From an uncultured archaeon (GTDB lineage: Archaea > Thermoproteota > Nitrososphaeria > Nitrososphaerales > Gagatemarchaeaceae): a stretch of DNA of 64,000 nucleotides. A program made the translations under genes and the position numbers. The stretch covers positions 1,088,001-1,152,000 of the forward strand of contig CAWFOU010000001.1 in the NCBI GenBank assembly GCA_963817525.1, in the 5' to 3' direction. The notes under the pieces are model-generated. The model was not told where the DNA came from and made no database searches. It saw only the letters and a list, made by a program, of their open reading frames with translations. Below are positions 1-64,000 of this stretch, piece after piece. The stretch's first letter is position 1; each line of letters starts with the position of its first letter.

Positions 1-302
1 CCGGTCGCGTCGTCGAAGAAGAAGTTGGAGACGCCCGCCTCGACGGGGAACTTCTTCTCGAGGATCGTCTTGGCGTCCTGCTCTGGCTTCCTTATCGACT
101 TCTCGGTGCGGGTGACCACCCGCTTCTTCACCGTGTTCACTATCTCGGAGATGATGTAGTTGTTCTGGTGGAGGTACTTTGGGTTCTTGGTGTAGAGCGC
201 GATCCTAGGGCCCTCGTATTCTATCCTGGTTATCTGAGCCTCCGCTGGGATACTGTTTAGAATCGTCCCCATGAGGCTTACGTGATTTGCCTTTTGCGCC
301 AA
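1..302 (-). CDS. aCPSF1/FttA beta-CASP ribonuclease with KH domains (5' part, runs off window)
   Basis: Manual translation from TTG at 302: AQKANHVSLMGTILNSIPAEAQITRIEYEGPRIALYTKNPKY...VKKRVVTRTEKSIRK, the typical aCPSF1 N-terminus; follows psmB as in many archaea. Confidence 0.88.
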   Translation of the reverse strand, partial: MAQKANHVSLMGTILNSIPAEAQITRIEYEGPRIALYTKNPKYLHQNNYIISEIVNTVKKRVVTRTEKSIRKPEQDAKTILEKKFPVEAGVSNFFFDDAT

Positions 303-305
303 ACC

Positions 306-965
306 TTAACTGCGTCCCGCAAACTGAGCGAGGAGCTTCTCCTTCTCCTGCTCTGATACCTCTCTGAAGCCCGCCTTGTCTATTATGGCGATGTCGAAGT
401 GGTCGCCGGTGTAGACGTTGCGCCTCGTGGCCGCGATTATCGCGTTCGCCGCCAGCGTCACTCCCTTTGCGACGCCCATTCCCTCCTGGAACCCTTCCTC
501 AAGGACCCCGAAGGCGACTGGAGAGCCGCTCCCGGTGGCCGTCACCTTCTCAGGGATGGCCGAGCCGAAGAGGTCGACGTTGTAGATGGAGCCGCCCGCG
601 CTATCGTAGCCTCCCACCAGGACTATGGCGATGTACGGGTAGTAGCGCGAGCCGAAGAGGATGTTGGAGAGTATCCTGGCCGCGGACTTTACGGGCAGCG
701 GTATCCCCTTCTCGATCCTATACGAGTTCGCATAGTACTTCAGGCTGTCCACGACGTTCTGGGCGTCCGCCACCCCTCCCGATATCGTGACCGCGAGATG
801 GCGGTCGACCTGGAGGAGCTTCTTGCCCCTCTTGTGGGCGATGAAACCTCCGGCGGTGACCCTTGTGTCCGTCGCCAGGACCACTCCGTCGGAGCAGACG
901 ATGCCCGCGGTCGTGGTCCCGTGGTACTTTGCCTGTTCGGGAATCTTCTGGCTGGTAGTGTTCAA
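306..965 (-). CDS. psmB: Proteasome beta subunit (catalytic, with propeptide)
   Basis: HG/TTTAGIV processing site, DTRVTAG, GSGS motif. Confidence 0.95.
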   Translation of the reverse strand: MNTTSQKIPEQAKYHGTTTAGIVCSDGVVLATDTRVTAGGFIAHKRGKKLLQVDRHLAVTISGGVADAQNVVDSLKYYANSYRIEKGIPLPVKSAARILSNILFGSRYYPYIAIVLVGGYDSAGGSIYNVDLFGSAIPEKVTATGSGSPVAFGVLEEGFQEGMGVAKGVTLAANAIIAATRRNVYTGDHFDIAIIDKAGFREVSEQEKEKLLAQFAGRS

Positions 966-1059
966 GCTCTATCTTCTCTCTCTATCTGAATCGATGATTA
1001 ATTGTATATGCATCCGGAATGCCCCCGGGAGAGGACGAAAAATGGTTGAAGTGCCTCGC

Positions 1060-1785
1060 TTAATTAACCTTCCGACGGGCGAGGCCCTCCTCGAGAACGT
1101 ACGCGCGGATTGCACGTGTCCGGCCGGCGAGCTTCCAGCGCTCTCTTCTCTGCGTGATCCGACCGATCGCGTATAGCGAAGCAAGGAAGACGATCGACGG
1201 GATGGGGGCGATTGGAGGCCGCCCTTCTTCGTCGGCTGCTTCCGATGACGCGTGAGGGGGGTTTTTCGTGGGAACGGCCCCGTCGGGTTTCCAGACGAAG
1301 CGCATGGACATGAGATACGTGACCGGGTAGGCCACGATAGCCCCCACGACGTTCCCGATCACCGGGTTGACGGCCAACGCAGCCAAGAGGGAAAATTGGA
1401 CCCCCAGTATGGCTGCGTTTCCCAGTGCGTTCACGCCCTCGAACTTGAGCAATCGGATGGGAAGGCCGTGCGAGCCGTCTTCCTTGTGAGTCCTGTGATA
1501 CTGGACCGTGAAGCGCTCATTCAGGGAGAAGGAAAGGGCGACCCCCAAAGCGAGCGCCGCCACCTCGAACGCCAACAAGATCGGTGAAGAGGAGCCTTTG
1601 CTCGGGACGGACAGTCTGCCGTAGAGGAGGAAGACGCCGAGGGTAAGTATCCCTTCAGCGAGAAGGAACCCCGTACCCGCGGCGACCCCGAACTTGGCCA
1701 GCTTGAAGAAATGATATTTCTTGTCGAGGTCTATGACTTTCTGTTTGACGCCGGTCCCCGCCGGCGGGGGGCTTCGGCGGTCCAA
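1060..1785 (-). CDS. GtrA-family membrane protein
   Basis: KFGVAAGTG...FSLNERFT and KFEGV...YLMSMRFVW GtrA-like repeats; 4-5 TM helices. Confidence 0.7.
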   Translation of the reverse strand: MDRRSPPPAGTGVKQKVIDLDKKYHFFKLAKFGVAAGTGFLLAEGILTLGVFLLYGRLSVPSKGSSSPILLAFEVAALALGVALSFSLNERFTVQYHRTHKEDGSHGLPIRLLKFEGVNALGNAAILGVQFSLLAALAVNPVIGNVVGAIVAYPVTYLMSMRFVWKPDGAVPTKNPPHASSEAADEEGRPPIAPIPSIVFLASLYAIGRITQRRERWKLAGRTRAIRAYVLEEGLARRKVN

Positions 1786-1797
1786 TTAGGACCTCGG

Positions 1798-2073
1798 CTA
1801 TGCCTTGCTCTTTCGGCCTAGAAGCACGCCAGCAAGGATCCCTGCGCCGAGGGTGACGCCTACAGCTAGGAAGGGATGCTTTCTCACAGCCTGCCTGCTG
1901 TCGTCGACGGATTCGCTCACCCTGACGCGAACTTGATCGGCCCTCTTGCCGTATTCCTTCCTTAGGCCGTCCATAGCGTGAGTGACGTCATCGGTCCTGC
2001 TCTCATACTCCTTCCTGATGCTCTTTGCGATCTCGCTAGGCTCAGGCGTCTTGGTGTCTGCTCTCTTTGCCAT
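1798..2073 (-). CDS. DUF883/YqjD-ElaB-like tail-anchored protein
   Basis: Helical N-terminus then VRKHPFLAVGVTLGAGILAGVLLGRK signature. Confidence 0.75.
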   Translation of the reverse strand: MAKRADTKTPEPSEIAKSIRKEYESRTDDVTHAMDGLRKEYGKRADQVRVRVSESVDDSRQAVRKHPFLAVGVTLGAGILAGVLLGRKSKA

Positions 2074-2306
2074 TTTTGGTCATAGCCCAAATAGGGCGGG
2101 TGGCCTAATCGCTTTGCGCGCATGGACCTGGTGGATTCTTCGAGAGCAGAGTTCTGGCTCATGGCGCGTCTTCGGTTACCGTGAATGGGTCGGTGCAAGC
2201 GCCGATTTCGTCCGGGCTTGATCCCGAATCCTTGGCGCGCGACCTCACAGGTTGACGCAGCAAAGCTGGGAAGCTTTTATCCCCGGCCTTGCCGGGACGA
2301 AGCCGA

Positions 2307-3347
2307 ATGCCGCTGGGCTCCCACACGATGGAGTTCCCTCGGCGGATCCGCATAGGGGACGGGATCCTCGGGGAGCTCGGTCACTTCGTCGAGTTCCCCC
2401 CGGGCAAGAGGTCGGCGGTCATAGCATCCGGGGCGAACGTGAGGGAGAAGCTGAGGGGAGTGGTCACAAAGTCTCTGGGCGTCCCCGTGGAGTGGGTGGA
2501 GGTCGACGCCTCCGACATGCGTAACGTCGAGAGGGTGATGAAGGCCTCGTCCAAGGCGTACTGCATCATCGGGATAGGCGGCGGGAAGAGCGTGGACGTT
2601 GGGAAGCTGGCGGCCTACAGGAAGAACCTTCCCTTCTTCTCGGTCCCTACAAGCGCGTCGCACGACGGGATCTCTAGCCCGTTCGCCTCGATATCGGGGA
2701 CGGGTACCCACTACTCGGAGCGCGCGAAGCCTCCGGTGGGGATACTCGCCGACATCGGGGTCATAGCCGCCGCCCCCAAGAGGCTCGAGGCGGCGGGGTG
2801 CGGGGACCTCGTCTCGAAGCTCACGGCAGTGAAGGACTGGGAGCTGGCGAGCGAGGAGGCGGGGGAGTACTACGGGGGCTACGCGGCCAACCTCGCCCTC
2901 ATGAGCGCCCAGGTCTTCCTCGACGGCTCGAAGGAGATCGGGGCTTACGACAGAGAGTCGGCACGGGCCTTGGTGGAAGGCCTGATCAGCGCGGGGGTCG
3001 CGGCGGGGATAGCCGGGAGCAGCCGCCCCTGCAGCGGGTCAGAGCACCTCTTCAGCCACGCGCTCGACGCGATCTCCCCCGGGAAGGGTCTCCACGGGGA
3101 ACAATGCGGGATCGGGACGATAATGATGGCGTCCCTCCACGGGCTCGACTGGAAGAACGTGAGGAGGGCGCTCCTAGACGTAAAGGCGCCGACGACGGGG
3201 GCAGAGCTCGGGATCACCGACGAAGAGGTGGTCAGGGCATTGGTCGAGGCCCCATCCATTAGGCCTGACCGCTACACTATCCTCTCGAAGGTCAAGCTCA
3301 ACAGGAAGACCGCGACCGAGCTCGGCCGCAAGACGGGCGTGATTTAG
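2307..3347 (+). CDS. egsA: sn-glycerol-1-phosphate dehydrogenase
   Basis: GIGGGKSVDVGK, PTSASHDGISSP, SRPCSGSEHLFSH, LHGEQCG; TATA-like CTTTTAT at 2274 supports ATG 2307. Confidence 0.95.
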   Translation: MPLGSHTMEFPRRIRIGDGILGELGHFVEFPPGKRSAVIASGANVREKLRGVVTKSLGVPVEWVEVDASDMRNVERVMKASSKAYCIIGIGGGKSVDVGKLAAYRKNLPFFSVPTSASHDGISSPFASISGTGTHYSERAKPPVGILADIGVIAAAPKRLEAAGCGDLVSKLTAVKDWELASEEAGEYYGGYAANLALMSAQVFLDGSKEIGAYDRESARALVEGLISAGVAAGIAGSSRPCSGSEHLFSHALDAISPGKGLHGEQCGIGTIMMASLHGLDWKNVRRALLDVKAPTTGAELGITDEEVVRALVEAPSIRPDRYTILSKVKLNRKTATELGRKTGVI

Positions 3348-3351
3348 CGCA

Positions 3352-4137
3352 CTAGGCCGTCTGCTTCGCTTCTTCCTTGTTCTCGGCCGGAGCCTCTTCC
3401 TTGTTCTCGGCAGGGGCCTCTGGGGCAGCCTTTGCCTTGGCCTTGCCCGCCTCCTCCTTGCGCGGGTAGACCTCGGTGAAGGTGACCTTTTGCACCTCGG
3501 GTACGAAGTGCAGGACGTCGTTTGCTATGCCCCTCTTGATGAATTGCAGACCTTCGACCAGGAAGGCCTCGTCGGGTATGGTCACCGAGACGTCTCCGTC
3601 GCTCTGGGCGAACGCGAGCTTCTCGCCTTCCCCGGGGAAGCGCCTCTTGATGAGGGAGCGGATGGTGTCATCGCCTGCCTCGACCTTCCTTGTGACCTCG
3701 ATGTCGTAGACCAGCGTCTTGCCCGCGAGCTTGTGGTTAAAGTCCACCTGCGCCCTCCCGGAGCCTATGAACCGGACCACGGCGACCCGGTTGTCGATCT
3801 CCACCTCGTCCCCCACCCTCAGCTCGTCCGCCTTCTCCCCGAACTTGCGCAGGGGCACCATCCTCAGGAGGGTCGGGTCCCTTCCTCCCCATGCCCTGTC
3901 GGGTGGGAGCTCGGCGGTCTTCTTTTCGCCCACGTCCATCTTGGATATCTCCTCGTCGAGGCCCTTCAGCACCCAATCCTCCCCGACCGCCACGAGGCGG
4001 GGCTCGTACCTGCGGTCCGCGTCGTAGATGTTGAGCTTCTTGGCCTCCTCCTCCAGGGTCGACTCTATGGGGTCGCCAGTGTCCTTGACCTTGGCCGTGT
4101 AGTTCACGTATACGAGAGTGCCTTTAGCGAATGCCAT
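3352..4137 (-). CDS. Long-type archaeal FKBP peptidyl-prolyl isomerase
   Basis: VNYTAK, VLKGLDEEI, VDFNHKLAGKTL; acidic tail with duplicated EAPAENKE. Confidence 0.9.
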   Translation of the reverse strand: MAFAKGTLVYVNYTAKVKDTGDPIESTLEEEAKKLNIYDADRRYEPRLVAVGEDWVLKGLDEEISKMDVGEKKTAELPPDRAWGGRDPTLLRMVPLRKFGEKADELRVGDEVEIDNRVAVVRFIGSGRAQVDFNHKLAGKTLVYDIEVTRKVEAGDDTIRSLIKRRFPGEGEKLAFAQSDGDVSVTIPDEAFLVEGLQFIKRGIANDVLHFVPEVQKVTFTEVYPRKEEAGKAKAKAAPEAPAENKEEAPAENKEEAKQTA

Positions 4138-4369
4138 TTAGTATGAAGCACTATTGCCGTTCCGGGTCAGTTTAAATGCTTTAGGGGTTCGGCACTGAAT
4201 GGCTCAATTCTAACCCACGGATGTTTCCCAGCATCCCCCGGTGCGCGTAGACGCCAAGGATGGGCTTCTCGCTCCCGAGGATATAGAGAGATATTTTGTG
4301 CACCATCAGCAATAGCTTTGCGTGAGGCAAGCTATACATTCTCGCTGGAGCTGCATGTAACGACAGCTC

Positions 4370-4513
4370 GTGTCAAAGTCTCCCCGAAAACCCTCGACAT
4401 CGCCAAAGGGCAAGATGAAGCTCTCGATCTCGTTCGGACAGAGAGAAGAAGACGGCACGATGTTCATAGAGTACAGGGAGGAGAACGCGAAGGACATGGA
4501 GGAGGCGCGCTAG
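4370..4513 (+). CDS. Small hypothetical protein (47 aa)
   Basis: GTG-start ORF MSKSPRKPSTSPKGKMKLSISFGQREEDGTMFIEYREENAKDMEEAR; host-like codons; directly precedes next ATG. Confidence 0.4.
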   Translation: MSKSPRKPSTSPKGKMKLSISFGQREEDGTMFIEYREENAKDMEEAR

Positions 4514-4515
4514 CA

Positions 4516-4701
4516 ATGGGAGAACAAAGCGTCTCGCCGTTGCGGGGGAGGATAGAGTCAGACCCTGACGGAGTGAGGGCTCGTTTGACAATCTGTCAGC
4601 AGTGCAGGGAGAATGAGGTAGAGCCGGGCTCAGAATGCTGTACCGTGTGCCTCATCATGTTCGCGATGCTCAAGACCAGAGCATGTTGCGACCCATTCTA
4701 G
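4516..4701 (+). CDS. Small Cys-rich (putative Zn-binding) protein
   Basis: CQQC...CCTVC...CC; GGAGG upstream of ATG 4516. Confidence 0.45.
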   Translation: MGEQSVSPLRGRIESDPDGVRARLTICQQCRENEVEPGSECCTVCLIMFAMLKTRACCDPF

Positions 4702-4813
4702 GGCCTCCCGAGCACATTCCAGGGCACGAGTCTGTTGCCACGTTACCGCACCCCATGCCGACCCGTCCTGGCCTTCCCGTATGAATTCGGTGCCGAAGCC
4801 AAGTGCTTGGTGC

Positions 4814-5980
4814 TTACTTCCCTCGCACGGCCACGTCCGCGACCCGCTTGGGGTCCAGCGGGTAGCCGAGCTTCGAGAACGTCTTCGCCATGGCGTCGAC
4901 GGTCCTCTGGATGTCTGCCTCGGTGACGTTCCCCATCGACCCGAGCCTGAGGATCTTCCCCTTGAGCGGGCCTAGCCCTCCGGTTATCACCACGTCGTGC
5001 TCGTCGCTCATGATGTCACGGAACTTCTCGTCGTCGACGCCCTTCGGACACTTTACCGTTATCACGGTGTTTGACCTGCAGCTCCTGTCAGCGAAGCACT
5101 CGAGGCCCATCGATTCTATGGCGGAGTATAGCTGATTAGCGCACCTCACGTGCCTCGCCACCCTCTTCTCGAGCGTCTCCTCCATCAGGGCCGCCAGTGC
5201 CTCGTCAAGGGCGTAGTAGAGGGAGACGGCCGGAGTGAAGGGCGTGTAGCCGTGCTCCAGAAAGTCCAGGTGCTTCCCCAAGTCGAAGTACCTCACGGTC
5301 GGAGGCGTCTTCTTGAGGAACTCGGCCACCCGCTGGTTGAGCGAGATGATGACCAGCCCGGGAGGGGCTGCGACGCACTTTTGGGTCGCCGTGACGCACA
5401 TGTCGACCTCCCACGCGTCCACCGGGACCGAGTACCCTCCGATGCTTGAGACGCCGTCAACGACCATGAAGGCGCCCTTCTCGTGGGCCGCCTTCGCCAG
5501 CTCCTGGATGTAGGGGATGGCGCAACCCGTGCTTGTCTCGTTGTGGACGGTGTAGACCGCCTTCAGGTTGTCCGTCCTGCGGATCGCCTCCTTGACCTCT
5601 TCGAGACGTGGGACGTTTCCCGGCTCGGCGAAGACCTTGACCACGCGCGCCCCGGCGAGCTCGATCGCCTCGGCGAGGCGCTGCCCGAACTCCCCGTAGA
5701 CCGGGACGACCACGTTGTCCCCGGGACGGACGAGGGCGAAGGCGATGGCCTCGACCCCTCCGGTCCCTGACGCTGTGATCGTGACTATGTGCTCCTTCGT
5801 CTGGAAGAGATACCTGCCCTTCTCGGTGATGCTCTCGACGAGGGTCGTGAACTCTGGAGACCTGTGATTGATCATCGGCTTTAGCATGGCTGCCATCACC
5901 CTGTCCGAGACGTTCGTCGGACCAGGTATCATGAGGAGCTTCTTCTTCGGGAAGACCTTCGACATTGTTTGACCCCTCAC
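4814..5980 (-). CDS. Class V aminotransferase (serine-pyruvate/alanine-glyoxylate family)
   Basis: LMIPGPT, HNETSTG, VDGVSS, TQKC PLP lysine, LRLGSMG. Confidence 0.92.
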   Translation of the reverse strand: MRGQTMSKVFPKKKLLMIPGPTNVSDRVMAAMLKPMINHRSPEFTTLVESITEKGRYLFQTKEHIVTITASGTGGVEAIAFALVRPGDNVVVPVYGEFGQRLAEAIELAGARVVKVFAEPGNVPRLEEVKEAIRRTDNLKAVYTVHNETSTGCAIPYIQELAKAAHEKGAFMVVDGVSSIGGYSVPVDAWEVDMCVTATQKCVAAPPGLVIISLNQRVAEFLKKTPPTVRYFDLGKHLDFLEHGYTPFTPAVSLYYALDEALAALMEETLEKRVARHVRCANQLYSAIESMGLECFADRSCRSNTVITVKCPKGVDDEKFRDIMSDEHDVVITGGLGPLKGKILRLGSMGNVTEADIQRTVDAMAKTFSKLGYPLDPKRVADVAVRGK

Positions 5981-6507
5981 CCCTCCCCTTCAAGGTCTTT
6001 GTGAATCATGCTTCTAACCCTCTCCACGCCGCCGATGCTCTTCACCATCGACGCCACCGAGGCCGGGACCAGCTTCTCCCACTCCTTCATCTCCAATATA
6101 CGGTTGCGGACGTTCGTCGCAGAGAGGCTCGGCCTGTCGAGGTACCTCACCGCCTCGACGTCGACGCCCTCCTCCTTGAGGAGCCGAGTCGTCAGTCCGT
6201 CGTTGGTGAAGACGATGTCGAACGGGGGGACGGTCGCCTTCAGGATAGCTGGCCACAGCGCGTGAGAGTCGGTGTCGGCGATGGGGATGGCCATCCACTT
6301 GCCTGGCTTTACGTCTCCGGCGTCGAGCGCTGCCTTGATCATCGCGATCCTCTCGCCCGCGGTGAAGGGGTTGTCGCGCTCGTGGTCGCGCTGGGAGCTC
6401 CCGATCACGATGTAGAGGTAGTCGACCTTTTTCAGGGCGTAGCGTACGGCTTCTAGGTGTCCGTTGTGGAAAGGCTGGAATCTCCCCACAAGTACGCCGA
6501 CGGTCAA
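5977..6507 (-). CDS. nadM: Nicotinamide-nucleotide adenylyltransferase
   Basis: GRFQPFHNGH, NPFTAGER, SATNVR. Confidence 0.93.
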   Translation of the reverse strand: MTVGVLVGRFQPFHNGHLEAVRYALKKVDYLYIVIGSSQRDHERDNPFTAGERIAMIKAALDAGDVKPGKWMAIPIADTDSHALWPAILKATVPPFDIVFTNDGLTTRLLKEEGVDVEAVRYLDRPSLSATNVRNRILEMKEWEKLVPASVASMVKSIGGVERVRSMIHKDLEGEG

Positions 6508-6609
6508 CTGCTTCTATCCCTGCGGGTCTTCGGTGAGTATTTAAGCGGTTTTCGCCGCTCTCCAGAACTAACGACAAGAGCGCATAGCCCGCCGGCCTCC
6601 CTCGAGGGC

Positions 6610-7653
6610 GTGGTGGAGGTGGACGGCTCGTACGGCGAGGGCGGGGGACAGATCCTGAGGACGGCGGTCTCGTTCTCCATGGTGCTGGGGCTCCCGATAC
6701 GCGTCACCAAGATAAGGGCCGGGAGGAAGGTCCCGGGGCTCCGCCCGCAGCACGCCGCGACGATAAAGATCCTCGGGGAGATATGCTCGGCGGAGGTCGA
6801 AGGGGCGACCGTCGGCTCCACGGAGCTGAGCTTCTCCCCCGGGGAGGTCGTGTCCAGCCGCGGCTCCTTCGACCTTGGGACGGCGGCGAGCATCCCCCTC
6901 GTCCTGCAGGCTGTGATACCCGCGGTGTCCCTGATGGGGAGGTCCTACGAAATCGAGCTCGTGGGAGGGACCGACGTGCCGTGGAGCCCTACCTCTGACT
7001 ACATCGAAAGGGTGGTCGCCCCCGCGATGAAGGAGGTCGGGATAGGCTTCGCGTTCAAGGTGGAGAGGAGAGGATACTACCCCAACGGGGGAGGCAGGGC
7101 GACCGTCCACATCGACCCGTGCGAGCGAGTGGCGGCGCTGCAGCTAGCCTCCAGGAGGGGGGACGGTAGCAGCCCCTCCCTGGTCAGCCGGTGCGGGCAG
7201 CTCCCCGTGAGCGTGGCGGAGAGGCAGGCGAAGGCGGTGGTCTCCGCGCTCAGAGCCAGGGGGGTGGAGGTGGGCGCGAAGGACGTGAGGTTGGAGAACT
7301 CAGTGTCGCCGGGCAGCTCGGCGTTGGTCTCCCTCACGGGAAGAAACTGCTACATCGGGGGGGACTCGATCGGGGCCCGGGGAAAGCCGGCGGAGAACGT
7401 GGGCAGGGAGGCCGCAGACGGCTTCCTGACGGCCTTCCTCTCCGGCGCCCGGGCCGACGTCCACCTGGCGGACATGCTCGCCCCCGTGCTCTGCCTCTCG
7501 GACCTGCCCTCGGCCATCCTGATACCGTACGTCACCGAGCACCTCAGGACGAGCCTCCACGTTGCGGAGCAGTTCACGTCCGCGGAGAGCGGATTCGAGG
7601 ACCGTGGAGGCGCGGTCCTGCTCTCCATCGCCCCGCGGGAGCAAAATAGCTAA
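6610..7653 (+). CDS. rtcA: RNA 3'-terminal phosphate cyclase (start uncertain)
   Basis: DGSYGEGGGQILR, PGLRPQH, GGTDVPWSP, RGYYPNGGG, DVHLAD catalytic His. Confidence 0.93.
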   Translation: MVEVDGSYGEGGGQILRTAVSFSMVLGLPIRVTKIRAGRKVPGLRPQHAATIKILGEICSAEVEGATVGSTELSFSPGEVVSSRGSFDLGTAASIPLVLQAVIPAVSLMGRSYEIELVGGTDVPWSPTSDYIERVVAPAMKEVGIGFAFKVERRGYYPNGGGRATVHIDPCERVAALQLASRRGDGSSPSLVSRCGQLPVSVAERQAKAVVSALRARGVEVGAKDVRLENSVSPGSSALVSLTGRNCYIGGDSIGARGKPAENVGREAADGFLTAFLSGARADVHLADMLAPVLCLSDLPSAILIPYVTEHLRTSLHVAEQFTSAESGFEDRGGAVLLSIAPREQNS

Positions 7654-7694
7654 TAACACCGCGTCAACGGCGACCATCAGGTCGTAATCAGAGC

Positions 7695-8294
7695 ATGTCA
7701 TTTGACGCGTACATCCCAGGAGCGACGGCGGTAGGGATAACCTACAAGGACGGGGTCGTCCTAGGAGCGGAGAGAAGGATCACTCTGGGCAGCTTTGTGG
7801 TCAGCAAGAGCGGCAAGAAGACCTTCAGGGTCACCGAGACCGTCGGGGCGACCTGCGCGGGGATGGTCGCAGACATGCAGAACCTCGTGAAGGAGGTCGG
7901 CGTCTACGTCAAACTCAAGGAGCTCGAGGCCAAGAGACCGCTGGCCGCACCCTCTGTGGCGAAGCTCACGTCCGTCATCATGTTCGAGAGGAGGTTCTCA
8001 CCCCTGCTGACGCAGGTTATCCTGGGAGGAGTGACCCCCAAGCCGAAGATATGGGTCCTAGACCCCCTCGGGAGCCTGCTGACAGACGAGTACGCCTCCG
8101 TCGGCACGGGCGCCGAGATTGCGACTGGAGTAATAGAGGCTGGCTACAGCGCAGGCTTGTCAGAGAAGGACGCGAGGGAGCTCATAGTGACCTCGATAAA
8201 GGCCGCCATCGAGAGGGACTCTATGAGCGGGAACGGCATCGACCTCCTGACGCTGGACAAGCAGGGCTTCCGCGAGGAAGCGATATCGCTCTAG
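7695..8294 (+). CDS. psmB: Second proteasome beta subunit, Ala at Thr1 position (probably non-catalytic)
   Basis: PG/ATAVGITYKDGVVLGAERR, RDSMSGNG. Confidence 0.9.
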   Translation: MSFDAYIPGATAVGITYKDGVVLGAERRITLGSFVVSKSGKKTFRVTETVGATCAGMVADMQNLVKEVGVYVKLKELEAKRPLAAPSVAKLTSVIMFERRFSPLLTQVILGGVTPKPKIWVLDPLGSLLTDEYASVGTGAEIATGVIEAGYSAGLSEKDARELIVTSIKAAIERDSMSGNGIDLLTLDKQGFREEAISL

Positions 8295-8309
8295 GGCCGA
8301 AGTTTCGGC

Positions 8310-8456
8310 TTATTCTGGGACGCTCTCAGAGTGAAGCTTTCCGTCCTTCAGACTTACGAAAAGGAAACGGTTGTCCTCGAAGACGAGAGTCAGCTCGTTC
8401 TCCTTCTCCGTCACAGTGAGGAGCCTCTTCTCGACAATCCCGCTGAACTTGGCCAT
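8310..8456 (-). CDS. Small hypothetical protein (48 aa), absent from ORF track
   Basis: MAKFSGIVEKRLLTVTEKENELTLVFEDNRFLFVSLKDGKLHSESVPE; GGAGG about 9 nt upstream; protein-like beta pattern. Confidence 0.6.
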   Translation of the reverse strand: MAKFSGIVEKRLLTVTEKENELTLVFEDNRFLFVSLKDGKLHSESVPE

Positions 8457-8505
8457 CTGGCTTGGCCTCCCTGCCTAGTTTATTTCTGTCTTCCGCATGA
8501 GGCCG

Positions 8506-8691
8506 TCATTCGAAGGCGGAGAGCCGCGTGTTGTTCTTCTGGGCAGAGTACTCCTCCACGCTCTTCCCCGTCGCGCCCCTTATCAGCGACCTGATGACCT
8601 CGTCCATGCTATTGCTCCTGTTCCTCTCCTTCAGCGTCTTCAGGACCCTGTGAGTGTCGTCGTGGACCTTGACGCCTTTCGTCACAAGCAT
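8506..8691 (-). CDS. Ribbon-helix-helix/antitoxin-like small DNA-binding protein
   Basis: KGVKVHDDTHRVLKTLK...SMDEVIRSLI. Confidence 0.65.
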   Translation of the reverse strand: MLVTKGVKVHDDTHRVLKTLKERNRSNSMDEVIRSLIRGATGKSVEEYSAQKNNTRLSAFE

Positions 8692-8937
8692 TAGTCCGCT
8701 CCCGACAGGGCGTCGCTTGAAAAGTTTCCGCGACCGTGGAAGGGTGGATGACTCAGTGTCGTCGATAACTTCAGAGGACCTGCCTCCGGCGCTTTCCCCG
8801 AGGCGGTCTCAGGAAGACGTCCCTAGCCCTCCTGCACTTGGCAACGGAAACGAGTGGCGATGACGGTATGAGAATATCCAGCATGCAACATAGGCCGTTA
8901 GTTCATTTGTCCAAGGCCCTACCTACAGGGTTTTGGT

Positions 8938-9021
8938 GACTCAGCTTTGTCGCGAGTTCATCATCTTGCCCCGGAGCTATTCTGGGGCATCTGACTGGGA
9001 CGGCGACTCCTTCATCGTCGT
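8938..9021 (-). ncRNA. C/D-box guide sRNA, predicted target 23S rRNA Gm2251 (E. coli numbering)
   Basis: Minus strand: C box ACGAUGA, D' guide ...GCCGUCCCAGU, D' CAGA, hairpin, C' AUGAUGA, D guide ACUCGCGACAAAG, D CUGA; D' guide complementary to the P-loop, with the 5th nt opposite G2251. Confidence 0.75.
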
Positions 9022-9128
9022 GAAAATACTGGCCTGCGCTCCTTTTAGGCTTTTTGCCGGCGACGGTTTTTCCGAGGGTCCGGACCCGGCGAACGTTAAT
9101 ATCCCCGACGCGGACAAACCCAGCGCAG

Positions 9129-9848
9129 ATGTCCCTCGACCCCTCGCTCCTGATCGGAGTGGCGGCTGGCGGGGCGGCAGGTCTCGGAATCTCGTACGCG
9201 GCATTCTATCCCAGAGGCAAGAGCCGAAAGGTCCAGGTGACGCAGAGAGACGAGTCAGGCCAGCTCCGCAAGAAGACCGTGACCTCGGAAGACCTCGAAA
9301 GGTCGAAGAAGGAGATGCGCACTCTGTTGCTCGAGAGGGACCTCCTCTCAGGGGCGCTCACCAAGGTCTACGAGGCGGAGAACGAGGGCAAGATAACTCG
9401 GGACGAGAGGGAGATGATAGCGAAGAGGTACAGCACTCAGATAAGGGAGCTCGAGTCCAAGCTCAGCGACAAGGAGCTGATGGTGGAGGTCGGGGAGCTC
9501 GAGGGGCTCAGGGACGAGCTCATGACGCTCTTCAGGGAGAAGATCCAGAACATCGAGAGCAGGCTCGACCAGGCCAAGGAGAGGCTCCCCAGCGTTGCCC
9601 AGCCGGCCAAGGGGACGGAGGCGCCGATGGCGGCTGGCGGGCGTCCCAAGCCCGCGGCGACGATCTCCACGACGGTCTCCGGGCAGGCCTCGCAGGGCGA
9701 GGACCTTGAGAGGGCGGTCGAGCGCAAGTCCCCCAAGAGGGACGACACAGAGGGGGAGAGGAGGGTGAAGGCCATCCGCGACGAGGTGATGGAGGCGCTC
9801 GAGCGGCTCGAGCAGATAGACACGAGGAAGGAGACCGAAGGCACCTGA
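9129..9848 (+). CDS. Membrane-anchored coiled-coil protein
   Basis: N-terminal TM (LLIGVAAGGAAGLGISYAAF) then long heptad-rich helices; TATA-like GTTAATAT at 9095. Confidence 0.7.
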   Translation: MSLDPSLLIGVAAGGAAGLGISYAAFYPRGKSRKVQVTQRDESGQLRKKTVTSEDLERSKKEMRTLLLERDLLSGALTKVYEAENEGKITRDEREMIAKRYSTQIRELESKLSDKELMVEVGELEGLRDELMTLFREKIQNIESRLDQAKERLPSVAQPAKGTEAPMAAGGRPKPAATISTTVSGQASQGEDLERAVERKSPKRDDTEGERRVKAIRDEVMEALERLEQIDTRKETEGT

Positions 9849-10543
9849 GCGGGAAGGCCTCTACATCGGAGAAGCTGGGCAAGGAGCTCGCCGCGGGGAT
9901 CAAGGACGGCGACGTGGTGGGACTGGGAAGCGGGTCCACCGTCGCGCGGCTCCTGCCCTTCATGGTCAAGGCGATGCGCGACAACGGCGTCGAGGCCACC
10001 TGGGTGCCCACATCCCTCCAGATCCAGGCCGTCGCACAGGAGCTCAAGGTGAGGGTCGGCCCTCTCACCAGCCCTGAGATCGTCAAGGTCGTCGACGGGG
10101 CGGACCAGGTCGACAAGAAGCTCAACCTCATCAAGGGAGGGGGAGGCGCCCTCCTCAAGGAGAAGGTCCTCCTCGGGAGCGCGAAGGACTCCGCGATAGT
10201 GGCCGACGAAAAGAAGTTCGTCGAGAAGCTCGGGATGGGCGACTACCGCGTGCCCATCGAGGTCAGCCAGTTCGCCAGGGAGACGGCCATGGCCATGCTC
10301 AAGAAGAGGGGGAGCAAGGACGTCAAGATACGCCTGGACGCGAGGGGGTACCCGGCATACTCAGAGAACGGGAACATGCTCTTCGACGCCCTCTTCGCGC
10401 CTATCGACAACGCCGCGAAGCTGGAGGTCGACCTAAAGTCCATCCCGGGCGTCCTCGAGGTGGGGATATTCGTGATCAGGCCCATCACAGTATACAAGAT
10501 AAGGCCAGACGGGTCGTATGACGCCTTGAAGCCGGCAGCCTAA
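9845..10543 (+). CDS. rpiA: Ribose-5-phosphate isomerase A (probable CTG start overlapping upstream stop)
   Basis: VGLGSGST, VDGADQVD, IKGGGGALLKEK. Confidence 0.93.
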   Translation: MSGKASTSEKLGKELAAGIKDGDVVGLGSGSTVARLLPFMVKAMRDNGVEATWVPTSLQIQAVAQELKVRVGPLTSPEIVKVVDGADQVDKKLNLIKGGGGALLKEKVLLGSAKDSAIVADEKKFVEKLGMGDYRVPIEVSQFARETAMAMLKKRGSKDVKIRLDARGYPAYSENGNMLFDALFAPIDNAAKLEVDLKSIPGVLEVGIFVIRPITVYKIRPDGSYDALKPAA

Positions 10544-10630
10544 GAAGTTCTGGTGCGCCTTGGGGCGATGCGGGGTTTTTGGGGTCAGGTGGTGCGACTC
10601 GGGCGATGCGATTCATATAATGCGTGAGGC

Positions 10631-10909
10631 TCAGAATAGCCGCACAAATCGAGGAAACCACACGATGCCATATCCAGCGGGTTGTGTATCCCCGGGGACG
10701 ACGAGGGCGTGGGGAATATACAGCGCTCCGTATCCTCCATGCCCGTAGTCAGCCGTCAGCATCAGGAGCGGGGATTCGTAGAACACAACCGTGCCGTGGA
10801 TGCATGTGGTAGGATAGCCTGCACAGAGATATGGGAACACCGGGGCAAAGAAAAGGAAGGCAGGAACCGCTACGACAAGAACCGCGACGACGAGCATTTT
10901 TCGTCTCAT
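10631..10909 (-). CDS. Small membrane/secreted hypothetical protein
   Basis: MRRK plus hydrophobic stretch, Cys pair. Confidence 0.45.
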   Translation of the reverse strand: MRRKMLVVAVLVVAVPAFLFFAPVFPYLCAGYPTTCIHGTVVFYESPLLMLTADYGHGGYGALYIPHALVVPGDTQPAGYGIVWFPRFVRLF

Positions 10910-11034
10910 CGAGTATCATCGTTGCGATTGAGGGTTGCCAGCTTTAAGAAGGCTTTCCGTCTTGTTCCTTCGAGCCCCAAGTGCCTGAGAACAGATTTAT
11001 AATCTAGGTGACGGGCCTGCATGATTCGCACAAA

Positions 11035-11463
11035 ATGACGCGTGAGTTAGGCTACAAGACCAAGCCGATCGACCAGGCATTCCTCTCCAAGGCGGACGAG
11101 TTTCCCATCACTGGAGAGCACAACGGCCACAAGGTCAGGGCGGCCGGGATGCCCAGGATGGACGGGGAAGGCAAGCCGGCGCCGACCTCGCAAGGGATCC
11201 ACGGGACCAACACGGCGGTAGACTGGGACGCCTGCAGCGCGGACGGAGTCTGCATGGACGTCTGCCCCGTCTTCGTGTACGAGTGGGCGCTCAACACCGG
11301 CCAGTCCGGCTCTGGGAAGGACAAGATCCTCGCCCCGAACACGCCAGAGTGGCAGACCATGAGGTCGGACAAGTCAGACCCGGTGAGGGAGAAGGACTGC
11401 ATCTACTGCATGGCGTGTGAGACTTCATGCCCGACCCAGTGCATCAAGATCACGCAACCATAA
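11035..11463 (+). CDS. Zinc-containing dicluster ferredoxin (Zfx-like)
   Basis: GEHNGHKV and GIHG Zn ligands; CSADGVCMDVCP and CIYCMACETSCP. Confidence 0.88.
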   Translation: MTRELGYKTKPIDQAFLSKADEFPITGEHNGHKVRAAGMPRMDGEGKPAPTSQGIHGTNTAVDWDACSADGVCMDVCPVFVYEWALNTGQSGSGKDKILAPNTPEWQTMRSDKSDPVREKDCIYCMACETSCPTQCIKITQP

Positions 11464-11498
11464 CTGGATGAGCCAATTTTCGTCGTCACACAGCCACG

Positions 11499-12821
11499 TC
11501 AAGGATGGCGGCGAAGATAATCTTCCTCTGCTTGCTTGGTGAATGCCGCAACGTCATCATCCACGGACTTTCGCAGCGCGTCCCTTTTTGGGGCAACCTC
11601 TGACCAAAGAGTTCCCTTCTTGATTGAGAGTGCGAGATTCCTCTTGGCTGTCCTCTCCCTGTGCACTAGCGGGAGTTTCAGCAGAAGGTCCTGAGCCTCT
11701 TCGAAAGTCCCCACCATCACTCGCCAATAGTTCTTCTTCATTTCTATATGAAATCCGGGAGACCTGAATCCGATCTTCTTGTCCAAATAAGGGTCGAGTG
11801 CGCGATATCCCAAATGGACCAGCCACTTCTGGACGCATTGAATAAGATCCAGGTCAGTGTTGTAGTAGACTACTTGCACCGAAGTGGTCCTCGCATTTGG
11901 ATAAACGCCGATCGTGCCTTCGGCGTCGAATAGCCCGGCCAGATACGCCAATACAGTGGAAGGTCTGCGAAATATCCAGCCTCGGCACTCGGCACTCCGT
12001 TCGGGGCTCTAGAAGGAATGAGAAGCTGACGTCCAGGATTGTGGAAAGATTCCATTCATATGTGTGAGTGTCCTTCTTGAATCTGGAGTGCTGATAGACA
12101 TGGCCGTATTTTTCAAATAGATTTCTGAAAAGCTCCACCATCGCTGGGTGCGTACTGCTGGTTGAAACACGGACCGCGTCTCCAAATGGTCTAGAAACAT
12201 GAAAGTCTCCGTGGGATATTCCAAGTAGGTACGCCTTGTCCTCGTCGGTCCCGTCGAACGGATTGCGTTTGTGTTTCCTCGCGTCGGCGATTCCTTTCAG
12301 CCTTCCTTCTTCGAAGTCCCTCGCCTTGACTTCAATCTTCTTGAATAGCCAAGATACGTATCCGCTCGTTTTGCTCCCAATGAGTTCGGCTATGTCCGTC
12401 ATCGAGACTTCACGCACCCAGTGGAGGTACTCCATCACGGCTCTGATTCGTCCCCTCGTCTCCTCGTCTCCTCGTCCAGATGCTCGATGCTCAGTCCCTC
12501 GTTCCGGATGAGCTCTAGCACTGCGCCCTCCTCTCCCTCCACGTCCGGGTTTTCCTGTTTGGGGTGTTTCTCCTTCCAGGTCGTGACCATGTCCTCTGTA
12601 TCCTTGACCAACTCTGCGACTCTGTTGCGCCTCTCAATCCTATACTTCTTCAGATAATGACGAATGAGTTCGGCGCCGGACCTGGAGTTTCCTGTCCCGT
12701 GACCGTAGACTTTGGCTATCTTCGCGGCGGAGAGCTTCTCATCGACGTAGAGGCGTTGCAGGTCCTCTTTGATGGGAGGCCAGGCGGGCGGGGGCTGGGG
12801 GGACTGCTCCTCTGCAGACAA
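11499..12821 (-). pseudogene. Free-standing HTH + double-LAGLIDADG endonuclease-like gene, split by two frameshifts
   Basis: Three overlapping ORFs; AYLLGISHGDF and AYLAGLFDAEG motifs; removing one 8-bp and one 7-bp tandem copy gives a single 435-aa frame; more AT-rich than flanks. Confidence 0.85.
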
Positions 12822-12935
12822 TTAGTCAGAGACTTCAGAGCGCCTATTATCCGCCCACTTCAGAATGAGATCCGGCTTCGACCGCGCTAGCGGGGCAACA
12901 AAGTATTTAGGCCTAGAAGTGACCGTCGGTCCATC

Positions 12936-13331
12936 TTGGACGAAGACGCGGAGTTGAACCTGATAAACGCCCGCAAGCTAGCGGAGCTCAAGAAGAGGGC
13001 GTCCATCGCGTCCGCGGCGCCTCCGTCTCCCGCGCCCAAGCCGGTCAAGAGCGACAGGGACGTCCTCCTCGGGGTGCTCTACGACAGGGGCGACGAGGTG
13101 CTCCAGACCGCCTACCAGACGTATCCCCGCCAGACGCAGATCGTCGTCACCCAGCTGGCGAGGCTCCTCAAGCAGAACGGGATGAGGGAGCGGATCTCCG
13201 GGGGCGAGCTATACCAGCTCTTCAGGAACCTCGGCCTGAGGTTCAGCCTGAAGACGACGATAAAGATCCAGGACAAGGGCAAGTTCGTGGACCTCAAGGA
13301 CAAGCTGAAGATGGACATGCAAGAGGGCTGA
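12936..13331 (+). CDS. PDCD5-like dsDNA-binding domain protein
   Basis: DAELNLINARKLAEL N-terminus, helical domain, RISGGELYQLF. Confidence 0.65.
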   Translation: MDEDAELNLINARKLAELKKRASIASAAPPSPAPKPVKSDRDVLLGVLYDRGDEVLQTAYQTYPRQTQIVVTQLARLLKQNGMRERISGGELYQLFRNLGLRFSLKTTIKIQDKGKFVDLKDKLKMDMQEG

Positions 13332-13336
13332 GCGGG

Positions 13337-14119
13337 TTGGCCCAGACGAAGCCACTCCCCGAGATAGAGGTGAGGGTGCTCTCGACCCCCGACCCCGTGA
13401 AACCGGTCTTGGTCTGCGGCCTCCCCGGGAGCGGCTACGTGGGAAAGCTCGCGGCGGACTACCTCGTCACGGCCTTCACGGCCAAGAAGGTGGCCGAGTT
13501 CTACTCCGTCTCCTTCCCTCCACACGTGAACGTCGGAGACGACGGGGTGGCAACGAGGCTCAGGGGGGAGCTGCACCACGCGGACACCGGGCAGGCGAAC
13601 GACCTCCTCGTGTTCACAGCCGACGCCCAGCCCACGACCTCGAGCGGGGAATACGAGCTCGCCGACGCGGTCCTCAGGGAGGCCGCGAAGCTGGAGGCGA
13701 AGATGGTCTTCTCGCTCGCCGCCTACGTCACCGGGACCTTCGTGAGGGAGCGCCACGTCTTCGGGACGGCCACCTCGAAGGAGGTGATACCCCGCCTCTC
13801 CGAGAACGGCGTCCAGATAATGAGGGAAGGAGGCATCAGCGGCATGAACGGCATCATCGTCGGGATGGCGAAGCTTCACGGGATGGACGGGGTCTCGCTC
13901 CTAGGGGAGACCGCCGGCTACCTTCTCGACCCTGCCGCCTCGCACTCGGTGCTAGAGTCCCTCTCCCACATCCTCGGGCTGAAGATCGATCTGACCTCCA
14001 TCGAGGAGAGGGCGAAGGAGGCGCAGCAGATCTTCGGCCAGGTCCAGAGGATGACGGAGCAAAACGTCGAGGAGGCCAGGGGTACGAAGGAAGAAGGGAA
14101 GCCCGGCTACATAGCCTGA
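13337..14119 (+). CDS. PAC2-family proteasome assembly chaperone
   Basis: GLPGSGYVGKLA, DAQP, GISGMNG, GETAGYLLDP, C-terminal GYIA. Confidence 0.9.
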   Translation: MAQTKPLPEIEVRVLSTPDPVKPVLVCGLPGSGYVGKLAADYLVTAFTAKKVAEFYSVSFPPHVNVGDDGVATRLRGELHHADTGQANDLLVFTADAQPTTSSGEYELADAVLREAAKLEAKMVFSLAAYVTGTFVRERHVFGTATSKEVIPRLSENGVQIMREGGISGMNGIIVGMAKLHGMDGVSLLGETAGYLLDPAASHSVLESLSHILGLKIDLTSIEERAKEAQQIFGQVQRMTEQNVEEARGTKEEGKPGYIA

Positions 14120-14126
14120 CGCCGGC

Positions 14127-17084
14127 TCAGCCCTTTATGTTTCCGATGGGCCTGAGGGCCGCGACCTTCAGCGAGATGCCGGCCTGGTGCATCGTCTCGA
14201 CGACCTCGGAGATGTCCTTGTAGGCCATCCCGGCCTCCTCGGCCAGTCCCTCCCACGTGGCGGCCTTGACGTAGATGCCGCGCTTCTCCATCCTCTGCTG
14301 TAGGTCCTTGCCGCTCACCTGCCTCTTCGCTGCCGTCCTCGACATCGTCCTCCCCGAGCCGTGCGCGGTGGAGCCGAAGGTCTCCTCCATCGCCTTCTCC
14401 GTCCCCAGGAGCAGGTAGGAGCCGGTCTCCATCGAGCCGCCGATGATCACGGGCTGGCCCAGCGCGCGGTAGGCCGGGGGTATGTCGGGGTGGCCTGGGC
14501 CGAAGCTACGGGTGGCCCCCTTCCTGTGGACGAGCAGGTCCTTCGAGCCCCCGTCGACCTTGTGCCTCTCCACCTTCGCGATGTTGTGGCAGACGTCGTA
14601 GATGATGTGCATGTCGAGGGCCTCGGGGTCCTTGCGGAAGACCTGCTTGAAGGCCTCGCGTATCCTCATGACTATGACCTGCCTGTTGGCGAAGGCCATG
14701 TTGGCGGCGCAGACCATCGCGCCGTAGTAGTCCTCGCCCTCCTTGGAGGAGAAGGGCGCGCAGGCGAGCTCCCTGTCCCGCACGGTGATGCCGTACTTCT
14801 TCATCGCCCCGTCGAAGACCCTTAGGTAGTCAGAGCCTATCTGGTGGCCGAAGCCCCTGCTGCCGCAGTGGACCATGACCACGACCTGGTCGTCGTGGAC
14901 CAGGCCGAAGTGCTTGCCCATCTTGGCGTCGAAGAACCTGGCGGGGTCGACCACCTGGACCTCGCAGTAGTGGTTCCCCGAGCCGAGCGTTCCCAGCTGG
15001 CTGATCCCCCGGCTGGAGGCCTGCTGGCTGACCTTGGAGGGGTCCGCGCCCTTGATGTATCCGCCCTCCTCGACCTTCTCCACGTCGTCGTCCCAGCCGT
15101 AGTCGTTCTCGGCGCACCACTTCACTCCCCACCTCATGATGTCCTCGAACTGCGGCTGGTTGAGCTTCACCAGCCCCTTGACCCCTACCCCGGTGGGGAT
15201 AAGCCTGAAAAGCAGGTCTACGAGCTCCTTTATCCTGGGTTTGACCTCCGAATAGCGCAGATTCGTCCGAACGAGTCGCATTCCGCAATTGGAGACCACC
15301 ATCCCGTCGGAGACGAAGTTGTGGTTGGCGTCGCCGATAGTCACGTCATACACGAGACCTTCATATGGTATCGACTCGATCGAGACGATCTTGTCGTAGA
15401 CCAAGCCGCTCTTTCCCTCCTCTGAGCTGGCTGCGAACTGCTCCAGTCGGACTGACCGCCAGACCCTGGCGTGTCCTCTGGTCTGCCAGATTGAATGGCG
15501 GATGAAGCTTGGGCCCGCCACGTCGGAGGCAAGAGAGCTCACTATCTCTCGGGCGGGGACGCCGGCAGCGCGCATCGCCACCGCCTGCGCGCGAACCCTG
15601 TCCCTTTCGTCGCGGATCGTCTGGACGTGCGAGAGGAAGCATGATGCGACGCTGGCTAGCCTCTGCTTGTCGCGGTTGTAGAGGTAGCCAACCTGACCGA
15701 AGAATCTGAGAAGGTTGGGAGTGTTCGAAAGTATCGAGAGGCGGTGACCCGTCGAGGGGCCGTCGATTCCTGCGTAATCGTAGCCTTCCACACGCACGGG
15801 ATTGGAGGTCTCCACGCCGAGTGACAAGAGAACCCCGCGGAAGTCCTCGAGGAGCTCGACCGCGCTCTTCGAGAGCCGGACCAGCTTGCTTACGCTGAAG
15901 GACGGCATCTGGAAATCGTAACCGTTTCCGGTGATAGGTTTCGAAAGCTCGGCGCCGAAGAAGGCGCCGAGGAAGAGCTTTTTCTGCCACGCTTCCGCGG
16001 AGAAGAGCCATTCAGGAAGGCGATACGCCTGATTTGTCTTCTTCCCATAAGGGGCGCCGAGCGCCACCATGAGGACCGCGAGCGCGGTGGAGGAGGCCTG
16101 AAGTGAGTGCTCTGTGAAGTCGAACTCGGACGTGCCATAGGCCGTCTTGATCCTGTGGTGACGATCCCTCGTGAAGCTATGGGATGCGAATCCGAGAGAA
16201 CTGATATCCTTCTGTATGTCTGCGAGGTCTTCGGGATTTCCCCAGAAGGAGGTGTAATGCCCTTTTTTCACCGCGGGGATGTTGCCGTCTCCGAAGATGA
16301 AGCCTAGCAACTTGGCAACTGCTACCATCCTCGGGTCGCTGAGCAACAGACGGTCGAGGCCGCGTTCCCTGAGCTCGCGCAGAATCTGAGTCCTGGAGTT
16401 TCCTCGATCTGTTATGCCCATCCTCGTCATCGCGAGGTCGAGCGTGTCCGAAGAGACGATCTCAATCGAATAGGGCTCCGTGAAGGGGATGCCTTCGACT
16501 CCGGTCGTCAACAGCGTGTCTTCGATCGTGAGCTTACCTGCAGGGACCATCCCGGCCGGGGTGCGGATGGGATGGTCGGCGGTAGCCAGCAGAGTCTTGC
16601 CGGCCTTGGTCTTTATCTTGAGGATCGACTCGGCTTCCCAACGGCGCTGTTTCAGCACCGCCCGAGTGGGAATCCCAGACCGCGTAGTCTCGTCGAAGGT
16701 TAGGAACCCCTGGGTGGTGGTGTCGATGTCTGCGATTCTTCTCCAAATCCCGTTCTCGTCGATGACCTTGGAGTCCGGGTGGAGGCAGTTGATATCAAAT
16801 CCGATTCCGCCAGGTGAAATTATCCCATTTTCAGGGTCGAACGCGGCGACGCCCCCTATAGGGAAGCCGTAGCCCCAGTGGGCGTCGGCCATGGCGTAGG
16901 AGTACTTTACGATGCCAGTGAGGGACGCGACGTTCGTGACCTGCTCGATCACCCCGTTGTCCATCTCCTCGAGGAGCTTCTTGGTCGCGTAGATCCGGGC
17001 GGGGACGTTCATCCCGGCCTTGTAGGAAGTGGGAATCTCCCAGACGACGTCCGAGATCTGCTTTGCGTTCTTGACGTCGGTCAT
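14127..17084 (-). CDS. rtcB: RNA ligase RtcB (intein-containing)
   Basis: DAHWGYGFPIG, GFDIN[intein]CG, GSGNHY, HCGSRG, HRKGAT, HGSGR. Confidence 0.96.
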   Translation of the reverse strand: MTDVKNAKQISDVVWEIPTSYKAGMNVPARIYATKKLLEEMDNGVIEQVTNVASLTGIVKYSYAMADAHWGYGFPIGGVAAFDPENGIISPGGIGFDINCLHPDSKVIDENGIWRRIADIDTTTQGFLTFDETTRSGIPTRAVLKQRRWEAESILKIKTKAGKTLLATADHPIRTPAGMVPAGKLTIEDTLLTTGVEGIPFTEPYSIEIVSSDTLDLAMTRMGITDRGNSRTQILRELRERGLDRLLLSDPRMVAVAKLLGFIFGDGNIPAVKKGHYTSFWGNPEDLADIQKDISSLGFASHSFTRDRHHRIKTAYGTSEFDFTEHSLQASSTALAVLMVALGAPYGKKTNQAYRLPEWLFSAEAWQKKLFLGAFFGAELSKPITGNGYDFQMPSFSVSKLVRLSKSAVELLEDFRGVLLSLGVETSNPVRVEGYDYAGIDGPSTGHRLSILSNTPNLLRFFGQVGYLYNRDKQRLASVASCFLSHVQTIRDERDRVRAQAVAMRAAGVPAREIVSSLASDVAGPSFIRHSIWQTRGHARVWRSVRLEQFAASSEEGKSGLVYDKIVSIESIPYEGLVYDVTIGDANHNFVSDGMVVSNCGMRLVRTNLRYSEVKPRIKELVDLLFRLIPTGVGVKGLVKLNQPQFEDIMRWGVKWCAENDYGWDDDVEKVEEGGYIKGADPSKVSQQASSRGISQLGTLGSGNHYCEVQVVDPARFFDAKMGKHFGLVHDDQVVVMVHCGSRGFGHQIGSDYLRVFDGAMKKYGITVRDRELACAPFSSKEGEDYYGAMVCAANMAFANRQVIVMRIREAFKQVFRKDPEALDMHIIYDVCHNIAKVERHKVDGGSKDLLVHRKGATRSFGPGHPDIPPAYRALGQPVIIGGSMETGSYLLLGTEKAMEETFGSTAHGSGRTMSRTAAKRQVSGKDLQQRMEKRGIYVKAATWEGLAEEAGMAYKDISEVVETMHQAGISLKVAALRPIGNIKG
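15288..16787 (-). mobile_element. RtcB intein with LAGLIDADG endonuclease (500 aa)
   Basis: CLHPDS start, TADH block B, LLGFIFGDG and FLGAFFGAEL, VYDVT...HNFVSDGMVVSN/C end. Confidence 0.93.
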
Positions 17085-17141
17085 CTTGCTGAGAGCGTCT
17101 CTCCCCGCGGCGCCTGCTCACCCGACTTAAGCCTTCTGCGT

Positions 17142-17594
17142 TCAGATGTCGAGGACGACGGTCGCCTCCCACCAGCCCCGCTTCCCTTTCTTCTTCACTT
17201 CGAACATGTGCATCGTCACCGCCTTCACGTCGTTCCTGAGCGCGTGCCTCTCCCTGTCGATCTCCTCGCCCAGCATCACGCAGTCGAGGGCGTGTCCCTG
17301 CGAGGCGATCGAGACCTTGTAGTCCTCGAAGAGGAGCGAGTCGACGTCCTTGATCACTATCAGCTCCGTGAGAAAGTCGTAGAGAAGCCTATCGACGGAG
17401 GGAGATTCTACCTCGATCCTTCGCTCGACCCTCCCTGCGACCGTCCTCCTGTCCACCATTACGTCGGTGAGTGCCCTCGCCGCGGCCTCGAAGAGTGAGG
17501 GGAGTGAGTCCGCGCGGGCGACGAACGCCACGTCGGCTAGTGCGATGTTGGAGAGAAAGCGGTAGTCCGAATGGCGCCGGCCTGGGCTGACCAA
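17142..17594 (-). CDS. Archease (RtcB cofactor)
   Basis: ADVAF, LFEAAARAL, VKAVTMH, terminal VLDI; directly upstream of rtcB. Confidence 0.92.
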   Translation of the reverse strand: MVSPGRRHSDYRFLSNIALADVAFVARADSLPSLFEAAARALTDVMVDRRTVAGRVERRIEVESPSVDRLLYDFLTELIVIKDVDSLLFEDYKVSIASQGHALDCVMLGEEIDRERHALRNDVKAVTMHMFEVKKKGKRGWWEATVVLDI

Positions 17595-17825
17595 CGCCCC
17601 GACGCGAAATCAGGCTCTTAAGAACGTGCGTCAGGCGCCTACCCAGTGGCGGCATGACCACGTGGGCGAGAAGATTCCTTAGACGAGACCCAAGCAAAGA
17701 GCCTTGACAAACGTGTGATATTGGATCAAGCTACAACCTATCAGGCGCCAATACGCTTTTCACGATGGAGGCGCGGGGATTCATCATTGACGGGATCGGG
17801 TGACGAGTGGGGCCCGGCGAGGGCG

Positions 17826-18611
17826 ATGCTGCCACGCCAGCCGGGAGTGGTCGAGGCGGAGCCCGCCGCCAACCTCGCGCTCGAGGAGGCGCTCTTCCTC
17901 AGGAACGAGGGGTTCCTCGCAAGGGTCTGGGAGAACGCAGAGTCCGTGATCATAGGGCGGGCCCAGCTGGCGAGCCACGAGACGGACGTCGGGTATTGCA
18001 AGTCGCATTCCATCCCTATAGTCAGGAGGTTCACCGCGGGCGGGGCCGTCTACAACGGGCCGGGGAACCTGAACTGGTCGCTCTTCGTGGCGAGGAGCCT
18101 CGACTCTGGGCCGCTTAGGTACGAGTCGAGCCCCCACGCGATATTCAGGGGCGCCTCGAGGCCCCTCCTCTCCGCCCTCGAGGAGTGCGGCGTGGGCGCC
18201 TGGCTTGACCCGCCAAACAGGATCCTCACAAGGGAGGGCAAGATCTCGGGGATGGCCGCCTACGTCTCGAGGAGAGGGTTCCTCTGCCACGGGACTCTCC
18301 TGGTCGGGGCGGACATGGGGAGGGTGAAGGCGCTCACGACGCCGTCGCCCGAGGCCATCGGGAGGAAGTACACCAGGAGCAGGGACGTCAAGACCGCGAA
18401 CGCCCCGTTGGACGTAGATTCGTTTATTCGCACGTTCGTGGGGACTCTCGCCGACGAGACCAAGATGGAGATGAAGACGACCTCCCCTGACGCGCGCGAG
18501 CTGGCCCTCATGAGGGAGCTGATGGCGGCCCGCTACGGGGACGAGGGGTGGAACCTGGGCGACCCGTTCGCCTGGAGCGAGAGGGCCGTCGCGGACGCCA
18601 TGGTGAGATAG
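17826..18611 (+). CDS. Lipoate-protein ligase family (start uncertain)
   Basis: NLALEEAL, VIIGR, VRRFTAGGAVY, KISG, HGTLL. Confidence 0.88.
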   Translation: MLPRQPGVVEAEPAANLALEEALFLRNEGFLARVWENAESVIIGRAQLASHETDVGYCKSHSIPIVRRFTAGGAVYNGPGNLNWSLFVARSLDSGPLRYESSPHAIFRGASRPLLSALEECGVGAWLDPPNRILTREGKISGMAAYVSRRGFLCHGTLLVGADMGRVKALTTPSPEAIGRKYTRSRDVKTANAPLDVDSFIRTFVGTLADETKMEMKTTSPDARELALMRELMAARYGDEGWNLGDPFAWSERAVADAMVR

Positions 18612-18614
18612 CGG

Positions 18615-19835
18615 ATGGAAGACCAAGAAGTCACGCTCGAGGAGATCGAGAGGGCGGCCGCCGTGCTAAAGGGAGTGATCCGGGTGACGCCCCTCGACCG
18701 CTCCAGGACCCTCAGCGAGGAGACGGGGATCGACCTCTACCTCAAGATGGAGAACTTTCAGAGGGCGGGCTCCTTCAAGATGCGCGGCGCCTACTACAAG
18801 ATACACTCGCTCTCGGACTCGGAGAGGAAGAGGGGGGTCGTCGCCGCCTCCGCGGGCAACCACGCCCAGGGCGTGGCCAACGCCGCGACCCTCCTGGGGG
18901 TCAAGTCTACCATCGTGATGCCAGAGAGCGCCTCGCCCGCCAAGATAGACGCGACCAAGGGCTACGGCGCGCGGGTGGTCCTGCACGGGGCGAACTTCGA
19001 GGAGGCCCTGGAGATGGCGCGCGAGATAGGCCGGAAGGAGGACGCGACCCTCATCCACGCCTTCGACGACCCGTTGGTCGTCGCGGGGCAGGGGACCGCC
19101 GGGCTCGAGATGATGGAGGCGGCTCCCGAGCTCCAGACCGTCGTGGTCCCGATAGGAGGGGGCGGTCTCATCTCCGGGGTCGCCGTCGCGTGCAAGAGCA
19201 TCAAGCCCTCGATCAAGGTGGTCGGTGTCCAGTCGGAGGCGTTCCCCAGCATGTACATGGCGTTCAAGACCGCGAAGATGGTGCCCTACAAGACCCAGGA
19301 GACGATCGCCGACGGCATCGCCGTGAAGCAGCCGGGCAAGCTCACCTACAAGCTGATTCGGAAGTTTGTGGACGACGTGGTCCTCGTGAGCGACGCCGAC
19401 ATCGCGAGCGCGATCTTCTTCATGCTCGAGAGGATGAAGGTGGTCGCGGAGCCCGCGGGGGCCGCTAGCGTCGCGGCCTGCATGGCGGGGCTCGTAAAGG
19501 CGCGGGGGGAGAAGTGCGCCACGGTGGTCAGCGGCGGCAACATCGACATGTACCTCCTCGACCAGATAGTCACGAAGGTCCTGGAGAAGCAGCACAGGCT
19601 GCTCAGGATCAGGATCCTGATCTCCGACAAGCCCGGCGCCCTCAAGGACATTATCGAGGTGATCGCCCAGTCGAGGGCCCACGTCATCAGCATCGAGCAC
19701 GACAGGGTGGGAGAAGGCGTCCCGATCGGCAGGGCGGAGGTCATCTTCGACCTGGAGACCCAGAACGCACAGCACACCAAGAACCTCATCTCGGCGCTGG
19801 GCAAGTCCAGGGTGAAGTACAGGGTCGAGAGCTGA
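18615..19835 (+). CDS. ilvA: Threonine ammonia-lyase with C-terminal ACT domain
   Basis: KMENFQRAGSFKMRG, SAGNHAQG, PIGGGGL, SGGNID, DKPGAL. Confidence 0.93.
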   Translation: MEDQEVTLEEIERAAAVLKGVIRVTPLDRSRTLSEETGIDLYLKMENFQRAGSFKMRGAYYKIHSLSDSERKRGVVAASAGNHAQGVANAATLLGVKSTIVMPESASPAKIDATKGYGARVVLHGANFEEALEMAREIGRKEDATLIHAFDDPLVVAGQGTAGLEMMEAAPELQTVVVPIGGGGLISGVAVACKSIKPSIKVVGVQSEAFPSMYMAFKTAKMVPYKTQETIADGIAVKQPGKLTYKLIRKFVDDVVLVSDADIASAIFFMLERMKVVAEPAGAASVAACMAGLVKARGEKCATVVSGGNIDMYLLDQIVTKVLEKQHRLLRIRILISDKPGALKDIIEVIAQSRAHVISIEHDRVGEGVPIGRAEVIFDLETQNAQHTKNLISALGKSRVKYRVES

Positions 19836-19838
19836 GCC

Positions 19839-20960
19839 TCAGTCGCCCCGGCCGTGAAGGGCCTTTATCTCCAGGAGCGCCCCGGATATCACCTTGATCG
19901 ACCCGAGGTAGTCCGGGATGTCGACGAACTCCATGTCGGTGTGCCCCAGGTTGGAGTCGGCGGGGCCGTAGGTGAGGCAGGGGAGCCCCATCCTCTCTGC
20001 GAGGGTGTTCATGTCCCCCGTCCCGGTCTTGTTGGTGAGCACGGGGCGGGTGTTGAGGGTCTTCAGGATGGAGCGCTGGAACGCCCTCACCACGACGGAG
20101 TCGAGCGGCGCCGAGTAGGGCTCGGTGAAGCCGTCGAACTCGACCTTCGCGTCGATCCCCCCCTTCATCCGGGCGTAGCCGTCCACGATCGCGGTAAGGT
20201 CTTCCTGCACCCTCGACGAGCTGGTCCCCGGGGGGATGCGGACGTCGAAGGTCATCTGGCACTTCTTCGGGACGACGTTCGAGTAGGCGCCGCCCCTGAT
20301 CATCGTCAGGGAGGCGCTCAGCGACCGAAAGTGGTTCCCCTCCACCGTGTACTTCCTCTCGTATTCCTTGATCAGCGACATTATGGCGAGGGACTCGTCG
20401 ACCGCGCTGGGGTGGGCCCAAGAGGAGGAGGCGTGGCCTCCGTGCGTCCCCACGGTTATCTTGGCGGCGGTCCTCCCTCGGTATCCCACGGTGATCCTCG
20501 CTGCTCCCGCGGGCTCGCCGAAGACGGCGTAGTCGTAGTCTCCCCCTGAGTCGATGAGGGTCTCCACGCCCAGGCTGTCACCCTCCTCCCTCGTCACGCA
20601 CGCCATCGTCACCTTCATGCCTTCGGGAGGCGCGCTGGCCGCTGACATCATGGCGCACATGGGGGACTTGGCGTCGGCCGCGCCCCTTCCGTAGACCCGC
20701 CCCCCTTCCACCCTGACCTTGAGGAACCCCGGGACCGTGTCCATGTGGCCGCAGAGGAGGACGTGTGGGTGGCCGCTCCCGACATCCCCTATCGCGTTGC
20801 CCGCCTTGTCCGTCCTCACGTTGTTGAACCCCATCCGGCGCATCCGGTCTCTGAGCAGCTTGGAGAGCCTCTCCTCCTTGGTGGAGACGGAGTAAGTCCT
20901 GATGGCCTCCAGGAGGAGGTCTACCGCAGGGTCGTTCTTGCTCTTCATGCGCTCAGCCAA
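19839..20960 (-). CDS. lysK: [LysW]-lysine/ornithine hydrolase
   Basis: GHMDTV, GRGAADAK, EE, GEP, GTGDMN; located in lys cluster. Confidence 0.9.
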   Translation of the reverse strand: MAERMKSKNDPAVDLLLEAIRTYSVSTKEERLSKLLRDRMRRMGFNNVRTDKAGNAIGDVGSGHPHVLLCGHMDTVPGFLKVRVEGGRVYGRGAADAKSPMCAMMSAASAPPEGMKVTMACVTREEGDSLGVETLIDSGGDYDYAVFGEPAGAARITVGYRGRTAAKITVGTHGGHASSSWAHPSAVDESLAIMSLIKEYERKYTVEGNHFRSLSASLTMIRGGAYSNVVPKKCQMTFDVRIPPGTSSSRVQEDLTAIVDGYARMKGGIDAKVEFDGFTEPYSAPLDSVVVRAFQRSILKTLNTRPVLTNKTGTGDMNTLAERMGLPCLTYGPADSNLGHTDMEFVDIPDYLGSIKVISGALLEIKALHGRGD

Positions 20961-20979
20961 GCTTCGTGGGTCAGCGCTA

Positions 20980-21834
20980 TCATCGCTTGTCGAGGGACGC
21001 GAGGTAGTCGACGGCGAGTCCTGGGATGTCGATGCCCGTGGCTGGGACCGAGTTCTTGAACTCCGTGGTGTTGTTGACCTCGTGGCAGACCAGGCCGTCC
21101 TTGGACTCCATGAGGTCTACCCCCACGAACCTTCCCCCCACTGCCTTCGCCGCCTTCACGGAGATGTCGTCGATCTCTTTGGTGACCTTGCAGGGCTCTG
21201 CCTTCCCCCCTCTCGCCGTGTTCGTCCGCCAGTCGCCGGCGGAGGTGCGGTAGATGGCGGCTATCGTGCTGTCCCCGATCACGTACGTCCTGATGTCCCG
21301 AGGAGGCCGCTTGACGTACTCCTGGAGATAGTAGACCTGGTAGCTGGGGTGCATGTACTCCCTGTCCTCGATGATTGCCCTGGCGAAGTCCTCGTCCTTG
21401 AGGAGGGCGGCGAGCCGGCCCCAGCTCCCCACCGCCGGCTTTAGGACGGCAGGGTAGCCGAGTTTGGCCAGGGCGCGCATCACCCCCTCCTCCGTGAACG
21501 CGAGGCGGGTCTCCGGCGTGGGTATCCCGGCCTTCTTCAGCGCGAGGGTGCAGAGGACCTTGTCGCTGGAGTTCCAGGCCGTGCTCAGCGAGTTGACCAC
21601 GGTGTGCCCGGCGGCCTCGAGCGCGGCCGTGGAGTAGAGGTTCCGGTAGTGGGAGACGCACCTCTGGAGGACGACCCTCTCGGCGATCCTCGGGTTGGCG
21701 CCGCCGCCGGTGAGCCCTATCTCGGTCTCCTTGAGGTCGACCATGGCCACCTTGACCCCCTTCTTCTCGGCGGCCTGTGCGAGGGCCTTCTCCTCCCACC
21801 TGATCACGTCGTATAGCAGAGCGAACGAGGGCGT
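20980..21834 (-). CDS. lysX: LysX-family ATP-grasp ligase (aminoadipate-LysW type); probable ACG start
   Basis: LLYDVIRWEEKAL, GSWGR, WRTNTARG, EVNNTTEF. Confidence 0.9.
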   Translation of the reverse strand, partial: TPSFALLYDVIRWEEKALAQAAEKKGVKVAMVDLKETEIGLTGGGANPRIAERVVLQRCVSHYRNLYSTAALEAAGHTVVNSLSTAWNSSDKVLCTLALKKAGIPTPETRLAFTEEGVMRALAKLGYPAVLKPAVGSWGRLAALLKDEDFARAIIEDREYMHPSYQVYYLQEYVKRPPRDIRTYVIGDSTIAAIYRTSAGDWRTNTARGGKAEPCKVTKEIDDISVKAAKAVGGRFVGVDLMESKDGLVCHEVNNTTEFKNSVPATGIDIPGLAVDYLASLDKR

Positions 21835-21838
21835 GCCT

Positions 21839-22012
21839 CTACTCGCCCCAGTCCTCTTGCTCTTTCTCTGCTGGCTTTAGTGTGATGAGCCCGGAGGCCA
21901 CGTCTTTCCTGACCTCGTAGGACGCGCCGCAGTCCTTGCAGCTCACGATCTCGCCTTGTATCGCGTCGCCGGGAATCGTCAGCGGGGCTTCGCATTCGTC
22001 GCAGTTCGTCAG
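21839..22012 (-). CDS. lysW: Amino-group carrier protein LysW (CTG start)
   Basis: CDEC...CKDC, C-terminal EDWGE; GAGGTGA SD just upstream of CTG. Confidence 0.93.
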   Translation of the reverse strand: MTNCDECEAPLTIPGDAIQGEIVSCKDCGASYEVRKDVASGLITLKPAEKEQEDWGE

Positions 22013-22174
22013 TGGCTCACCTCGATTCCTTTGACCCGTCGACGGCCGATTATATTTAACGGTAACGACGGCGCATGACATCATTATATCGGAGCTTGAC
22101 CCCTGTGGGAATAGGCGAAAAGTTGGACTGGAAGGAGCTTGTGGGTAGAACGTTGAGACGAAACTGGTGATATT

Positions 22175-22873
22175 ATGGCAACAGCAAAAGCAACACTAGA
22201 AAGGAAAAGAAATGAATTAGGATTTCATGAAATTGGAAAGGCCCATGGAATACCAATATACATGCTAAATGAGAAAGCAAATGCGTCGCAGTCGGCGAAG
22301 CGCATGGTAGGGCTTAGATTGGCGCTGCCTACTTTCCAGTTAATGCTTTCTGCATTTGGCTCAGAAAGTTCACTCAAAGATAAATTCAATGACAGTGGGA
22401 AAAGCGACTACTCTTTTTGGATGACGGGCACCGGTAAGGACACAAATCATCTGATAGACGAATCCCAAGAGTCAGAAATCACACCTGCTCAGGAAGCAGA
22501 GGCCATGAAGCTCGCTGACTCAGGCATGAACTACCAGGAGATAGCCAAGAAGTTAGGCGTCACTGCTTTGAGCGTATATTACGCACTGAAGAAAAAGGGG
22601 AAAACCAAAGCAAAAAAGCCGATCAAGCCAAGAAGCTCGGCTCTTTGCACGTTTGACAAGAAAGGAGATCTTAACGTAGGCAAGGGAGCCTCCTTGGAAA
22701 GTACAGTCCGTGTTTCCAGAGGCTCGGACGACATGCCTCTTCTCTTCTTCGTTCTCCGTGACAGCTACTCCAGGATTGGCGGTGCGCGTTTCGTCATTGC
22801 CGCATGCAATGGCAGACAGTTTACTCCTGTTACTGCCGCTAGAGTGGTGGTAGGAGTTCCGCAAGAAGCGTGA
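22175..22873 (+). CDS. AT-rich hypothetical protein with central HTH
   Basis: MNYQEIAKKLGVTALSVYYAL; codon usage unlike host. Confidence 0.65.
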   Translation: MATAKATLERKRNELGFHEIGKAHGIPIYMLNEKANASQSAKRMVGLRLALPTFQLMLSAFGSESSLKDKFNDSGKSDYSFWMTGTGKDTNHLIDESQESEITPAQEAEAMKLADSGMNYQEIAKKLGVTALSVYYALKKKGKTKAKKPIKPRSSALCTFDKKGDLNVGKGASLESTVRVSRGSDDMPLLFFVLRDSYSRIGGARFVIAACNGRQFTPVTAARVVVGVPQEA

Positions 22874-23010
22874 GCCTGGATACATGGCAGATAGCGGCCA
22901 TTCTGGGAAGGGTTTAGTCTGTGCCCCGTTGATGCCCAAACTGTCTGTAACAGCGTCTTTTGTTAAGCTAAATCAGCGATATCGCGCGAGACAACGCGGT
23001 TCGGGGAGTC

Positions 23011-23331
23011 TCAGGAGAATCTGACGAACCAGAGGGCGAGCATCAAGACTATCGATATGCCGAACATCTTGAACAGCCCGCCCGCGAGCCTGGTCCTTTG
23101 AGTGGAGACGAGCAAGGCAGCCCCGACCAGGGCGACGCCGATGGCGAAGACGTCCTGCGAAGAACCCATCTGTCGAAGGATGCGACCGCAGACGCCCAGG
23201 GTGGCCGTGCCGCTACAGCTGCGGAGCGGCTGGAGGAACCAGTCTCCCAAGAATATGATGCCGGATATCCCGGCCGCCACGGCTCCGGCCCCACCGAGGC
23301 AGTAGCTTATCGCGAGGCGAATGTCGAGCAA
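23011..23331 (-). CDS. Small 3-TM membrane protein
   Basis: Three hydrophobic segments. Confidence 0.55.
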   Translation of the reverse strand: MLDIRLAISYCLGGAGAVAAGISGIIFLGDWFLQPLRSCSGTATLGVCGRILRQMGSSQDVFAIGVALVGAALLVSTQRTRLAGGLFKMFGISIVLMLALWFVRFS

Positions 23332-23388
23332 GGCCTGAAGGATGGCGGCGGCCCTTGCATTTATGGGATGCCTTGAGCCGCCCGAGGC

Positions 23389-23805
23389 TCAACGAATGGT
23401 CCGCAGGATTATCGTCGTCTCGGTCTTGAGGACGCCCTCGAGACGCCTAATCTCCTCGACGGACTTGTTGACCTCCGAGATGCTGGTCCCCTTAATGATG
23501 GCGGCGATGTCGAAGGGGCCGGTGGTCTCGTAGATGGTCTCGACCCCCTTCACGGACTTTAGCTTCCTGCTCACGTCGGCGGTCGGGGCGGCCGGGCTGA
23601 CCGAGACGTAGGTGACGGCGCTCGTGGCCGTCTGCGGCTCGTCGACGTCGATGGTGAACCTCCTGATCGTGCGAGCTTTGACCAGGTTGGCGACCCTCCT
23701 CCTCACGGCCGCTTCAGAGAGCCCGACCTTGGCCGCTATCTCGACGAAGGGGAGCCTGGAGTCTTCGCGCAGGATCGTGAGGATCTGCTCGTCAGTCTTG
23801 TCCAT
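23389..23805 (-). CDS. lysM: Lrp/AsnC regulator (LysM-like)
   Basis: MDKTDEQIL...SEAAVRRRV HTH, TGPFDI RAM domain; located in lys/arg operon. Confidence 0.85.
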   Translation of the reverse strand: MDKTDEQILTILREDSRLPFVEIAAKVGLSEAAVRRRVANLVKARTIRRFTIDVDEPQTATSAVTYVSVSPAAPTADVSRKLKSVKGVETIYETTGPFDIAAIIKGTSISEVNKSVEEIRRLEGVLKTETTIILRTIR

Positions 23806-25027
23806 CTTTCCCGCCGCCCCCGGCGCCCGCCCTTCGTGCCTCCTCAGCGCCGACCGCGTCGCCCAGAAGCTTGACGGCCTTCTTGATCTGAGCCTCGGTG
23901 ATGACCAGCGGCGGGAGCATCCGGATGATCGTCCGGCCCGAGTACGTGAAGATCACGCCGCGCGCCATCGAGTCGTTGAGGACGTCGGGCATGTCCACCC
24001 GCATCTCGTAGGCGAGCATCAGGCCCATGCCCCTCGACTCCCTGGTGAGCTTGTGCTCGGCCCCCATCTTCTTGAGCAGGTCTAGGTAGAGCCTCCCCTT
24101 CCTCTTGGCCTGTCCGGGGAGGTCGTTCTTCACGATGTGGTTGAGCGTCGCGGTGCCCGCCGCACAGGCGAGCGGGTTCCCCCCGAAGGTGCTGGTCGCC
24201 TCGCCCTTCTTCAGCGAGTCGAGTATCTCCGCGCTGGTAACGGTGGCGCCTATCGGCACCCCGCCTCCGAGCCCCTTGGCCAACGTCATCACGTCGGGGA
24301 CTACGCCCCAGTTCTCCATCGCCCAGAGCTTGCCCGTCCGGCCTAGGCCGGTCTGGATCTCGTCCGCGATGAGCAGCACCCCCTTCTTGTCGCAGATCTC
24401 GCGCACACCCTTGAAGAAGCCTTCCGGCGGGAGCATTATCCCTCCCTCGCCCTGGATCGGCTCGAGTATCACGGCGCCGACGTCGGAGTCCACCTCCCTC
24501 TCCACGGCGGCGAGGTCGCCAAGCTCTACGTGCTTCACCCCCTCGAGGAGCGGCTCGAAGGGCTCCTTGTACTTCCTGCTCCACGTGGCCGAGAGCGCAC
24601 CCGCCGTCTTGCCGTGGTACGCGCCCTTCATCGCGACTAGGCCCTTCTTCCCGGTCACCTTCCTGGCGAGCTTGAGCGCGACTTCGACGGCCTCCGCGCC
24701 GCTATTGGAGAGGAAGGCCGCGTCAAGCCCCTTTGGCGAGTAGTTGGTGAGCGTCTCGAGGAACTCTGCCCTCGCGTCGTTGTAGAGCGAGCCGTGGCAT
24801 ATTATTAGCTTCCCGGCCTGCCGCTTTATCGCGGCGACCACCGCCGTGTTCGAGTGGCCGACGATGGCCACCCCGTATCCGCCCATGCTGTCGATGTACT
24901 CCTTCCCCTTGTCGTCCCACACCAGCGCCCCCTTCCCCCTGACTATGGCGATTGGGAACTTCTGGTAGGTGTGAGGGCCGTGGGCGTCCTCCGTCGCGAT
25001 TATGTCGAGCTTCTTCTTTGTTGCCAA
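23792..25027 (-). CDS. lysJ: [LysW]-semialdehyde aminotransferase
   Basis: NSGAEAVE, EPIQGEGG, DEIQTGLGRTG, AKGLGGG, TFGGNP. Confidence 0.92.
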   Translation of the reverse strand: MATKKKLDIIATEDAHGPHTYQKFPIAIVRGKGALVWDDKGKEYIDSMGGYGVAIVGHSNTAVVAAIKRQAGKLIICHGSLYNDARAEFLETLTNYSPKGLDAAFLSNSGAEAVEVALKLARKVTGKKGLVAMKGAYHGKTAGALSATWSRKYKEPFEPLLEGVKHVELGDLAAVEREVDSDVGAVILEPIQGEGGIMLPPEGFFKGVREICDKKGVLLIADEIQTGLGRTGKLWAMENWGVVPDVMTLAKGLGGGVPIGATVTSAEILDSLKKGEATSTFGGNPLACAAGTATLNHIVKNDLPGQAKRKGRLYLDLLKKMGAEHKLTRESRGMGLMLAYEMRVDMPDVLNDSMARGVIFTYSGRTIIRMLPPLVITEAQIKKAVKLLGDAVGAEEARRAGAGGGGKDGQD

Positions 25028-25036
25028 TTTCGACCA

Positions 25037-25846
25037 CTATGCGTTTGACATGACCGTGCACCCGTTGTGCATGAGGGCGTTGGTCAGGGGCTCTGGACCG
25101 AACCCCGAGGCGATTATCGCCTCCCCCACGCCGGCCTCGACGGCCTCGACGCCCGCGAGTATCTTCTTCTGCATCCCGAAGCCCGTCTTGGGCAGGAGCC
25201 CGCGCGCCTCCTCGGTGGTGAGCCTCTCGACGACCTTCCCGTCCATCAGGAAGCCCTTGACATCGGTGAGGAAGATGACCGAGTTGGCGTGGATCCCCAT
25301 GGCCATGAACGCGGCCGCCCTGTCGGAGTCCACGTTGAGCGGCTCGGCCTCCTCCCCCATCGCGACTGGGGAGACTACCGGGACTACCCCCAGCTCCAGG
25401 AGCGCGTCAATCACGGGGCCGCCCGCCGACTGCATCTTGCCCGTGTAGCCCCCCTCTATGGCCACCTTCCTCCCTCGTTCGTCGACTATGAGCAGCTTCT
25501 TCTTCCGCGTGGCACGGAGGACCCCCCCGTCGAGCCCGGAGAGCGAGACCGCGGTTATCCCTCCACGCTCAAGGAGCTCCACGAGCTTCTTCGCGATCAT
25601 GCCGCACATCACCATTGTGAATATCTCGACCGTCGCCCTGTCCGTGTACCTGCTCTTCATCCCGTCCGGGGAGACGACGAAGCGCTGCTCCTTGCCCAGC
25701 TTCGTGGCCACCTCGGTCACTACGTCCCCTCCCCCGTGGACGAGGATTACCTGGTTTGTCTGGACCAGCTTCTTCAGGTCGGCCATGAAGTCGGGCGGTA
25801 TCTCTCCCTTGACGATGTCGCCCCCCAGCTTCACTACTGTCCTCAT
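25037..25846 (-). CDS. lysZ: [LysW]-aminoadipate/glutamate kinase
   Basis: VVKLGG, VHGGG, SRYTD, LNVDSD, GMQKK. Confidence 0.92.
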   Translation of the reverse strand: MRTVVKLGGDIVKGEIPPDFMADLKKLVQTNQVILVHGGGDVVTEVATKLGKEQRFVVSPDGMKSRYTDRATVEIFTMVMCGMIAKKLVELLERGGITAVSLSGLDGGVLRATRKKKLLIVDERGRKVAIEGGYTGKMQSAGGPVIDALLELGVVPVVSPVAMGEEAEPLNVDSDRAAAFMAMGIHANSVIFLTDVKGFLMDGKVVERLTTEEARGLLPKTGFGMQKKILAGVEAVEAGVGEAIIASGFGPEPLTNALMHNGCTVMSNA

Positions 25847-25850
25847 CGGC

Positions 25851-26912
25851 CTACACCGGGTGGAGCGGGGCCGCCGCTATCCCCTGCTTCTCATCCAGCC
25901 CTAGCATCAGGTTCATCACCTGGACCGCGTTCCCCGCAGCTCCTTTCAGGAGGTTGTCGATGGCCCCGAGCGCCACTATCCTGTGGCCCCTCTCGTCTAT
26001 CTCGAAGCCCACGTCGCAGAAGTTCGACCCTATGACGACCTTGGGGTCGGGGAGGCGGTACGGCCCTCCCTTGTCCTTGACCATGCGGATGAAAGGCTGG
26101 CCGTTGTAGAGCGAGCGATACATCTTCCACACGGTCGAGTTCTGGACGTCGCCCTCGTAGAAGACGTGGCAGGTGGAGAGTATCCCCCGGACCATGTTGA
26201 TGGCGTGCGCTGACATCGAGACTGTCACCTTCGCCCCCGAGAGCCCGCTCATGACCTGCTCTATCTCCCCGCTGTGCCTGTGCCCCACCGGCTTGTAGGG
26301 CCTGACGACGCCGTACCTCTCCGAGAAGTGGGTCGCGAGCGAGGGCTTGCCTCCCGACCCCGACGAGGCTATCTTGGCGTCGACCACCACGTGGTCGATG
26401 TCGATCTTCACCTCCCGCTGCTTGAAGAGGGGTGCTAGCGCTAGGATCGAGGTGATGGCCATGCACCCTGGGGAGGACGTGAGGCTGGCCCCCTTGATCT
26501 CCTCTTTGTTGATCTCCGGGACGGCGTAGACGAACTTCTCCAGCATCTCTGGGGCCGGGTGCTTGAAGCCGTACCAGGTCTCATAGTCCGTGGGGTTCTT
26601 GAGGCGAAAGTCCGCGCTCAGGTCGACCACCTTCACCCCGGTCTTGATGAGGTCGGGAAGGAACTTCATCGCCTCCCCGTGCGGGAGTGCGGTGAAGATC
26701 AGGTCTGCCCCTCCCTGGACCTTAGAGAGGTCGTTGCCCACGAACTGCATGTCCGTGACGCCCCTCAGGTTCGGGTGGACCCGGAAGAGGTACTCGCCAG
26801 CGTATCTCCGGGAGCTCGCGAATGCGAGCTCGACCCCCCCGTGGCCTAGGAGGAGCCGGAGGAGCTCCCCGCCCGCGTATCCAGAGGCCCCCAGCACGCC
26901 TACCCTGACCAC
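25851..26912 (-). CDS. lysY: [LysW]-phosphate reductase
   Basis: GASGYAG, DLSADFR, PGC, HRH, DNLLKGAAG. Confidence 0.92.
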   Translation of the reverse strand: MVRVGVLGASGYAGGELLRLLLGHGGVELAFASSRRYAGEYLFRVHPNLRGVTDMQFVGNDLSKVQGGADLIFTALPHGEAMKFLPDLIKTGVKVVDLSADFRLKNPTDYETWYGFKHPAPEMLEKFVYAVPEINKEEIKGASLTSSPGCMAITSILALAPLFKQREVKIDIDHVVVDAKIASSGSGGKPSLATHFSERYGVVRPYKPVGHRHSGEIEQVMSGLSGAKVTVSMSAHAINMVRGILSTCHVFYEGDVQNSTVWKMYRSLYNGQPFIRMVKDKGGPYRLPDPKVVIGSNFCDVGFEIDERGHRIVALGAIDNLLKGAAGNAVQVMNLMLGLDEKQGIAAAPLHPV

Positions 26913-27769
26913 TAGTGCTTCGCCTCCCGTATCACATAGTCCACTATCTTTCTGGCGATCCTGTCCTCCGTGGACGCCTGCGCCCCCTTGAACTCGACGG
27001 TGTTGTTGACCTCGTGGATGGTGTAGCCGTGGTCCTTAGTCTCCATCGCGTCGACCCCCAGTATGCCCCCTCCGACCGCCTTCGCGGCCTTGAGGGTGAT
27101 GTCCTCGATCTCCTTGTTCAGCTTGAACGCCGTCGTGGTCCCGCCCCTGGCCACGTTGGTCCGCCACTCCCCCTTGGGGGCGTTCCGATATACTGAGGCG
27201 ATGACCTCGTCCCCGGCCACGATCAGCCTGATGTCTCGTGGAGGCCTCTTGACGAACTCCTGGATGTAGTACATGTGCTCGACTGGGCTCTGCATGGACT
27301 CCCGGTACTCCACTATCGTCCCCAGGGTCTGGGGCTCCTTGGCGATGTCCACCATCCGCCCCCAGCTCCCCGTGAACGGCTTGATCACCACGGGGTAGCC
27401 CACCTTCTCGGCGGTCTCGAAGACGGACTCGGCGTCTAGCGCGACGTAGGTCTTCGGGGTAGGGACTCCCGCCTTGGCCAACAGCATGGAAGTGACCAGC
27501 TTGTTGCCGCAAGCCTCCGAGACCTTCGTGGAGTTAATCACGTGGATCCCGAAGTTCTCGAGTATCCGGGCGAGGAATATTGACCGGTAGTAGCTTATGC
27601 AGCGCTGGAGCACTACGTCGCCGAAGCCGTTGTTGATCTTCTTGCCGGTGACGTTGAATGAGAGCTTTCTCACGTCGATGAGCTCAGACTTGCATCCGGC
27701 CTTCAAGGCCTCCTTCTGCAGCTCCTTCTCCTCGAGGCGCAGCCTGTCGAAGGTTATGGCGAGCTTCAA
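26912..27769 (-). CDS. Second LysX-family ligase (probably glutamate-LysW, ArgX-type)
   Basis: FDRLRLEEK, GSWGR, WRTNVARG; lies after argH and the second lysW. Confidence 0.85.
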   Translation of the reverse strand: MKLAITFDRLRLEEKELQKEALKAGCKSELIDVRKLSFNVTGKKINNGFGDVVLQRCISYYRSIFLARILENFGIHVINSTKVSEACGNKLVTSMLLAKAGVPTPKTYVALDAESVFETAEKVGYPVVIKPFTGSWGRMVDIAKEPQTLGTIVEYRESMQSPVEHMYYIQEFVKRPPRDIRLIVAGDEVIASVYRNAPKGEWRTNVARGGTTTAFKLNKEIEDITLKAAKAVGGGILGVDAMETKDHGYTIHEVNNTVEFKGAQASTEDRIARKIVDYVIREAKH

Positions 27770-27775
27770 TGGAAT

Positions 27776-27949
27776 CTACTCGCCCCAGTCTTCCTCGGCG
27801 ACCTCTGCAGGTTTGAGCTTGACGACGCCCTTGGATATCGACTCCACTTCGTAGTCTGATCCGCACTCCTTGCACTTCACTATCTCTCCTACTATTGCGT
27901 CGTCTGGGACGTTGATGTCCGCATCGCACTCTTCGCACTTTGTCTTCAG
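27776..27949 (-). CDS. lysW: Second LysW paralog (CTG start), absent from ORF track
   Basis: MKTKCEECDADINVPDDAIVGEIVKCKECGSDYEV...EEDWGE; GAGGTGA SD upstream. Confidence 0.93.
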   Translation of the reverse strand: MKTKCEECDADINVPDDAIVGEIVKCKECGSDYEVESISKGVVKLKPAEVAEEDWGE

Positions 27950-29449
27950 CTAGCTTCTCACCTCTCGTTTCAGATAGGGGCGCACTTCGCCGCGGAGGCT
28001 GGTAGTTGATTCATTGAGCTTGTTCTCTTTCTCTTTGAGCCAATTGTGTAGTGTTTGTATGTCTTTCTTGTCCTGCACCATCTGTCGCGTCGTGAACTTT
28101 GGGTTCGCTCCGCCGGCGCTTCCGATAAGCGTCAGGGTTTTGAGTGCATCGAGAACCGCCCGGAGACGGGCCTTATCAATCTTTATCGCCCGGCCCGTGA
28201 TTTTCTTGGAGACACCTTCGAGAGACTGCTCGGCGGCCTGCTCGAGGCTCATGTCCTTCTCGAGCGCGACGCGCACGATCTCTCCCACTATCTGGTGCGC
28301 CTGGCGGAAGGGGACCCCGTGGGCGCGTACGAGCTCGTTGGCCAGCTCTGTCGCGGTGGACATGTCGCCCTTGAAGGCCTCCTTCAGCACGTCCGCTCTG
28401 AACTTCGCGGTCGAGAGCATCCCCGCCATGTGGGAGACCGAGGACGTGGCGTCGTCGAGCGCGCGCCAAAGGTGCGGGGTCATCTCCTGGAGGTCGAGGT
28501 TGTAGGCGTTGGGCAGGCCCTTCGCGATGGTGAACGCCGCGGTCGCCTCGCCTATGACCGACCCTGACTTTGCGCGGATCGTCTCGGCGACGACCGGGTT
28601 CTTCTTCTGGGGCATTATGCTGCTCGTGGCTGAGTACTCGTCCCCGAGCTCGACGAAGCCGAACTCGGTCGAGCTCCACAGGATGAGCTCCTCAGCGATC
28701 TTGCTCAGGTCGACCATGAGGATCTCCAAGACCGCGAGGGTCTCCAGGAGGAAGCTCCGCGATGAGACAGCGAACATGGAGTTCTTGATGAGGCCGTCGA
28801 ACCCGAGAAGGGTCGCGACAGAGGCCCTGTCCACCTTTACCGAGGTCCCCACGAGGGCGGCGGCGCCCATGGGAGAGAGGTTCACGCGCCCGTAGAGCTG
28901 CTCGAGGCGCTCCGCGTCCTCGGAGAGGGCCTCGAAGTGCGACTGCATGTGGTGGGCGACCGTCGTCGGCTGGGCGCGCTGGAGGTGAGTGTACCCGGGG
29001 AGAGGCAGCTGGCCGTAGCGGGCCATTACCCGCACCAGCGAGGCCTGCAGGCCCTTCACCTCCCGCAGCATCCGGAGCACGCCGTCGCGGGTCTCCATGC
29101 GGAGTGCGGTCGCGACCTGGTCGTTCCTGCTCTTCCCCAGGTTGAGGTAGCCCGCGGCCTCCATCCCGATCGAGGCTATGGCCTCCTGCTCGAGCCAGTG
29201 GTGGACGTCCTCCGTCGAGGGGTCGACCTTCATGCGGCCAGGGAGGCGGTCGAGGAAGAGCAGGCAGGCGGCGCCCTCCTCCTTCCCCACCTCACCCGAG
29301 CGGACGAGGGAGAGCATGTGAGCCTTGTTGATCTCCACGACGTGCCGGCTCAGCGGGCCATCGAAGCCGACCGAGGAGGTGAAGGCGTTGGCCTTCTTGC
29401 TAGACCGCTTTACCCTGCTTCCTCTCAGTATGTTGCTCACGCTTTGCAC
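27950..29449 (-). CDS. argH: Argininosuccinate lyase
   Basis: KSRNDQVAT, PGYTHLQRAQP, SSIMPQKKNP. Confidence 0.95.
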   Translation of the reverse strand: MQSVSNILRGSRVKRSSKKANAFTSSVGFDGPLSRHVVEINKAHMLSLVRSGEVGKEEGAACLLFLDRLPGRMKVDPSTEDVHHWLEQEAIASIGMEAAGYLNLGKSRNDQVATALRMETRDGVLRMLREVKGLQASLVRVMARYGQLPLPGYTHLQRAQPTTVAHHMQSHFEALSEDAERLEQLYGRVNLSPMGAAALVGTSVKVDRASVATLLGFDGLIKNSMFAVSSRSFLLETLAVLEILMVDLSKIAEELILWSSTEFGFVELGDEYSATSSIMPQKKNPVVAETIRAKSGSVIGEATAAFTIAKGLPNAYNLDLQEMTPHLWRALDDATSSVSHMAGMLSTAKFRADVLKEAFKGDMSTATELANELVRAHGVPFRQAHQIVGEIVRVALEKDMSLEQAAEQSLEGVSKKITGRAIKIDKARLRAVLDALKTLTLIGSAGGANPKFTTRQMVQDKKDIQTLHNWLKEKENKLNESTTSLRGEVRPYLKREVRS

Positions 29450-30653
29450 TCCCCTTGCCGCCCTTCGATGAGATCGCGTTGGCCGCTGTGCGAGATTGAA
29501 GGCCCCAGAGCTCGATGAACCCCACCGCGGAGTTCTGGTCGAAGGTCGACCCGCTCGAGTAGGTCGAGAGCTTCAGCCGGTAGAGGGAGTTCGGCGACGA
29601 CCTTCCCACCACCCTCATCCCGCCCTTGTGGAACTTGAGCCTCACCTTTCCCGAGACCCTCCCCTGGGTGGTCTCGATGAAGCTGTCGAGGTCGAACCTG
29701 AGGGGCTCCATCCAGAGCCCTGAGTAGACGAGCCACGACCACTCACGCTCTACCGAGGCCTTGAACGCGAGCTCGTTCCTCGTTAGCACCAGCTGCTCGA
29801 GGTCCCTGTGTGCCTCGATTATGGCCAGGGCGCCAGGGCACTCGTATACCTCGCGCGACTTTATCCCGACGAGGCGGTCCTCTATGTGGTCGACGATCCC
29901 GAAGGCGTGCTTCCCGGCGAACTCGTTGACCTGGCGTATCAGCTCGATGCCGTCCAGCTTGCGCCCCCCCAGCGAGACGGGGACCCCTCCTTCGAAGCCT
30001 ACCTCCAGGTAGCCGGGCGAGTCCGGCGACTCGTCGACCGGGGCGACCCACTCGAAGGCCTCGGCGGGAGGCTCGGAGTCGGGGTCCTCGAGAGGCCCGC
30101 TCTCGATGGACCTCCCCCAGAGGTTCTGGTCGGTGCTGAAGACCGACTTTTTCGGCTTGATGTTTATCCCGTGCTCCTTGGCGTACTCCATCTCCTTGTC
30201 CCGGCTCATGTTCCATTCCCGGACGGGCGCGATCACCTTGATGTCCGGGTTGAGGGAGCGCACAGTGACGTCCATCCTCACCTGGTCGTTCCCCTTCCCG
30301 GTGCACCCGTGGGCGACAGCGTACGCGCCCTCCCTCTCGGCCACCTCGACGAGCATCGTCGCTATGAGCGGCCGCCCGAGAGCGGTCGCTAGCGGGTACT
30401 TCCCCTGATACATCCCGTTGGCCTTTACCGAGGGGTAGACGTAGTCCGTCACGAACTCCTCCCTCGCGTCCATCTGGAAGTGCTTGATGGCGCCGGTGGA
30501 GTACGCCCTCTCCGCTATCTCCCGGAAGTCCTCGCGCTGGCCAAGGTTGAGCGTGAGCGTGATCACGTCGGCGTCGAACTTCTCCTGTAGCCACTTTATC
30601 GAGACGGAGGTGTCCAGCCCGCCCGAATAGGCCAACACTATCTTCTGCTTCAA
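29400..30653 (-). CDS. argG: Argininosuccinate synthase
   Basis: LAYSGGLDTS, HGCTGKGNDQVR, GIKSREVYE; TTG start at 30653. Confidence 0.95.
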   Translation of the reverse strand: MKQKIVLAYSGGLDTSVSIKWLQEKFDADVITLTLNLGQREDFREIAERAYSTGAIKHFQMDAREEFVTDYVYPSVKANGMYQGKYPLATALGRPLIATMLVEVAEREGAYAVAHGCTGKGNDQVRMDVTVRSLNPDIKVIAPVREWNMSRDKEMEYAKEHGINIKPKKSVFSTDQNLWGRSIESGPLEDPDSEPPAEAFEWVAPVDESPDSPGYLEVGFEGGVPVSLGGRKLDGIELIRQVNEFAGKHAFGIVDHIEDRLVGIKSREVYECPGALAIIEAHRDLEQLVLTRNELAFKASVEREWSWLVYSGLWMEPLRFDLDSFIETTQGRVSGKVRLKFHKGGMRVVGRSSPNSLYRLKLSTYSSGSTFDQNSAVGFIELWGLQSRTAANAISSKGGKGSAKREQHTERKQGKAV

Positions 30654-30693
30654 TCGCGATTTTCCGACCCGACCTGAAATCCTTTTATAGATT

Positions 30694-31422
30694 TTGGCCA
30701 GCAACGTCCCAAAACAGGAGGCTTTTGACACGAAATCGGTCAACCCGGGTGCTATAATCGACGCGGTGAGGGAGGAGATCAGCTACGACCTCTCCATACA
30801 GGACGCCCTCGCCAGGGACTACGCTAACATCAGCGCCATCTCAAGGATGCTCCGGCCCAGGATCAAGGAAAGGCTGGGGAGGGACGTCAACTCGGAGAGC
30901 ATAATCACCTCCCTCAAGAGGCTCAAGGGGTCCTACTCTCCGGCCTCGGGCGAGATCAGGTCGATAATCGCCGAGAGCGTGGTGAACGTTAGGACGAACG
31001 TCTCCAAGATCTCTGTGGAGAAGACGAGGAAGACCCTCGAGGCTGTCAGCTCCCTCATAGCGAGCCACCAGCAGGACTTCCTCCACGTCTCGGAGAGCAT
31101 ATCCAACATCACGCTCATCTTCGACCAGAAGCTGCACAAGAAGGTCCGGAGCAAGCTCGGCGACGCCGCTATCCTCGAGGAAGGGGACGACTACGCCGCG
31201 ATAATCGTCCAGAGCCCCGTCGAGATAACGAACACGCCAGGATGCCTCATCAACTTCTACAACCAGATCGCGCGGAGGCACGTCAACATAGAGGACACCG
31301 TGAGCTGCCACACCGACACAATCATAGTAGTGAAGATGAAGGAGGTCGGCAAGGCGTTCACCTCCCTGACCGACCTCATCTCCGAGGAGAGGAAGAGGAT
31401 AGAGACTAGCGGGCGAGCGTGA
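30694..31422 (+). CDS. Archaeal ACT-domain putative regulator of amino-acid metabolism
   Basis: N-terminal helical domain (YANISAISR) plus ACT-like C-terminus (TPGC...INIED); divergent from argG. Confidence 0.7.
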   Translation: MASNVPKQEAFDTKSVNPGAIIDAVREEISYDLSIQDALARDYANISAISRMLRPRIKERLGRDVNSESIITSLKRLKGSYSPASGEIRSIIAESVVNVRTNVSKISVEKTRKTLEAVSSLIASHQQDFLHVSESISNITLIFDQKLHKKVRSKLGDAAILEEGDDYAAIIVQSPVEITNTPGCLINFYNQIARRHVNIEDTVSCHTDTIIVVKMKEVGKAFTSLTDLISEERKRIETSGRA

Positions 31423-31515
31423 CTTTGGTATTCGGCCACGATTTCGCCGCGATGCTCTGAATCTGGTCAAAGAGTTTAAAAAAGGAACGGGCGGAACTTT
31501 TCTTCTTTAAGAGAC

Positions 31516-32694
31516 GTGATGGAAAAGCCCGAGGGCAGCAGGCCCGCAGTTCTGCTTCTGGAGGACGGGACCCTTATCCTCGGGAAGGGCTTCGGGGCCG
31601 AGGCCACCGTGGTCGGGGAGCTCGTCTTCAACACCGGGATGGTGGGCTATCCCGAGTCCATGACCGACCCATCGTACGCCGGCCAGATCCTTTGCTTCAC
31701 CTACCCCCTGATTGGGAACTACGGCGTCCCCTCGGCCCAGGAGAGGGACGTCTTCGGGCTGCCCAGGTACTTCGAGTCGGGCGGCATCAAGGTCACGGGC
31801 CTGGTGGTCCAGGAGCAGTGCGAAAGGCCCAGCCACTGGGCGTCGGTCCAGACCCTCTCGAGATGGATGGCAGACCAGGGCGTCCCAGGGATAGAGGGGG
31901 TCGACACGCGCGCCCTGGTCTCGACGATAAGGGAGCGGGGCGTGATGATGTGCGCCCTGGCGAACGGTCCGGACGTGGCGAACAGGCGGGAGCTGAGGAG
32001 GCTCCTGGAAAAGTCGGCCAGGTACGACTCAGTCGACTATGTGAAGCGGGTGTCGGTGAAGAGCGCCGAGACTTACGGCGTCTCGGACAAGAGGGTCGTG
32101 GTCATCGACTGCGGCGCGAAGGAGAGCATCATCAGGAACATGCTGGGAAGGGGGTACGCGGTCGTGAGGATGCCCTTCGACTCGTCGTACGCCGACGTGA
32201 TGAAGCACGACCCGTCTGGTGTGATCGTCAGCAACGGCCCGGGCGACCCGCGGCTCTGCGTCGAGACGGTCAAGACAACGGCGAGGCTCGTCGACTCTGA
32301 GGTGCCAGTCCTCGGGATATGCCTCGGAGAGCAGGTCCTCGGGATGTCCCAGGGGGCGGAGACTTACAAACTGAAGTACGGCCACAGGGGCCAGAACAAG
32401 CCTGTCGTCGACCTCGTCTCCGGGAGGGGGTACGTCACGAGCCAGAACCACGGCTACGCGGTCGACCCCGAGACCCTCCCCAAGACGGAGCTGAGCCCCT
32501 GGTTCGTCAACGCGGACGACAAGAGCGTGGAGGGCCTCCTCCACGCGACCAAGCCGTGCGTCGCAGTCCAGTTCCACCCCGAGGCGGCGCCGGGCCCGTA
32601 CGACACCGAGTTCGTCTTCGACAGCTTCGCGGGGATGATGCTGTCCCAGAAGAAGAGCGTGGTAGGTGAGAGAGTTCGAAACATGAAAGCGTGA
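31516..32694 (+). CDS. carA: Carbamoyl-phosphate synthase small subunit
   Basis: GELVFNTGMVGY, SNGPGDP, GICLG, QNHG, QFHPE. Confidence 0.96.
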   Translation: MMEKPEGSRPAVLLLEDGTLILGKGFGAEATVVGELVFNTGMVGYPESMTDPSYAGQILCFTYPLIGNYGVPSAQERDVFGLPRYFESGGIKVTGLVVQEQCERPSHWASVQTLSRWMADQGVPGIEGVDTRALVSTIRERGVMMCALANGPDVANRRELRRLLEKSARYDSVDYVKRVSVKSAETYGVSDKRVVVIDCGAKESIIRNMLGRGYAVVRMPFDSSYADVMKHDPSGVIVSNGPGDPRLCVETVKTTARLVDSEVPVLGICLGEQVLGMSQGAETYKLKYGHRGQNKPVVDLVSGRGYVTSQNHGYAVDPETLPKTELSPWFVNADDKSVEGLLHATKPCVAVQFHPEAAPGPYDTEFVFDSFAGMMLSQKKSVVGERVRNMKA

Positions 32695-35600
32695 AGAGTG
32701 CGCTGGTCCTCGGAAGCGGGGCAATAAAGATCGGAGAAGCAGGTGAAAGCCGCTAGGCGGCCGCCAGTTCGACTACTCCGGTTCTCAATGCCTCAAGGCG
32801 CTTCGCGAGGAGGGGATACGCTCCATACTGGTCAACCCGAACATCGCGACAATCCAGACCGACGAGAGGATGGCGGACAAGATCCACTTCCTCCCGGTCA
32901 ACCCTGAGTTCGTGACTGACGTCATCGAGAAGGAGCGGCCCGAGGCTATACTCCTCGGGTTCGGGGGACAGACTGCCCTCAACTGCGGGGTGAACCTCTC
33001 CCGGATGGATGTGCTGTCAAAGTACGGGGTGAAGGTGCTCGGGACCCCGGTGAGGGGGATCGAGGTCACCGAGGACCGCCAGCTCTTCAAGGACACCATG
33101 CTCGAGATCGGGATAGCCTGCCCGAGGAGCAAGCCCGCCTACTCCATCGCGGAGGCTCACGAGGTCGTCAAGGAGATAGGCTACCCCGTGATAATGAGGG
33201 TCGCGTACACGCTCGGCGGCCGCGGCGGTGGAGTCGCAAGGAACGACAGGGAGCTCGACGAGATCGTCCAGAGGGGGCTCAACCTCAGCATGGCGCGCCA
33301 GGTGCTGATCGAGGAGTATATCGGCCACTGGAAGCAGATAGAGTACGAGGTGATGCGGGACGCGGACGACAACGGGCAGATAGTCTGCAACATGGAGAAC
33401 GTCCTGAGCATGAGGGTGCACACCGGGGACAACATCGTGGTCGCCCCCTCGCAGACGATATCCAACCGGGAGTACCACATGCTCCGGTCGCTCTCCCTCA
33501 AGGCGGCGAGGAGGTGCGGGATAGTGGGCGAGTGCAACATGCAGTTCGCCCTCGAGCCCGAGTCCGAGACATACCGCGCCATCGAGATCAACGCCCGCCT
33601 CTCGAGGTCTTCCGCGCTCGCGTCCAAGGCGACGGGCTACCCCATCGCGTACATCGCGGCCAAGATCTGCCTGGGTTACTCCCTGACGGAGCTGAAGAAC
33701 AAGGTCACGGGGGTGACCACGGCGATGTTCGAGCCCTCGCTCGACTACTGCGTCCTGAAGATGCCCCGGTGGGACACCAAGAAGTTCGAGGGCGCGTCGA
33801 GGGGGATAGGGACGGCGATGAAGTCGATAGGGGAGGTGATGGCGATAGGCAGGGGCTTCGAGGAGGCGGTGCAGAAGGCGTCGAGGATGCTCAACATCAG
33901 GTACGACGGCGTGATAAGGCGCCTGCTCGAGGAGGACGACGTAGAGGTCCTGAAGGCCAGGCTCAGGAACCCCACCGACCAGATAATCTTCGACGTCGTG
34001 GAGGCCCTGATGGTCGGGATACCCGAGGACGAGGTGGCGAGGCTCAGCGTCATCGACCCGTGGTTCGTCAGCAAGCTGAAGAAGATCGTGGACGCCTACC
34101 GGAAGGTGGAGCTCAGCGGGAGGGAGGGCGTCGACCGCGACCCGGAGGTCCTCCTGGAGGCGAAGAGGCTCGGGTTCTCGGACAAGCAGATAGCGAACGC
34201 GGTCGACATCGACGAGGACGACGTGCGCGCGATGCGCGAGAGGATGGGGATAGTCCCGAAGGTCAAGGCGATAGACACGCTCGCCGCGGAGTGGCCGGCG
34301 CGTACCAACTACCTCTACGTGACCTACAACGCCTCGACCGACGACGCCAAGCCGACCGACAAGAGGAAGATCATGGTCCTCGGCGCGGGACCCTACAGGA
34401 TCGGGAGCTCCGTGGAGTTCGACTGGGGGACGATGAACATGGCGTGGGCGTTGAAGGAGAGCGGGAAGGTCGACGAGATAATCGTGGTGAACTGCAACCC
34501 CGAGACGGTGTCCACGGACTTTGACATGAGCGACAGGCTCTACTTCGAGGAGCTGACCGCGGAGCGGGTGCTCTCCATCTACGAGAGGGAGAAGCCGATG
34601 GGCGCGGTCCTTTGCGTGGGCGGGCAGACCCCCAACGACCTCGCCCTCGAGCTCGACAAGAAGGGCGTCAACGTGATGGGGACGAGCGCCGAGTCCATCG
34701 AGAGGGCGGAGGACAGGGAGAGGTTCGCGTTCCTCCTCGACAAGATAGGCATACCCCAGCCCGCGTGGGGGAGCTTCAGGTCGATGAAGCAGGCCCGCCA
34801 GTTCTGCGACAAGGTCGGGTACCCGGTCATCGTGAGGCCGTCGCACGTCCTCAGCGGGTCGGCGATGAGGGTCATCTGGGGCAGCAGGGAGCTCGAGAGC
34901 TTCCTCGCAAAGGCCGCGGAGGTCAACCCCAACTACCCGGTGACGATAAGCAAGTTCCTCGAGGACGCGAAGGAGGTGGAGGTGGACGGCGTCTCCGACG
35001 GGGAGACCACGGTCATCGGCGCCATAATGGAGCACGTCCAGAAGGCGGGCGTCCACTCGGGGGACGCGATAATGACCATCCCGACGGTCTCGGTGAGCGA
35101 GGCAGCGAAGGCGAAGATACGCGACTACACGCGCGCGATCGCGAAGGAGCTGGGCGTCAAGGGGCCGTTCAACATCCAGTACCTGTGCGTCAAGGACGAC
35201 GTCGAGGTGATAGAGTGCAACCTCCGCGCGTCGAGGTCCCTGCCGTTCGTCTCCAAGGCGACGGGGGCGAACCTCATCAAGCTCGCCGCGAACGTCATCC
35301 TCGGCGGGACGCTGGAGGGGATGGGCGACGTCCCCGAGCCCAAGCAGTTCGCGGTCAAGGCGCCACAGTTCTCGTTCATGCAGATGGAGGGGGCTGAGCC
35401 CACGGTGGGGGTGGAGATGCGCTCCACCGGGGAGGTCGCGTGCTTCGGCAAGACCCTAGCCGAGGCGATGAGCAGGGCACTGATAGCCTCGGGGCTCAAG
35501 ATACCGTCCAAGGGGGGGACGGGGATAATCCTGGCCGACGAGGACTCCGACCTGGGCGAGGCGAAGGCCCTGATAGAGGGTTTCAAGAGGGCTGGGATAG

Positions 35601-35860
35601 GGTTCGTCACTACCGAGTCGCTCGTCCCGACCCTCAGGGACGCGGCCAAGGTCGCGACCGTGGAGGCCATGCTCGAGATGATCAGCAAGGGCGAGGCGGC
35701 CTTGGTCCTCTCGCTCAACACGAACCTCAACAAGGTGAGGAAGGACCTCTACAAGGTCAGGCGCAAGGCGGTCGAGCTCCAAGTGCCGTTCCTGACCACG
35801 GTGGAGGAGGGAGAGGCGGTCCTCCTCTGCGTCCGCTCCCCGTTGAAGACGCTCAGCTGA
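32691..35860 (+). CDS. carB: Carbamoyl-phosphate synthase large subunit, join(32691..32747,32768..35860)
   Basis: Exon 1 VKSALVLGSGAIKIGEAGE plus exon 2 FDYSGSQCLKALREEG...; GTG overlaps carA stop; two ATP-grasp halves. Confidence 0.93.
32748..32767 (+). other. Putative 20-nt bulge-helix-bulge (tRNA-type) intron in carB mRNA
   Basis: GGUG/CGCC 4-bp helix, AAA and AGU 3-nt bulges, inner stem GCCGC-UAG-GCGGC; cleavage after bulge nt 2 yields GGU GAA/UUC GAC. Confidence 0.88.
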
Positions 35861-35862
35861 CT

Positions 35863-37146
35863 TCAGGCCTTGCTCAGGCGGGCGAGCAGCCCGTCGATGG
35901 GGACCCTCTCCTCGGCCCTGCTCCTCATGTCCCTCAGGACTAGCTGGCCGGTCTCCAGCTCACGCTTGCCGACGATGACCACCCACGCGAAGCCCCTCGC
36001 GCTGGCGTCCTCGAGCTGCTTCCCCAGGCTCTTGCCCTTCGTCCCGAGCTCGCTGCGTATCCCTCCCCTCCTCAGGGAGGCGACCGTGGAGAGCGCCTTC
36101 TCGGCGAGGGCGGCCTCCGTGTAGGCGACGTACACCGAGGTCTCGAGGTTCGCGCCGCCCGCCATGCGCCCCATCGACAGGGCGATCCTTTCGACCCCTC
36201 CCGCCGCACCCGTGGCGGGGAGGTCTGGCCTACCGAAGAGCTTCGGGAGGACGTCGTAGCGCCCTCCGCCGCAGAGTGAGCCGAGGTCAGGGTGCCTCCT
36301 GTCTACGACCTCGAAGACGATGCCGGTGTAATAGTCGAGCCCCCTCACTATGCTCAGGTTGTACTCGGCGCTCTGTATGCCCCTCGACCTGAGCGAGTCC
36401 CTCAGCGCGAGGAGCCCGCCGTCCCCGGAGGAGGCCAGCCCCAGCTCCTCGAGGCGCGAGCAGACCATGTCGGGGGAGCCCCTCGTCCTCCCGAACTTCA
36501 GGAGCTCAGAGAGAGACTCCCGGCTCACCCCTTTACGCGAGTACTCCTCGACCAGCTCCTCCTCGGTCTTCTTCTGGACCTTGTCGAGGGCCCTCATCAT
36601 CTCGATCATCTTGTCGTCCGAGGAGACGCCCATCGACTTGCTGATGTAGTCCTCGACGACGCGACGGTCTCCCACCTCGAGGGAGAAGTCCTGGAGCCCG
36701 ACCTTCCTGAAGAGGTTGTAGCACAGGTCCATCACCTCCGCGTCGGCCTCGACGCTCTGGTCGCCGAATATCTCGACGTCCCACTGGTAGAACCACCTGT
36801 ATCTCGCGTGCTGGGGCTCGTCGTATCTCCAGACCCCGCCGTAGGAGGCGAGCTTTATCGGCGGCTTAAGGCCCTTCTTCGAGGAGACGTTGCGCGTCAT
36901 CCCCACCGTGAGGTCGAATCGCAGCCCTATGTCCCGGTCGGCCTTGTCCTTGAAAGCGTAGATCTGCTCGTCGACCTGGCTCCCGCTTTTGGCCCTAAGC
37001 ACCGAGAGGCTCTCGAGGGGGCCGGGCTCCATCAGCTTGAAGTTGTAGGCGCGCGCGACCTCCTCGAAGGCCCGCCTGACCTTGAGGTGCAGGTCGAACT
37101 CTTCCGGCTCGATGTCCCGTATCCCGCGAGGCTGGGACAGGTCCAT
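35863..37146 (-). CDS. hisS: Histidine--tRNA ligase
   Basis: PRGIRD, LRFDLT, RYDEPQ, RGLDYYTG, GGGRYD. Confidence 0.96.
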   Translation of the reverse strand: MDLSQPRGIRDIEPEEFDLHLKVRRAFEEVARAYNFKLMEPGPLESLSVLRAKSGSQVDEQIYAFKDKADRDIGLRFDLTVGMTRNVSSKKGLKPPIKLASYGGVWRYDEPQHARYRWFYQWDVEIFGDQSVEADAEVMDLCYNLFRKVGLQDFSLEVGDRRVVEDYISKSMGVSSDDKMIEMMRALDKVQKKTEEELVEEYSRKGVSRESLSELLKFGRTRGSPDMVCSRLEELGLASSGDGGLLALRDSLRSRGIQSAEYNLSIVRGLDYYTGIVFEVVDRRHPDLGSLCGGGRYDVLPKLFGRPDLPATGAAGGVERIALSMGRMAGGANLETSVYVAYTEAALAEKALSTVASLRRGGIRSELGTKGKSLGKQLEDASARGFAWVVIVGKRELETGQLVLRDMRSRAEERVPIDGLLARLSKA

Positions 37147-38121
37147 CTAGCTCGCCCCGGCGCCTGTGCGGAGCGCGGCCAGCTCGGCGAGGAGAGCGGT
37201 GAGCTGGATCTCCGGGTTGGCGCCCATCGCGAGGCGGTAGTCGTACTCTGCGAGTATCTTGATCGCCTCGGCGGTCTTCGCCCCCTCCCCCTTTGCGATC
37301 TCTTCGTTCGCGAAGCGGAGGAAGTCGGACTCCGGGATGCCGTAGACCCGGGTGAGCTCGACCAGCTTGAGCCTCGCCGCCCCAAAGTCACCCCCCAGGG
37401 CGAGCTTGACTATCTCCGCCGCGCGCTCCTTCACGCTGGTCCCCGTCGCGGCGTTCACCTTGTCGAGCGTCACCTCGGCGCCGCCGGCCGCCGCGGCCTG
37501 GAGGAGGTTGATCCCCTGCCTCAGGTCTCCGTCGACCGCCTCGCTTATCGCCTCCAGGACCTTCTCTGTCGCCTTCACGTCCTCGTTCTTCGCGATCTTC
37601 TTGAGGCGCGCCGTGAGCTCGTCCCGGCCTATCTTCTTGAAGCGGAAGATGGCGCACCTGCTCTGGATAGGCTCGATGATGTTAGAGGAGTAGTTGCATA
37701 TGAGGATGAATCGCGTTACCCTGGAGGTCTCCTCCATTATCCGCCTGAGCGCAGTCTGCGCATCGCGCGTCAGCTCGTCCGCTTCGTCTAGGATGACCAG
37801 CCTGAAGGGGACGCCCTCGCGCCTGTCCGAGTAGCTCGCGAACGTCTTTATGCGGTCGCGGACGGCGTCGATCCCCCTCTCGTCGCTAGCGTTGAGTTGG
37901 AGGGAGTAATCGTTGACGAGGTCGCCGAGCAATTCCCTCGCGATCACGAGGGCGGTCGTCGTCTTGCCAGAACCGGGAGGGCCCGCGAAGAGGAGGTGCG
38001 GGAGCTCGCCCTTCTTCTCGAGGAGGGGTTTCAGTCGCTCCTTGACCTCCTCCTGGTTGACGACGTCGTCGAGCTTGTGGGGCCTGTATCTCTCCACCCA
38101 CATCAATGACTCGAGCGACAT
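37147..38121 (-). CDS. rfcS: Replication factor C small subunit
   Basis: WVERYRP, GPPGSGKTT, LNASDERG, DEAD, IQSRC. Confidence 0.96.
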   Translation of the reverse strand: MSLESLMWVERYRPHKLDDVVNQEEVKERLKPLLEKKGELPHLLFAGPPGSGKTTTALVIARELLGDLVNDYSLQLNASDERGIDAVRDRIKTFASYSDRREGVPFRLVILDEADELTRDAQTALRRIMEETSRVTRFILICNYSSNIIEPIQSRCAIFRFKKIGRDELTARLKKIAKNEDVKATEKVLEAISEAVDGDLRQGINLLQAAAAGGAEVTLDKVNAATGTSVKERAAEIVKLALGGDFGAARLKLVELTRVYGIPESDFLRFANEEIAKGEGAKTAEAIKILAEYDYRLAMGANPEIQLTALLAELAALRTGAGAS

Positions 38122-38222
38122 CTGTCAGGGTGCAGCTCCGGAGGTCATCACTAATAATCCGGCGGAGCCTTTTGAGTATATATCTGTCTTGGGAATGGGA
38201 TGGGAGAGGAAGGACAAGACCC

Positions 38223-39200
38223 TTGAGAATACTCCTGCTGGACGCCGAAGAGGTCGCGGAGGCCTGCCCCATGTCGGACTGCATCGACGCGATGGCGGAC
38301 GTGTTCGCCCTCGAGGGCCGGGGCAAGGTGGACTCGCCTCTCAGGTCCAGGCTCGCCGCCCCCTCGGGGGACGTCCTGATCATGTCCTCGATGGCCGAGC
38401 GGGCCGCGGCTGAGGCGAGCGTCAAGGTGGTGAGCGTCTTCCCGAACAACAAGAAGGGGGTGCCCTCGACCAACGCGGTGACCATCCTGGTCGACGGGGA
38501 GACCGGCGAGCCGAAGGCGATGCTCTCGGGCGGAGTGCTCACCGCGATAAGGACGGGGGCGGTGTCCGGGCTCTCCTGCAGGTACCTCGCCAGGAAGGAC
38601 TCCGAGACCCTCGGGATGGTGGGCGCCGGCGGGATGGCGTATCAGCAGGTCAACGGCGTCGCCACCGCGCTTCCCTCGATGAGGAAGGTCAGGATATTCT
38701 CGATGGACAGCGCGGCCAGCAAGGCGCTGGCGAGGAAGTGCGCCGAGTCGCTCGGCCTGGACGCCAAGGTCGTCGATTCCGTCGAAAGGTGTGTCCGGAG
38801 CGACGTGCTGGTCACTGCTACGACCTCGAAGACGCCGGTCTTCAGGGGGACCGACGTGGAGGACGGCACGCACGTCATTGCGATGGGCTCCTACAGGCCC
38901 GAGGTGCGCGAGGTGGACTCCGACCTTGTGTCGCGGGCGTCCATCTTCGTCGACTCTAGGGAGGCGGTCCTCGAGGAGGCGGGCGACCTTCTCATCCCGA
39001 TCAAGGAGGGGAGGCTGACCAAGAGCGCGATAAGGGCGGAGATGTCCGAGCTCGTGAGCGGGAGGAAGCGCGGGCGGGCATCCGCGTCGGAGGTGACCTT
39101 CTTCAAGGAGGTGGGGCTGGCCTTCGAGGACAACGCGGCGGGCTGGCTCGCATATCGGCGAGCCCTGAAAGGGGGGATCGGAAAGTGGTCGGAGCTCTAG
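38223..39200 (+). CDS. Ornithine cyclodeaminase/mu-crystallin family protein
   Basis: KVVSVFP, LTAIRTGA, GAGGMA, EEAGDL, GLAFED. Confidence 0.88.
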   Translation: MRILLLDAEEVAEACPMSDCIDAMADVFALEGRGKVDSPLRSRLAAPSGDVLIMSSMAERAAAEASVKVVSVFPNNKKGVPSTNAVTILVDGETGEPKAMLSGGVLTAIRTGAVSGLSCRYLARKDSETLGMVGAGGMAYQQVNGVATALPSMRKVRIFSMDSAASKALARKCAESLGLDAKVVDSVERCVRSDVLVTATTSKTPVFRGTDVEDGTHVIAMGSYRPEVREVDSDLVSRASIFVDSREAVLEEAGDLLIPIKEGRLTKSAIRAEMSELVSGRKRGRASASEVTFFKEVGLAFEDNAAGWLAYRRALKGGIGKWSEL

Positions 39201-39391
39201 AAAAGGCGCATGGACCTTACTGCAGCTGCGGCACTGGGTTATCAACTAAGAACCGCCCAAAGTCCGGGGACCGGCGGGCCTGAAGTTCGACCTCGCGCCT
39301 TCATCCCCCTCCCGAATCTCTGTCGAGAGGCAGGTCGCCCGAAGAGTTCTCCAAACCCGTTATTAGGAACGCGACCGCCGTCGAGCTCCAA

Positions 39392-40807
39392 ATGAAACGC
39401 AAGGAGGGAGCCTTCGTTGTCGCTCAGGCTGCCATTTTTGTCGGCGTCATCGCGCTGATAGCCCTCCCCGCGCAATCAATCAACCAGATGCAGGTCGAGA
39501 CGACGTCGACCTCGAGCGGGGGGCAACTCGCCTTCACTTCTGGGGTCTCGCCGCAAGGCCTCCAACTCAGGGTGATGCTGAATTCCAGCGGCATCCGGTC
39601 GCATGGAGTACTTCGGGCAAGCGTAGAGGTCCTCAACACGGTCAATCAAAACGTCTCGTTCTCGGGGGTGTCGGAAAACCAGAACATCTCGGAATGGAAT
39701 TACGACGACTACCTTTGCCCTGCATCCTTTCTTCTGGGCTTCGCCGTATTTCAGGGGCACTTTGCTGCCGGCAACATCTCTTCGGCGGGGCCTCCGCTGA
39801 GGGTTGTCCCCGATTTTGGCGTTCTTTGCCCGTCTAGCCCCATCTCTGGCGCGGTCACCTTCCTTCCGGGAGGGGACCGAGCCGTTGTGGGGTCTGGGGC
39901 CTTTGCCTATCAAGCGACCCTACAGCTCAACGCGACGACGAAATACATCAACGGCAATGAATTGGCCGGAGGAGGAGGGGAGTTTCACGGAGGAGCCAGT
40001 CCGGGACTCGTAGGATACTGGAACTACAGCGTTCCAGCCGCAGACGACATGAATTTCACCTCCCCCGGCTTTGTCTACTTCCCTCCCGGAGAATACACGA
40101 TAGCGGCCGCGGACGACTGGAACCAGTACGTCTACGCCGCCTTCGTGGTCGAGCCGTCACCGCCGGCTATTACGTTCGCCTCAGGAGCAACACCAGATGG
40201 GCTCCGACTCGAGCTTACGCTGAACGCCACCACCATGAGTTTCGGCGGGGCAATCACGGGGCAAATGAGGGTGGTGAACACGTTGGACCAAAACGTCACA
40301 GTCTCGGCCGTTCAGAGTCAGAACCTCACAACCTGGAGCAGTTACACCAACGTCTGCCCCCCGGGTTACTTCATGGGCTACGCTGTCTTCCCCGGGCACT
40401 TCACGGCGGGAAACATCTCCTCTGCGGGACCGCCTTTGGAGATGGTCCCTGGCGACACGGGAATGATATGCCCCCCTTCAGTATATCTTCCTCCAGATCC
40501 CCAGTCAAGCAGTCAGATTACTTTCCTACCTGGACCAGCCCTACAGACTAGGGCCAACGAAACCTTCGACATCAAGACAGTCTCTGGCTCATTCATAACA
40601 CCCTCCTACTTGATTCCCGACCAGCTCGGCGTTACCACAGTCCTCTCCAATACGCAGGAAAGCTGCGGCTGCACGACTCCAGGACTGGTTGGTTACTACC
40701 AAGATGTCGGTAACGGGATCTTCGTGCCCTTCTCTCACGGCGAGTATACCATCGTCGCCTGGGATGACTGGAACCAGTACGCCTACGCCACCCTCCTTGT
40801 CCTTTAA
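39392..40807 (+). CDS. Secreted protein with a tandemly duplicated ~220-aa domain
   Basis: Signal peptide; two copies of SG.(S/T)P.GL.L...LN, GHF.AGNISSAGPPL, PGLVGY, GEYTI.A.DDWNQY. Confidence 0.8.
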   Translation: MKRKEGAFVVAQAAIFVGVIALIALPAQSINQMQVETTSTSSGGQLAFTSGVSPQGLQLRVMLNSSGIRSHGVLRASVEVLNTVNQNVSFSGVSENQNISEWNYDDYLCPASFLLGFAVFQGHFAAGNISSAGPPLRVVPDFGVLCPSSPISGAVTFLPGGDRAVVGSGAFAYQATLQLNATTKYINGNELAGGGGEFHGGASPGLVGYWNYSVPAADDMNFTSPGFVYFPPGEYTIAAADDWNQYVYAAFVVEPSPPAITFASGATPDGLRLELTLNATTMSFGGAITGQMRVVNTLDQNVTVSAVQSQNLTTWSSYTNVCPPGYFMGYAVFPGHFTAGNISSAGPPLEMVPGDTGMICPPSVYLPPDPQSSSQITFLPGPALQTRANETFDIKTVSGSFITPSYLIPDQLGVTTVLSNTQESCGCTTPGLVGYYQDVGNGIFVPFSHGEYTIVAWDDWNQYAYATLLVL

Positions 40808-40973
40808 CGATCAGACTCTCCTCGATGAGGAGATTGTGCGGATCAGCTGAGGCAGACTCGAAATGGATGTGGAATGGATCTCATCGGCTCCGGTAGACGA
40901 GGGAAGATTATCGCGGTAGACTTTATTATGCGGGCCAAAGCGTTGTGCAGTCCCAGCAAAAAAAGGAAAGGAG

Positions 40974-41546
40974 TTGTTGATTTTTCTCTTGGAGGACGAT
41001 GGAAACGAGGTAGCGAGGATATTCGAGCAGAGGGAGAGGGAGTTCCTCCTCGCGCCGGTGAGGGTTACAATGAGGACATCCACCGAGCAGCTAGAAGTCG
41101 GCGACCTGGTCCTCAACAAGGCCAAGGAGGGAGAGAGGGTCGAGATGCCCCGGTGGGTCGCCGAGGAGCTGGTGGAGCTGGACCTGGCCGAGACGCAGGA
41201 GGAGTCGTTCGACGTCGAGATATTCAGGGCGCTGACCAGGGAGAAGATACTCGCGTCCCCCCAGCTCTCCCCTCTCGAGCCCAACTTCTACATCCGCATG
41301 CGCAGGCGGATCGCCGCCGTGCGCGCCGGGGTGGAGAGGGGGAAGTATAGGAAGGAGGACTATGAGAAGCTGAAGAACACCAGCTACGACCTGATAGGGA
41401 GACGGCTGAGCAAGCTCCTCTCGATGAGCTCATCGGCGAGCGTCAAGACAATCGCCGACAGGATCACGCCCGAGGAGAAGGAGTTCTTCTCGATGTCGAG
41501 CTCGCTTTCGACTTCCTGGAAGAAGGCCCTGCTCGGAGAGCAGTAG
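40974..41546 (+). CDS. GINS subunit (Gins23-type)
   Basis: MPRWVAEEL beta domain then LEPNFY...RRLSKLL...TPEE; directly upstream of mcm. Confidence 0.85.
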   Translation: MLIFLLEDDGNEVARIFEQREREFLLAPVRVTMRTSTEQLEVGDLVLNKAKEGERVEMPRWVAEELVELDLAETQEESFDVEIFRALTREKILASPQLSPLEPNFYIRMRRRIAAVRAGVERGKYRKEDYEKLKNTSYDLIGRRLSKLLSMSSSASVKTIADRITPEEKEFFSMSSSLSTSWKKALLGEQ

Positions 41547-41567
41547 CGAGGAGAGTTCGACCCCGAC

Positions 41568-44500
41568 ATGGCGGTCTTGACGCGCGGGCTGTCCGAGCTA
41601 TTCGAGGAGTTCCTGAGGGGCTTCGAGGACAAGGACGGGGAGCGCAAGTACCAGGTCCTGCTCGCCCAGCTCGCCGCCTCTGGGTCCAAGTCGGTCATCG
41701 TCGACTACGAGGACCTCATCCACTTCAACACTGACCTCGCCGAGAGCCTGCTGAAGGACCCGGACAGGGCCCTGAGGGAGTGCAAGGCAGCTGCGTTCGA
41801 GGTCCTCAGCACTGAGAACCCCGGATACGCCAGCGAGATCAAGAAGAGCCTCACGGTGAGGCTCCGGGGCGTCACCGACAGGGTGAACCTCCGCAAGGTC
41901 GACACCTCGCACTTGGACAAGATGATCGCCTTCGCGGGCATGCTCGTGAGGACGTCAGAGTTGCGACCCCTGCTGGTGGACGCGGCGTTCGTCTGCCCGG
42001 ACGGGCACACCACGAGGGTCGTGCAAGAGGGCCCAAGCATCAAGAAGCCGGCAAAGTGCGAAGGTTGCGACGAGACGAGGAACTTCGAGCTCGACCAGAA
42101 GGACAGCACGTTCATCGACAGTCAGATTCTCAGGGTCCAGGAACTGCCGGAAGAGCTTCCACCAGGTCAGCTCCCGCGGTTTTTTGACATCGACGTCGAG
42201 GGGGACATCGTGAACACGGCGAGGCCGGGAGACAGGGCCATCATGACGGGGATAGTGCGCGCCGAGCCGGACTTTTCCTTCGGCATTCCCAGAAGCAGGT
42301 CGTTCCGCTCGAAGATCGACGCGAACTACATCGAGGTGGTGGGGAAGGAGCCTAGCCAGATCCACATCACCAAGGAGGACGAGGCGATAATCAAGAGCAT
42401 CGCCGCCGGGCAGGACGCCTATGCGAAGCTCATCAAGTCCATGGCGCCTGGGATCCTGGGGCACGACGCGGTGAAGGAGGCGATCCTCCTCCTGCTGGTG
42501 GGAGGGCCGCAGACGGTCCTGCCGGACGGGACTAAGCTCAGGGGAGACATCAACGTCTTCCTCGTGGGCGACCCCGGCGTCGCAAAGTCCGAGATGCTGA
42601 AGTTCGCGGCGCAGGTCGCGCCGAGGGGGATGTTCGCCTCGGGGAGGGGATCAACAGCGGCGGGGCTTTCGGCGGCTGTGATACGCGAGAAGAACACGCT
42701 GATGCTCGAGGCGGGCGTGGTGGTCCTGGCAGATCAAGGAATTGCGTGCCTTCATCCAAATACAAATATAATATTCGACAATGACATTGTCAAAATTGGA
42801 GACCTGGCGAGTCGTGTCGTATTCGAGAAAGCCAGGTCTGGAAAGGATGAAGTAGAGGTCGCCCTTCTCCAGGGCTCTGTTAATTCTCTCGACCTGAATA
42901 GTCTCTCAGTAAAGAGAACTGACAGCACAGTACTTCGGAGGAAGATGTTCAAAGGTAATCTCAAAGTCTTCCGACTCAAGAGTGGGAATTCGATAATGCT
43001 GACTCCTGATCATTTGCTTCTGGAAGGCGATTCGATCACCTGGACACGCGCACAAGAATTCGCTGTTGGAGAACACGTTGTGGCCCCGCTAAGATTACCT
43101 TCATCCAACACTGATACGTACATCTGGGACATTCTCCCAGACGATGCAAAGCCGACTTTGGATTTCGAAGAAAGGGTCGAATTAACAGCGCTCATTCGTG
43201 AAAGATTTGGTACTCTCTCTGCAGCGTCTCGGGAGCTCGAGATTCCTCTCGTCAAGAAATCCAACTATGCTAATCTGAGACTAGGGCAGCTAAAGAAAAT
43301 TGTGAGGGCGTTGAATGTCGAAAACAAATGGCGCGGAAGGTGTCTGAAGTACTGGAACACGCGGCTCAAGACACCCGTCATTACCCCGGAGGTGGCGTAC
43401 CTCGTTGGGTTTGTTTTTGGGGATGGGCACGTCGCAAACAGGAGTGATGGAGGATTAGCAATCTCCATGCTCCAAGCTGATTGCAATGTCTCGTACATGA
43501 ATCGGTTCATAGAATTCTGGAGAAGAACCTTCGATTCTAGTGTGGGAACGGTGAGGTCAAAATCGTCAGCGATGATTCGAGGAAAGCGGGTCACATCCAG
43601 CGGTCAAACGGTTAACATTGGAAAGAGAATCTTTGAAGCCATCTACAAGTATCTGACTGAACAGAATCTGCAACATTGCCTCAGGCTCTCTGATTCTTCC
43701 ATCGCCGGTTTCGTATCCGGACTTATCGATTCTGACGGTTGTCTCTCAGAGAAGACCTGTAACAAGAACGGGAGATCTTTCAGTACATGGGAAATCGTGT
43801 TCGCTGTAAGCAATCAAGAACAGACGAACCTCAACCTTGGACTGCTGCTCAGAAGGTTTGGTTGTCTGGCCTTCGTACACGACACACGCCAGAATGTTTT
43901 CCACGTCTCAATTAGCAGCAGAAGAGATTGCAAGCTACTTCAGGAAAAAACATCTCGCCTCTCGGTCAAGATGAGCAAAGAGGTGCCAGAAAGGAAAGCC
44001 AACATGCCAGGTGTCTCTGAACTTCTTCCTAAGAGGATCGTTGGTGATTTAATCCGAAACGGGTATCGCGATGTCCCTCGCGCCCCACTTCTAAAAGCAG
44101 GAGTTTGGTCGACCATCTACAGCTACATGCATGAAACACGGAATCCGAGAATGGGTCAGATACAGAAGTTGCTTGACCGAACTGGAGATATGCTCGAAAA
44201 AGATTGCGTGCAGAGCCTTTCAACATTAATTTGCGGGAACTACTTTCTGGATCAGATAACGGCTATCTCTGATGTTCCGTACGAGGGTTACGTTTACGAC
44301 CTATACGTACCGGGTCAACACAATTACATTGCTGACGGTATCATAGTAGAAAATTGCATCGACGAATTCGACAAGATGAAACCGGAGGACAGGAGCGCAC
44401 TACATGAGCAGATGGAACAGCAATCCTACCACCCGTCCACCGAGGTGCTGCTTTCAAGCGGCAAGGTAAAGATCGGCGACTTTGTTGAGGAGGCGATCCG

Positions 44501-46790
44501 CTCTCATCCTGAGCGCGTCGAGCAAGGGAAGGCTTGTGAGATCGCGAGGGTGAGCCTGCCGGATAGGATATTCTCGGTCGACCTTGGAGATGGGAGGGTC
44601 GAGAAGACATCGTTAGCAAATCTTAGCAGACACCGTGCACCGACACGATTCATCAAGGTCAACTTCTCAAACGGCAGGTCGATCTTGGTCACGCCGGAGC
44701 ATCCCATCTTCACGTTCAGCGGGGCGGGGATGTCGACCATCCCTGCGGAGAGGCTACGGCCTGGGGCGTTCGTCCCCGGCCCCACGTTCGTGCCGAACTC
44801 CTCGATGCCCGTCGTCTTGGAGCCGGTCATGGGATCCAAGTGTTCCAAGGAGGTCGTGCAACCCGGCACGCTGACGATTAAGATCGCACGGATACTCGGG
44901 TATCTCGTCACCGAAGGAAACTTCTACGTCGGGTCTTCTGTCGAGGTCGACTTTACGAATTTGGACGAGAGGCTGCTCGAAGAGATGAGGGTGCTGATGC
45001 GCGGCGAGTTCGGCCTGGAACCTACGATCAGGATCTCCGAAGGAAGATGGGCAGGCCTCAGGTACGTCTCGACGACGTTCCATGCGTGGCTGACCGAGAA
45101 CTTCCCTGAGATGATGTGCAAGGCAAGGAGCAAGCGGGCCCCGGCGAAGATCATTGGGGCGTCTGTCGCGCATGTCAACGAGTTCTTGACGTCGGCCTTC
45201 CTCGGCGACGGCGGTGTCGAGACTGACGCGGTGTGTTATCGCACGGCGTCCCGGGGTCTAGCCGAGGACTATCAAGACCTCTTACTCAAGTTGGCGATTG
45301 CATCAAGGATAGTCACCGACAGTTCGAACGACTCGTTCAAGGTCTACATCAGAGGGGATTCCCTGGGCGACTTTCTGGAGAGGGTGGTCGACCAGCGGGA
45401 CCACAGACGAGGGAGGATCCAGGAGCTCGTGGACAGGAGCAAAACAAACAACCGGAGCCACGACGTGCTTCCGACGAGCGTGGGGAGGATGCTCATCCAG
45501 CTCCTCGACGACGCAGGGCTGAGCTACAACGGATACTTCTCGCAGCATATCAAACGTGGGAACGGCATAACCAAGTCCACTGTCCACAGGTACCTGGGTC
45601 TGATAGAGGAGAGGCGCCAAGAGGTCATGTCGGCTCTGGAGGGGAAGAGCTCCATCCAGCAGTTGCGCGAGGCCGTGGGGTGGTCGCAAGAGCGGCTGGC
45701 CCACGAGTGCGGGGTGAAGAGGGGAACGATAGAGTACGCTGAGCGCGGCGGATACGGGCCGCGGCAGGTGGAGGAGCTGACGTCGAGAGTACGTGGCGCG
45801 ATAAGCCAAAGGCTTGCGGCTGTAGGCGAGAGCGCACGATTCATCGTCGGCCTCATGGGACTGAGGTTCCTCAGGGTCACGGGCGTAGAGTCCGTTGCAA
45901 ATAGCGGGGCGGTGGCGACGGACTGGGTCTACGACGTCACGGTCGAGCCCCGACACAATTTCGTGTCCGCGGGCGTCGTCCTTCACAACACCATCACGAT
46001 AGCCAAGGGCGGGATCTACGCGACCCTGAACGCGAGGACTGCGATCCTCGCCGCGACCAACCCCATCTTGGGCAAGTACGACCCGTACCAGAACCTCATC
46101 GACAACATCAACCTTCCGATCCCGTTGCTCACGAGATTCGACCTGATCTTCGTGCTCAGGGACACCCCCTCGCCAAGCCAGGACGAGAAGCTCGCCACCC
46201 ACATCCTCGACGTCCACAGGAAGAGGGCGTACGTAGAGTCGCCGCCCATCCAGTTCGAGCTGCTGAAGAAGTACGTCGCGCACGCGAAGAACTATTCGCC
46301 TGTCCTCTCCATGGAGGCCGAGAACAGGATCAAGGAGTACTACCTCCAGCTCAGGAGGAGCGTGAGCGAAGGGCAGATAGGCGCGACCCCCAGGACCCTC
46401 GAGTCTCTCATACGGCTCGCGAGCGCCAAGGCGAGGCTCATGCTGAGAGAAGTGGTCACGGAGGAAGACGCGCTCACGGCGGTCTCGCTCATGAACAAGA
46501 TGGTCGAGGACGTCCTGACCGACGCAGAGACCAAGACCAAGGGAGACTTTGGGATCCTCCTGGGCCAGCCTGCCGGAGAGAGGGGGAAGCTCGCGACGCT
46601 GATGGACACGCTCCGCGCCCTGGAAGGCCCCGAGCGCAAGCCCATCGAGGCGAAGGTCTTCAAGCAGGAGCTGATGAGGACCAACAAGTTCGCGAACGAG
46701 GACGAGGTCGACAAGCTCATCCAGAAGATAACCAAGGAAGGCATCATCTTCGAGTCCAAGCCCGGGTTCTACAGAAGAGTCCAGGGCTAG
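41568..46790 (+). CDS. mcm: MCM replicative helicase with two inteins
   Basis: QELPE, GDPGVAKS, IDEFDKM, LAATNP, TRFDL, TPRTLE. Confidence 0.96.
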   Translation: MAVLTRGLSELFEEFLRGFEDKDGERKYQVLLAQLAASGSKSVIVDYEDLIHFNTDLAESLLKDPDRALRECKAAAFEVLSTENPGYASEIKKSLTVRLRGVTDRVNLRKVDTSHLDKMIAFAGMLVRTSELRPLLVDAAFVCPDGHTTRVVQEGPSIKKPAKCEGCDETRNFELDQKDSTFIDSQILRVQELPEELPPGQLPRFFDIDVEGDIVNTARPGDRAIMTGIVRAEPDFSFGIPRSRSFRSKIDANYIEVVGKEPSQIHITKEDEAIIKSIAAGQDAYAKLIKSMAPGILGHDAVKEAILLLLVGGPQTVLPDGTKLRGDINVFLVGDPGVAKSEMLKFAAQVAPRGMFASGRGSTAAGLSAAVIREKNTLMLEAGVVVLADQGIACLHPNTNIIFDNDIVKIGDLASRVVFEKARSGKDEVEVALLQGSVNSLDLNSLSVKRTDSTVLRRKMFKGNLKVFRLKSGNSIMLTPDHLLLEGDSITWTRAQEFAVGEHVVAPLRLPSSNTDTYIWDILPDDAKPTLDFEERVELTALIRERFGTLSAASRELEIPLVKKSNYANLRLGQLKKIVRALNVENKWRGRCLKYWNTRLKTPVITPEVAYLVGFVFGDGHVANRSDGGLAISMLQADCNVSYMNRFIEFWRRTFDSSVGTVRSKSSAMIRGKRVTSSGQTVNIGKRIFEAIYKYLTEQNLQHCLRLSDSSIAGFVSGLIDSDGCLSEKTCNKNGRSFSTWEIVFAVSNQEQTNLNLGLLLRRFGCLAFVHDTRQNVFHVSISSRRDCKLLQEKTSRLSVKMSKEVPERKANMPGVSELLPKRIVGDLIRNGYRDVPRAPLLKAGVWSTIYSYMHETRNPRMGQIQKLLDRTGDMLEKDCVQSLSTLICGNYFLDQITAISDVPYEGYVYDLYVPGQHNYIADGIIVENCIDEFDKMKPEDRSALHEQMEQQSYHPSTEVLLSSGKVKIGDFVEEAIRSHPERVEQGKACEIARVSLPDRIFSVDLGDGRVEKTSLANLSRHRAPTRFIKVNFSNGRSILVTPEHPIFTFSGAGMSTIPAERLRPGAFVPGPTFVPNSSMPVVLEPVMGSKCSKEVVQPGTLTIKIARILGYLVTEGNFYVGSSVEVDFTNLDERLLEEMRVLMRGEFGLEPTIRISEGRWAGLRYVSTTFHAWLTENFPEMMCKARSKRAPAKIIGASVAHVNEFLTSAFLGDGGVETDAVCYRTASRGLAEDYQDLLLKLAIASRIVTDSSNDSFKVYIRGDSLGDFLERVVDQRDHRRGRIQELVDRSKTNNRSHDVLPTSVGRMLIQLLDDAGLSYNGYFSQHIKRGNGITKSTVHRYLGLIEERRQEVMSALEGKSSIQQLREAVGWSQERLAHECGVKRGTIEYAERGGYGPRQVEELTSRVRGAISQRLAAVGESARFIVGLMGLRFLRVTGVESVANSGAVATDWVYDVTVEPRHNFVSAGVVLHNTITIAKGGIYATLNARTAILAATNPILGKYDPYQNLIDNINLPIPLLTRFDLIFVLRDTPSPSQDEKLATHILDVHRKRAYVESPPIQFELLKKYVAHAKNYSPVLSMEAENRIKEYYLQLRRSVSEGQIGATPRTLESLIRLASAKARLMLREVVTEEDALTAVSLMNKMVEDVLTDAETKTKGDFGILLGQPAGERGKLATLMDTLRALEGPERKPIEAKVFKQELMRTNKFANEDEVDKLIQKITKEGIIFESKPGFYRRVQG
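42747..44354 (+). mobile_element. MCM intein 1 (536 aa, LAGLIDADG, AT-rich)
   Basis: A/CLHPNT start, TPDH, YLVGFVFGDG, FVSGLIDSDG, HNYIADGIIVEN/C end. Confidence 0.92.
44424..45989 (+). mobile_element. MCM intein 2 (522 aa, Ser1, LAGLIDADG plus HTH)
   Basis: Q/SYHPST start, TPEHP, ILGYLVTEG, FLTSAFLGDG, HNFVSAGVVLHN/T end. Confidence 0.92.
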
Positions 46791-46853
46791 GGTAGCGAGG
46801 AGGCGGGCTGGCGCGGCTGTTCGCTCGACCGAGGCGGAGGGGAGCTTCCGAAG

Positions 46854-49001
46854 ATGAAGGTGAAGGACCTCCCGCTGCCCCAGGAGTTCATCTCCCACCT
46901 CGAGTCTATGGGGTTTGTGGAGCTCTTCCCTCCGCAGGCGGCCGCAGTCGAGGCTGGGCTGCTCGAGGGGAAGAGCCTGCTCGTAGCCTCTCCGACGGCG
47001 AGCGGCAAGACGCTGATAGCCGCGCTCGCGGCGTACAAGAGGATAGTCGAGGAGCACCGCAAGGTCGTCTACCTCAGCCCCCTGCGCGCCCTCGCCTCGG
47101 AGAAGTACTCCGAATTCAGGAACCTGCTCGAGCGCTTCGGGGTCAGGTGCGTCATCTCGACGGGCGACTTCGACTCGGCCGGAGACGCCCTGAAGACCTA
47201 TGACCTTCTAGTCCTCACCAACGAGAAGTTCGACTCGCTCCTCCGCCACGGGGTCCCCTGGCTGCCAGACGTGGGGCTCTTCATCTCCGACGAGGTGCAC
47301 CTTGCAGGGAGCGGCGACAGGGGGCCGACCCTGGAGATGATACTAACCAAGGTCATCCACAGCGGCATCAAGGCCCAGCTCCTGTCGCTCTCGGCCACGG
47401 TGAGCAACGCGGAGGAGATCGCAAAGTGGCTCAAGTCGGACCTGGTGGAGCTTACCTGGAGGCCGGTCCCCCTGCGCGAGGGCGTCTACGACCATGGCCG
47501 CGTCTGGTTCGGCGACCTCCAGGGGGAGATAGAGACCGTGAGGTCGACCTACGGCGGCGCGATAGACGTGGCGATCGACTCGATCTCGCACGGCGGGCAG
47601 TCGCTGATCTTCGCCTCGACGAGGAGGCGTGCGGTCAGCCTGGCGACGAAGGCGTCGGAGCTCACCTTCAGGCACCTGAGCGAGCCGGAGAGGCAGGCCT
47701 GCGCGGAGGCGGCGAGGAAGATCCGAGAATCGGGGGAGGAGACGAGCCTGAGCAGGCTCCTCGCCGACCTGGTGGGCAAGGGCGCGGCATTCCATCACGC
47801 GGGGCTGCCGCACGAGCACCGCAAGCTGGTGGAGGACGCATACCGCGAGAGGGCCGTCAAGCTCCTCGCGAGCACCCCGACGCTTGCCGCGGGAATTAAC
47901 CTCCCCGCCAGGAGGGTGGTGATAGCCGACCTCTCGAGGTACGACGGCGAGGCGGGGATGAGCGCGCCGATCTCCGTCCTGGAATACAGGCAGATGGCCG
48001 GGAGAGCTGGGAGGCCGCAGTACGACGATTTCGGCGAGACGGTGATGGTCCCTCCGCCCACCTACAGCCCCGAGGAGGCGATGCGCCACTACGTCGAGTC
48101 GAGCCCCGAGCCGATAGAGTCGAGACTGGGGGGTGAGAGGGGGATGCGGGTCCACCTGCTCGCGGTGATAGCAAGCAGGATGGGCGTCACGCGGGAGGAG
48201 GTCGACTCCATCTTCTCGAAGACGCTCCTGGCCGCGCAGACCGGGAGGGAGGGGGTCTCGAGGCACGTGGACGAGGCCCTGGGCTACCTCTTCGCCGAGC
48301 AGCTCGTAGTGGAGAAGAACGGCGCGTTCCAGGCCACGGGGTTCGGGAAGAGGATCTCGACCCTCTACATCGACCCCAAGACCGGGGTGCTCTTCAAGAA
48401 GAACATGGGCGGGTTCGAGGCTGGCCCCGACCACACGGTGAAGCTGCTCCACCTCGTCGCGAGGAGCCCCGACTTTGAGCCCAAGTTCCCCATGCGGGAG
48501 AAGCACTACCAGCAGGCCTACGAGTTCCTCGAGGCGAATAGGGGGTCCTTCTCGCTCGCCGACGAACGGAGGACCTCCTTCCTGGAGTACGAGGACGCGC
48601 TCCAGGACGTCAGGACGATCATGGTCCTCGAGTCATGGATAGACGAGCAGAAGGAGGACGCCATCCTCGAGAGGCTCGGGGCGGAGCCCGGCGACCTCCA
48701 CAGGGCCGTGGACAGCGCGGACTGGCTCCTCTACTGCCTCACCGAGCTCGCCAGGCTCTACGGCAAGTACGACGTGATCAAGGAGGCCGGGTTCCTGAGG
48801 AAGAGGGTGGAGAAGGGGGTCAAGGGCGAGCTGGTGGAGCTGACGAAGCTGCGCGGCGTGGGAAGGGTGAGGGCTCGGGCGCTATACAACTTCGGGTTCA
48901 AGACGGTGAAGTCGATCAGGGACGCCCCGGCCGAGAAGCTGGGCCTGGTGGACAAGATAGGGCCGGTCACGGCGCAGAAGATCAAGGAAGAGGCCGCCTG
49001 A
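46854..49001 (+). CDS. hel308: Ski2-like helicase Hel308/Hjm
   Basis: PTASGKT, DEVH, LSAT, FHHAGL, QMAGRAGRP, GVGRVRAR. Confidence 0.94.
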   Translation: MKVKDLPLPQEFISHLESMGFVELFPPQAAAVEAGLLEGKSLLVASPTASGKTLIAALAAYKRIVEEHRKVVYLSPLRALASEKYSEFRNLLERFGVRCVISTGDFDSAGDALKTYDLLVLTNEKFDSLLRHGVPWLPDVGLFISDEVHLAGSGDRGPTLEMILTKVIHSGIKAQLLSLSATVSNAEEIAKWLKSDLVELTWRPVPLREGVYDHGRVWFGDLQGEIETVRSTYGGAIDVAIDSISHGGQSLIFASTRRRAVSLATKASELTFRHLSEPERQACAEAARKIRESGEETSLSRLLADLVGKGAAFHHAGLPHEHRKLVEDAYRERAVKLLASTPTLAAGINLPARRVVIADLSRYDGEAGMSAPISVLEYRQMAGRAGRPQYDDFGETVMVPPPTYSPEEAMRHYVESSPEPIESRLGGERGMRVHLLAVIASRMGVTREEVDSIFSKTLLAAQTGREGVSRHVDEALGYLFAEQLVVEKNGAFQATGFGKRISTLYIDPKTGVLFKKNMGGFEAGPDHTVKLLHLVARSPDFEPKFPMREKHYQQAYEFLEANRGSFSLADERRTSFLEYEDALQDVRTIMVLESWIDEQKEDAILERLGAEPGDLHRAVDSADWLLYCLTELARLYGKYDVIKEAGFLRKRVEKGVKGELVELTKLRGVGRVRARALYNFGFKTVKSIRDAPAEKLGLVDKIGPVTAQKIKEEAA

Positions 49002-50215
49002 TGCGGACCAACGGGTTCGCCCTCTTCGTGGGCGAGCGCGCGCCTGAGCGAGCCCGTGAGGCGGCCCGAAGGGTGGCCCGGTATTCCAAGGGGGTCGTGG
49101 TCTCCACGGACGGGGAGTTCAGGGAGCTCGCGGGGGCGCGCCTGTCGGGAAAGAAGCAGGTGGTCGTGGCGTACTCGCTCGAGGGAGGAGGCCTCCCGCT
49201 CGTCCACGGGTCCTCGGGAGACGCCGGCGCCCAAGAGGGGGAGTTCTCCATCCTCGGCAGGGGCGCTTCCGGGTTCTACGGGGCGAGGGACGCTCTTGGG
49301 ACGAGGGGGCTCTGGGTTGTGGAGCGCGGACCCGGCGCCGGCTCCATGGCAAGCGACTACCGCCTGTTGCGAAAGGGCGCCGCGCTCCAGGCCCCTGGCA
49401 CGACCTACGCAGGCGGGAAGGCGGAGAAGGCCGCCCGGAGACGCGCGGATGCCCCGGTGCCGCGTTCGTTCGAGGAGGCGGCTCGGGAGCTCGCGTCCCT
49501 CATCGAGGAGGCGGTGAAGAGGCGCGTCCTCGGCCAGGGGCGCGTGGCGGTCTCCTTCTCGGGCGGGCTCGACAGCTCGCTCCTAGCCGCCGTGGCGTCC
49601 AGGCACGCCGAGGTAGTCCTGTGCTCCGCGTACGCCGCGGGCGCGAGGGACGAGAGGCAGTCGGACAGGGCCGCCGCGCTCCTCGGGCTGAGGCTACAGT
49701 CGGAGACACTGGAGGAAAAGTCCCTGGCCAGGGCTGCTCGAAGCGCGGAGCTGCCTCCCGGCGAGTCCACGGCGATGGACGAGGCGCTCTGGTGCATCTA
49801 CTCGGCCGCGAGCCGGCTCGCGGCGGCGAACGGGGCGAGGACGATCATCCTCGGCCAGCTCGCGGACGAGCTCTTTGGCGGGTACATGAAGTACGCCCTC
49901 GCCGCGAAGGGGAAGGGCGCTCAGGAGGCCGAGAGGATGATGCGGGAGGACGTGAGGCGATGCGCCGACAGGGGGTTCCTCAGGGACGAGGCGGCGTGCT
50001 CGGCCTCCTGCGAGGTCAGGTTCCCCTACGCCGACGAGAGGATCGCCTCGTTCGCAGCGGGGCTCCCGCTTGACTATAAGGTCAAGGGCGGGGAGCGCAA
50101 GGCGGTCCTCCGGGCGGCTGCCCTCGAGCTTGGGCTCCCGGAAGAGCTCGCGACCGCGCCCAAGAAGGCGGCCCAGTTCAGCTCGGGCGCGGCGAGGCTG
50201 CTCAAGAGGAGATGA
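49001..50215 (+). CDS. Asparagine synthase-like protein with degenerate amidotransferase domain
   Basis: ARDALG, SFSGGLDSS, GQLADELFGGY, KKAAQF; no N-terminal Cys. Confidence 0.8.
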   Translation: MRTNGFALFVGERAPERAREAARRVARYSKGVVVSTDGEFRELAGARLSGKKQVVVAYSLEGGGLPLVHGSSGDAGAQEGEFSILGRGASGFYGARDALGTRGLWVVERGPGAGSMASDYRLLRKGAALQAPGTTYAGGKAEKAARRRADAPVPRSFEEAARELASLIEEAVKRRVLGQGRVAVSFSGGLDSSLLAAVASRHAEVVLCSAYAAGARDERQSDRAAALLGLRLQSETLEEKSLARAARSAELPPGESTAMDEALWCIYSAASRLAAANGARTIILGQLADELFGGYMKYALAAKGKGAQEAERMMREDVRRCADRGFLRDEAACSASCEVRFPYADERIASFAAGLPLDYKVKGGERKAVLRAAALELGLPEELATAPKKAAQFSSGAARLLKRR

Positions 50216-50259
50216 AAGGCCCCCATTCCTTTTATCGCGGCCAATCTTCCCCCAGGCCC

Positions 50260-50526
50260 ATGACACCAGAAGGACCCGCACCCAAGGGGAAGCTCGTGGG
50301 ATTCAAGCCCCTGCAGGAGACATACTGCTACTACTCGCTGGACGACGGCAGCGTGCTCGGCGTCAAGCCTGTCATGGTCAAGGTTTTCAGGATGTTGGGC
50401 CCCGACGGGCGGCCTGGGAACGGCCCCGACGGCGCGCCTGCCTATTTCTATCAGACGCAGAACGTGACGCAGGTGCTGACGCCTGAAGAGTACAAGGTAA
50501 TGACGAGCCGCGACCTTCAGCAATAG
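50260..50526 (+). CDS. Small hypothetical protein
   Basis: YSLDDGSVL..K motif; TATA-like CTTTTAT at 50229. Confidence 0.6.
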   Translation: MTPEGPAPKGKLVGFKPLQETYCYYSLDDGSVLGVKPVMVKVFRMLGPDGRPGNGPDGAPAYFYQTQNVTQVLTPEEYKVMTSRDLQQ

Positions 50527-50530
50527 CCCG

Positions 50531-51127
50531 GTGGGGGGGCCGCCCGCTGGCCCAAGATATCTGCACGTCCGAGAGCAAAGGCGAAGATACCTCCCGGCCG
50601 AGGACACCTACCTCCTTATGGACGCCCTCAAGGGGTTTGGCGGCGAGTCCTGCCTGGAGATGGGGTTCGGGAGCGGCGTGGTGATCTCCAGCGCATCGGA
50701 GAGGTTCCGACTCGCCGTCGGGACGGAGGTCATGGGGCTCCAAGACGCGAAACTCGCGAAGGGCCCTCGCGTGGAACTGGTCCTCGCGGACCGGGCGACG
50801 TGCTTCCGGGACGGCGTCTTCGACCTCGTGTTCTTCAACCCGCCCTACCTTCCCTCCGCGCAGACGGAGGACCCCGTGGTGGACGGCGGGCCGACCGGCG
50901 TGGAGGTGCCGGTGCTCTTCCTCGAAGAGGCCTTGAGGGTGACGGGTAAAGACGGGACTATAGTCGCGCTCCTCTCGAGCGAAGGCGACCTCAAGTCCTT
51001 CCTCTCCCACTGCGACGACCTCAGTCTAGAAGTCGAGTCGATCATGGAGAAGAAGCTCTTCTACGAGACGCTGTCGGTGTTCACCATAAGGAGAGGCGCG
51101 GCAGCCCGCGCTGGGCGCCAAGGATAA
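50531..51127 (+). CDS. HemK2/PrmC-type N5-glutamine methyltransferase
   Basis: YLPAEDTYLL, EMGFGSG, FNPPY, DGGPTG. Confidence 0.88.
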   Translation: MGGPPAGPRYLHVREQRRRYLPAEDTYLLMDALKGFGGESCLEMGFGSGVVISSASERFRLAVGTEVMGLQDAKLAKGPRVELVLADRATCFRDGVFDLVFFNPPYLPSAQTEDPVVDGGPTGVEVPVLFLEEALRVTGKDGTIVALLSSEGDLKSFLSHCDDLSLEVESIMEKKLFYETLSVFTIRRGAAARAGRQG

Positions 51128-51154
51128 TACCCCCCATTCGGGGATTCTCCTGAT

Positions 51155-52294
51155 TTGCCCCCCAACAAGGTATATCGAGTCCTCATGGCCGCGATGGCCG
51201 TCGTCCTGCTCGTCGCGCCGCCGAGCCTCGCGAACGCCGAATCCTTGGGCTCGTGGACCTCCACGACAAACTACTCTGCGCTCAACGGCGTGTCTTGCAC
51301 CGCAGTCTCTTCCGAAGTCTATTGCGTCGGGGGGGTCGGCGGTGGGGGAAGCAGCCACAACCAGGTCGACTACGCTACCCTGGGCGCCTCCGGGATAGGG
51401 ACCTGGACGTCGACGACCGCGTACCCCACGTCGATCGACAGTGCCTCTTGCGTCAACGCGACGGGCGGGATATACTGTGTCGGCGGAGAGGACGGCGGGA
51501 CCGTCCTGGACGACGTCTACTTCGCCTCTGCGTCCTCTTCGGGAGTCGGGACCTGGACGAGCGAGGCCTCGTACCCGAACTCGCTGGCGGCGATCTCCTG
51601 CGTCGCGTACTCGGGATACATCTACTGCGTCGGGGGGTTCGACAACAATGGGGACGAGACTAGCTCGACATACTACGCCTCGGTCTCCTCCGGACTGACC
51701 TCCTGGACTGGGACGACCCAGTACCCGCTGGCCGTCGACAGCACGTCATGCAACGCCTACGCGGGATACATCTACTGCGTCGCTGGGGAGACGGAGGTCG
51801 GCTCGGACCAGAACAGCCCCGTCTCGAACGTGTACTATGCCCCCCTCAGCTCCTCAGGTATAGGGCAGTGGCAGACTGCGCTGTCCTACCCGACGGCCCT
51901 TGCTGCGCCCGCGTGCGCAACGTACTCGGGCTATCTCTACTGCGTCGGGGGGTTCGACAGCAACCTCTACAGCAGCACCGACACGTATTACGGGGCGGTC
52001 AACTCTTCGGGCGTCGTGTCTTGGTCCAACGCCACGCCGTACCCGATCCCAATCGACACCAGCACGTGCGTGGCCTACGATGGCAGCGTGTACTGCATCT
52101 CCGGGACATCGGACACGCAGAGCGGCCAGTCGGTGGTCGGCTCTTCCTACTACGCGCCCATCTCCGGCGCGGTGACGACCTCAACTACTCCTGAGTTCCC
52201 CGTAGCATTGGCCATCCCGATCATACTGGTGTTAGGCCTGATGGTGGTCGCGGGCCTGAGCCGGATCGGCGGGAAGAAAGCCGGAAAGCCCTAG
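51155..52294 (+). CDS. Secreted Kelch-like beta-propeller with PEF-type C-terminal anchor
   Basis: Six repeats W...YP......C......YCVGG; TPEFP then TM and basic tail. Confidence 0.82.
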   Translation: MPPNKVYRVLMAAMAVVLLVAPPSLANAESLGSWTSTTNYSALNGVSCTAVSSEVYCVGGVGGGGSSHNQVDYATLGASGIGTWTSTTAYPTSIDSASCVNATGGIYCVGGEDGGTVLDDVYFASASSSGVGTWTSEASYPNSLAAISCVAYSGYIYCVGGFDNNGDETSSTYYASVSSGLTSWTGTTQYPLAVDSTSCNAYAGYIYCVAGETEVGSDQNSPVSNVYYAPLSSSGIGQWQTALSYPTALAAPACATYSGYLYCVGGFDSNLYSSTDTYYGAVNSSGVVSWSNATPYPIPIDTSTCVAYDGSVYCISGTSDTQSGQSVVGSSYYAPISGAVTTSTTPEFPVALAIPIILVLGLMVVAGLSRIGGKKAGKP

Positions 52295-53397
52295 AGCCCT
52301 ATGCTGTTGATGGGAGCCCCAGAGTTCCCGTCGAATACGAAGATCAGCTTCGTCCCCTTGTGGTCGTACCTGACGAACCACACAGGTACGTGGAGCAGTT
52401 CGCCGTCGGAGACGTCCATCTGCGTCTGTATCTGCTGGACCATCTTGTGCTGCTCGTGGGCTTTTTGGGACTGGAGCTGGTCGACGTAGGTCTTGGCCTG
52501 GGCCTTTGCGACGTCCTCGCTGATGTCCCCGTTCAGGACCTTTATGCTCTTGTCAATCTTTGAGACGTCGAAGAGCACCCTCTGCGCGAGCGCGAAAGTG
52601 TAGTCCTTGGGTTGGTACTCGGTGAGGTCACGCATGGCGACGACGGGGAAGTTGTAGTTCTGGTCGAGCTGGTAGGTCTTCCTGGCGCCCCCTCCGCCCA
52701 TCCCCATGCCCATCCCGTACATCATCGTCCCCGGCAGCCTTCCCAGGAGGAAGCCGCCCTTCAGCCCGCCTGTCAAGGAGTTCGCCGGACCGAGCAGGCT
52801 CGTCATGTCGAAGGACCGTCTTCTGCCCCCTCCGCCGCCGCCTCCAAAGCCACCCCCCAGGCCCCCCAGTATCACTCCCATCAGCGCAGCGCTGGTCGCG
52901 GTCTGGGCCACCTGCTGCATCTCGTCGATGGCGGTAATCTGGGTCCGGGCCGAGATCGGGATTATCCAATAGGGGATGAAGGTCGCGGTGCACTCCTCGA
53001 GGGTCGATTGCTCCTGGACGTGGTGCTTGAAGACGCCCTTGTCCATCATGTCGTGGATGGACGAGAGGACCTGGTCCTTTGTGAACTTCATGGGGAGCAT
53101 GGTGTGCTTCTGGATGTCCTTCCACCCTTGGTTTCCAAGGGTGATGCTCGCGCCGCAGTACTCGCAGGTGATGACCATCTCCCCGAACTTGGGGGATATC
53201 GGGGCGCCGCAGCTCGGGCACTTCAGGGCTGTCGCTCCGGCGGGGGCGATGACCTGCGCGCTGCTCTGCTGAGGGGAGGGCGCCTGCGAGGAAGGCGATC
53301 CGCCCTGACCTCCTCCGCCGGGGGCGACGCTCGCGCCGCACTTGTAGCAGAAGGCCGCTCCGTCGGGCAGTTGGGTTCCGCAGTTGGGGCAGTTCAT
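52291..53397 (-). CDS. Multi zinc-ribbon protein
   Basis: CPNCG, CYKCG, CPSCG, CEYCG; IPYW and VPVW motifs; Gly-rich hydrophobic segment. Confidence 0.75.
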   Translation of the reverse strand: MNCPNCGTQLPDGAAFCYKCGASVAPGGGGQGGSPSSQAPSPQQSSAQVIAPAGATALKCPSCGAPISPKFGEMVITCEYCGASITLGNQGWKDIQKHTMLPMKFTKDQVLSSIHDMMDKGVFKHHVQEQSTLEECTATFIPYWIIPISARTQITAIDEMQQVAQTATSAALMGVILGGLGGGFGGGGGGGRRRSFDMTSLLGPANSLTGGLKGGFLLGRLPGTMMYGMGMGMGGGGARKTYQLDQNYNFPVVAMRDLTEYQPKDYTFALAQRVLFDVSKIDKSIKVLNGDISEDVAKAQAKTYVDQLQSQKAHEQHKMVQQIQTQMDVSDGELLHVPVWFVRYDHKGTKLIFVFDGNSGAPINSIGL

Positions 53398-53402
53398 GGT
53401 GA

Positions 53403-54563
53403 TCAGAACTTGGTCCCGCAGTTGGGGCAGAACTTGGGCGACCCTGTTATCGCCGTCCCGCAGTTGGGGCAGAACTTCGGGGTCGTCCCCGTCGCGCCCT
53501 GCTGCTGGGGCTGCTGAGGCGATTGCTGCTGGGCCTGCATCGGGGAGCTGGGCTGAACCGCTCCGCAGTTGGGGCAGACCGCGCTGTTGATCGGGATGAT
53601 AGAGCCGCAGTTTGAGCACGACCTCGTGGCGCCCTGTCCCATTCCCATGCCTCCCATCCCGCCCATCATGGCCTGGCCGAACATCCCGCCGACCCCGACA
53701 CCCGCGCCCAGGCCGACGCCGAGCCCTGCGCCGACGCCAGCGACCCCCGAGGAGTTCTTGGCAGCGTCGGTCATCGCCTGGCCGGCCTGATACTGGAGGT
53801 AGTTGACCCCGAGCACCTGCATCTGCGACCTGGTGTCTATCGCCTTCTGGACCTCGTCTGGTAGGCTGATGGTGAGCCCGGATATCTTGTTGATCTCGAT
53901 GCCGTACTGCCCGACGTTGTCGGAAGAGGTGGCGAGCACCATCTGCTCGACGTTGGTGAGGTTCCCCGCAAGGTCGGTGACCTTGAGGCCCTGGGCCTTC
54001 ATCTTCCCGAGGGCGTTGTAGACGAGGATGACCATCTGCTCCTTGATTCTGTCCTCGACGTCGGACGAGGTCTCGGCGCTGAAGGTGCCCACGAACTGGT
54101 TGATGAAATTCTCAGGCGAGGAGACCCTCCACCTGTACTCCCCGAAGACCCTCAGGCTCACAATCCCGAAGGTCGGGTCGGTGAACTGGTAGGGCTGGGT
54201 GCTCCCGAACTTGCCGTCCATGAACCTCTTCTGTAGGTAGTAGACCTCGGCCTCCTGCACGACCCCCGTGAAGTACTTCAGGAGGTTCCCGACGATGGGA
54301 GCGTTGAAGTCGGTCAGCGCGTACCTATTGGGCTGGTCGAAATAGGTGAGGACCTTTCCGTCCCTGTAGAAGACTGCTATCTCGTCCTCCCTCACGACGA
54401 TGTTGTCGTTCAGCCTGATGTTGCGCGGGACCTTCCACATCACGTTGTTCTGCTTATCCGCGTCGTCCCACGCTATCGTCGTCGAGCCGAGGACGCTCCC
54501 GCCCGTGGCTGGGACAGAGCCGTTGCCGCTCGCCGCGGGCTTCTTCCCGAATAGGCTAACCAT
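53403..54563 (-). CDS. SPFH/band-7 protein with C-terminal zinc ribbons (YdjI-like)
   Basis: VVREDEIAVFYRDGK, LRVFGEY, LPDEVQKAID, GAGLGVGLG, FCPNCG repeats. Confidence 0.85.
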   Translation of the reverse strand: MVSLFGKKPAASGNGSVPATGGSVLGSTTIAWDDADKQNNVMWKVPRNIRLNDNIVVREDEIAVFYRDGKVLTYFDQPNRYALTDFNAPIVGNLLKYFTGVVQEAEVYYLQKRFMDGKFGSTQPYQFTDPTFGIVSLRVFGEYRWRVSSPENFINQFVGTFSAETSSDVEDRIKEQMVILVYNALGKMKAQGLKVTDLAGNLTNVEQMVLATSSDNVGQYGIEINKISGLTISLPDEVQKAIDTRSQMQVLGVNYLQYQAGQAMTDAAKNSSGVAGVGAGLGVGLGAGVGVGGMFGQAMMGGMGGMGMGQGATRSCSNCGSIIPINSAVCPNCGAVQPSSPMQAQQQSPQQPQQQGATGTTPKFCPNCGTAITGSPKFCPNCGTKF

Positions 54564-54584
54564 GATGCGATCTCTCCTGAAGGC

Positions 54585-55133
54585 TCACTGCTTCACCAAT
54601 ATACCCTTTACCGCTTCCATCCTCACGCCCCACTTTTGTTTGAAGTCCGTCATGGCCGCGCCCACGCGCGCGAGAGGCGCCATGACGGAGGCTGGGCTGG
54701 CGGGGTCGTACGAAAGGTTGGGGGGAGAGGTCGCCGTGACCAGGTCGAACGCGGCAGCGACAAAGTCATAGTCGTAGTCGTACAGCTGGTTGAGCCTGGT
54801 CTGGTCGATCGTCACGCTGGCGACCCAGCCCGAGTAGCCCTGCTCGGCGTGCCTCACCTCGCCCGCAATCTGCTGCAGCTGGGAGATGAGCGACCCGACG
54901 TTGGTCAGGTTGGAGTAGTCTCCGGCGGTGGCCATCGCCTTCCTTGTCGCCTCGAGGTTCGCCTTGGCCGCGAGGAGCTTGTCCGCGACCTGGTTGCGGA
55001 GCATCGCGTCCGCGACCCTGAGGTCGTCGAGCTTCCTGTAGTTCCTGAGGCCCGGGATGAGAAGCTCGAGGTCCTTCTGGGGACCCCTGCTCGCGTCAAC
55101 CTGGCTCCTGATGTCTGGATTATCCTGCGACAA
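54585..55133 (-). CDS. Helical hypothetical protein, first gene of SPFH operon
   Basis: IPGLRNY..., AEQGYSG, LYDYD; co-oriented and closely spaced. Confidence 0.7.
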   Translation of the reverse strand: MSQDNPDIRSQVDASRGPQKDLELLIPGLRNYRKLDDLRVADAMLRNQVADKLLAAKANLEATRKAMATAGDYSNLTNVGSLISQLQQIAGEVRHAEQGYSGWVASVTIDQTRLNQLYDYDYDFVAAAFDLVTATSPPNLSYDPASPASVMAPLARVGAAMTDFKQKWGVRMEAVKGILVKQ

Positions 55134-55198
55134 GAACGTTCGACCTTGATGCTTCGCGACTTCGGCTCAGTTATAAAGCCTGTTAGGGGTTCGGGGCT

Positions 55199-56140
55199 CT
55201 ATCGGGCGACCTGTCTCGGGTGCTCGCGCAGGAAGCGGTCCGCGTCGAGGACCGCCTTGCACCCGTCGGCCGCCGCCGTGACCGCCTGCCTGTACTTGTA
55301 GTCCACGACGTCGCCGGCCGCAAAGACGCCCGGGATGCTTGTCTCAGTCCCGTTCTTCGCCTTGATGTACCCGTTGGGCTCCAGCTCGAGCTTCCCCTCG
55401 AAGAGCTTGGTGTTGGGCTCGTACCCGATCGCTACGAAGACGCCGTCGACATCCATCTTGGTCTCCTTGCCCGTCTTGAGGTCCTTGACCTCGAGCCCCT
55501 GGACCTTGCCGTCGCCGATTATCTCCGTGACGACGGAGTTCCAGTTGAATTTTATCTTCGGGTTCGACATCGCCTCGTCGCGCAGGACTGCGCTCGCCCT
55601 GAGCTCGTCCTTCCTGTGTATCACCTGGATGGAGGAGGCGAGGTTGGTGAGGAAGGTGGCCTCCTCCATGGCGGTGTCCCCTCCGCCGACTACGGCCACC
55701 TTCTTCCCCTTGAAGAAGAAGCCGTCGCAGACCGCGCAGTTGGACACGCCCTTCCCCTGTAGCCTGGCCTCAGAGGGGATGTTGAGGCGCCTCGGGGTGG
55801 CCCCGGTCGCGACTATCACCGAGAGGGCGATGACTTTCTCCCCTCCCGAGGTGTCTATCTCGAAGGGGTACCTGTCGAACCTCACTCCGATGACGTCCTC
55901 CTGGATCATCCTGGTGCCTAGGCGCTGGGCCTGCTCCTTCATCTTGTCCATGAGCTCCGGACCGAGGACTGGGTCGGGGAAACCCGGGTAGTTCTCTACC
56001 TCGCTGGTGAGCATCAGCTGTCCGAGGGGGACGCTCCCCATGTACATGACAGGGTGGAGGTTGGCCCTGGATGCGTAGATTGCCGCGGTCAGCCCGGCGG
56101 GTCCCGAGCCTATGATGACCAGCTTCTCCAGCGACTCCAT
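55199..56140 (-). CDS. trxB: Thioredoxin reductase
   Basis: GSGPAG, VENYPGF, CAVCDG, GGGDTA, AAGD..YRQA. Confidence 0.95.
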   Translation of the reverse strand: MESLEKLVIIGSGPAGLTAAIYASRANLHPVMYMGSVPLGQLMLTSEVENYPGFPDPVLGPELMDKMKEQAQRLGTRMIQEDVIGVRFDRYPFEIDTSGGEKVIALSVIVATGATPRRLNIPSEARLQGKGVSNCAVCDGFFFKGKKVAVVGGGDTAMEEATFLTNLASSIQVIHRKDELRASAVLRDEAMSNPKIKFNWNSVVTEIIGDGKVQGLEVKDLKTGKETKMDVDGVFVAIGYEPNTKLFEGKLELEPNGYIKAKNGTETSIPGVFAAGDVVDYKYRQAVTAAADGCKAVLDADRFLREHPRQVAR

Positions 56141-56212
56141 GCCCTAAAATTCCCGAGAGGGGCTCATAAAGATATGCGCCAGGACGGGTGACTAGGTATC
56201 GGCTAAGCTACC

Positions 56213-57316
56213 TCAAATCGGCTCGAAGGCGCGGGGCTGCTGCGTAAAGTCGAAGGCCTCCGCCAGGTTGTTGGCCGCGGCGTCCCTGGTGCTCAGGGGC
56301 GAGAGGCCGAAGCGGTCCTCCACGAACTTCAGTATGGAGGTGTGGTCGTTGGTGGCCTCGTCCAGGAAGCCTTGCTTTGCGAATGGCGAGATGACTAGGC
56401 ACGGGACGCGGAACCCGTAGCCGTACTGGTCGACTTGCGGCGGGGCCACGTGGTCGTAGAAGCCCCCGAAGCAATCCCACGTCACGAAGATTGCAGCCGA
56501 GTCCCAGTGGGCGCTCCCACCGACGTTGTTCACGACGTCGTCCACCACCGAGTTCTGCCCGGCCTGGACGCTGCCCGAGGGGTGCTCGTTTCCCCCGGGC
56601 GCTCCGATTATCCAGGAGACCTGGCTCAGGGCATCGTCCTCGACATCGGTCGCGAACTGGCTCGCGGGGAGGAAGTTCTTCTTCGCGGTGGGCGAGTTCT
56701 GCACGTACCCGAAGTTCTGGAGCCACGTGGACGTGGAGCTGTACACCTTCCATGAGACGCGCTTCTGGTCGAGCTGCTCGAATATCGGGGGGAAGCTGAT
56801 CGTCTTGGGGACCGTGTCGTCGATGATCCCCCCGCACGTCCCGGCGACCAGGGACAGGTGGTTCGGGAGGCTCTCGCTCATGACCGACGAGAAGTAGCCC
56901 TCGCAAAGGACGTACTGCTGGGCCGCGTTCCAGTATCGCGGGATGTCGCTCTGGTCGAAGTAGCCCATGGTGGCCTGGTTCCCCTCCGAATACACAAAGC
57001 CGTCCATCTTCCCGCCGTCGTAGTCCTGGTGGGCTGAGGCCCAGGTGTGGTTCATGTCGACTGGCGTCAGCGTGGGGGAGTGGAACGGGGAGACGCAGGG
57101 GGTCGGAGAGCTTTGCTTCTGGGGCAGGCAGATGCCGCCTGCTAGTCCGTCGGCGCCTGGATACGTGCCGAAGTAGTTGTCGAAGGTGTGGTTCTCCTGG
57201 AAGGCCACCACGATGTTGCCTATCGGGGAGAAGTCAGACGGAGGAGGCGCCCTCGCAGAGGTCCTGCCGGTTGGGCCCGCCTTTCCGCCCTTCCGGCGCT
57301 TCGACCTGGGTGCCAT
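56213..57316 (-). CDS. Phosphoesterase/phospholipase C family protein
   Basis: [31 protein letters not shown]. Confidence 0.9.
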
Positions 57317-57385
57317 GGAGGTTCTGAGCCTGACTTTGCCTAAAAGGATGACCGAGGAATCCTCTTGGCGAGAGCAAGGCCGGAC

Positions 57386-57817
57386 CTAGCTGGCTATGAT
57401 GTAGCCCGTTATCGCAGGGCTCGCCCTGGGGCCGTTGATCACGCTGGGAGGCGTCGAAGGGACGAACATCTTGTAGACTCCGGTTTGAGGGACGGTCAGG
57501 GATATCCGGATCGTGTCGTCCGAGCCTATCGTCTGGTTGATGTTCAGCGCGCTGATCTCGAAGGTGCGCGGCTCGTCGTCGTTGTTGAGGACCGCGAGGG
57601 TGTAGGCCGTGCCGTGGGTCACGGTGATGTTCACAGGGTCGAAGCTGTCCGCCTGGGTGACGGGGTTGCTCTCAACTATGGTGATGTCGATGATGCTAGG
57701 GCCGCTTCCTGGCTTGCCGGAGGTGACGAAGTAGGCGCCCGCCCCGGCCACCACAAGGACGACCAAGACGACGACTATCCAGACAGTCCGGGTGATAGCC
57801 GATCTCTCCGCGAACAA
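57386..57817 (-). CDS. Membrane-anchored cupredoxin-fold protein
   Basis: RSA/IT class III-like signal plus TM; FDPVNITV, N.D, G.Y; Cu ligands absent. Confidence 0.6.
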   Translation of the reverse strand: MFAERSAITRTVWIVVVLVVLVVAGAGAYFVTSGKPGSGPSIIDITIVESNPVTQADSFDPVNITVTHGTAYTLAVLNNDDEPRTFEISALNINQTIGSDDTIRISLTVPQTGVYKMFVPSTPPSVINGPRASPAITGYIIAS

Positions 57818-57875
57818 CGCGCAGTGTAACCCTCCCCTGGCTGATTTTAAGGGTATGGGAACGCCGTGCGACCGG

Positions 57876-58268
57876 CTAGCCGCGCCTCTTCTTGGGAGCG
57901 GCCGCCTCGTCCAGGTAGACGGAGTCGTACTTCTCCTTCTTTGGGACGATGCAAAGGAACTCCGCGTCCTTCTTCCCGGCGTTCTTGTACCAGTGGACGG
58001 TCCCCGCGGGGATGTATAGCGAGTCGCCCGCCTTGACCCTGTGGACTTCCTTGCCTAGGCCCACCTCGTAGTCTCCGGACAGGACGTACTGCTCGTGCTC
58101 GATGTCCGGGTGGTAGTGCCTCGGGATGCTACCGCCCGGCCTTATCCTGAACTTCCTCAGCTCGAAGTTGGGCGCACCGTCGTGCCTGTCGATCAGCCAC
58201 TCTATCTCGGTCTTCACCGCGGTCTCGACGGGCTTGGCTTCGACCTCGCCCTTAGTCTTCACGACCAT
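57876..58268 (-). CDS. Cupin domain protein
   Basis: HYH..EHEQYVLSG, GDSLYIPAGTVH. Confidence 0.85.
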   Translation of the reverse strand: MVVKTKGEVEAKPVETAVKTEIEWLIDRHDGAPNFELRKFRIRPGGSIPRHYHPDIEHEQYVLSGDYEVGLGKEVHRVKAGDSLYIPAGTVHWYKNAGKKDAEFLCIVPKKEKYDSVYLDEAAAPKKRRG

Positions 58269-58371
58269 GGGAGGAAGGGCCGCCCACCCGCCCATTAAAC
58301 GCTTGTCCGGGGAGGTGGGGCTCCGGCGGCGTGCGCCCGCGTTAAATAATTCGGACTCGCAAGGGGCCGAG

Positions 58372-58698
58372 TTGGCAGACGAGCTTCCTCTCGGAATCAG
58401 TGTCCTCACCGGCGGGAGGACGACCATCCCGGAAGAGGTCATGGAGTTCCTGGACTTGAGATATTCACCAAAGGGGCGGCAGAAACTGCTGTGGCTGCAA
58501 GAGGGGACGGACGTCATAGTCAAGAAGGGGACCCTGCAGTCCAGCTTCAGAAAGACGATCCTGACCAGAGGCGGAAAGGCGGCCGTCCCCAAACACATCC
58601 GGGAAGCTTTGGAACTGAGCTACACCTCCGACGGTGAGGAGAGAATCCTGTGGAATCGAAGAGGTGACGACGTCGTTGTCATCAAGGAGAAGTCGTAG
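58372..58698 (+). CDS. Tandem AbrB/SpoVT-like DNA-binding protein
   Basis: Two LT.GG...(I/V)P......L.L repeats. Confidence 0.7.
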   Translation: MADELPLGISVLTGGRTTIPEEVMEFLDLRYSPKGRQKLLWLQEGTDVIVKKGTLQSSFRKTILTRGGKAAVPKHIREALELSYTSDGEERILWNRRGDDVVVIKEKS

Positions 58699-58813
58699 AG
58701 ATGCTGGGTCGTCGACGGTTTTCGAACAGTCCTCACGAGGGCCCGAAAAGTCGATGCGAACGCGGGAACGAACTCGTGAAAGGTAATTAGGCTCTCAGGA
58801 CGACTGGGATCCT

Positions 58814-59272
58814 ATGAAGCCGGCGCAGAAGGGCACTCAAGAGTCCAGCAAGAAGTCCAAGGGATTCACGGATGAGGAAAAGGCCGCGATGAGGGCGCGC
58901 GCTCGAGAGCTGAAGGAGGCAGCGGAAAAGGCGGACGGGGAAAGCGCCGCGCTCGAGGCGATCGCCGCAATGTCGGAACCGGATCGCGCCATGGGCAAGA
59001 GGCTCCACGCCATCATCAAAGCCAGCGCATCATCCCTCTCTGCGAGAACCTGGTATGGGATGCCCGCGTATGCCAAGGACGGGAACGTCGTCTGCTTTTT
59101 CAAACCAGCGGAGAAGTTCAAGACGAGGTACGCGACGTTGGGCTTCAGCGACGAGGCGAACCTCGACGACGGCCAGATGTGGCCGACCGAGTTCGCGCTG
59201 AAGGGGTTGACCGCCGCCGAAGAGGCAAGGATTGCCGCGCTCGTGAAGAAAGCGGTTTCGCTTCAAGGGTGA
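58814..59272 (+). CDS. DUF1801/YdhG-like protein
   Basis: [23 protein letters not shown]. Confidence 0.8.
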
Positions 59273-59550
59273 GCTCGTCGAACCTGAAGGATCGCGTCGT
59301 CGTCTTGCTGCGTCGCGACATTTCTATTTTGGCGGGTGACAAAGCTCGTGATGTTGCCGTTCTTGTCCATCTTTACCCTGTAACGTGTGATGCCCTTTGT
59401 CTGAATAGTCACGTCTACCAGTACTGAATAGCTGCCGTTGGCCAGTTTACCGAAATCGGAAACTCTCACTTTTGCATCTGATGGGAGAGCCTTTTTCTTC
59501 ACGACGTGATCTCTTGCAATCCGTCTTGCCTCGGCCGGAGCCACGGCCAT
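59263..59550 (-). CDS. Small basic hypothetical protein
   Basis: ATG ORF; helix plus beta pattern ([11 protein letters not shown]). Confidence 0.45.
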
Positions 59551-59608
59551 CCTTCTCAGAACGTGAAAATCGTCTAATAATGCTTTGGCCTAGAGCCTGA
59601 GGGACCGC

Positions 59609-61072
59609 CTACGGTTCGAATCTCTCGCTGGTCCTTGCCTGAAGCATGGGAGGCCCGGCTTGGGCGGCGCCGGAGCCTGAGCTGGGACACGGCCCCGTCT
59701 GGACATAGATTGCAGTCAGCGTCGTGTTGGAGTACAAGGGGACGGACCTTGATGAGTTGGTGTCCCCGTTGTTCGCCCATGACTGGAATATGATGCACCC
59801 GTCGTAACCGTCGGTCATTGTCACGACATAGGTCTGGTCCCTAAACAGGACGAACGGGAGTATGCTCCCCCCGGTGAAGGCCCCCGTGAAGGGCGTGGTC
59901 GAGTTTGGAGGCGTGACCGTCAGCCACATGCCGGGTGTGTGCTGGATGTAGTCGGTGTTGTTGAAGGTCGTTCCGATGACGGTCCCGTTGGCAAATTGTG
60001 CTTGGACATCGAGCGCGGCTGCCTCGTCCACGGGCACGTACTGGTAGAGTCCTTCGAAGCTTGTTGTGGTCAGCCCCGTCGTGTTGAACGTGGTAAGGGC
60101 GTACCTGTTGAGATCCCCGTTGGAGAGCTCCCTCAGGTAGTAGTTACCGTACCAGTAGAAGACCACCTGGAACGGGATGCCCGGCTCCAGGTTGGTGAAG
60201 TTGACCGGGGTGTACCCGCTGGCGATGTAGTATCCGTTAACCCTCAAGTCGACGTAGAACCCGTTGACACGCGTCCCGTTGATGTCCTGGCTGGTGACCG
60301 AGATCGTGTACGGCGTCCCCACGGGAGGCGGCTGGGCGGAGGCCGCGTAGACCGCCGTGTAGGTGACGTCCTGGGCGGTTCCGATGACCGGCATCACCCG
60401 CACCGTGAAGTTGTCGCTCCAGTGGTTGAAGTATTCTTCGCCGCCATCGGTCGCCGTGATAGTAAAGTTTAGGCCCGCGGTGACGTTGAACGTTACAGGT
60501 GTGTATCCGTCGACCAGCACCCCGTCGTTCGACTGCTCCAGGACGACGTAATGCCCTGTGAGGGGCTGCCCGGTCATGCTGACGGAGTCCACCGTGATCT
60601 GTGGAGCGAGCGCTTTGGTCGTGGTCGACGATGTTGTGGTCGTCGAGTTGGTGGTCGAGGAGATGCTCACAGTCGCGGTCGAGGTGGTGCTGCTAGTCGC
60701 GGTCGAGGTGGACGCAGAGGCCGTCGATGTCGCCGTGGTTGTGGTCTGGTTGGTGGTGCTAGTAGACGTTGACGAGGCCGTCGTCGTGGAATTGAGAGTC
60801 GTAGAGGCATCAGTGGTCGAGTTCGACCCGGAGCTCGTCGACACCGTCTCGGTCGTAAGCGGAATGACGTCGATGTTCGGGACGGTCATCTCGGCTGACG
60901 TGGACGCAGTGGATGTCGACGTGCTGGAGGACTGACTAAAACTTGCGGACTCTGAACTGTCTGATCTGGCTGACCCCATCGCCGGCAGCGCCGCTTGGAA
61001 GGCGATTAGGAAGATCACGACCCCGACCCCTACACTGGCTGACGCTAAGAGCGCCTGATGTTTCTTCGTGAT
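59609..61072 (-). CDS. Secreted Ser/Thr-rich glycoprotein with repeated beta-sandwich domains (start uncertain)
   Basis: Signal peptide, long S/T tract, two GYTPV.F repeats, many N-x-S/T sequons. Confidence 0.75.
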   Translation of the reverse strand: MTKKHQALLASASVGVGVVIFLIAFQAALPAMGSARSDSSESASFSQSSSTSTSTASTSAEMTVPNIDVIPLTTETVSTSSGSNSTTDASTTLNSTTTASSTSTSTTNQTTTTATSTASASTSTATSSTTSTATVSISSTTNSTTTTSSTTTKALAPQITVDSVSMTGQPLTGHYVVLEQSNDGVLVDGYTPVTFNVTAGLNFTITATDGGEEYFNHWSDNFTVRVMPVIGTAQDVTYTAVYAASAQPPPVGTPYTISVTSQDINGTRVNGFYVDLRVNGYYIASGYTPVNFTNLEPGIPFQVVFYWYGNYYLRELSNGDLNRYALTTFNTTGLTTTSFEGLYQYVPVDEAAALDVQAQFANGTVIGTTFNNTDYIQHTPGMWLTVTPPNSTTPFTGAFTGGSILPFVLFRDQTYVVTMTDGYDGCIIFQSWANNGDTNSSRSVPLYSNTTLTAIYVQTGPCPSSGSGAAQAGPPMLQARTSERFEP

Positions 61073-61135
61073 TCAGGTCATAATCGCGTGTCTTTATTTA
61101 TCGATATAGAAGGTTTCATCTGTCCACGAATCTAG

Positions 61136-61165
61136 AAGAATGTTAGCAAAGAATGTTAGCAAAGA
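61136..61165. repeat. 13-bp tandem duplication (AAGAATGTTAGCA)x2
   Basis: Read directly from sequence. Confidence 0.85.
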
Positions 61166-61302
61166 TTGGCGGCCGCACCAAAATCATTACGAGTTCTGCC
61201 ATGGAATCGGCTATCTCAAACGCCCATGGAGCTTCTTCTATTGGCTGAAGCAATTTCCAACCCTTGATGAAACGCAGATGTCGGCTCAGACTCTAGGAAA
61301 TG

Positions 61303-62346
61303 CTAGAAGCGCGAGCGCTTGTGGCCAGGGAACACGCCCTCGACTCCGGTCAAGACCACGATCACCCTGACCCTTCCGTGCATGTCCTCCTCGACCCTAG
61401 CGCCCCAGACGATCTTCACTCCTGGTCGGAGAACTTTCGTTATCTCCTCGCCCGCGGCCACGACCTCCTCAAGAGTCACGTCCCCTCCCCCCGTTACATG
61501 CACCAGAACTCCGTACGACTTTGACGCATCGCGCAGGTCTAGGAGTCTGCTGTCTATTGCCTTCTTCGCCGCCTTCTCGATTCTTCCCTTACCAGAAGAT
61601 TCGCCTACGCCTATGGCGGCCAGCCCTCTCCGCTCCATTATCGCCTTCAGGTCTGAGTAGCCGATGTTGATGAGAGATGCCGTTGTCACTGTCTCAGTGA
61701 TGCCCTTCACGAATAGGCCGACCAGTTCGCTTGCTACTCCCAGCGCCTGCTCGAGCGGTAAATCCCCTGCGACCTTGGAGAGCCTGTTATTATCGATCGC
61801 GACCACCGTGTCGCAGTACTCCCGAAGCTCCTCGAGGCCCTTCCTGGCTTTCTTGTACCTGTATCTCTCAAAAGAGAAGGGAAGCGTGACGACGCCGATT
61901 TTTAGGATGCCTTCTCCTGGGACCGCCTTCGCGAGAACGTTTATGGCTCCAGTGCCGGTCCCTCCCCCCAAACCCGCACAAAGGAGGAGTATGCTCGAGC
62001 CAACAACCGCCTTTCTCAGCTCGTCAAGACTTTCCTGGGCTGCCTTTTCACCCACATCAGGATAGCCACCGGCACCTTGACCGTGGGTGAGCTTCTCACC
62101 GATGAGGATCCTTCTGTCGGCTCTCGTCACACTCAAGTGGACGGCATCCGTGTTTGCGGCAATGAGCGTGCCTCCAACCACGCCCTTCTCCTTCAACCAA
62201 GAAACGATGTTGCTGCCGGCCCCGCCCAAGCCTACGATGCATACCTTGGGGCGTGCGGCGAGCATAGAGGCTACTATCTTGTCGGCATCCGACTGATCGT
62301 TGGATGCTGAGTCTCCCCCCATGGCATTCAGCTTTTCGAGTGTCAT
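61303..62346 (-). CDS. ftsZ: FtsZ-family GTPase
   Basis: GLGGAG, ANTD, GLGGGTGTGA, LPFSFE, IDNNRL, WGAR, VLTG. Confidence 0.9.
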   Translation of the reverse strand: MTLEKLNAMGGDSASNDQSDADKIVASMLAARPKVCIVGLGGAGSNIVSWLKEKGVVGGTLIAANTDAVHLSVTRADRRILIGEKLTHGQGAGGYPDVGEKAAQESLDELRKAVVGSSILLLCAGLGGGTGTGAINVLAKAVPGEGILKIGVVTLPFSFERYRYKKARKGLEELREYCDTVVAIDNNRLSKVAGDLPLEQALGVASELVGLFVKGITETVTTASLINIGYSDLKAIMERRGLAAIGVGESSGKGRIEKAAKKAIDSRLLDLRDASKSYGVLVHVTGGGDVTLEEVVAAGEEITKVLRPGVKIVWGARVEEDMHGRVRVIVVLTGVEGVFPGHKRSRF

Positions 62347-62495
62347 TCATAAGAATGAGCAGAGTGAACGAGGTAAACGGAGCAGAAATCCGCCCATCCA
62401 GATTAGGTCATAGCCTGCTCCTTTTGGTCAGCTTAAGCTCCTGACCCTCCAGGGAGAGTTCGAAGAGCGACGAGGAGTTTGGACTCGAACGGTGA

Positions 62496-62534
62496 CGGGC
62501 CCGGCAGGATTCGATTAAATAATTAAGCGAATCC
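62496..62534. repeat. tRNA-3'-like/palindromic direct repeat, copy 1
   Basis: 36 of 39 nt identical to 63930-63968; minus strand ends TCGAATCCTGCCGGGCCCG. Confidence 0.8.
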
Positions 62535-62872
62535 GAGGCGGAGCAATTCGAGTCTCGGATCCCTGCGATCACACCTAGCTTTCTCTTTTCGGTAGGCGCG
62601 GGCGGGCTACCTTGAGAGATCGACCTTATGACCCAGGAGGCCCCTGAAAGAGGTCTAACCGCCGCAAAAAATTCTAGGGAAAATTACTGCAGTTGGATTT
62701 GGACTTCCGCTTCGCTGCCCACGGCTTAAGGCGTCCTAGTTCAGGGAAGCCGAACTGCTGAGTGCGGCAAGTGAAAGGTAGTATTTGTAGTCAATACCAA
62801 ATTCACATTCAAAGGGAAGAGAGAGCACACTTTGTATCTCTCTCTGCTCAGCATGATACTCGAGCCCTGACG

Positions 62873-63166
62873 CTAGACTCGAGGCTCGATTTCCGCTTCC
62901 TTGACGAAGCTCTGGGCCTTCAGGGTCTTCACAAGCTCCTCCGGAGTCACCTTTGCGTTGGCCATCTCCAGATAGAAGAGGTCGTACCCCGTCTTCTTGT
63001 CGTCCGAGCACTCGATTCCTCCCGCGAGAATATCGATGTTCCTCTCCCCCAATATCATGGCAATATTGGCAAGAATCGAAGGGCGAGATTCGACCGTGAG
63101 GTAGAGGTCGAAGACCTTTTCGCCGGGGGGCGATGTTACCCTCATCGACCTTAGCCGCTCGGACAT
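62873..63166 (-). CDS. Stand-alone ACT-domain protein
   Basis: ESRPSILANIAMILGERNIDI. Confidence 0.75.
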   Translation of the reverse strand: MSERLRSMRVTSPPGEKVFDLYLTVESRPSILANIAMILGERNIDILAGGIECSDDKKTGYDLFYLEMANAKVTPEELVKTLKAQSFVKEAEIEPRV

Positions 63167-63249
63167 AAGTCGGACTTGCCCATGGTAGGATTTAAGGGGA
63201 GCGGCTGCGAGATTGCGAACTCGGCTTTGGCAGTCTGCGCGTGAAAAGT

Positions 63250-63272
63250 TGGCGGGCCCGGCAGGGCCCGCA
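63250..63272. repeat. tRNA-3'-like repeat, short copy 2 (forms GCGGGCCC hairpin)
   Basis: TGGCGGGCCCGGCAGG identical to 63927-63942. Confidence 0.7.
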
Positions 63273-63297
63273 CCTAAACGGGTTCGGAAAGTGGATT

Positions 63298-63675
63298 TCA
63301 CTTTCCAATCTCTTTCTGCAGCAGCTCGGCTTGGTGCTTGTCGAACGTTGCGAGGTCTGAGGTCAGCTCTAACGCTAGAGCGATGAATATCGCGTCGTAT
63401 ATCGGGCGGTGGCTCTTGGCCGCAAGAGAGTATCCACGCTTCATCAGTTCTTCCCCTGGACGAATCACTCGAATTCTTCCCGATTCTACCAACCCATAGA
63501 GTATGGAAACATAGGGGACCCCGTCGCCCAGATCTTTTATGAGGAATTGATGCTTCCATACTGCATTGACCGCTTCATACAGGGCCAAGTCGACCGTGAT
63601 TAGGATGTCCCGTTGAAGCAGTTCCTTGCGCCTGAGAAGCCCCTCAACTATGTAACTGCTGTCCGCAACCCTCAA
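63298..63675 (-). CDS. vapC: PIN-domain toxin
   Basis: VADSS, YEAVNA, IYDAIF, TFD acidic residues. Confidence 0.88.
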   Translation of the reverse strand: MRVADSSYIVEGLLRRKELLQRDILITVDLALYEAVNAVWKHQFLIKDLGDGVPYVSILYGLVESGRIRVIRPGEELMKRGYSLAAKSHRPIYDAIFIALALELTSDLATFDKHQAELLQKEIGK

Positions 63676-63890
63676 CGCCTTCTGTCCTCGTTGATCAGCC
63701 TGACCTCTTCGGCGGTCGTCGTCCTAATCTGGTTATTCCGTTGGAGCTTCTCTAGCTTTCCGATGAGCTCGTCAGACTTCCTTGTGCTCAAGTACAGTTC
63801 GAGCGCCTCTCTGACCGACTTTGAAAGCGCTCCGTGTTTGAGGAGCCTCTTCTTTTCTTCATCTGAAACCCGGACGGTAATGGTAGGCAT
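63672..63890 (-). CDS. vapB: RHH antitoxin
   Basis: TITVRVSDEEK...SVREAL; 4-nt overlap with vapC. Confidence 0.82.
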   Translation of the reverse strand: MPTITVRVSDEEKKRLLKHGALSKSVREALELYLSTRKSDELIGKLEKLQRNNQIRTTTAEEVRLINEDRRR

Positions 63891-63920
63891 GTCTTACTCT
63901 GTGTAAGACACTGTGTCTTA
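63890..63920. promoter_or_regulatory. Overlapping inverted repeats, probable vapBC operator
   Basis: TGTCTTAC-N5-GTAAGACA and TAAGACAC-T-GTGTCTTA directly upstream of vapB. Confidence 0.7.
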
Positions 63921-63926
63921 AGGTTT

Positions 63927-63971
63927 TGGCGGGCCCGGCAGGATGCGATTAAGTTATTAAGCGAATCCTGC
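63927..63971. repeat. tRNA-3'-like/palindromic direct repeat, copy 3 (ends in CCA on minus strand)
   Basis: Minus strand GCAGGATTCGCTTAATAACTTAATCGCATCCTGCCGGGCCCGCCA. Confidence 0.8.
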
Positions 63972-64000
63972 TCCTCGTAACGGCGTTTCGAAAATGATAA

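What the first reader, a model, noticed from the sequence alone, without database searches (positions are those of the whole stretch)
32691..32790. Candidate tRNA-type (bulge-helix-bulge) intron inside the carB mRNA
Seen: the ORF track starts CarB at 32870, but the conserved N-terminus lies upstream in two frames, VLGSGAIKIGEAGE (32691-32747) and FDYSGSQCLKAL (from 32768). They are separated by AGCCGCTAGGCGGCCGCCAG (20 nt), which shifts the frame and places an in-frame TAG in a hairpin loop. The RNA folds as an imperfect outer helix (CGGAG/CUCCG), a 4-bp helix GGUG/CGCC, an AAA bulge, an inner stem GCCGC-UAG-GCGGC and an AGU bulge. Established: the archaeal splicing endonuclease EndA cuts after the second nucleotide of each 3-nt bulge. 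Applied here, that rule gives exactly GGU GAA/UUC GAC (G-E-F-D) and a 1049-aa CarB. BHB introns in archaeal mRNAs are known mainly from cbf5; I do not know of one in a metabolic gene such as carB but cannot search the literature. Inference: carbamoyl-phosphate synthesis (Arg, pyrimidines) depends on the tRNA-splicing machinery, possibly as a regulatory switch; unspliced RNA gives a 21-aa peptide.
Basis: partly seen in the sequence, partly recalled or inferred. Interest (0 to 1): 0.95.

Follow-up and report, generated by a model that had tools for sequence, protein, structure and literature searches.

The report
Tiny tRNA-type intron splitting archaeal carB
A 20-base insert that breaks the carbamoyl-phosphate synthase gene of this soil archaeon has the shape of a tRNA-type intron and is conserved across much of the ammonia-oxidiser class, so the gene very probably has to be spliced as RNA, although no spliced RNA has been seen yet.

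Summary
In the window, carB is split at 32747/32748 and 32767/32768 by a 20-nt insert that carries an in-frame TAG.

The insert is not an error or gene decay:
- All 22 readable genomes of the genus have an insert at the same codon junction, 20-24 nt long.
- In a sample of 301 genomes of the class, 163 have one, 12-40 nt long.
- All 67 distinct versions would break the reading frame.
- Exon 2 evolves under strong purifying selection (dN/dS 0.07-0.13).

The RNA structure is supported:
- The inner hairpin and the 4-bp central helix covary.
- Synonymous exon sites that fall in the predicted helices are fixed only in insert-bearing genes.
- Cutting after the second base of each 3-nt bulge restores the conserved G-E-F-D motif exactly.
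- A close natural relative has exactly this intron-less DNA.
- A second insert of the same design sits 24 nt upstream in another lineage.

The genome encodes a two-subunit splicing endonuclease, RtcB, and a tRNA-His intron of identical design.

Spliced RNA was not observed, and I found no published report. The regulatory-switch idea has no support. I read it as a new member of the archaeal bulge-helix-bulge (BHB) mRNA-intron kind.

The parts
31516..32694 (+). carA (glutamine amidotransferase small subunit). Its TGA stop overlaps the carB GTG start by 4 nt.
   Evidence: ORF. Pfam CPSase_sm_chain plus GATase.
32691..32747 (+). carB exon 1: GTG start plus 18 codons, giving VKSALVLGSGAIKIGEAGE.
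   Evidence: It is identical to residues 1-19 (M for V at the start) of the natural full-length relative P0007.
32732..32736 (+). 5' strand (CGGAG) of the distal outer helix, inside exon 1.
   Evidence: Pair probabilities of 0.98 or more. 99% of cells paired in 62 sequences. The third-codon positions -16 and -13 are fixed only in insert-bearing genes.
32742..32745 (+). 5' strand (GGUG) of the central 4-bp helix H; these are the last exon 1 bases before the bulge.
   Evidence: 92.7% of cells paired. C-G in 59 sequences, U-A in 2 and U.G in 1. Codon position -4 is fixed only in insert-bearing genes.
32746..32748 (+). 5' bulge AAA. The predicted 5' cut lies between 32747 and 32748.
   Evidence: Unpaired in the fold. 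The rule of cutting between the 2nd and 3rd bulge base comes from passages of PMC12397907.
32748..32767 (+). The 20-nt intron, with an in-frame TAG at 32754-32756 in the hairpin loop.
   Evidence: Single copy in the genome. Same-site inserts in 77 of 100 loci.
32749..32761 (+). Inner hairpin h': GCCGC, loop UAG, GCGGC.
   Evidence: Pair probabilities of 0.92 or more. 4 of 5 pairs show compensatory changes.
32762..32765 (+). 3' strand (CGCC) of the central helix H; these bases belong to the intron.
32766..32768 (+). 3' bulge AGU. The predicted 3' cut lies between 32767 and 32768.
   Evidence: Partly paired in the minimum-energy fold. Opening it costs 0.3 kcal/mol. The first bulge base A is invariant in 62 sequences.
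32776..32780 (+). 3' strand (CUCCG) of the distal outer helix, inside exon 2.
   Evidence: Third-codon positions +9 and +12 are fixed only in insert-bearing genes.
32768..35860 (+). carB exon 2: 1030 codons plus the stop.
   Evidence: Pfam CPSase_L_D1 matches from profile position 21. dN/dS is 0.07-0.13 against the four nearest relatives.
14127..17084 (-). RtcB RNA ligase gene, itself interrupted by an intein. RtcB is the enzyme expected to join the two exons.

Best explanation
The 20 nt at 32748-32767 are a bulge-helix-bulge (BHB) mini-intron in the carB messenger.

Proposed structure (inferred). The transcript folds so that the last exon 1 bases (GGUG) pair with intron bases (CGCC) to make the 4-bp central helix. 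A 3-nt bulge lies on each strand, AAA and AGU. A 5-bp intron hairpin forms the inner helix. A distal exon-exon helix (CGGAG/CUCCG) holds the two ends together.

Proposed mechanism (inferred). The two-subunit splicing endonuclease cuts after the second base of each bulge, and RtcB joins the exons. This restores ...G-E|F-D... and a 1049-aa CarB. The unspliced message ends after 21 codons.

Shown here: the anatomy, its conservation, the covariation, the exon constraints, the exact natural intron-less allele, and the presence of the enzymes.

Inferred, not shown: the cutting and the joining themselves.

Evolution. The intron is old. It occurs across several families of the order and in one genome of another order of the class. 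It has been lost precisely several times.
For: 1. Same-site inserts.
- 77 of 100 loci with a readable junction have an insert, 17-30 nt long.
- 22 of 22 readable genomes of the genus have one, at 20, 21, 22, 23 or 24 nt, so all three phase classes occur.
- 40 of 63 readable genomes of the family have one.
- 163 of 301 genomes sampled from the class have one; 238 of the 301 have a recognisable junction.
- 35 of 45 readable metagenome loci have one.

2. The insert is never coding. Of 67 distinct versions, 59 carry an in-frame stop, 29 are not a multiple of 3 in length, and none is neither.

3. The gene is alive. dN/dS is 0.07-0.13 over 1030 codons. It is the only carB in the genome.

4. Structure.
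- 95.5% of 868 cells are paired, against 19.5-55.5% when the partners are slid.
- The inner stem has compensatory changes in 4 of 5 pairs.
- In helix H the third base of a Gly codon covaries with an intron base: C-G in 59 sequences, U-A in 2, U.G in 1.

5. Exon constraint. Third-codon positions inside the predicted helices (-16, -13, -4, +9, +12) are fixed in 60-67 of 67 insert-bearing sequences but free in 22 insert-less ones. Other third positions vary in both groups.

6. The cut rule fits exactly, and there is no sliding ambiguity. The natural protein P0007 begins with exon 1 followed directly by exon 2. Its DNA, L170, has GGCGAA directly followed by TTCGAC. L175, 90% identical over its matched N-terminal segment, has a 23-nt insert.

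7. A second insert of the same design (4-bp helix, AAA bulge, 5-bp hairpin, 4 nt, 2 nt) sits 24 nt upstream in another lineage. The same rule restores G-A-I-K-I there.

8. Machinery.
- There are two EndA paralogues, one with and one without the His of the catalytic region.
- RtcB is present.
- The genome's own tRNA-His has a 17-nt intron laid out as 1 nt + hairpin + 4 nt + 2 nt.
Against: - No spliced RNA, excised intron or junction peptide has been seen.
- The outer helix does not abut helix H. A 5-nt and a 7-nt unpaired stretch lie between them, so the motif is relaxed and not the canonical hBHBh'.
- In the minimum-energy fold two bases of the 3' bulge are paired.
- The first pair of H is G opposite A in 18 of 62 sequences.
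- The outer helix hardly varies, so it has no compensatory support; it rests on the synonymous-site contrast alone.
- The related sequences are not independent, which inflates the shuffle statistics.
Confidence: 0.9

Rival explanations
1. Translational recoding. The ribosome gets across the insert by frameshifting, stop read-through or hopping (as in phage T4 gene 60), so no RNA processing is needed.
For: The insert forms a hairpin with a stop codon near its start, which superficially resembles the gene 60 gap. No RNA data exclude recoding.
Against: - Within one genus the insert is 20, 21, 22, 23 or 24 nt long. A single mechanism would have to shift +1, shift -1 and read through stops.
- A hop needs matching take-off and landing codons. 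The take-off codon is GAA or GAG, but the last three insert bases are never GAA or GAG in the 62 aligned sequences.
- Recoding does not explain the covariation between an exon base and an intron base.
- Recoding does not explain why the natural intron-less allele is deleted exactly at the BHB cut sites.
Confidence: 0.03
2. carB is a pseudogene, disrupted by a small insertion and no longer used.
For: The frame is broken, and gene callers give a truncated 996-aa protein.
Against: - The 1030-codon exon 2 is intact, with dN/dS of 0.07-0.13.
- The exon 1 peptide is conserved.
- The same break is present in 163 of 301 sampled genomes of the class.
- There is no second carB in the genome.
Confidence: 0.02
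3. The protein is made in two pieces, or from an internal start. The 19-21 aa peptide and an N-terminally truncated CarB would then work without being joined.
For: An ATG at 32870 gives a 996-aa ORF, and public gene calls use such starts.
Against: - That start drops 34 further conserved codons of exon 2 as well as exon 1. Exon 2 itself already lacks profile positions 1-20 of the pre-ATP-grasp domain.
- The codons between 32768 and 32870 are conserved as coding sequence in all relatives.
- The internal start positions differ between relatives.
Confidence: 0.02
4. Assembly or sequencing artefact in this metagenome-assembled genome.
For: The genome is assembled from a metagenome, and I did not examine raw DNA reads.
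Against: Independent assemblies of 21 other species of the genus, and many from other families, have the insert at the same place with different sequences that keep the pairing.
Confidence: 0.005

Closest known systems
BHB introns in the cbf5 pre-mRNA of Crenarchaeota (Desulfurococcales and Sulfolobales). Passages of PMC2738675 were read. The first reports, Watanabe 2002 and Yoshinari 2006, were seen only as citations.
   Same: A short intron inside a protein-coding gene, predicted to be removed by the tRNA-splicing endonuclease at a BHB motif. It occurs in organisms with a two-subunit endonuclease and shows patchy gain and loss among relatives.
   Different: - The gene differs: a core metabolic enzyme rather than an RNA-modification enzyme.
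- The phylum differs: PMC2738675 lists 0 cbf5 introns for Cenarchaeum and Nitrosopumilus, and the cbf5 catalytic domain is uninterrupted in this genome.
- The carB intron is very small (12-40 nt).
- It lies 57 nt from the start codon.
- A second lineage carries an independent insert at another site of the same gene.
Archaeal tRNA BHB introns, for example the 17-nt intron of this genome's own tRNA-His.
   Same: Identical layout. Four exon bases pair with four intron bases. There is a 3-nt bulge on each strand. The intron consists of 1 nt, a hairpin, 4 nt and 2 nt. The cut falls after the second bulge base.
   Different: In the tRNA the anticodon stem abuts the central helix directly, giving the canonical hBHBh' form. 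In carB the outer helix is set back behind an internal loop, and the product is a messenger whose reading frame depends on the splice.
Unconventional splicing of HAC1/XBP1 mRNA in eukaryotes: IRE1 cuts and RtcB joins in animals, and the XBP1 intron is 26 nt. This is recalled knowledge; the process is only mentioned in PMC13149111.
   Same: A tiny intron removed without a spliceosome by a protein endonuclease plus an RtcB-type ligase. Removal changes the reading frame and is needed for the active protein.
   Different: The endonuclease and the RNA motif differ (IRE1 recognises twin stem-loops). The eukaryotic event is a regulated stress switch, whereas nothing here shows regulation.
Translational bypass in phage T4 gene 60 (recalled knowledge).
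   Same: A short non-coding gap inside an ORF, with a hairpin and a stop codon near its start.
   Different: Bypass needs matching take-off and landing codons and a fixed gap. Here the codons never match and the length varies from 12 to 40 nt.

Membership tests
Archaeal BHB (endonuclease-spliced) intron | Two 3-nt bulges on opposite strands, separated by a 4-bp helix. | tested here: met
   GGUG/CGCC with bulges AAA and AGU. The spacing is invariant in 62 aligned sequences. Helix H is 92.7% paired, with one compensatory pair. In 18 of 62 sequences the outermost pair is G opposite A.
Archaeal BHB (endonuclease-spliced) intron | Inner flanking helix h'. | tested here: met
   A 5-bp stem; 4 of 5 pairs show compensatory changes and 94.2% of cells are paired.
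Archaeal BHB (endonuclease-spliced) intron | Outer flanking helix h directly next to the central helix (canonical hBHBh'). | tested here: not met
   The nearest stable exon-exon helix (CGGAG/CUCCG) is separated from H by unpaired stretches. The motif is therefore of the relaxed kind, which two-subunit endonucleases are reported to accept (passages of PMC12397907; abstract of PMC5829648).
Archaeal BHB (endonuclease-spliced) intron | Cutting after the 2nd base of each bulge gives a functional joined product. | tested here: met
   The rule restores G-E|F-D with no sliding ambiguity. The junction equals the natural proteins of the P0007 cluster and the DNA of L170. The rule also works at the second site.
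Archaeal BHB (endonuclease-spliced) intron | The splicing endonuclease and the RtcB ligase are encoded in the genome. | tested here: met
   Two PF01974/PF02778 proteins, with the His of the catalytic region kept in one only. RtcB is present.
Archaeal BHB (endonuclease-spliced) intron | Spliced RNA and excised intron exist in cells; the endonuclease cuts the RNA in vitro. | not testable with these tools
   This needs RT-PCR or RNA-seq of a culture and an enzyme assay.
cbf5 mRNA intron family of Crenarchaeota | The intron lies in the cbf5 (pseudouridine synthase) gene. | tested here: not met
   The host gene here is carB. The TruB_N domain of cbf5 is uninterrupted within a 563-aa open frame in this genome.

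The most novel reading that the evidence does not exclude
Splicing of the carB mini-intron could be a rate-setting or regulated step. Exon 1 bases form both the central and the outer helix, and the intron lies only 57 nt from a start codon that is translationally coupled to carA. A ribosome on exon 1 would therefore melt the BHB. Endonuclease and ribosome would then compete for each transcript, and CarB output would follow the capacity of the tRNA-splicing machinery. That would make it an archaeal counterpart of XBP1/HAC1-type unconventional splicing. The long retention of the intron, despite repeated clean losses, would then reflect function.
Probability: 0.12. Interest if true: 0.9.

Novelty: new member of a known kind. 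Interest (0 to 1): 0.8.

Why it matters
- It would take endonuclease-mediated mRNA splicing in Archaea beyond its one confirmed gene (cbf5, in Crenarchaeota). The new case is a core metabolic gene in the phylum that holds the ammonia-oxidising archaea. MAGs labelled Nitrososphaera, Nitrosotenuis, Nitrosotalea and Nitrosarchaeum carry the insert.
- It affects annotation now. Public gene calls for these carB genes are N-terminally truncated (985-1019 aa against about 1050), so pathway reconstructions may score carB as damaged.
- It offers a natural series for studying intron gain and loss. There are two insertion sites, at least five precise losses forced by well-supported branches, and one loss recent enough that the exon signature is still present.
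- It can be tested directly in cultured strains by a single RT-PCR.

Tried and rejected
RNA evidence. The look-up of sequencing runs returned two RNA runs, X1 and X2, each holding only 0.06 of the words. Read laying placed short contigs of carA/carB from this organism or relatives. None of the listed pieces bridges 32748-32767 and no joint was reported. This says nothing either way about splicing, expression or habitat.

Genome-wide hunt for other mRNA BHB introns in G000, using a home-made scan.
- There were 337,795 loose motifs.
- A first coding filter gave 6695 hits, mostly ordinary gene boundaries, and missed carB because exon 1 is short.
- A second filter gave 2823 hits.
- A strict filter gave 25 candidates including carB.
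- Of the other 24, I dismissed 7 because the upstream frame reads on for 57 codons or more.
- Seven candidates at 6 loci were scanned with Pfam: 4 were pairs of different families, 2 had a family on only one ORF, and 1 had no family.
- Ten candidates at 9 loci were also scanned: 1 was a pair of different families and 8 had no family, which is uninformative.
- No second split gene was supported. The scan is insensitive and proves no absence.

Using the open-frame length in the genome search tables as a proxy for the insert proved ambiguous. I replaced it with pattern searches.

Rfam scan of 32500-33000: one chance-level snoRNA match on the other strand (E = 0.84).

The insert as a repeated mobile element: rejected, because it is single copy at up to 2 mismatches.

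Literature. Searches found no report of a carB intron in Archaea. I read passages of PMC3082918, PMC13149111, PMC12397907, PMC2738675 and PMC3711429. Subscription journals and supplementary files were not searched, and PMC1643844 is not held. Priority therefore cannot be excluded.

Full report
WHAT IS THERE. A GTG at 32691 overlaps the carA stop by 4 nt and opens 19 codons (VKSALVLGSGAIKIGEAGE). The frame then runs into AGC CGC TAG. From 32768 another frame is open for 1030 codons, beginning FDYSGSQCLKAL. Between the two lie 20 nt, 32748-32767. The mechanical ORF begins only at 32870. Exon 2 matches the Pfam pre-ATP-grasp domain of CarB from profile position 21 of 118, so 20 positions are missing. 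That is the length of exon 1.

The minimum-energy fold of 32715-32795 has five elements:
- an outer helix;
- a 4-bp helix, GGUG/CGCC;
- an AAA bulge;
- a 5-bp hairpin with the TAG in its loop;
- a 3' side in which two of the three proposed bulge bases are weakly paired.

Forcing both bulges open costs 0.3 kcal/mol.

On its own this is weak evidence. The fold's z-score is -2.22. Loose bulge-helix-bulge (BHB) motifs are frequent in this 61% G+C genome, at 4.7e-4 per given position and length.

WHO CARRIES IT. The nearest named relatives are metagenome-assembled Nitrososphaerota (Thaumarchaeota) from soil, peat and groundwater. The counts for an insert between the same two codons are:
- 77 of 100 loci with a readable junction, at 17-30 nt;
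- 22 of 22 readable genomes of the genus, at 20 nt (2 genomes), 21 (7), 22 (3), 23 (1) and 24 (9);
- 40 of 63 readable genomes of the family;
- 35 of 45 readable metagenome loci;
- 163 of 301 genomes in an even sample of the class, at 12-40 nt; 238 of those 301 have a recognisable junction.

Three of the 163 are unpublished genomes. Without them the count is 160 of 298. By family code the class sample gives f12 123/185, f15 32/40, f4 4/4, f1 2/3, f18 1/8 (a different order) and f9 0/9. MAGs labelled Nitrososphaera, Nitrosotenuis, Nitrosotalea and Nitrosarchaeum have the insert. Those labelled Nitrosopumilus do not.

IT IS NOT CODING AND THE GENE IS NOT DEAD. Of the 67 distinct insert-bearing junctions, 59 have an in-frame stop inside the insert and 29 have a length that is not a multiple of three. 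None escapes both. Exon 2 has dN/dS of 0.07-0.13 against its four nearest relatives. The genome has no second carB. The insert is single copy.

THE RNA STRUCTURE IS UNDER SELECTION. I aligned 62 distinct sequences and counted pairs on the named structure.
- 95.5% of the 868 cells are paired, against 19.5-55.5% when the 3' partners are slid by 1-3 columns.
- The inner stem has compensatory changes in 4 of its 5 pairs.
- The central helix is 92.7% paired. Its third pair joins the wobble base of a glycine codon to an intron base. It reads C-G in 59 sequences, U-A in 2 and U.G in 1 (the window).
- The outermost pair of the central helix is G opposite A in 18 sequences.
- The outer helix is 99% paired but almost invariant.

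The outer helix's support comes from a contrast. Third-codon positions that lie inside the predicted helices (-16, -13, -4, +9, +12) are fixed in 60-67 of 67 insert-bearing sequences, yet vary freely in the 22 insert-less ones. Third positions outside the helices vary in both groups. The sequences are related, so the shuffle figures are not probabilities. The slid controls and the contrast between gene classes are less exposed to that problem.

THE CUT RULE FITS. The splicing endonuclease cleaves between the second and third bulge base (passages of PMC12397907). Applied here, exon 1 ends ...GGTGAA and exon 2 starts TTCGAC. No other pair of cuts restores the motif, because the bases flanking the two cut sites differ.

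Three independent checks agree.
- A natural protein cluster (P0007 and two other 1050-aa members, called on contigs by NCBI and JGI) starts with exactly exon 1 followed by exon 2. Its DNA, L170, has GGCGAA directly followed by TTCGAC and still carries the exon signature of insert-bearing genes. A relative (L175), 90% identical over its matched N-terminal segment, has a 23-nt insert.
- Aenigmatarchaeota-labelled hot-spring MAGs carry a different insert of 21-22 nt, 24 nt upstream. It has the same design: a 4-bp helix (GUGC/GCAC), an AAA bulge, a 5-bp hairpin, four intron bases and two more. The same rule restores G-A-I-K-I, in codon phase 1. It occurs in 5 of 61 relatives of G405. The copies are nearly identical, so they add no covariation.
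- This genome's tRNA-His has a 17-nt intron with exactly this layout, next to a canonical anticodon stem.

MACHINERY. There are two endonuclease paralogues with both Pfam domains. Aligned to each other, one keeps the His of the catalytic region and the other does not. This fits the two-subunit type, which is reported to accept relaxed motifs (abstract of PMC5829648; PMC12397907). The Tyr-His-Lys triad itself is recalled knowledge. RtcB lies in the window and is split by an intein. aragorn predicts introns in 19 of 41 tRNAs, some of them spurious.

HISTORY. I built a FastTree of 92 CarB exon 2 proteins. Left out were 2 short rows, 6 duplicates and the loci without a readable junction. On this tree the insert needs 8 changes of state, of which at least 5 are forced by well-supported branches. 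Insert-less clades are nested inside insert-bearing ones: the Nitrosopumilus-labelled group, two Nitrososphaera-labelled MAGs and a group within family f1. The simplest reading is one old gain followed by repeated precise losses. The tree is unrooted, so that order of events is inferred, not shown. The carB genes with the second-site insert sit inside the Nitrososphaerales part of the tree, next to G034. That suggests either gene transfer or mis-binning.

RIVALS.
- Recoding fails on three counts: the mix of lengths within one genus, the absence of a matching landing codon, and the exon-intron covariation.
- Pseudogene and artefact readings fail on selection and on independent assemblies.
- An internal start would drop conserved, constrained codons.

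WHAT IS NOT SHOWN. No spliced RNA was seen. The single RNA look gave nothing at the junction (see Tried and rejected). Nothing bears on regulation. The loops are not conserved, and the intron is too small to hold a sensor.

NOVELTY. The only confirmed archaeal mRNA intron in the papers I could read is cbf5 of Crenarchaeota. PMC2738675 lists none for Cenarchaeum or Nitrosopumilus, and cbf5 is uninterrupted in this genome. Nine searches found no carB report. Subscription journals and supplementary files were not covered. My verdict is a new member of a known kind. I put confidence that it is an endonuclease-spliced intron at 0.9, and interest at 0.8.

Noticed in passing
window 14127-17084 (-): The RtcB RNA ligase gene is a single 985-aa ORF. 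Its RtcB domain is split (profile positions 1-50 and 49-426) by about 480 residues that match the Pfam intein splicing domain. The enzyme expected to join the carB exons therefore needs protein splicing itself.
   Followed up: partly
L092:1447-1511, L105:1450-1514, L108; also G408, G410, G411: A second carB mini-intron of 21-22 nt, in codon phase 1, lies 24 nt upstream of the window's site. It occurs in small genomes (0.6-1.7 Mb) labelled Aenigmatarchaeota. Their CarB nests within the Nitrososphaerales part of the tree next to G034, which points to gene transfer or mis-binning.
   Followed up: partly
L170:667-720 versus L175:578-650: Two near relatives from metagenomes: L170 (97% identical to P0007) and L175 (90% over its matched N-terminal segment). 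One lacks the insert precisely while keeping the exon signature of insert-bearing genes. The other has a 23-nt insert. This looks like a recent clean loss, as would be expected from recombination with a copy of spliced RNA.
   Followed up: partly
P0003-P0029 (public gene calls of close relatives): The carB genes of this lineage are called as 985-1019 aa proteins that start at assorted internal Met, Val or Leu codons. They lack exon 1 and up to about 45 residues of exon 2. This is a systematic annotation error.
   Followed up: partly
G000 C7:703308-703399 (-): tRNA-His has a canonical hBHBh' intron of 17 nt. Its anticodon stem GAAGG/CCUUC lies directly next to the central helix CUGU/GCAG.
   Followed up: yes
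L014 (G021), plus G009 and G022: In three genomes of the same genus the carB match contains internal stops or is broken into several frames (for example 1 TGA and 1 TAA in G021). These may be sequencing errors in those assemblies or real decay. I did not examine them.
   Followed up: no
G240, G265, G227: The longest same-site inserts (40, 33 and 32 nt) are in family f15. Their extra length lies in the hairpin, so the size of the inner stem-loop is free to vary while the 4 + 2 nt tail is fixed.
   Followed up: no
window 32691-32694: carA and carB overlap by GTGA (carB start and carA stop). The overlap is conserved in the genus, which suggests translational coupling directly upstream of the intron.
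   Followed up: no
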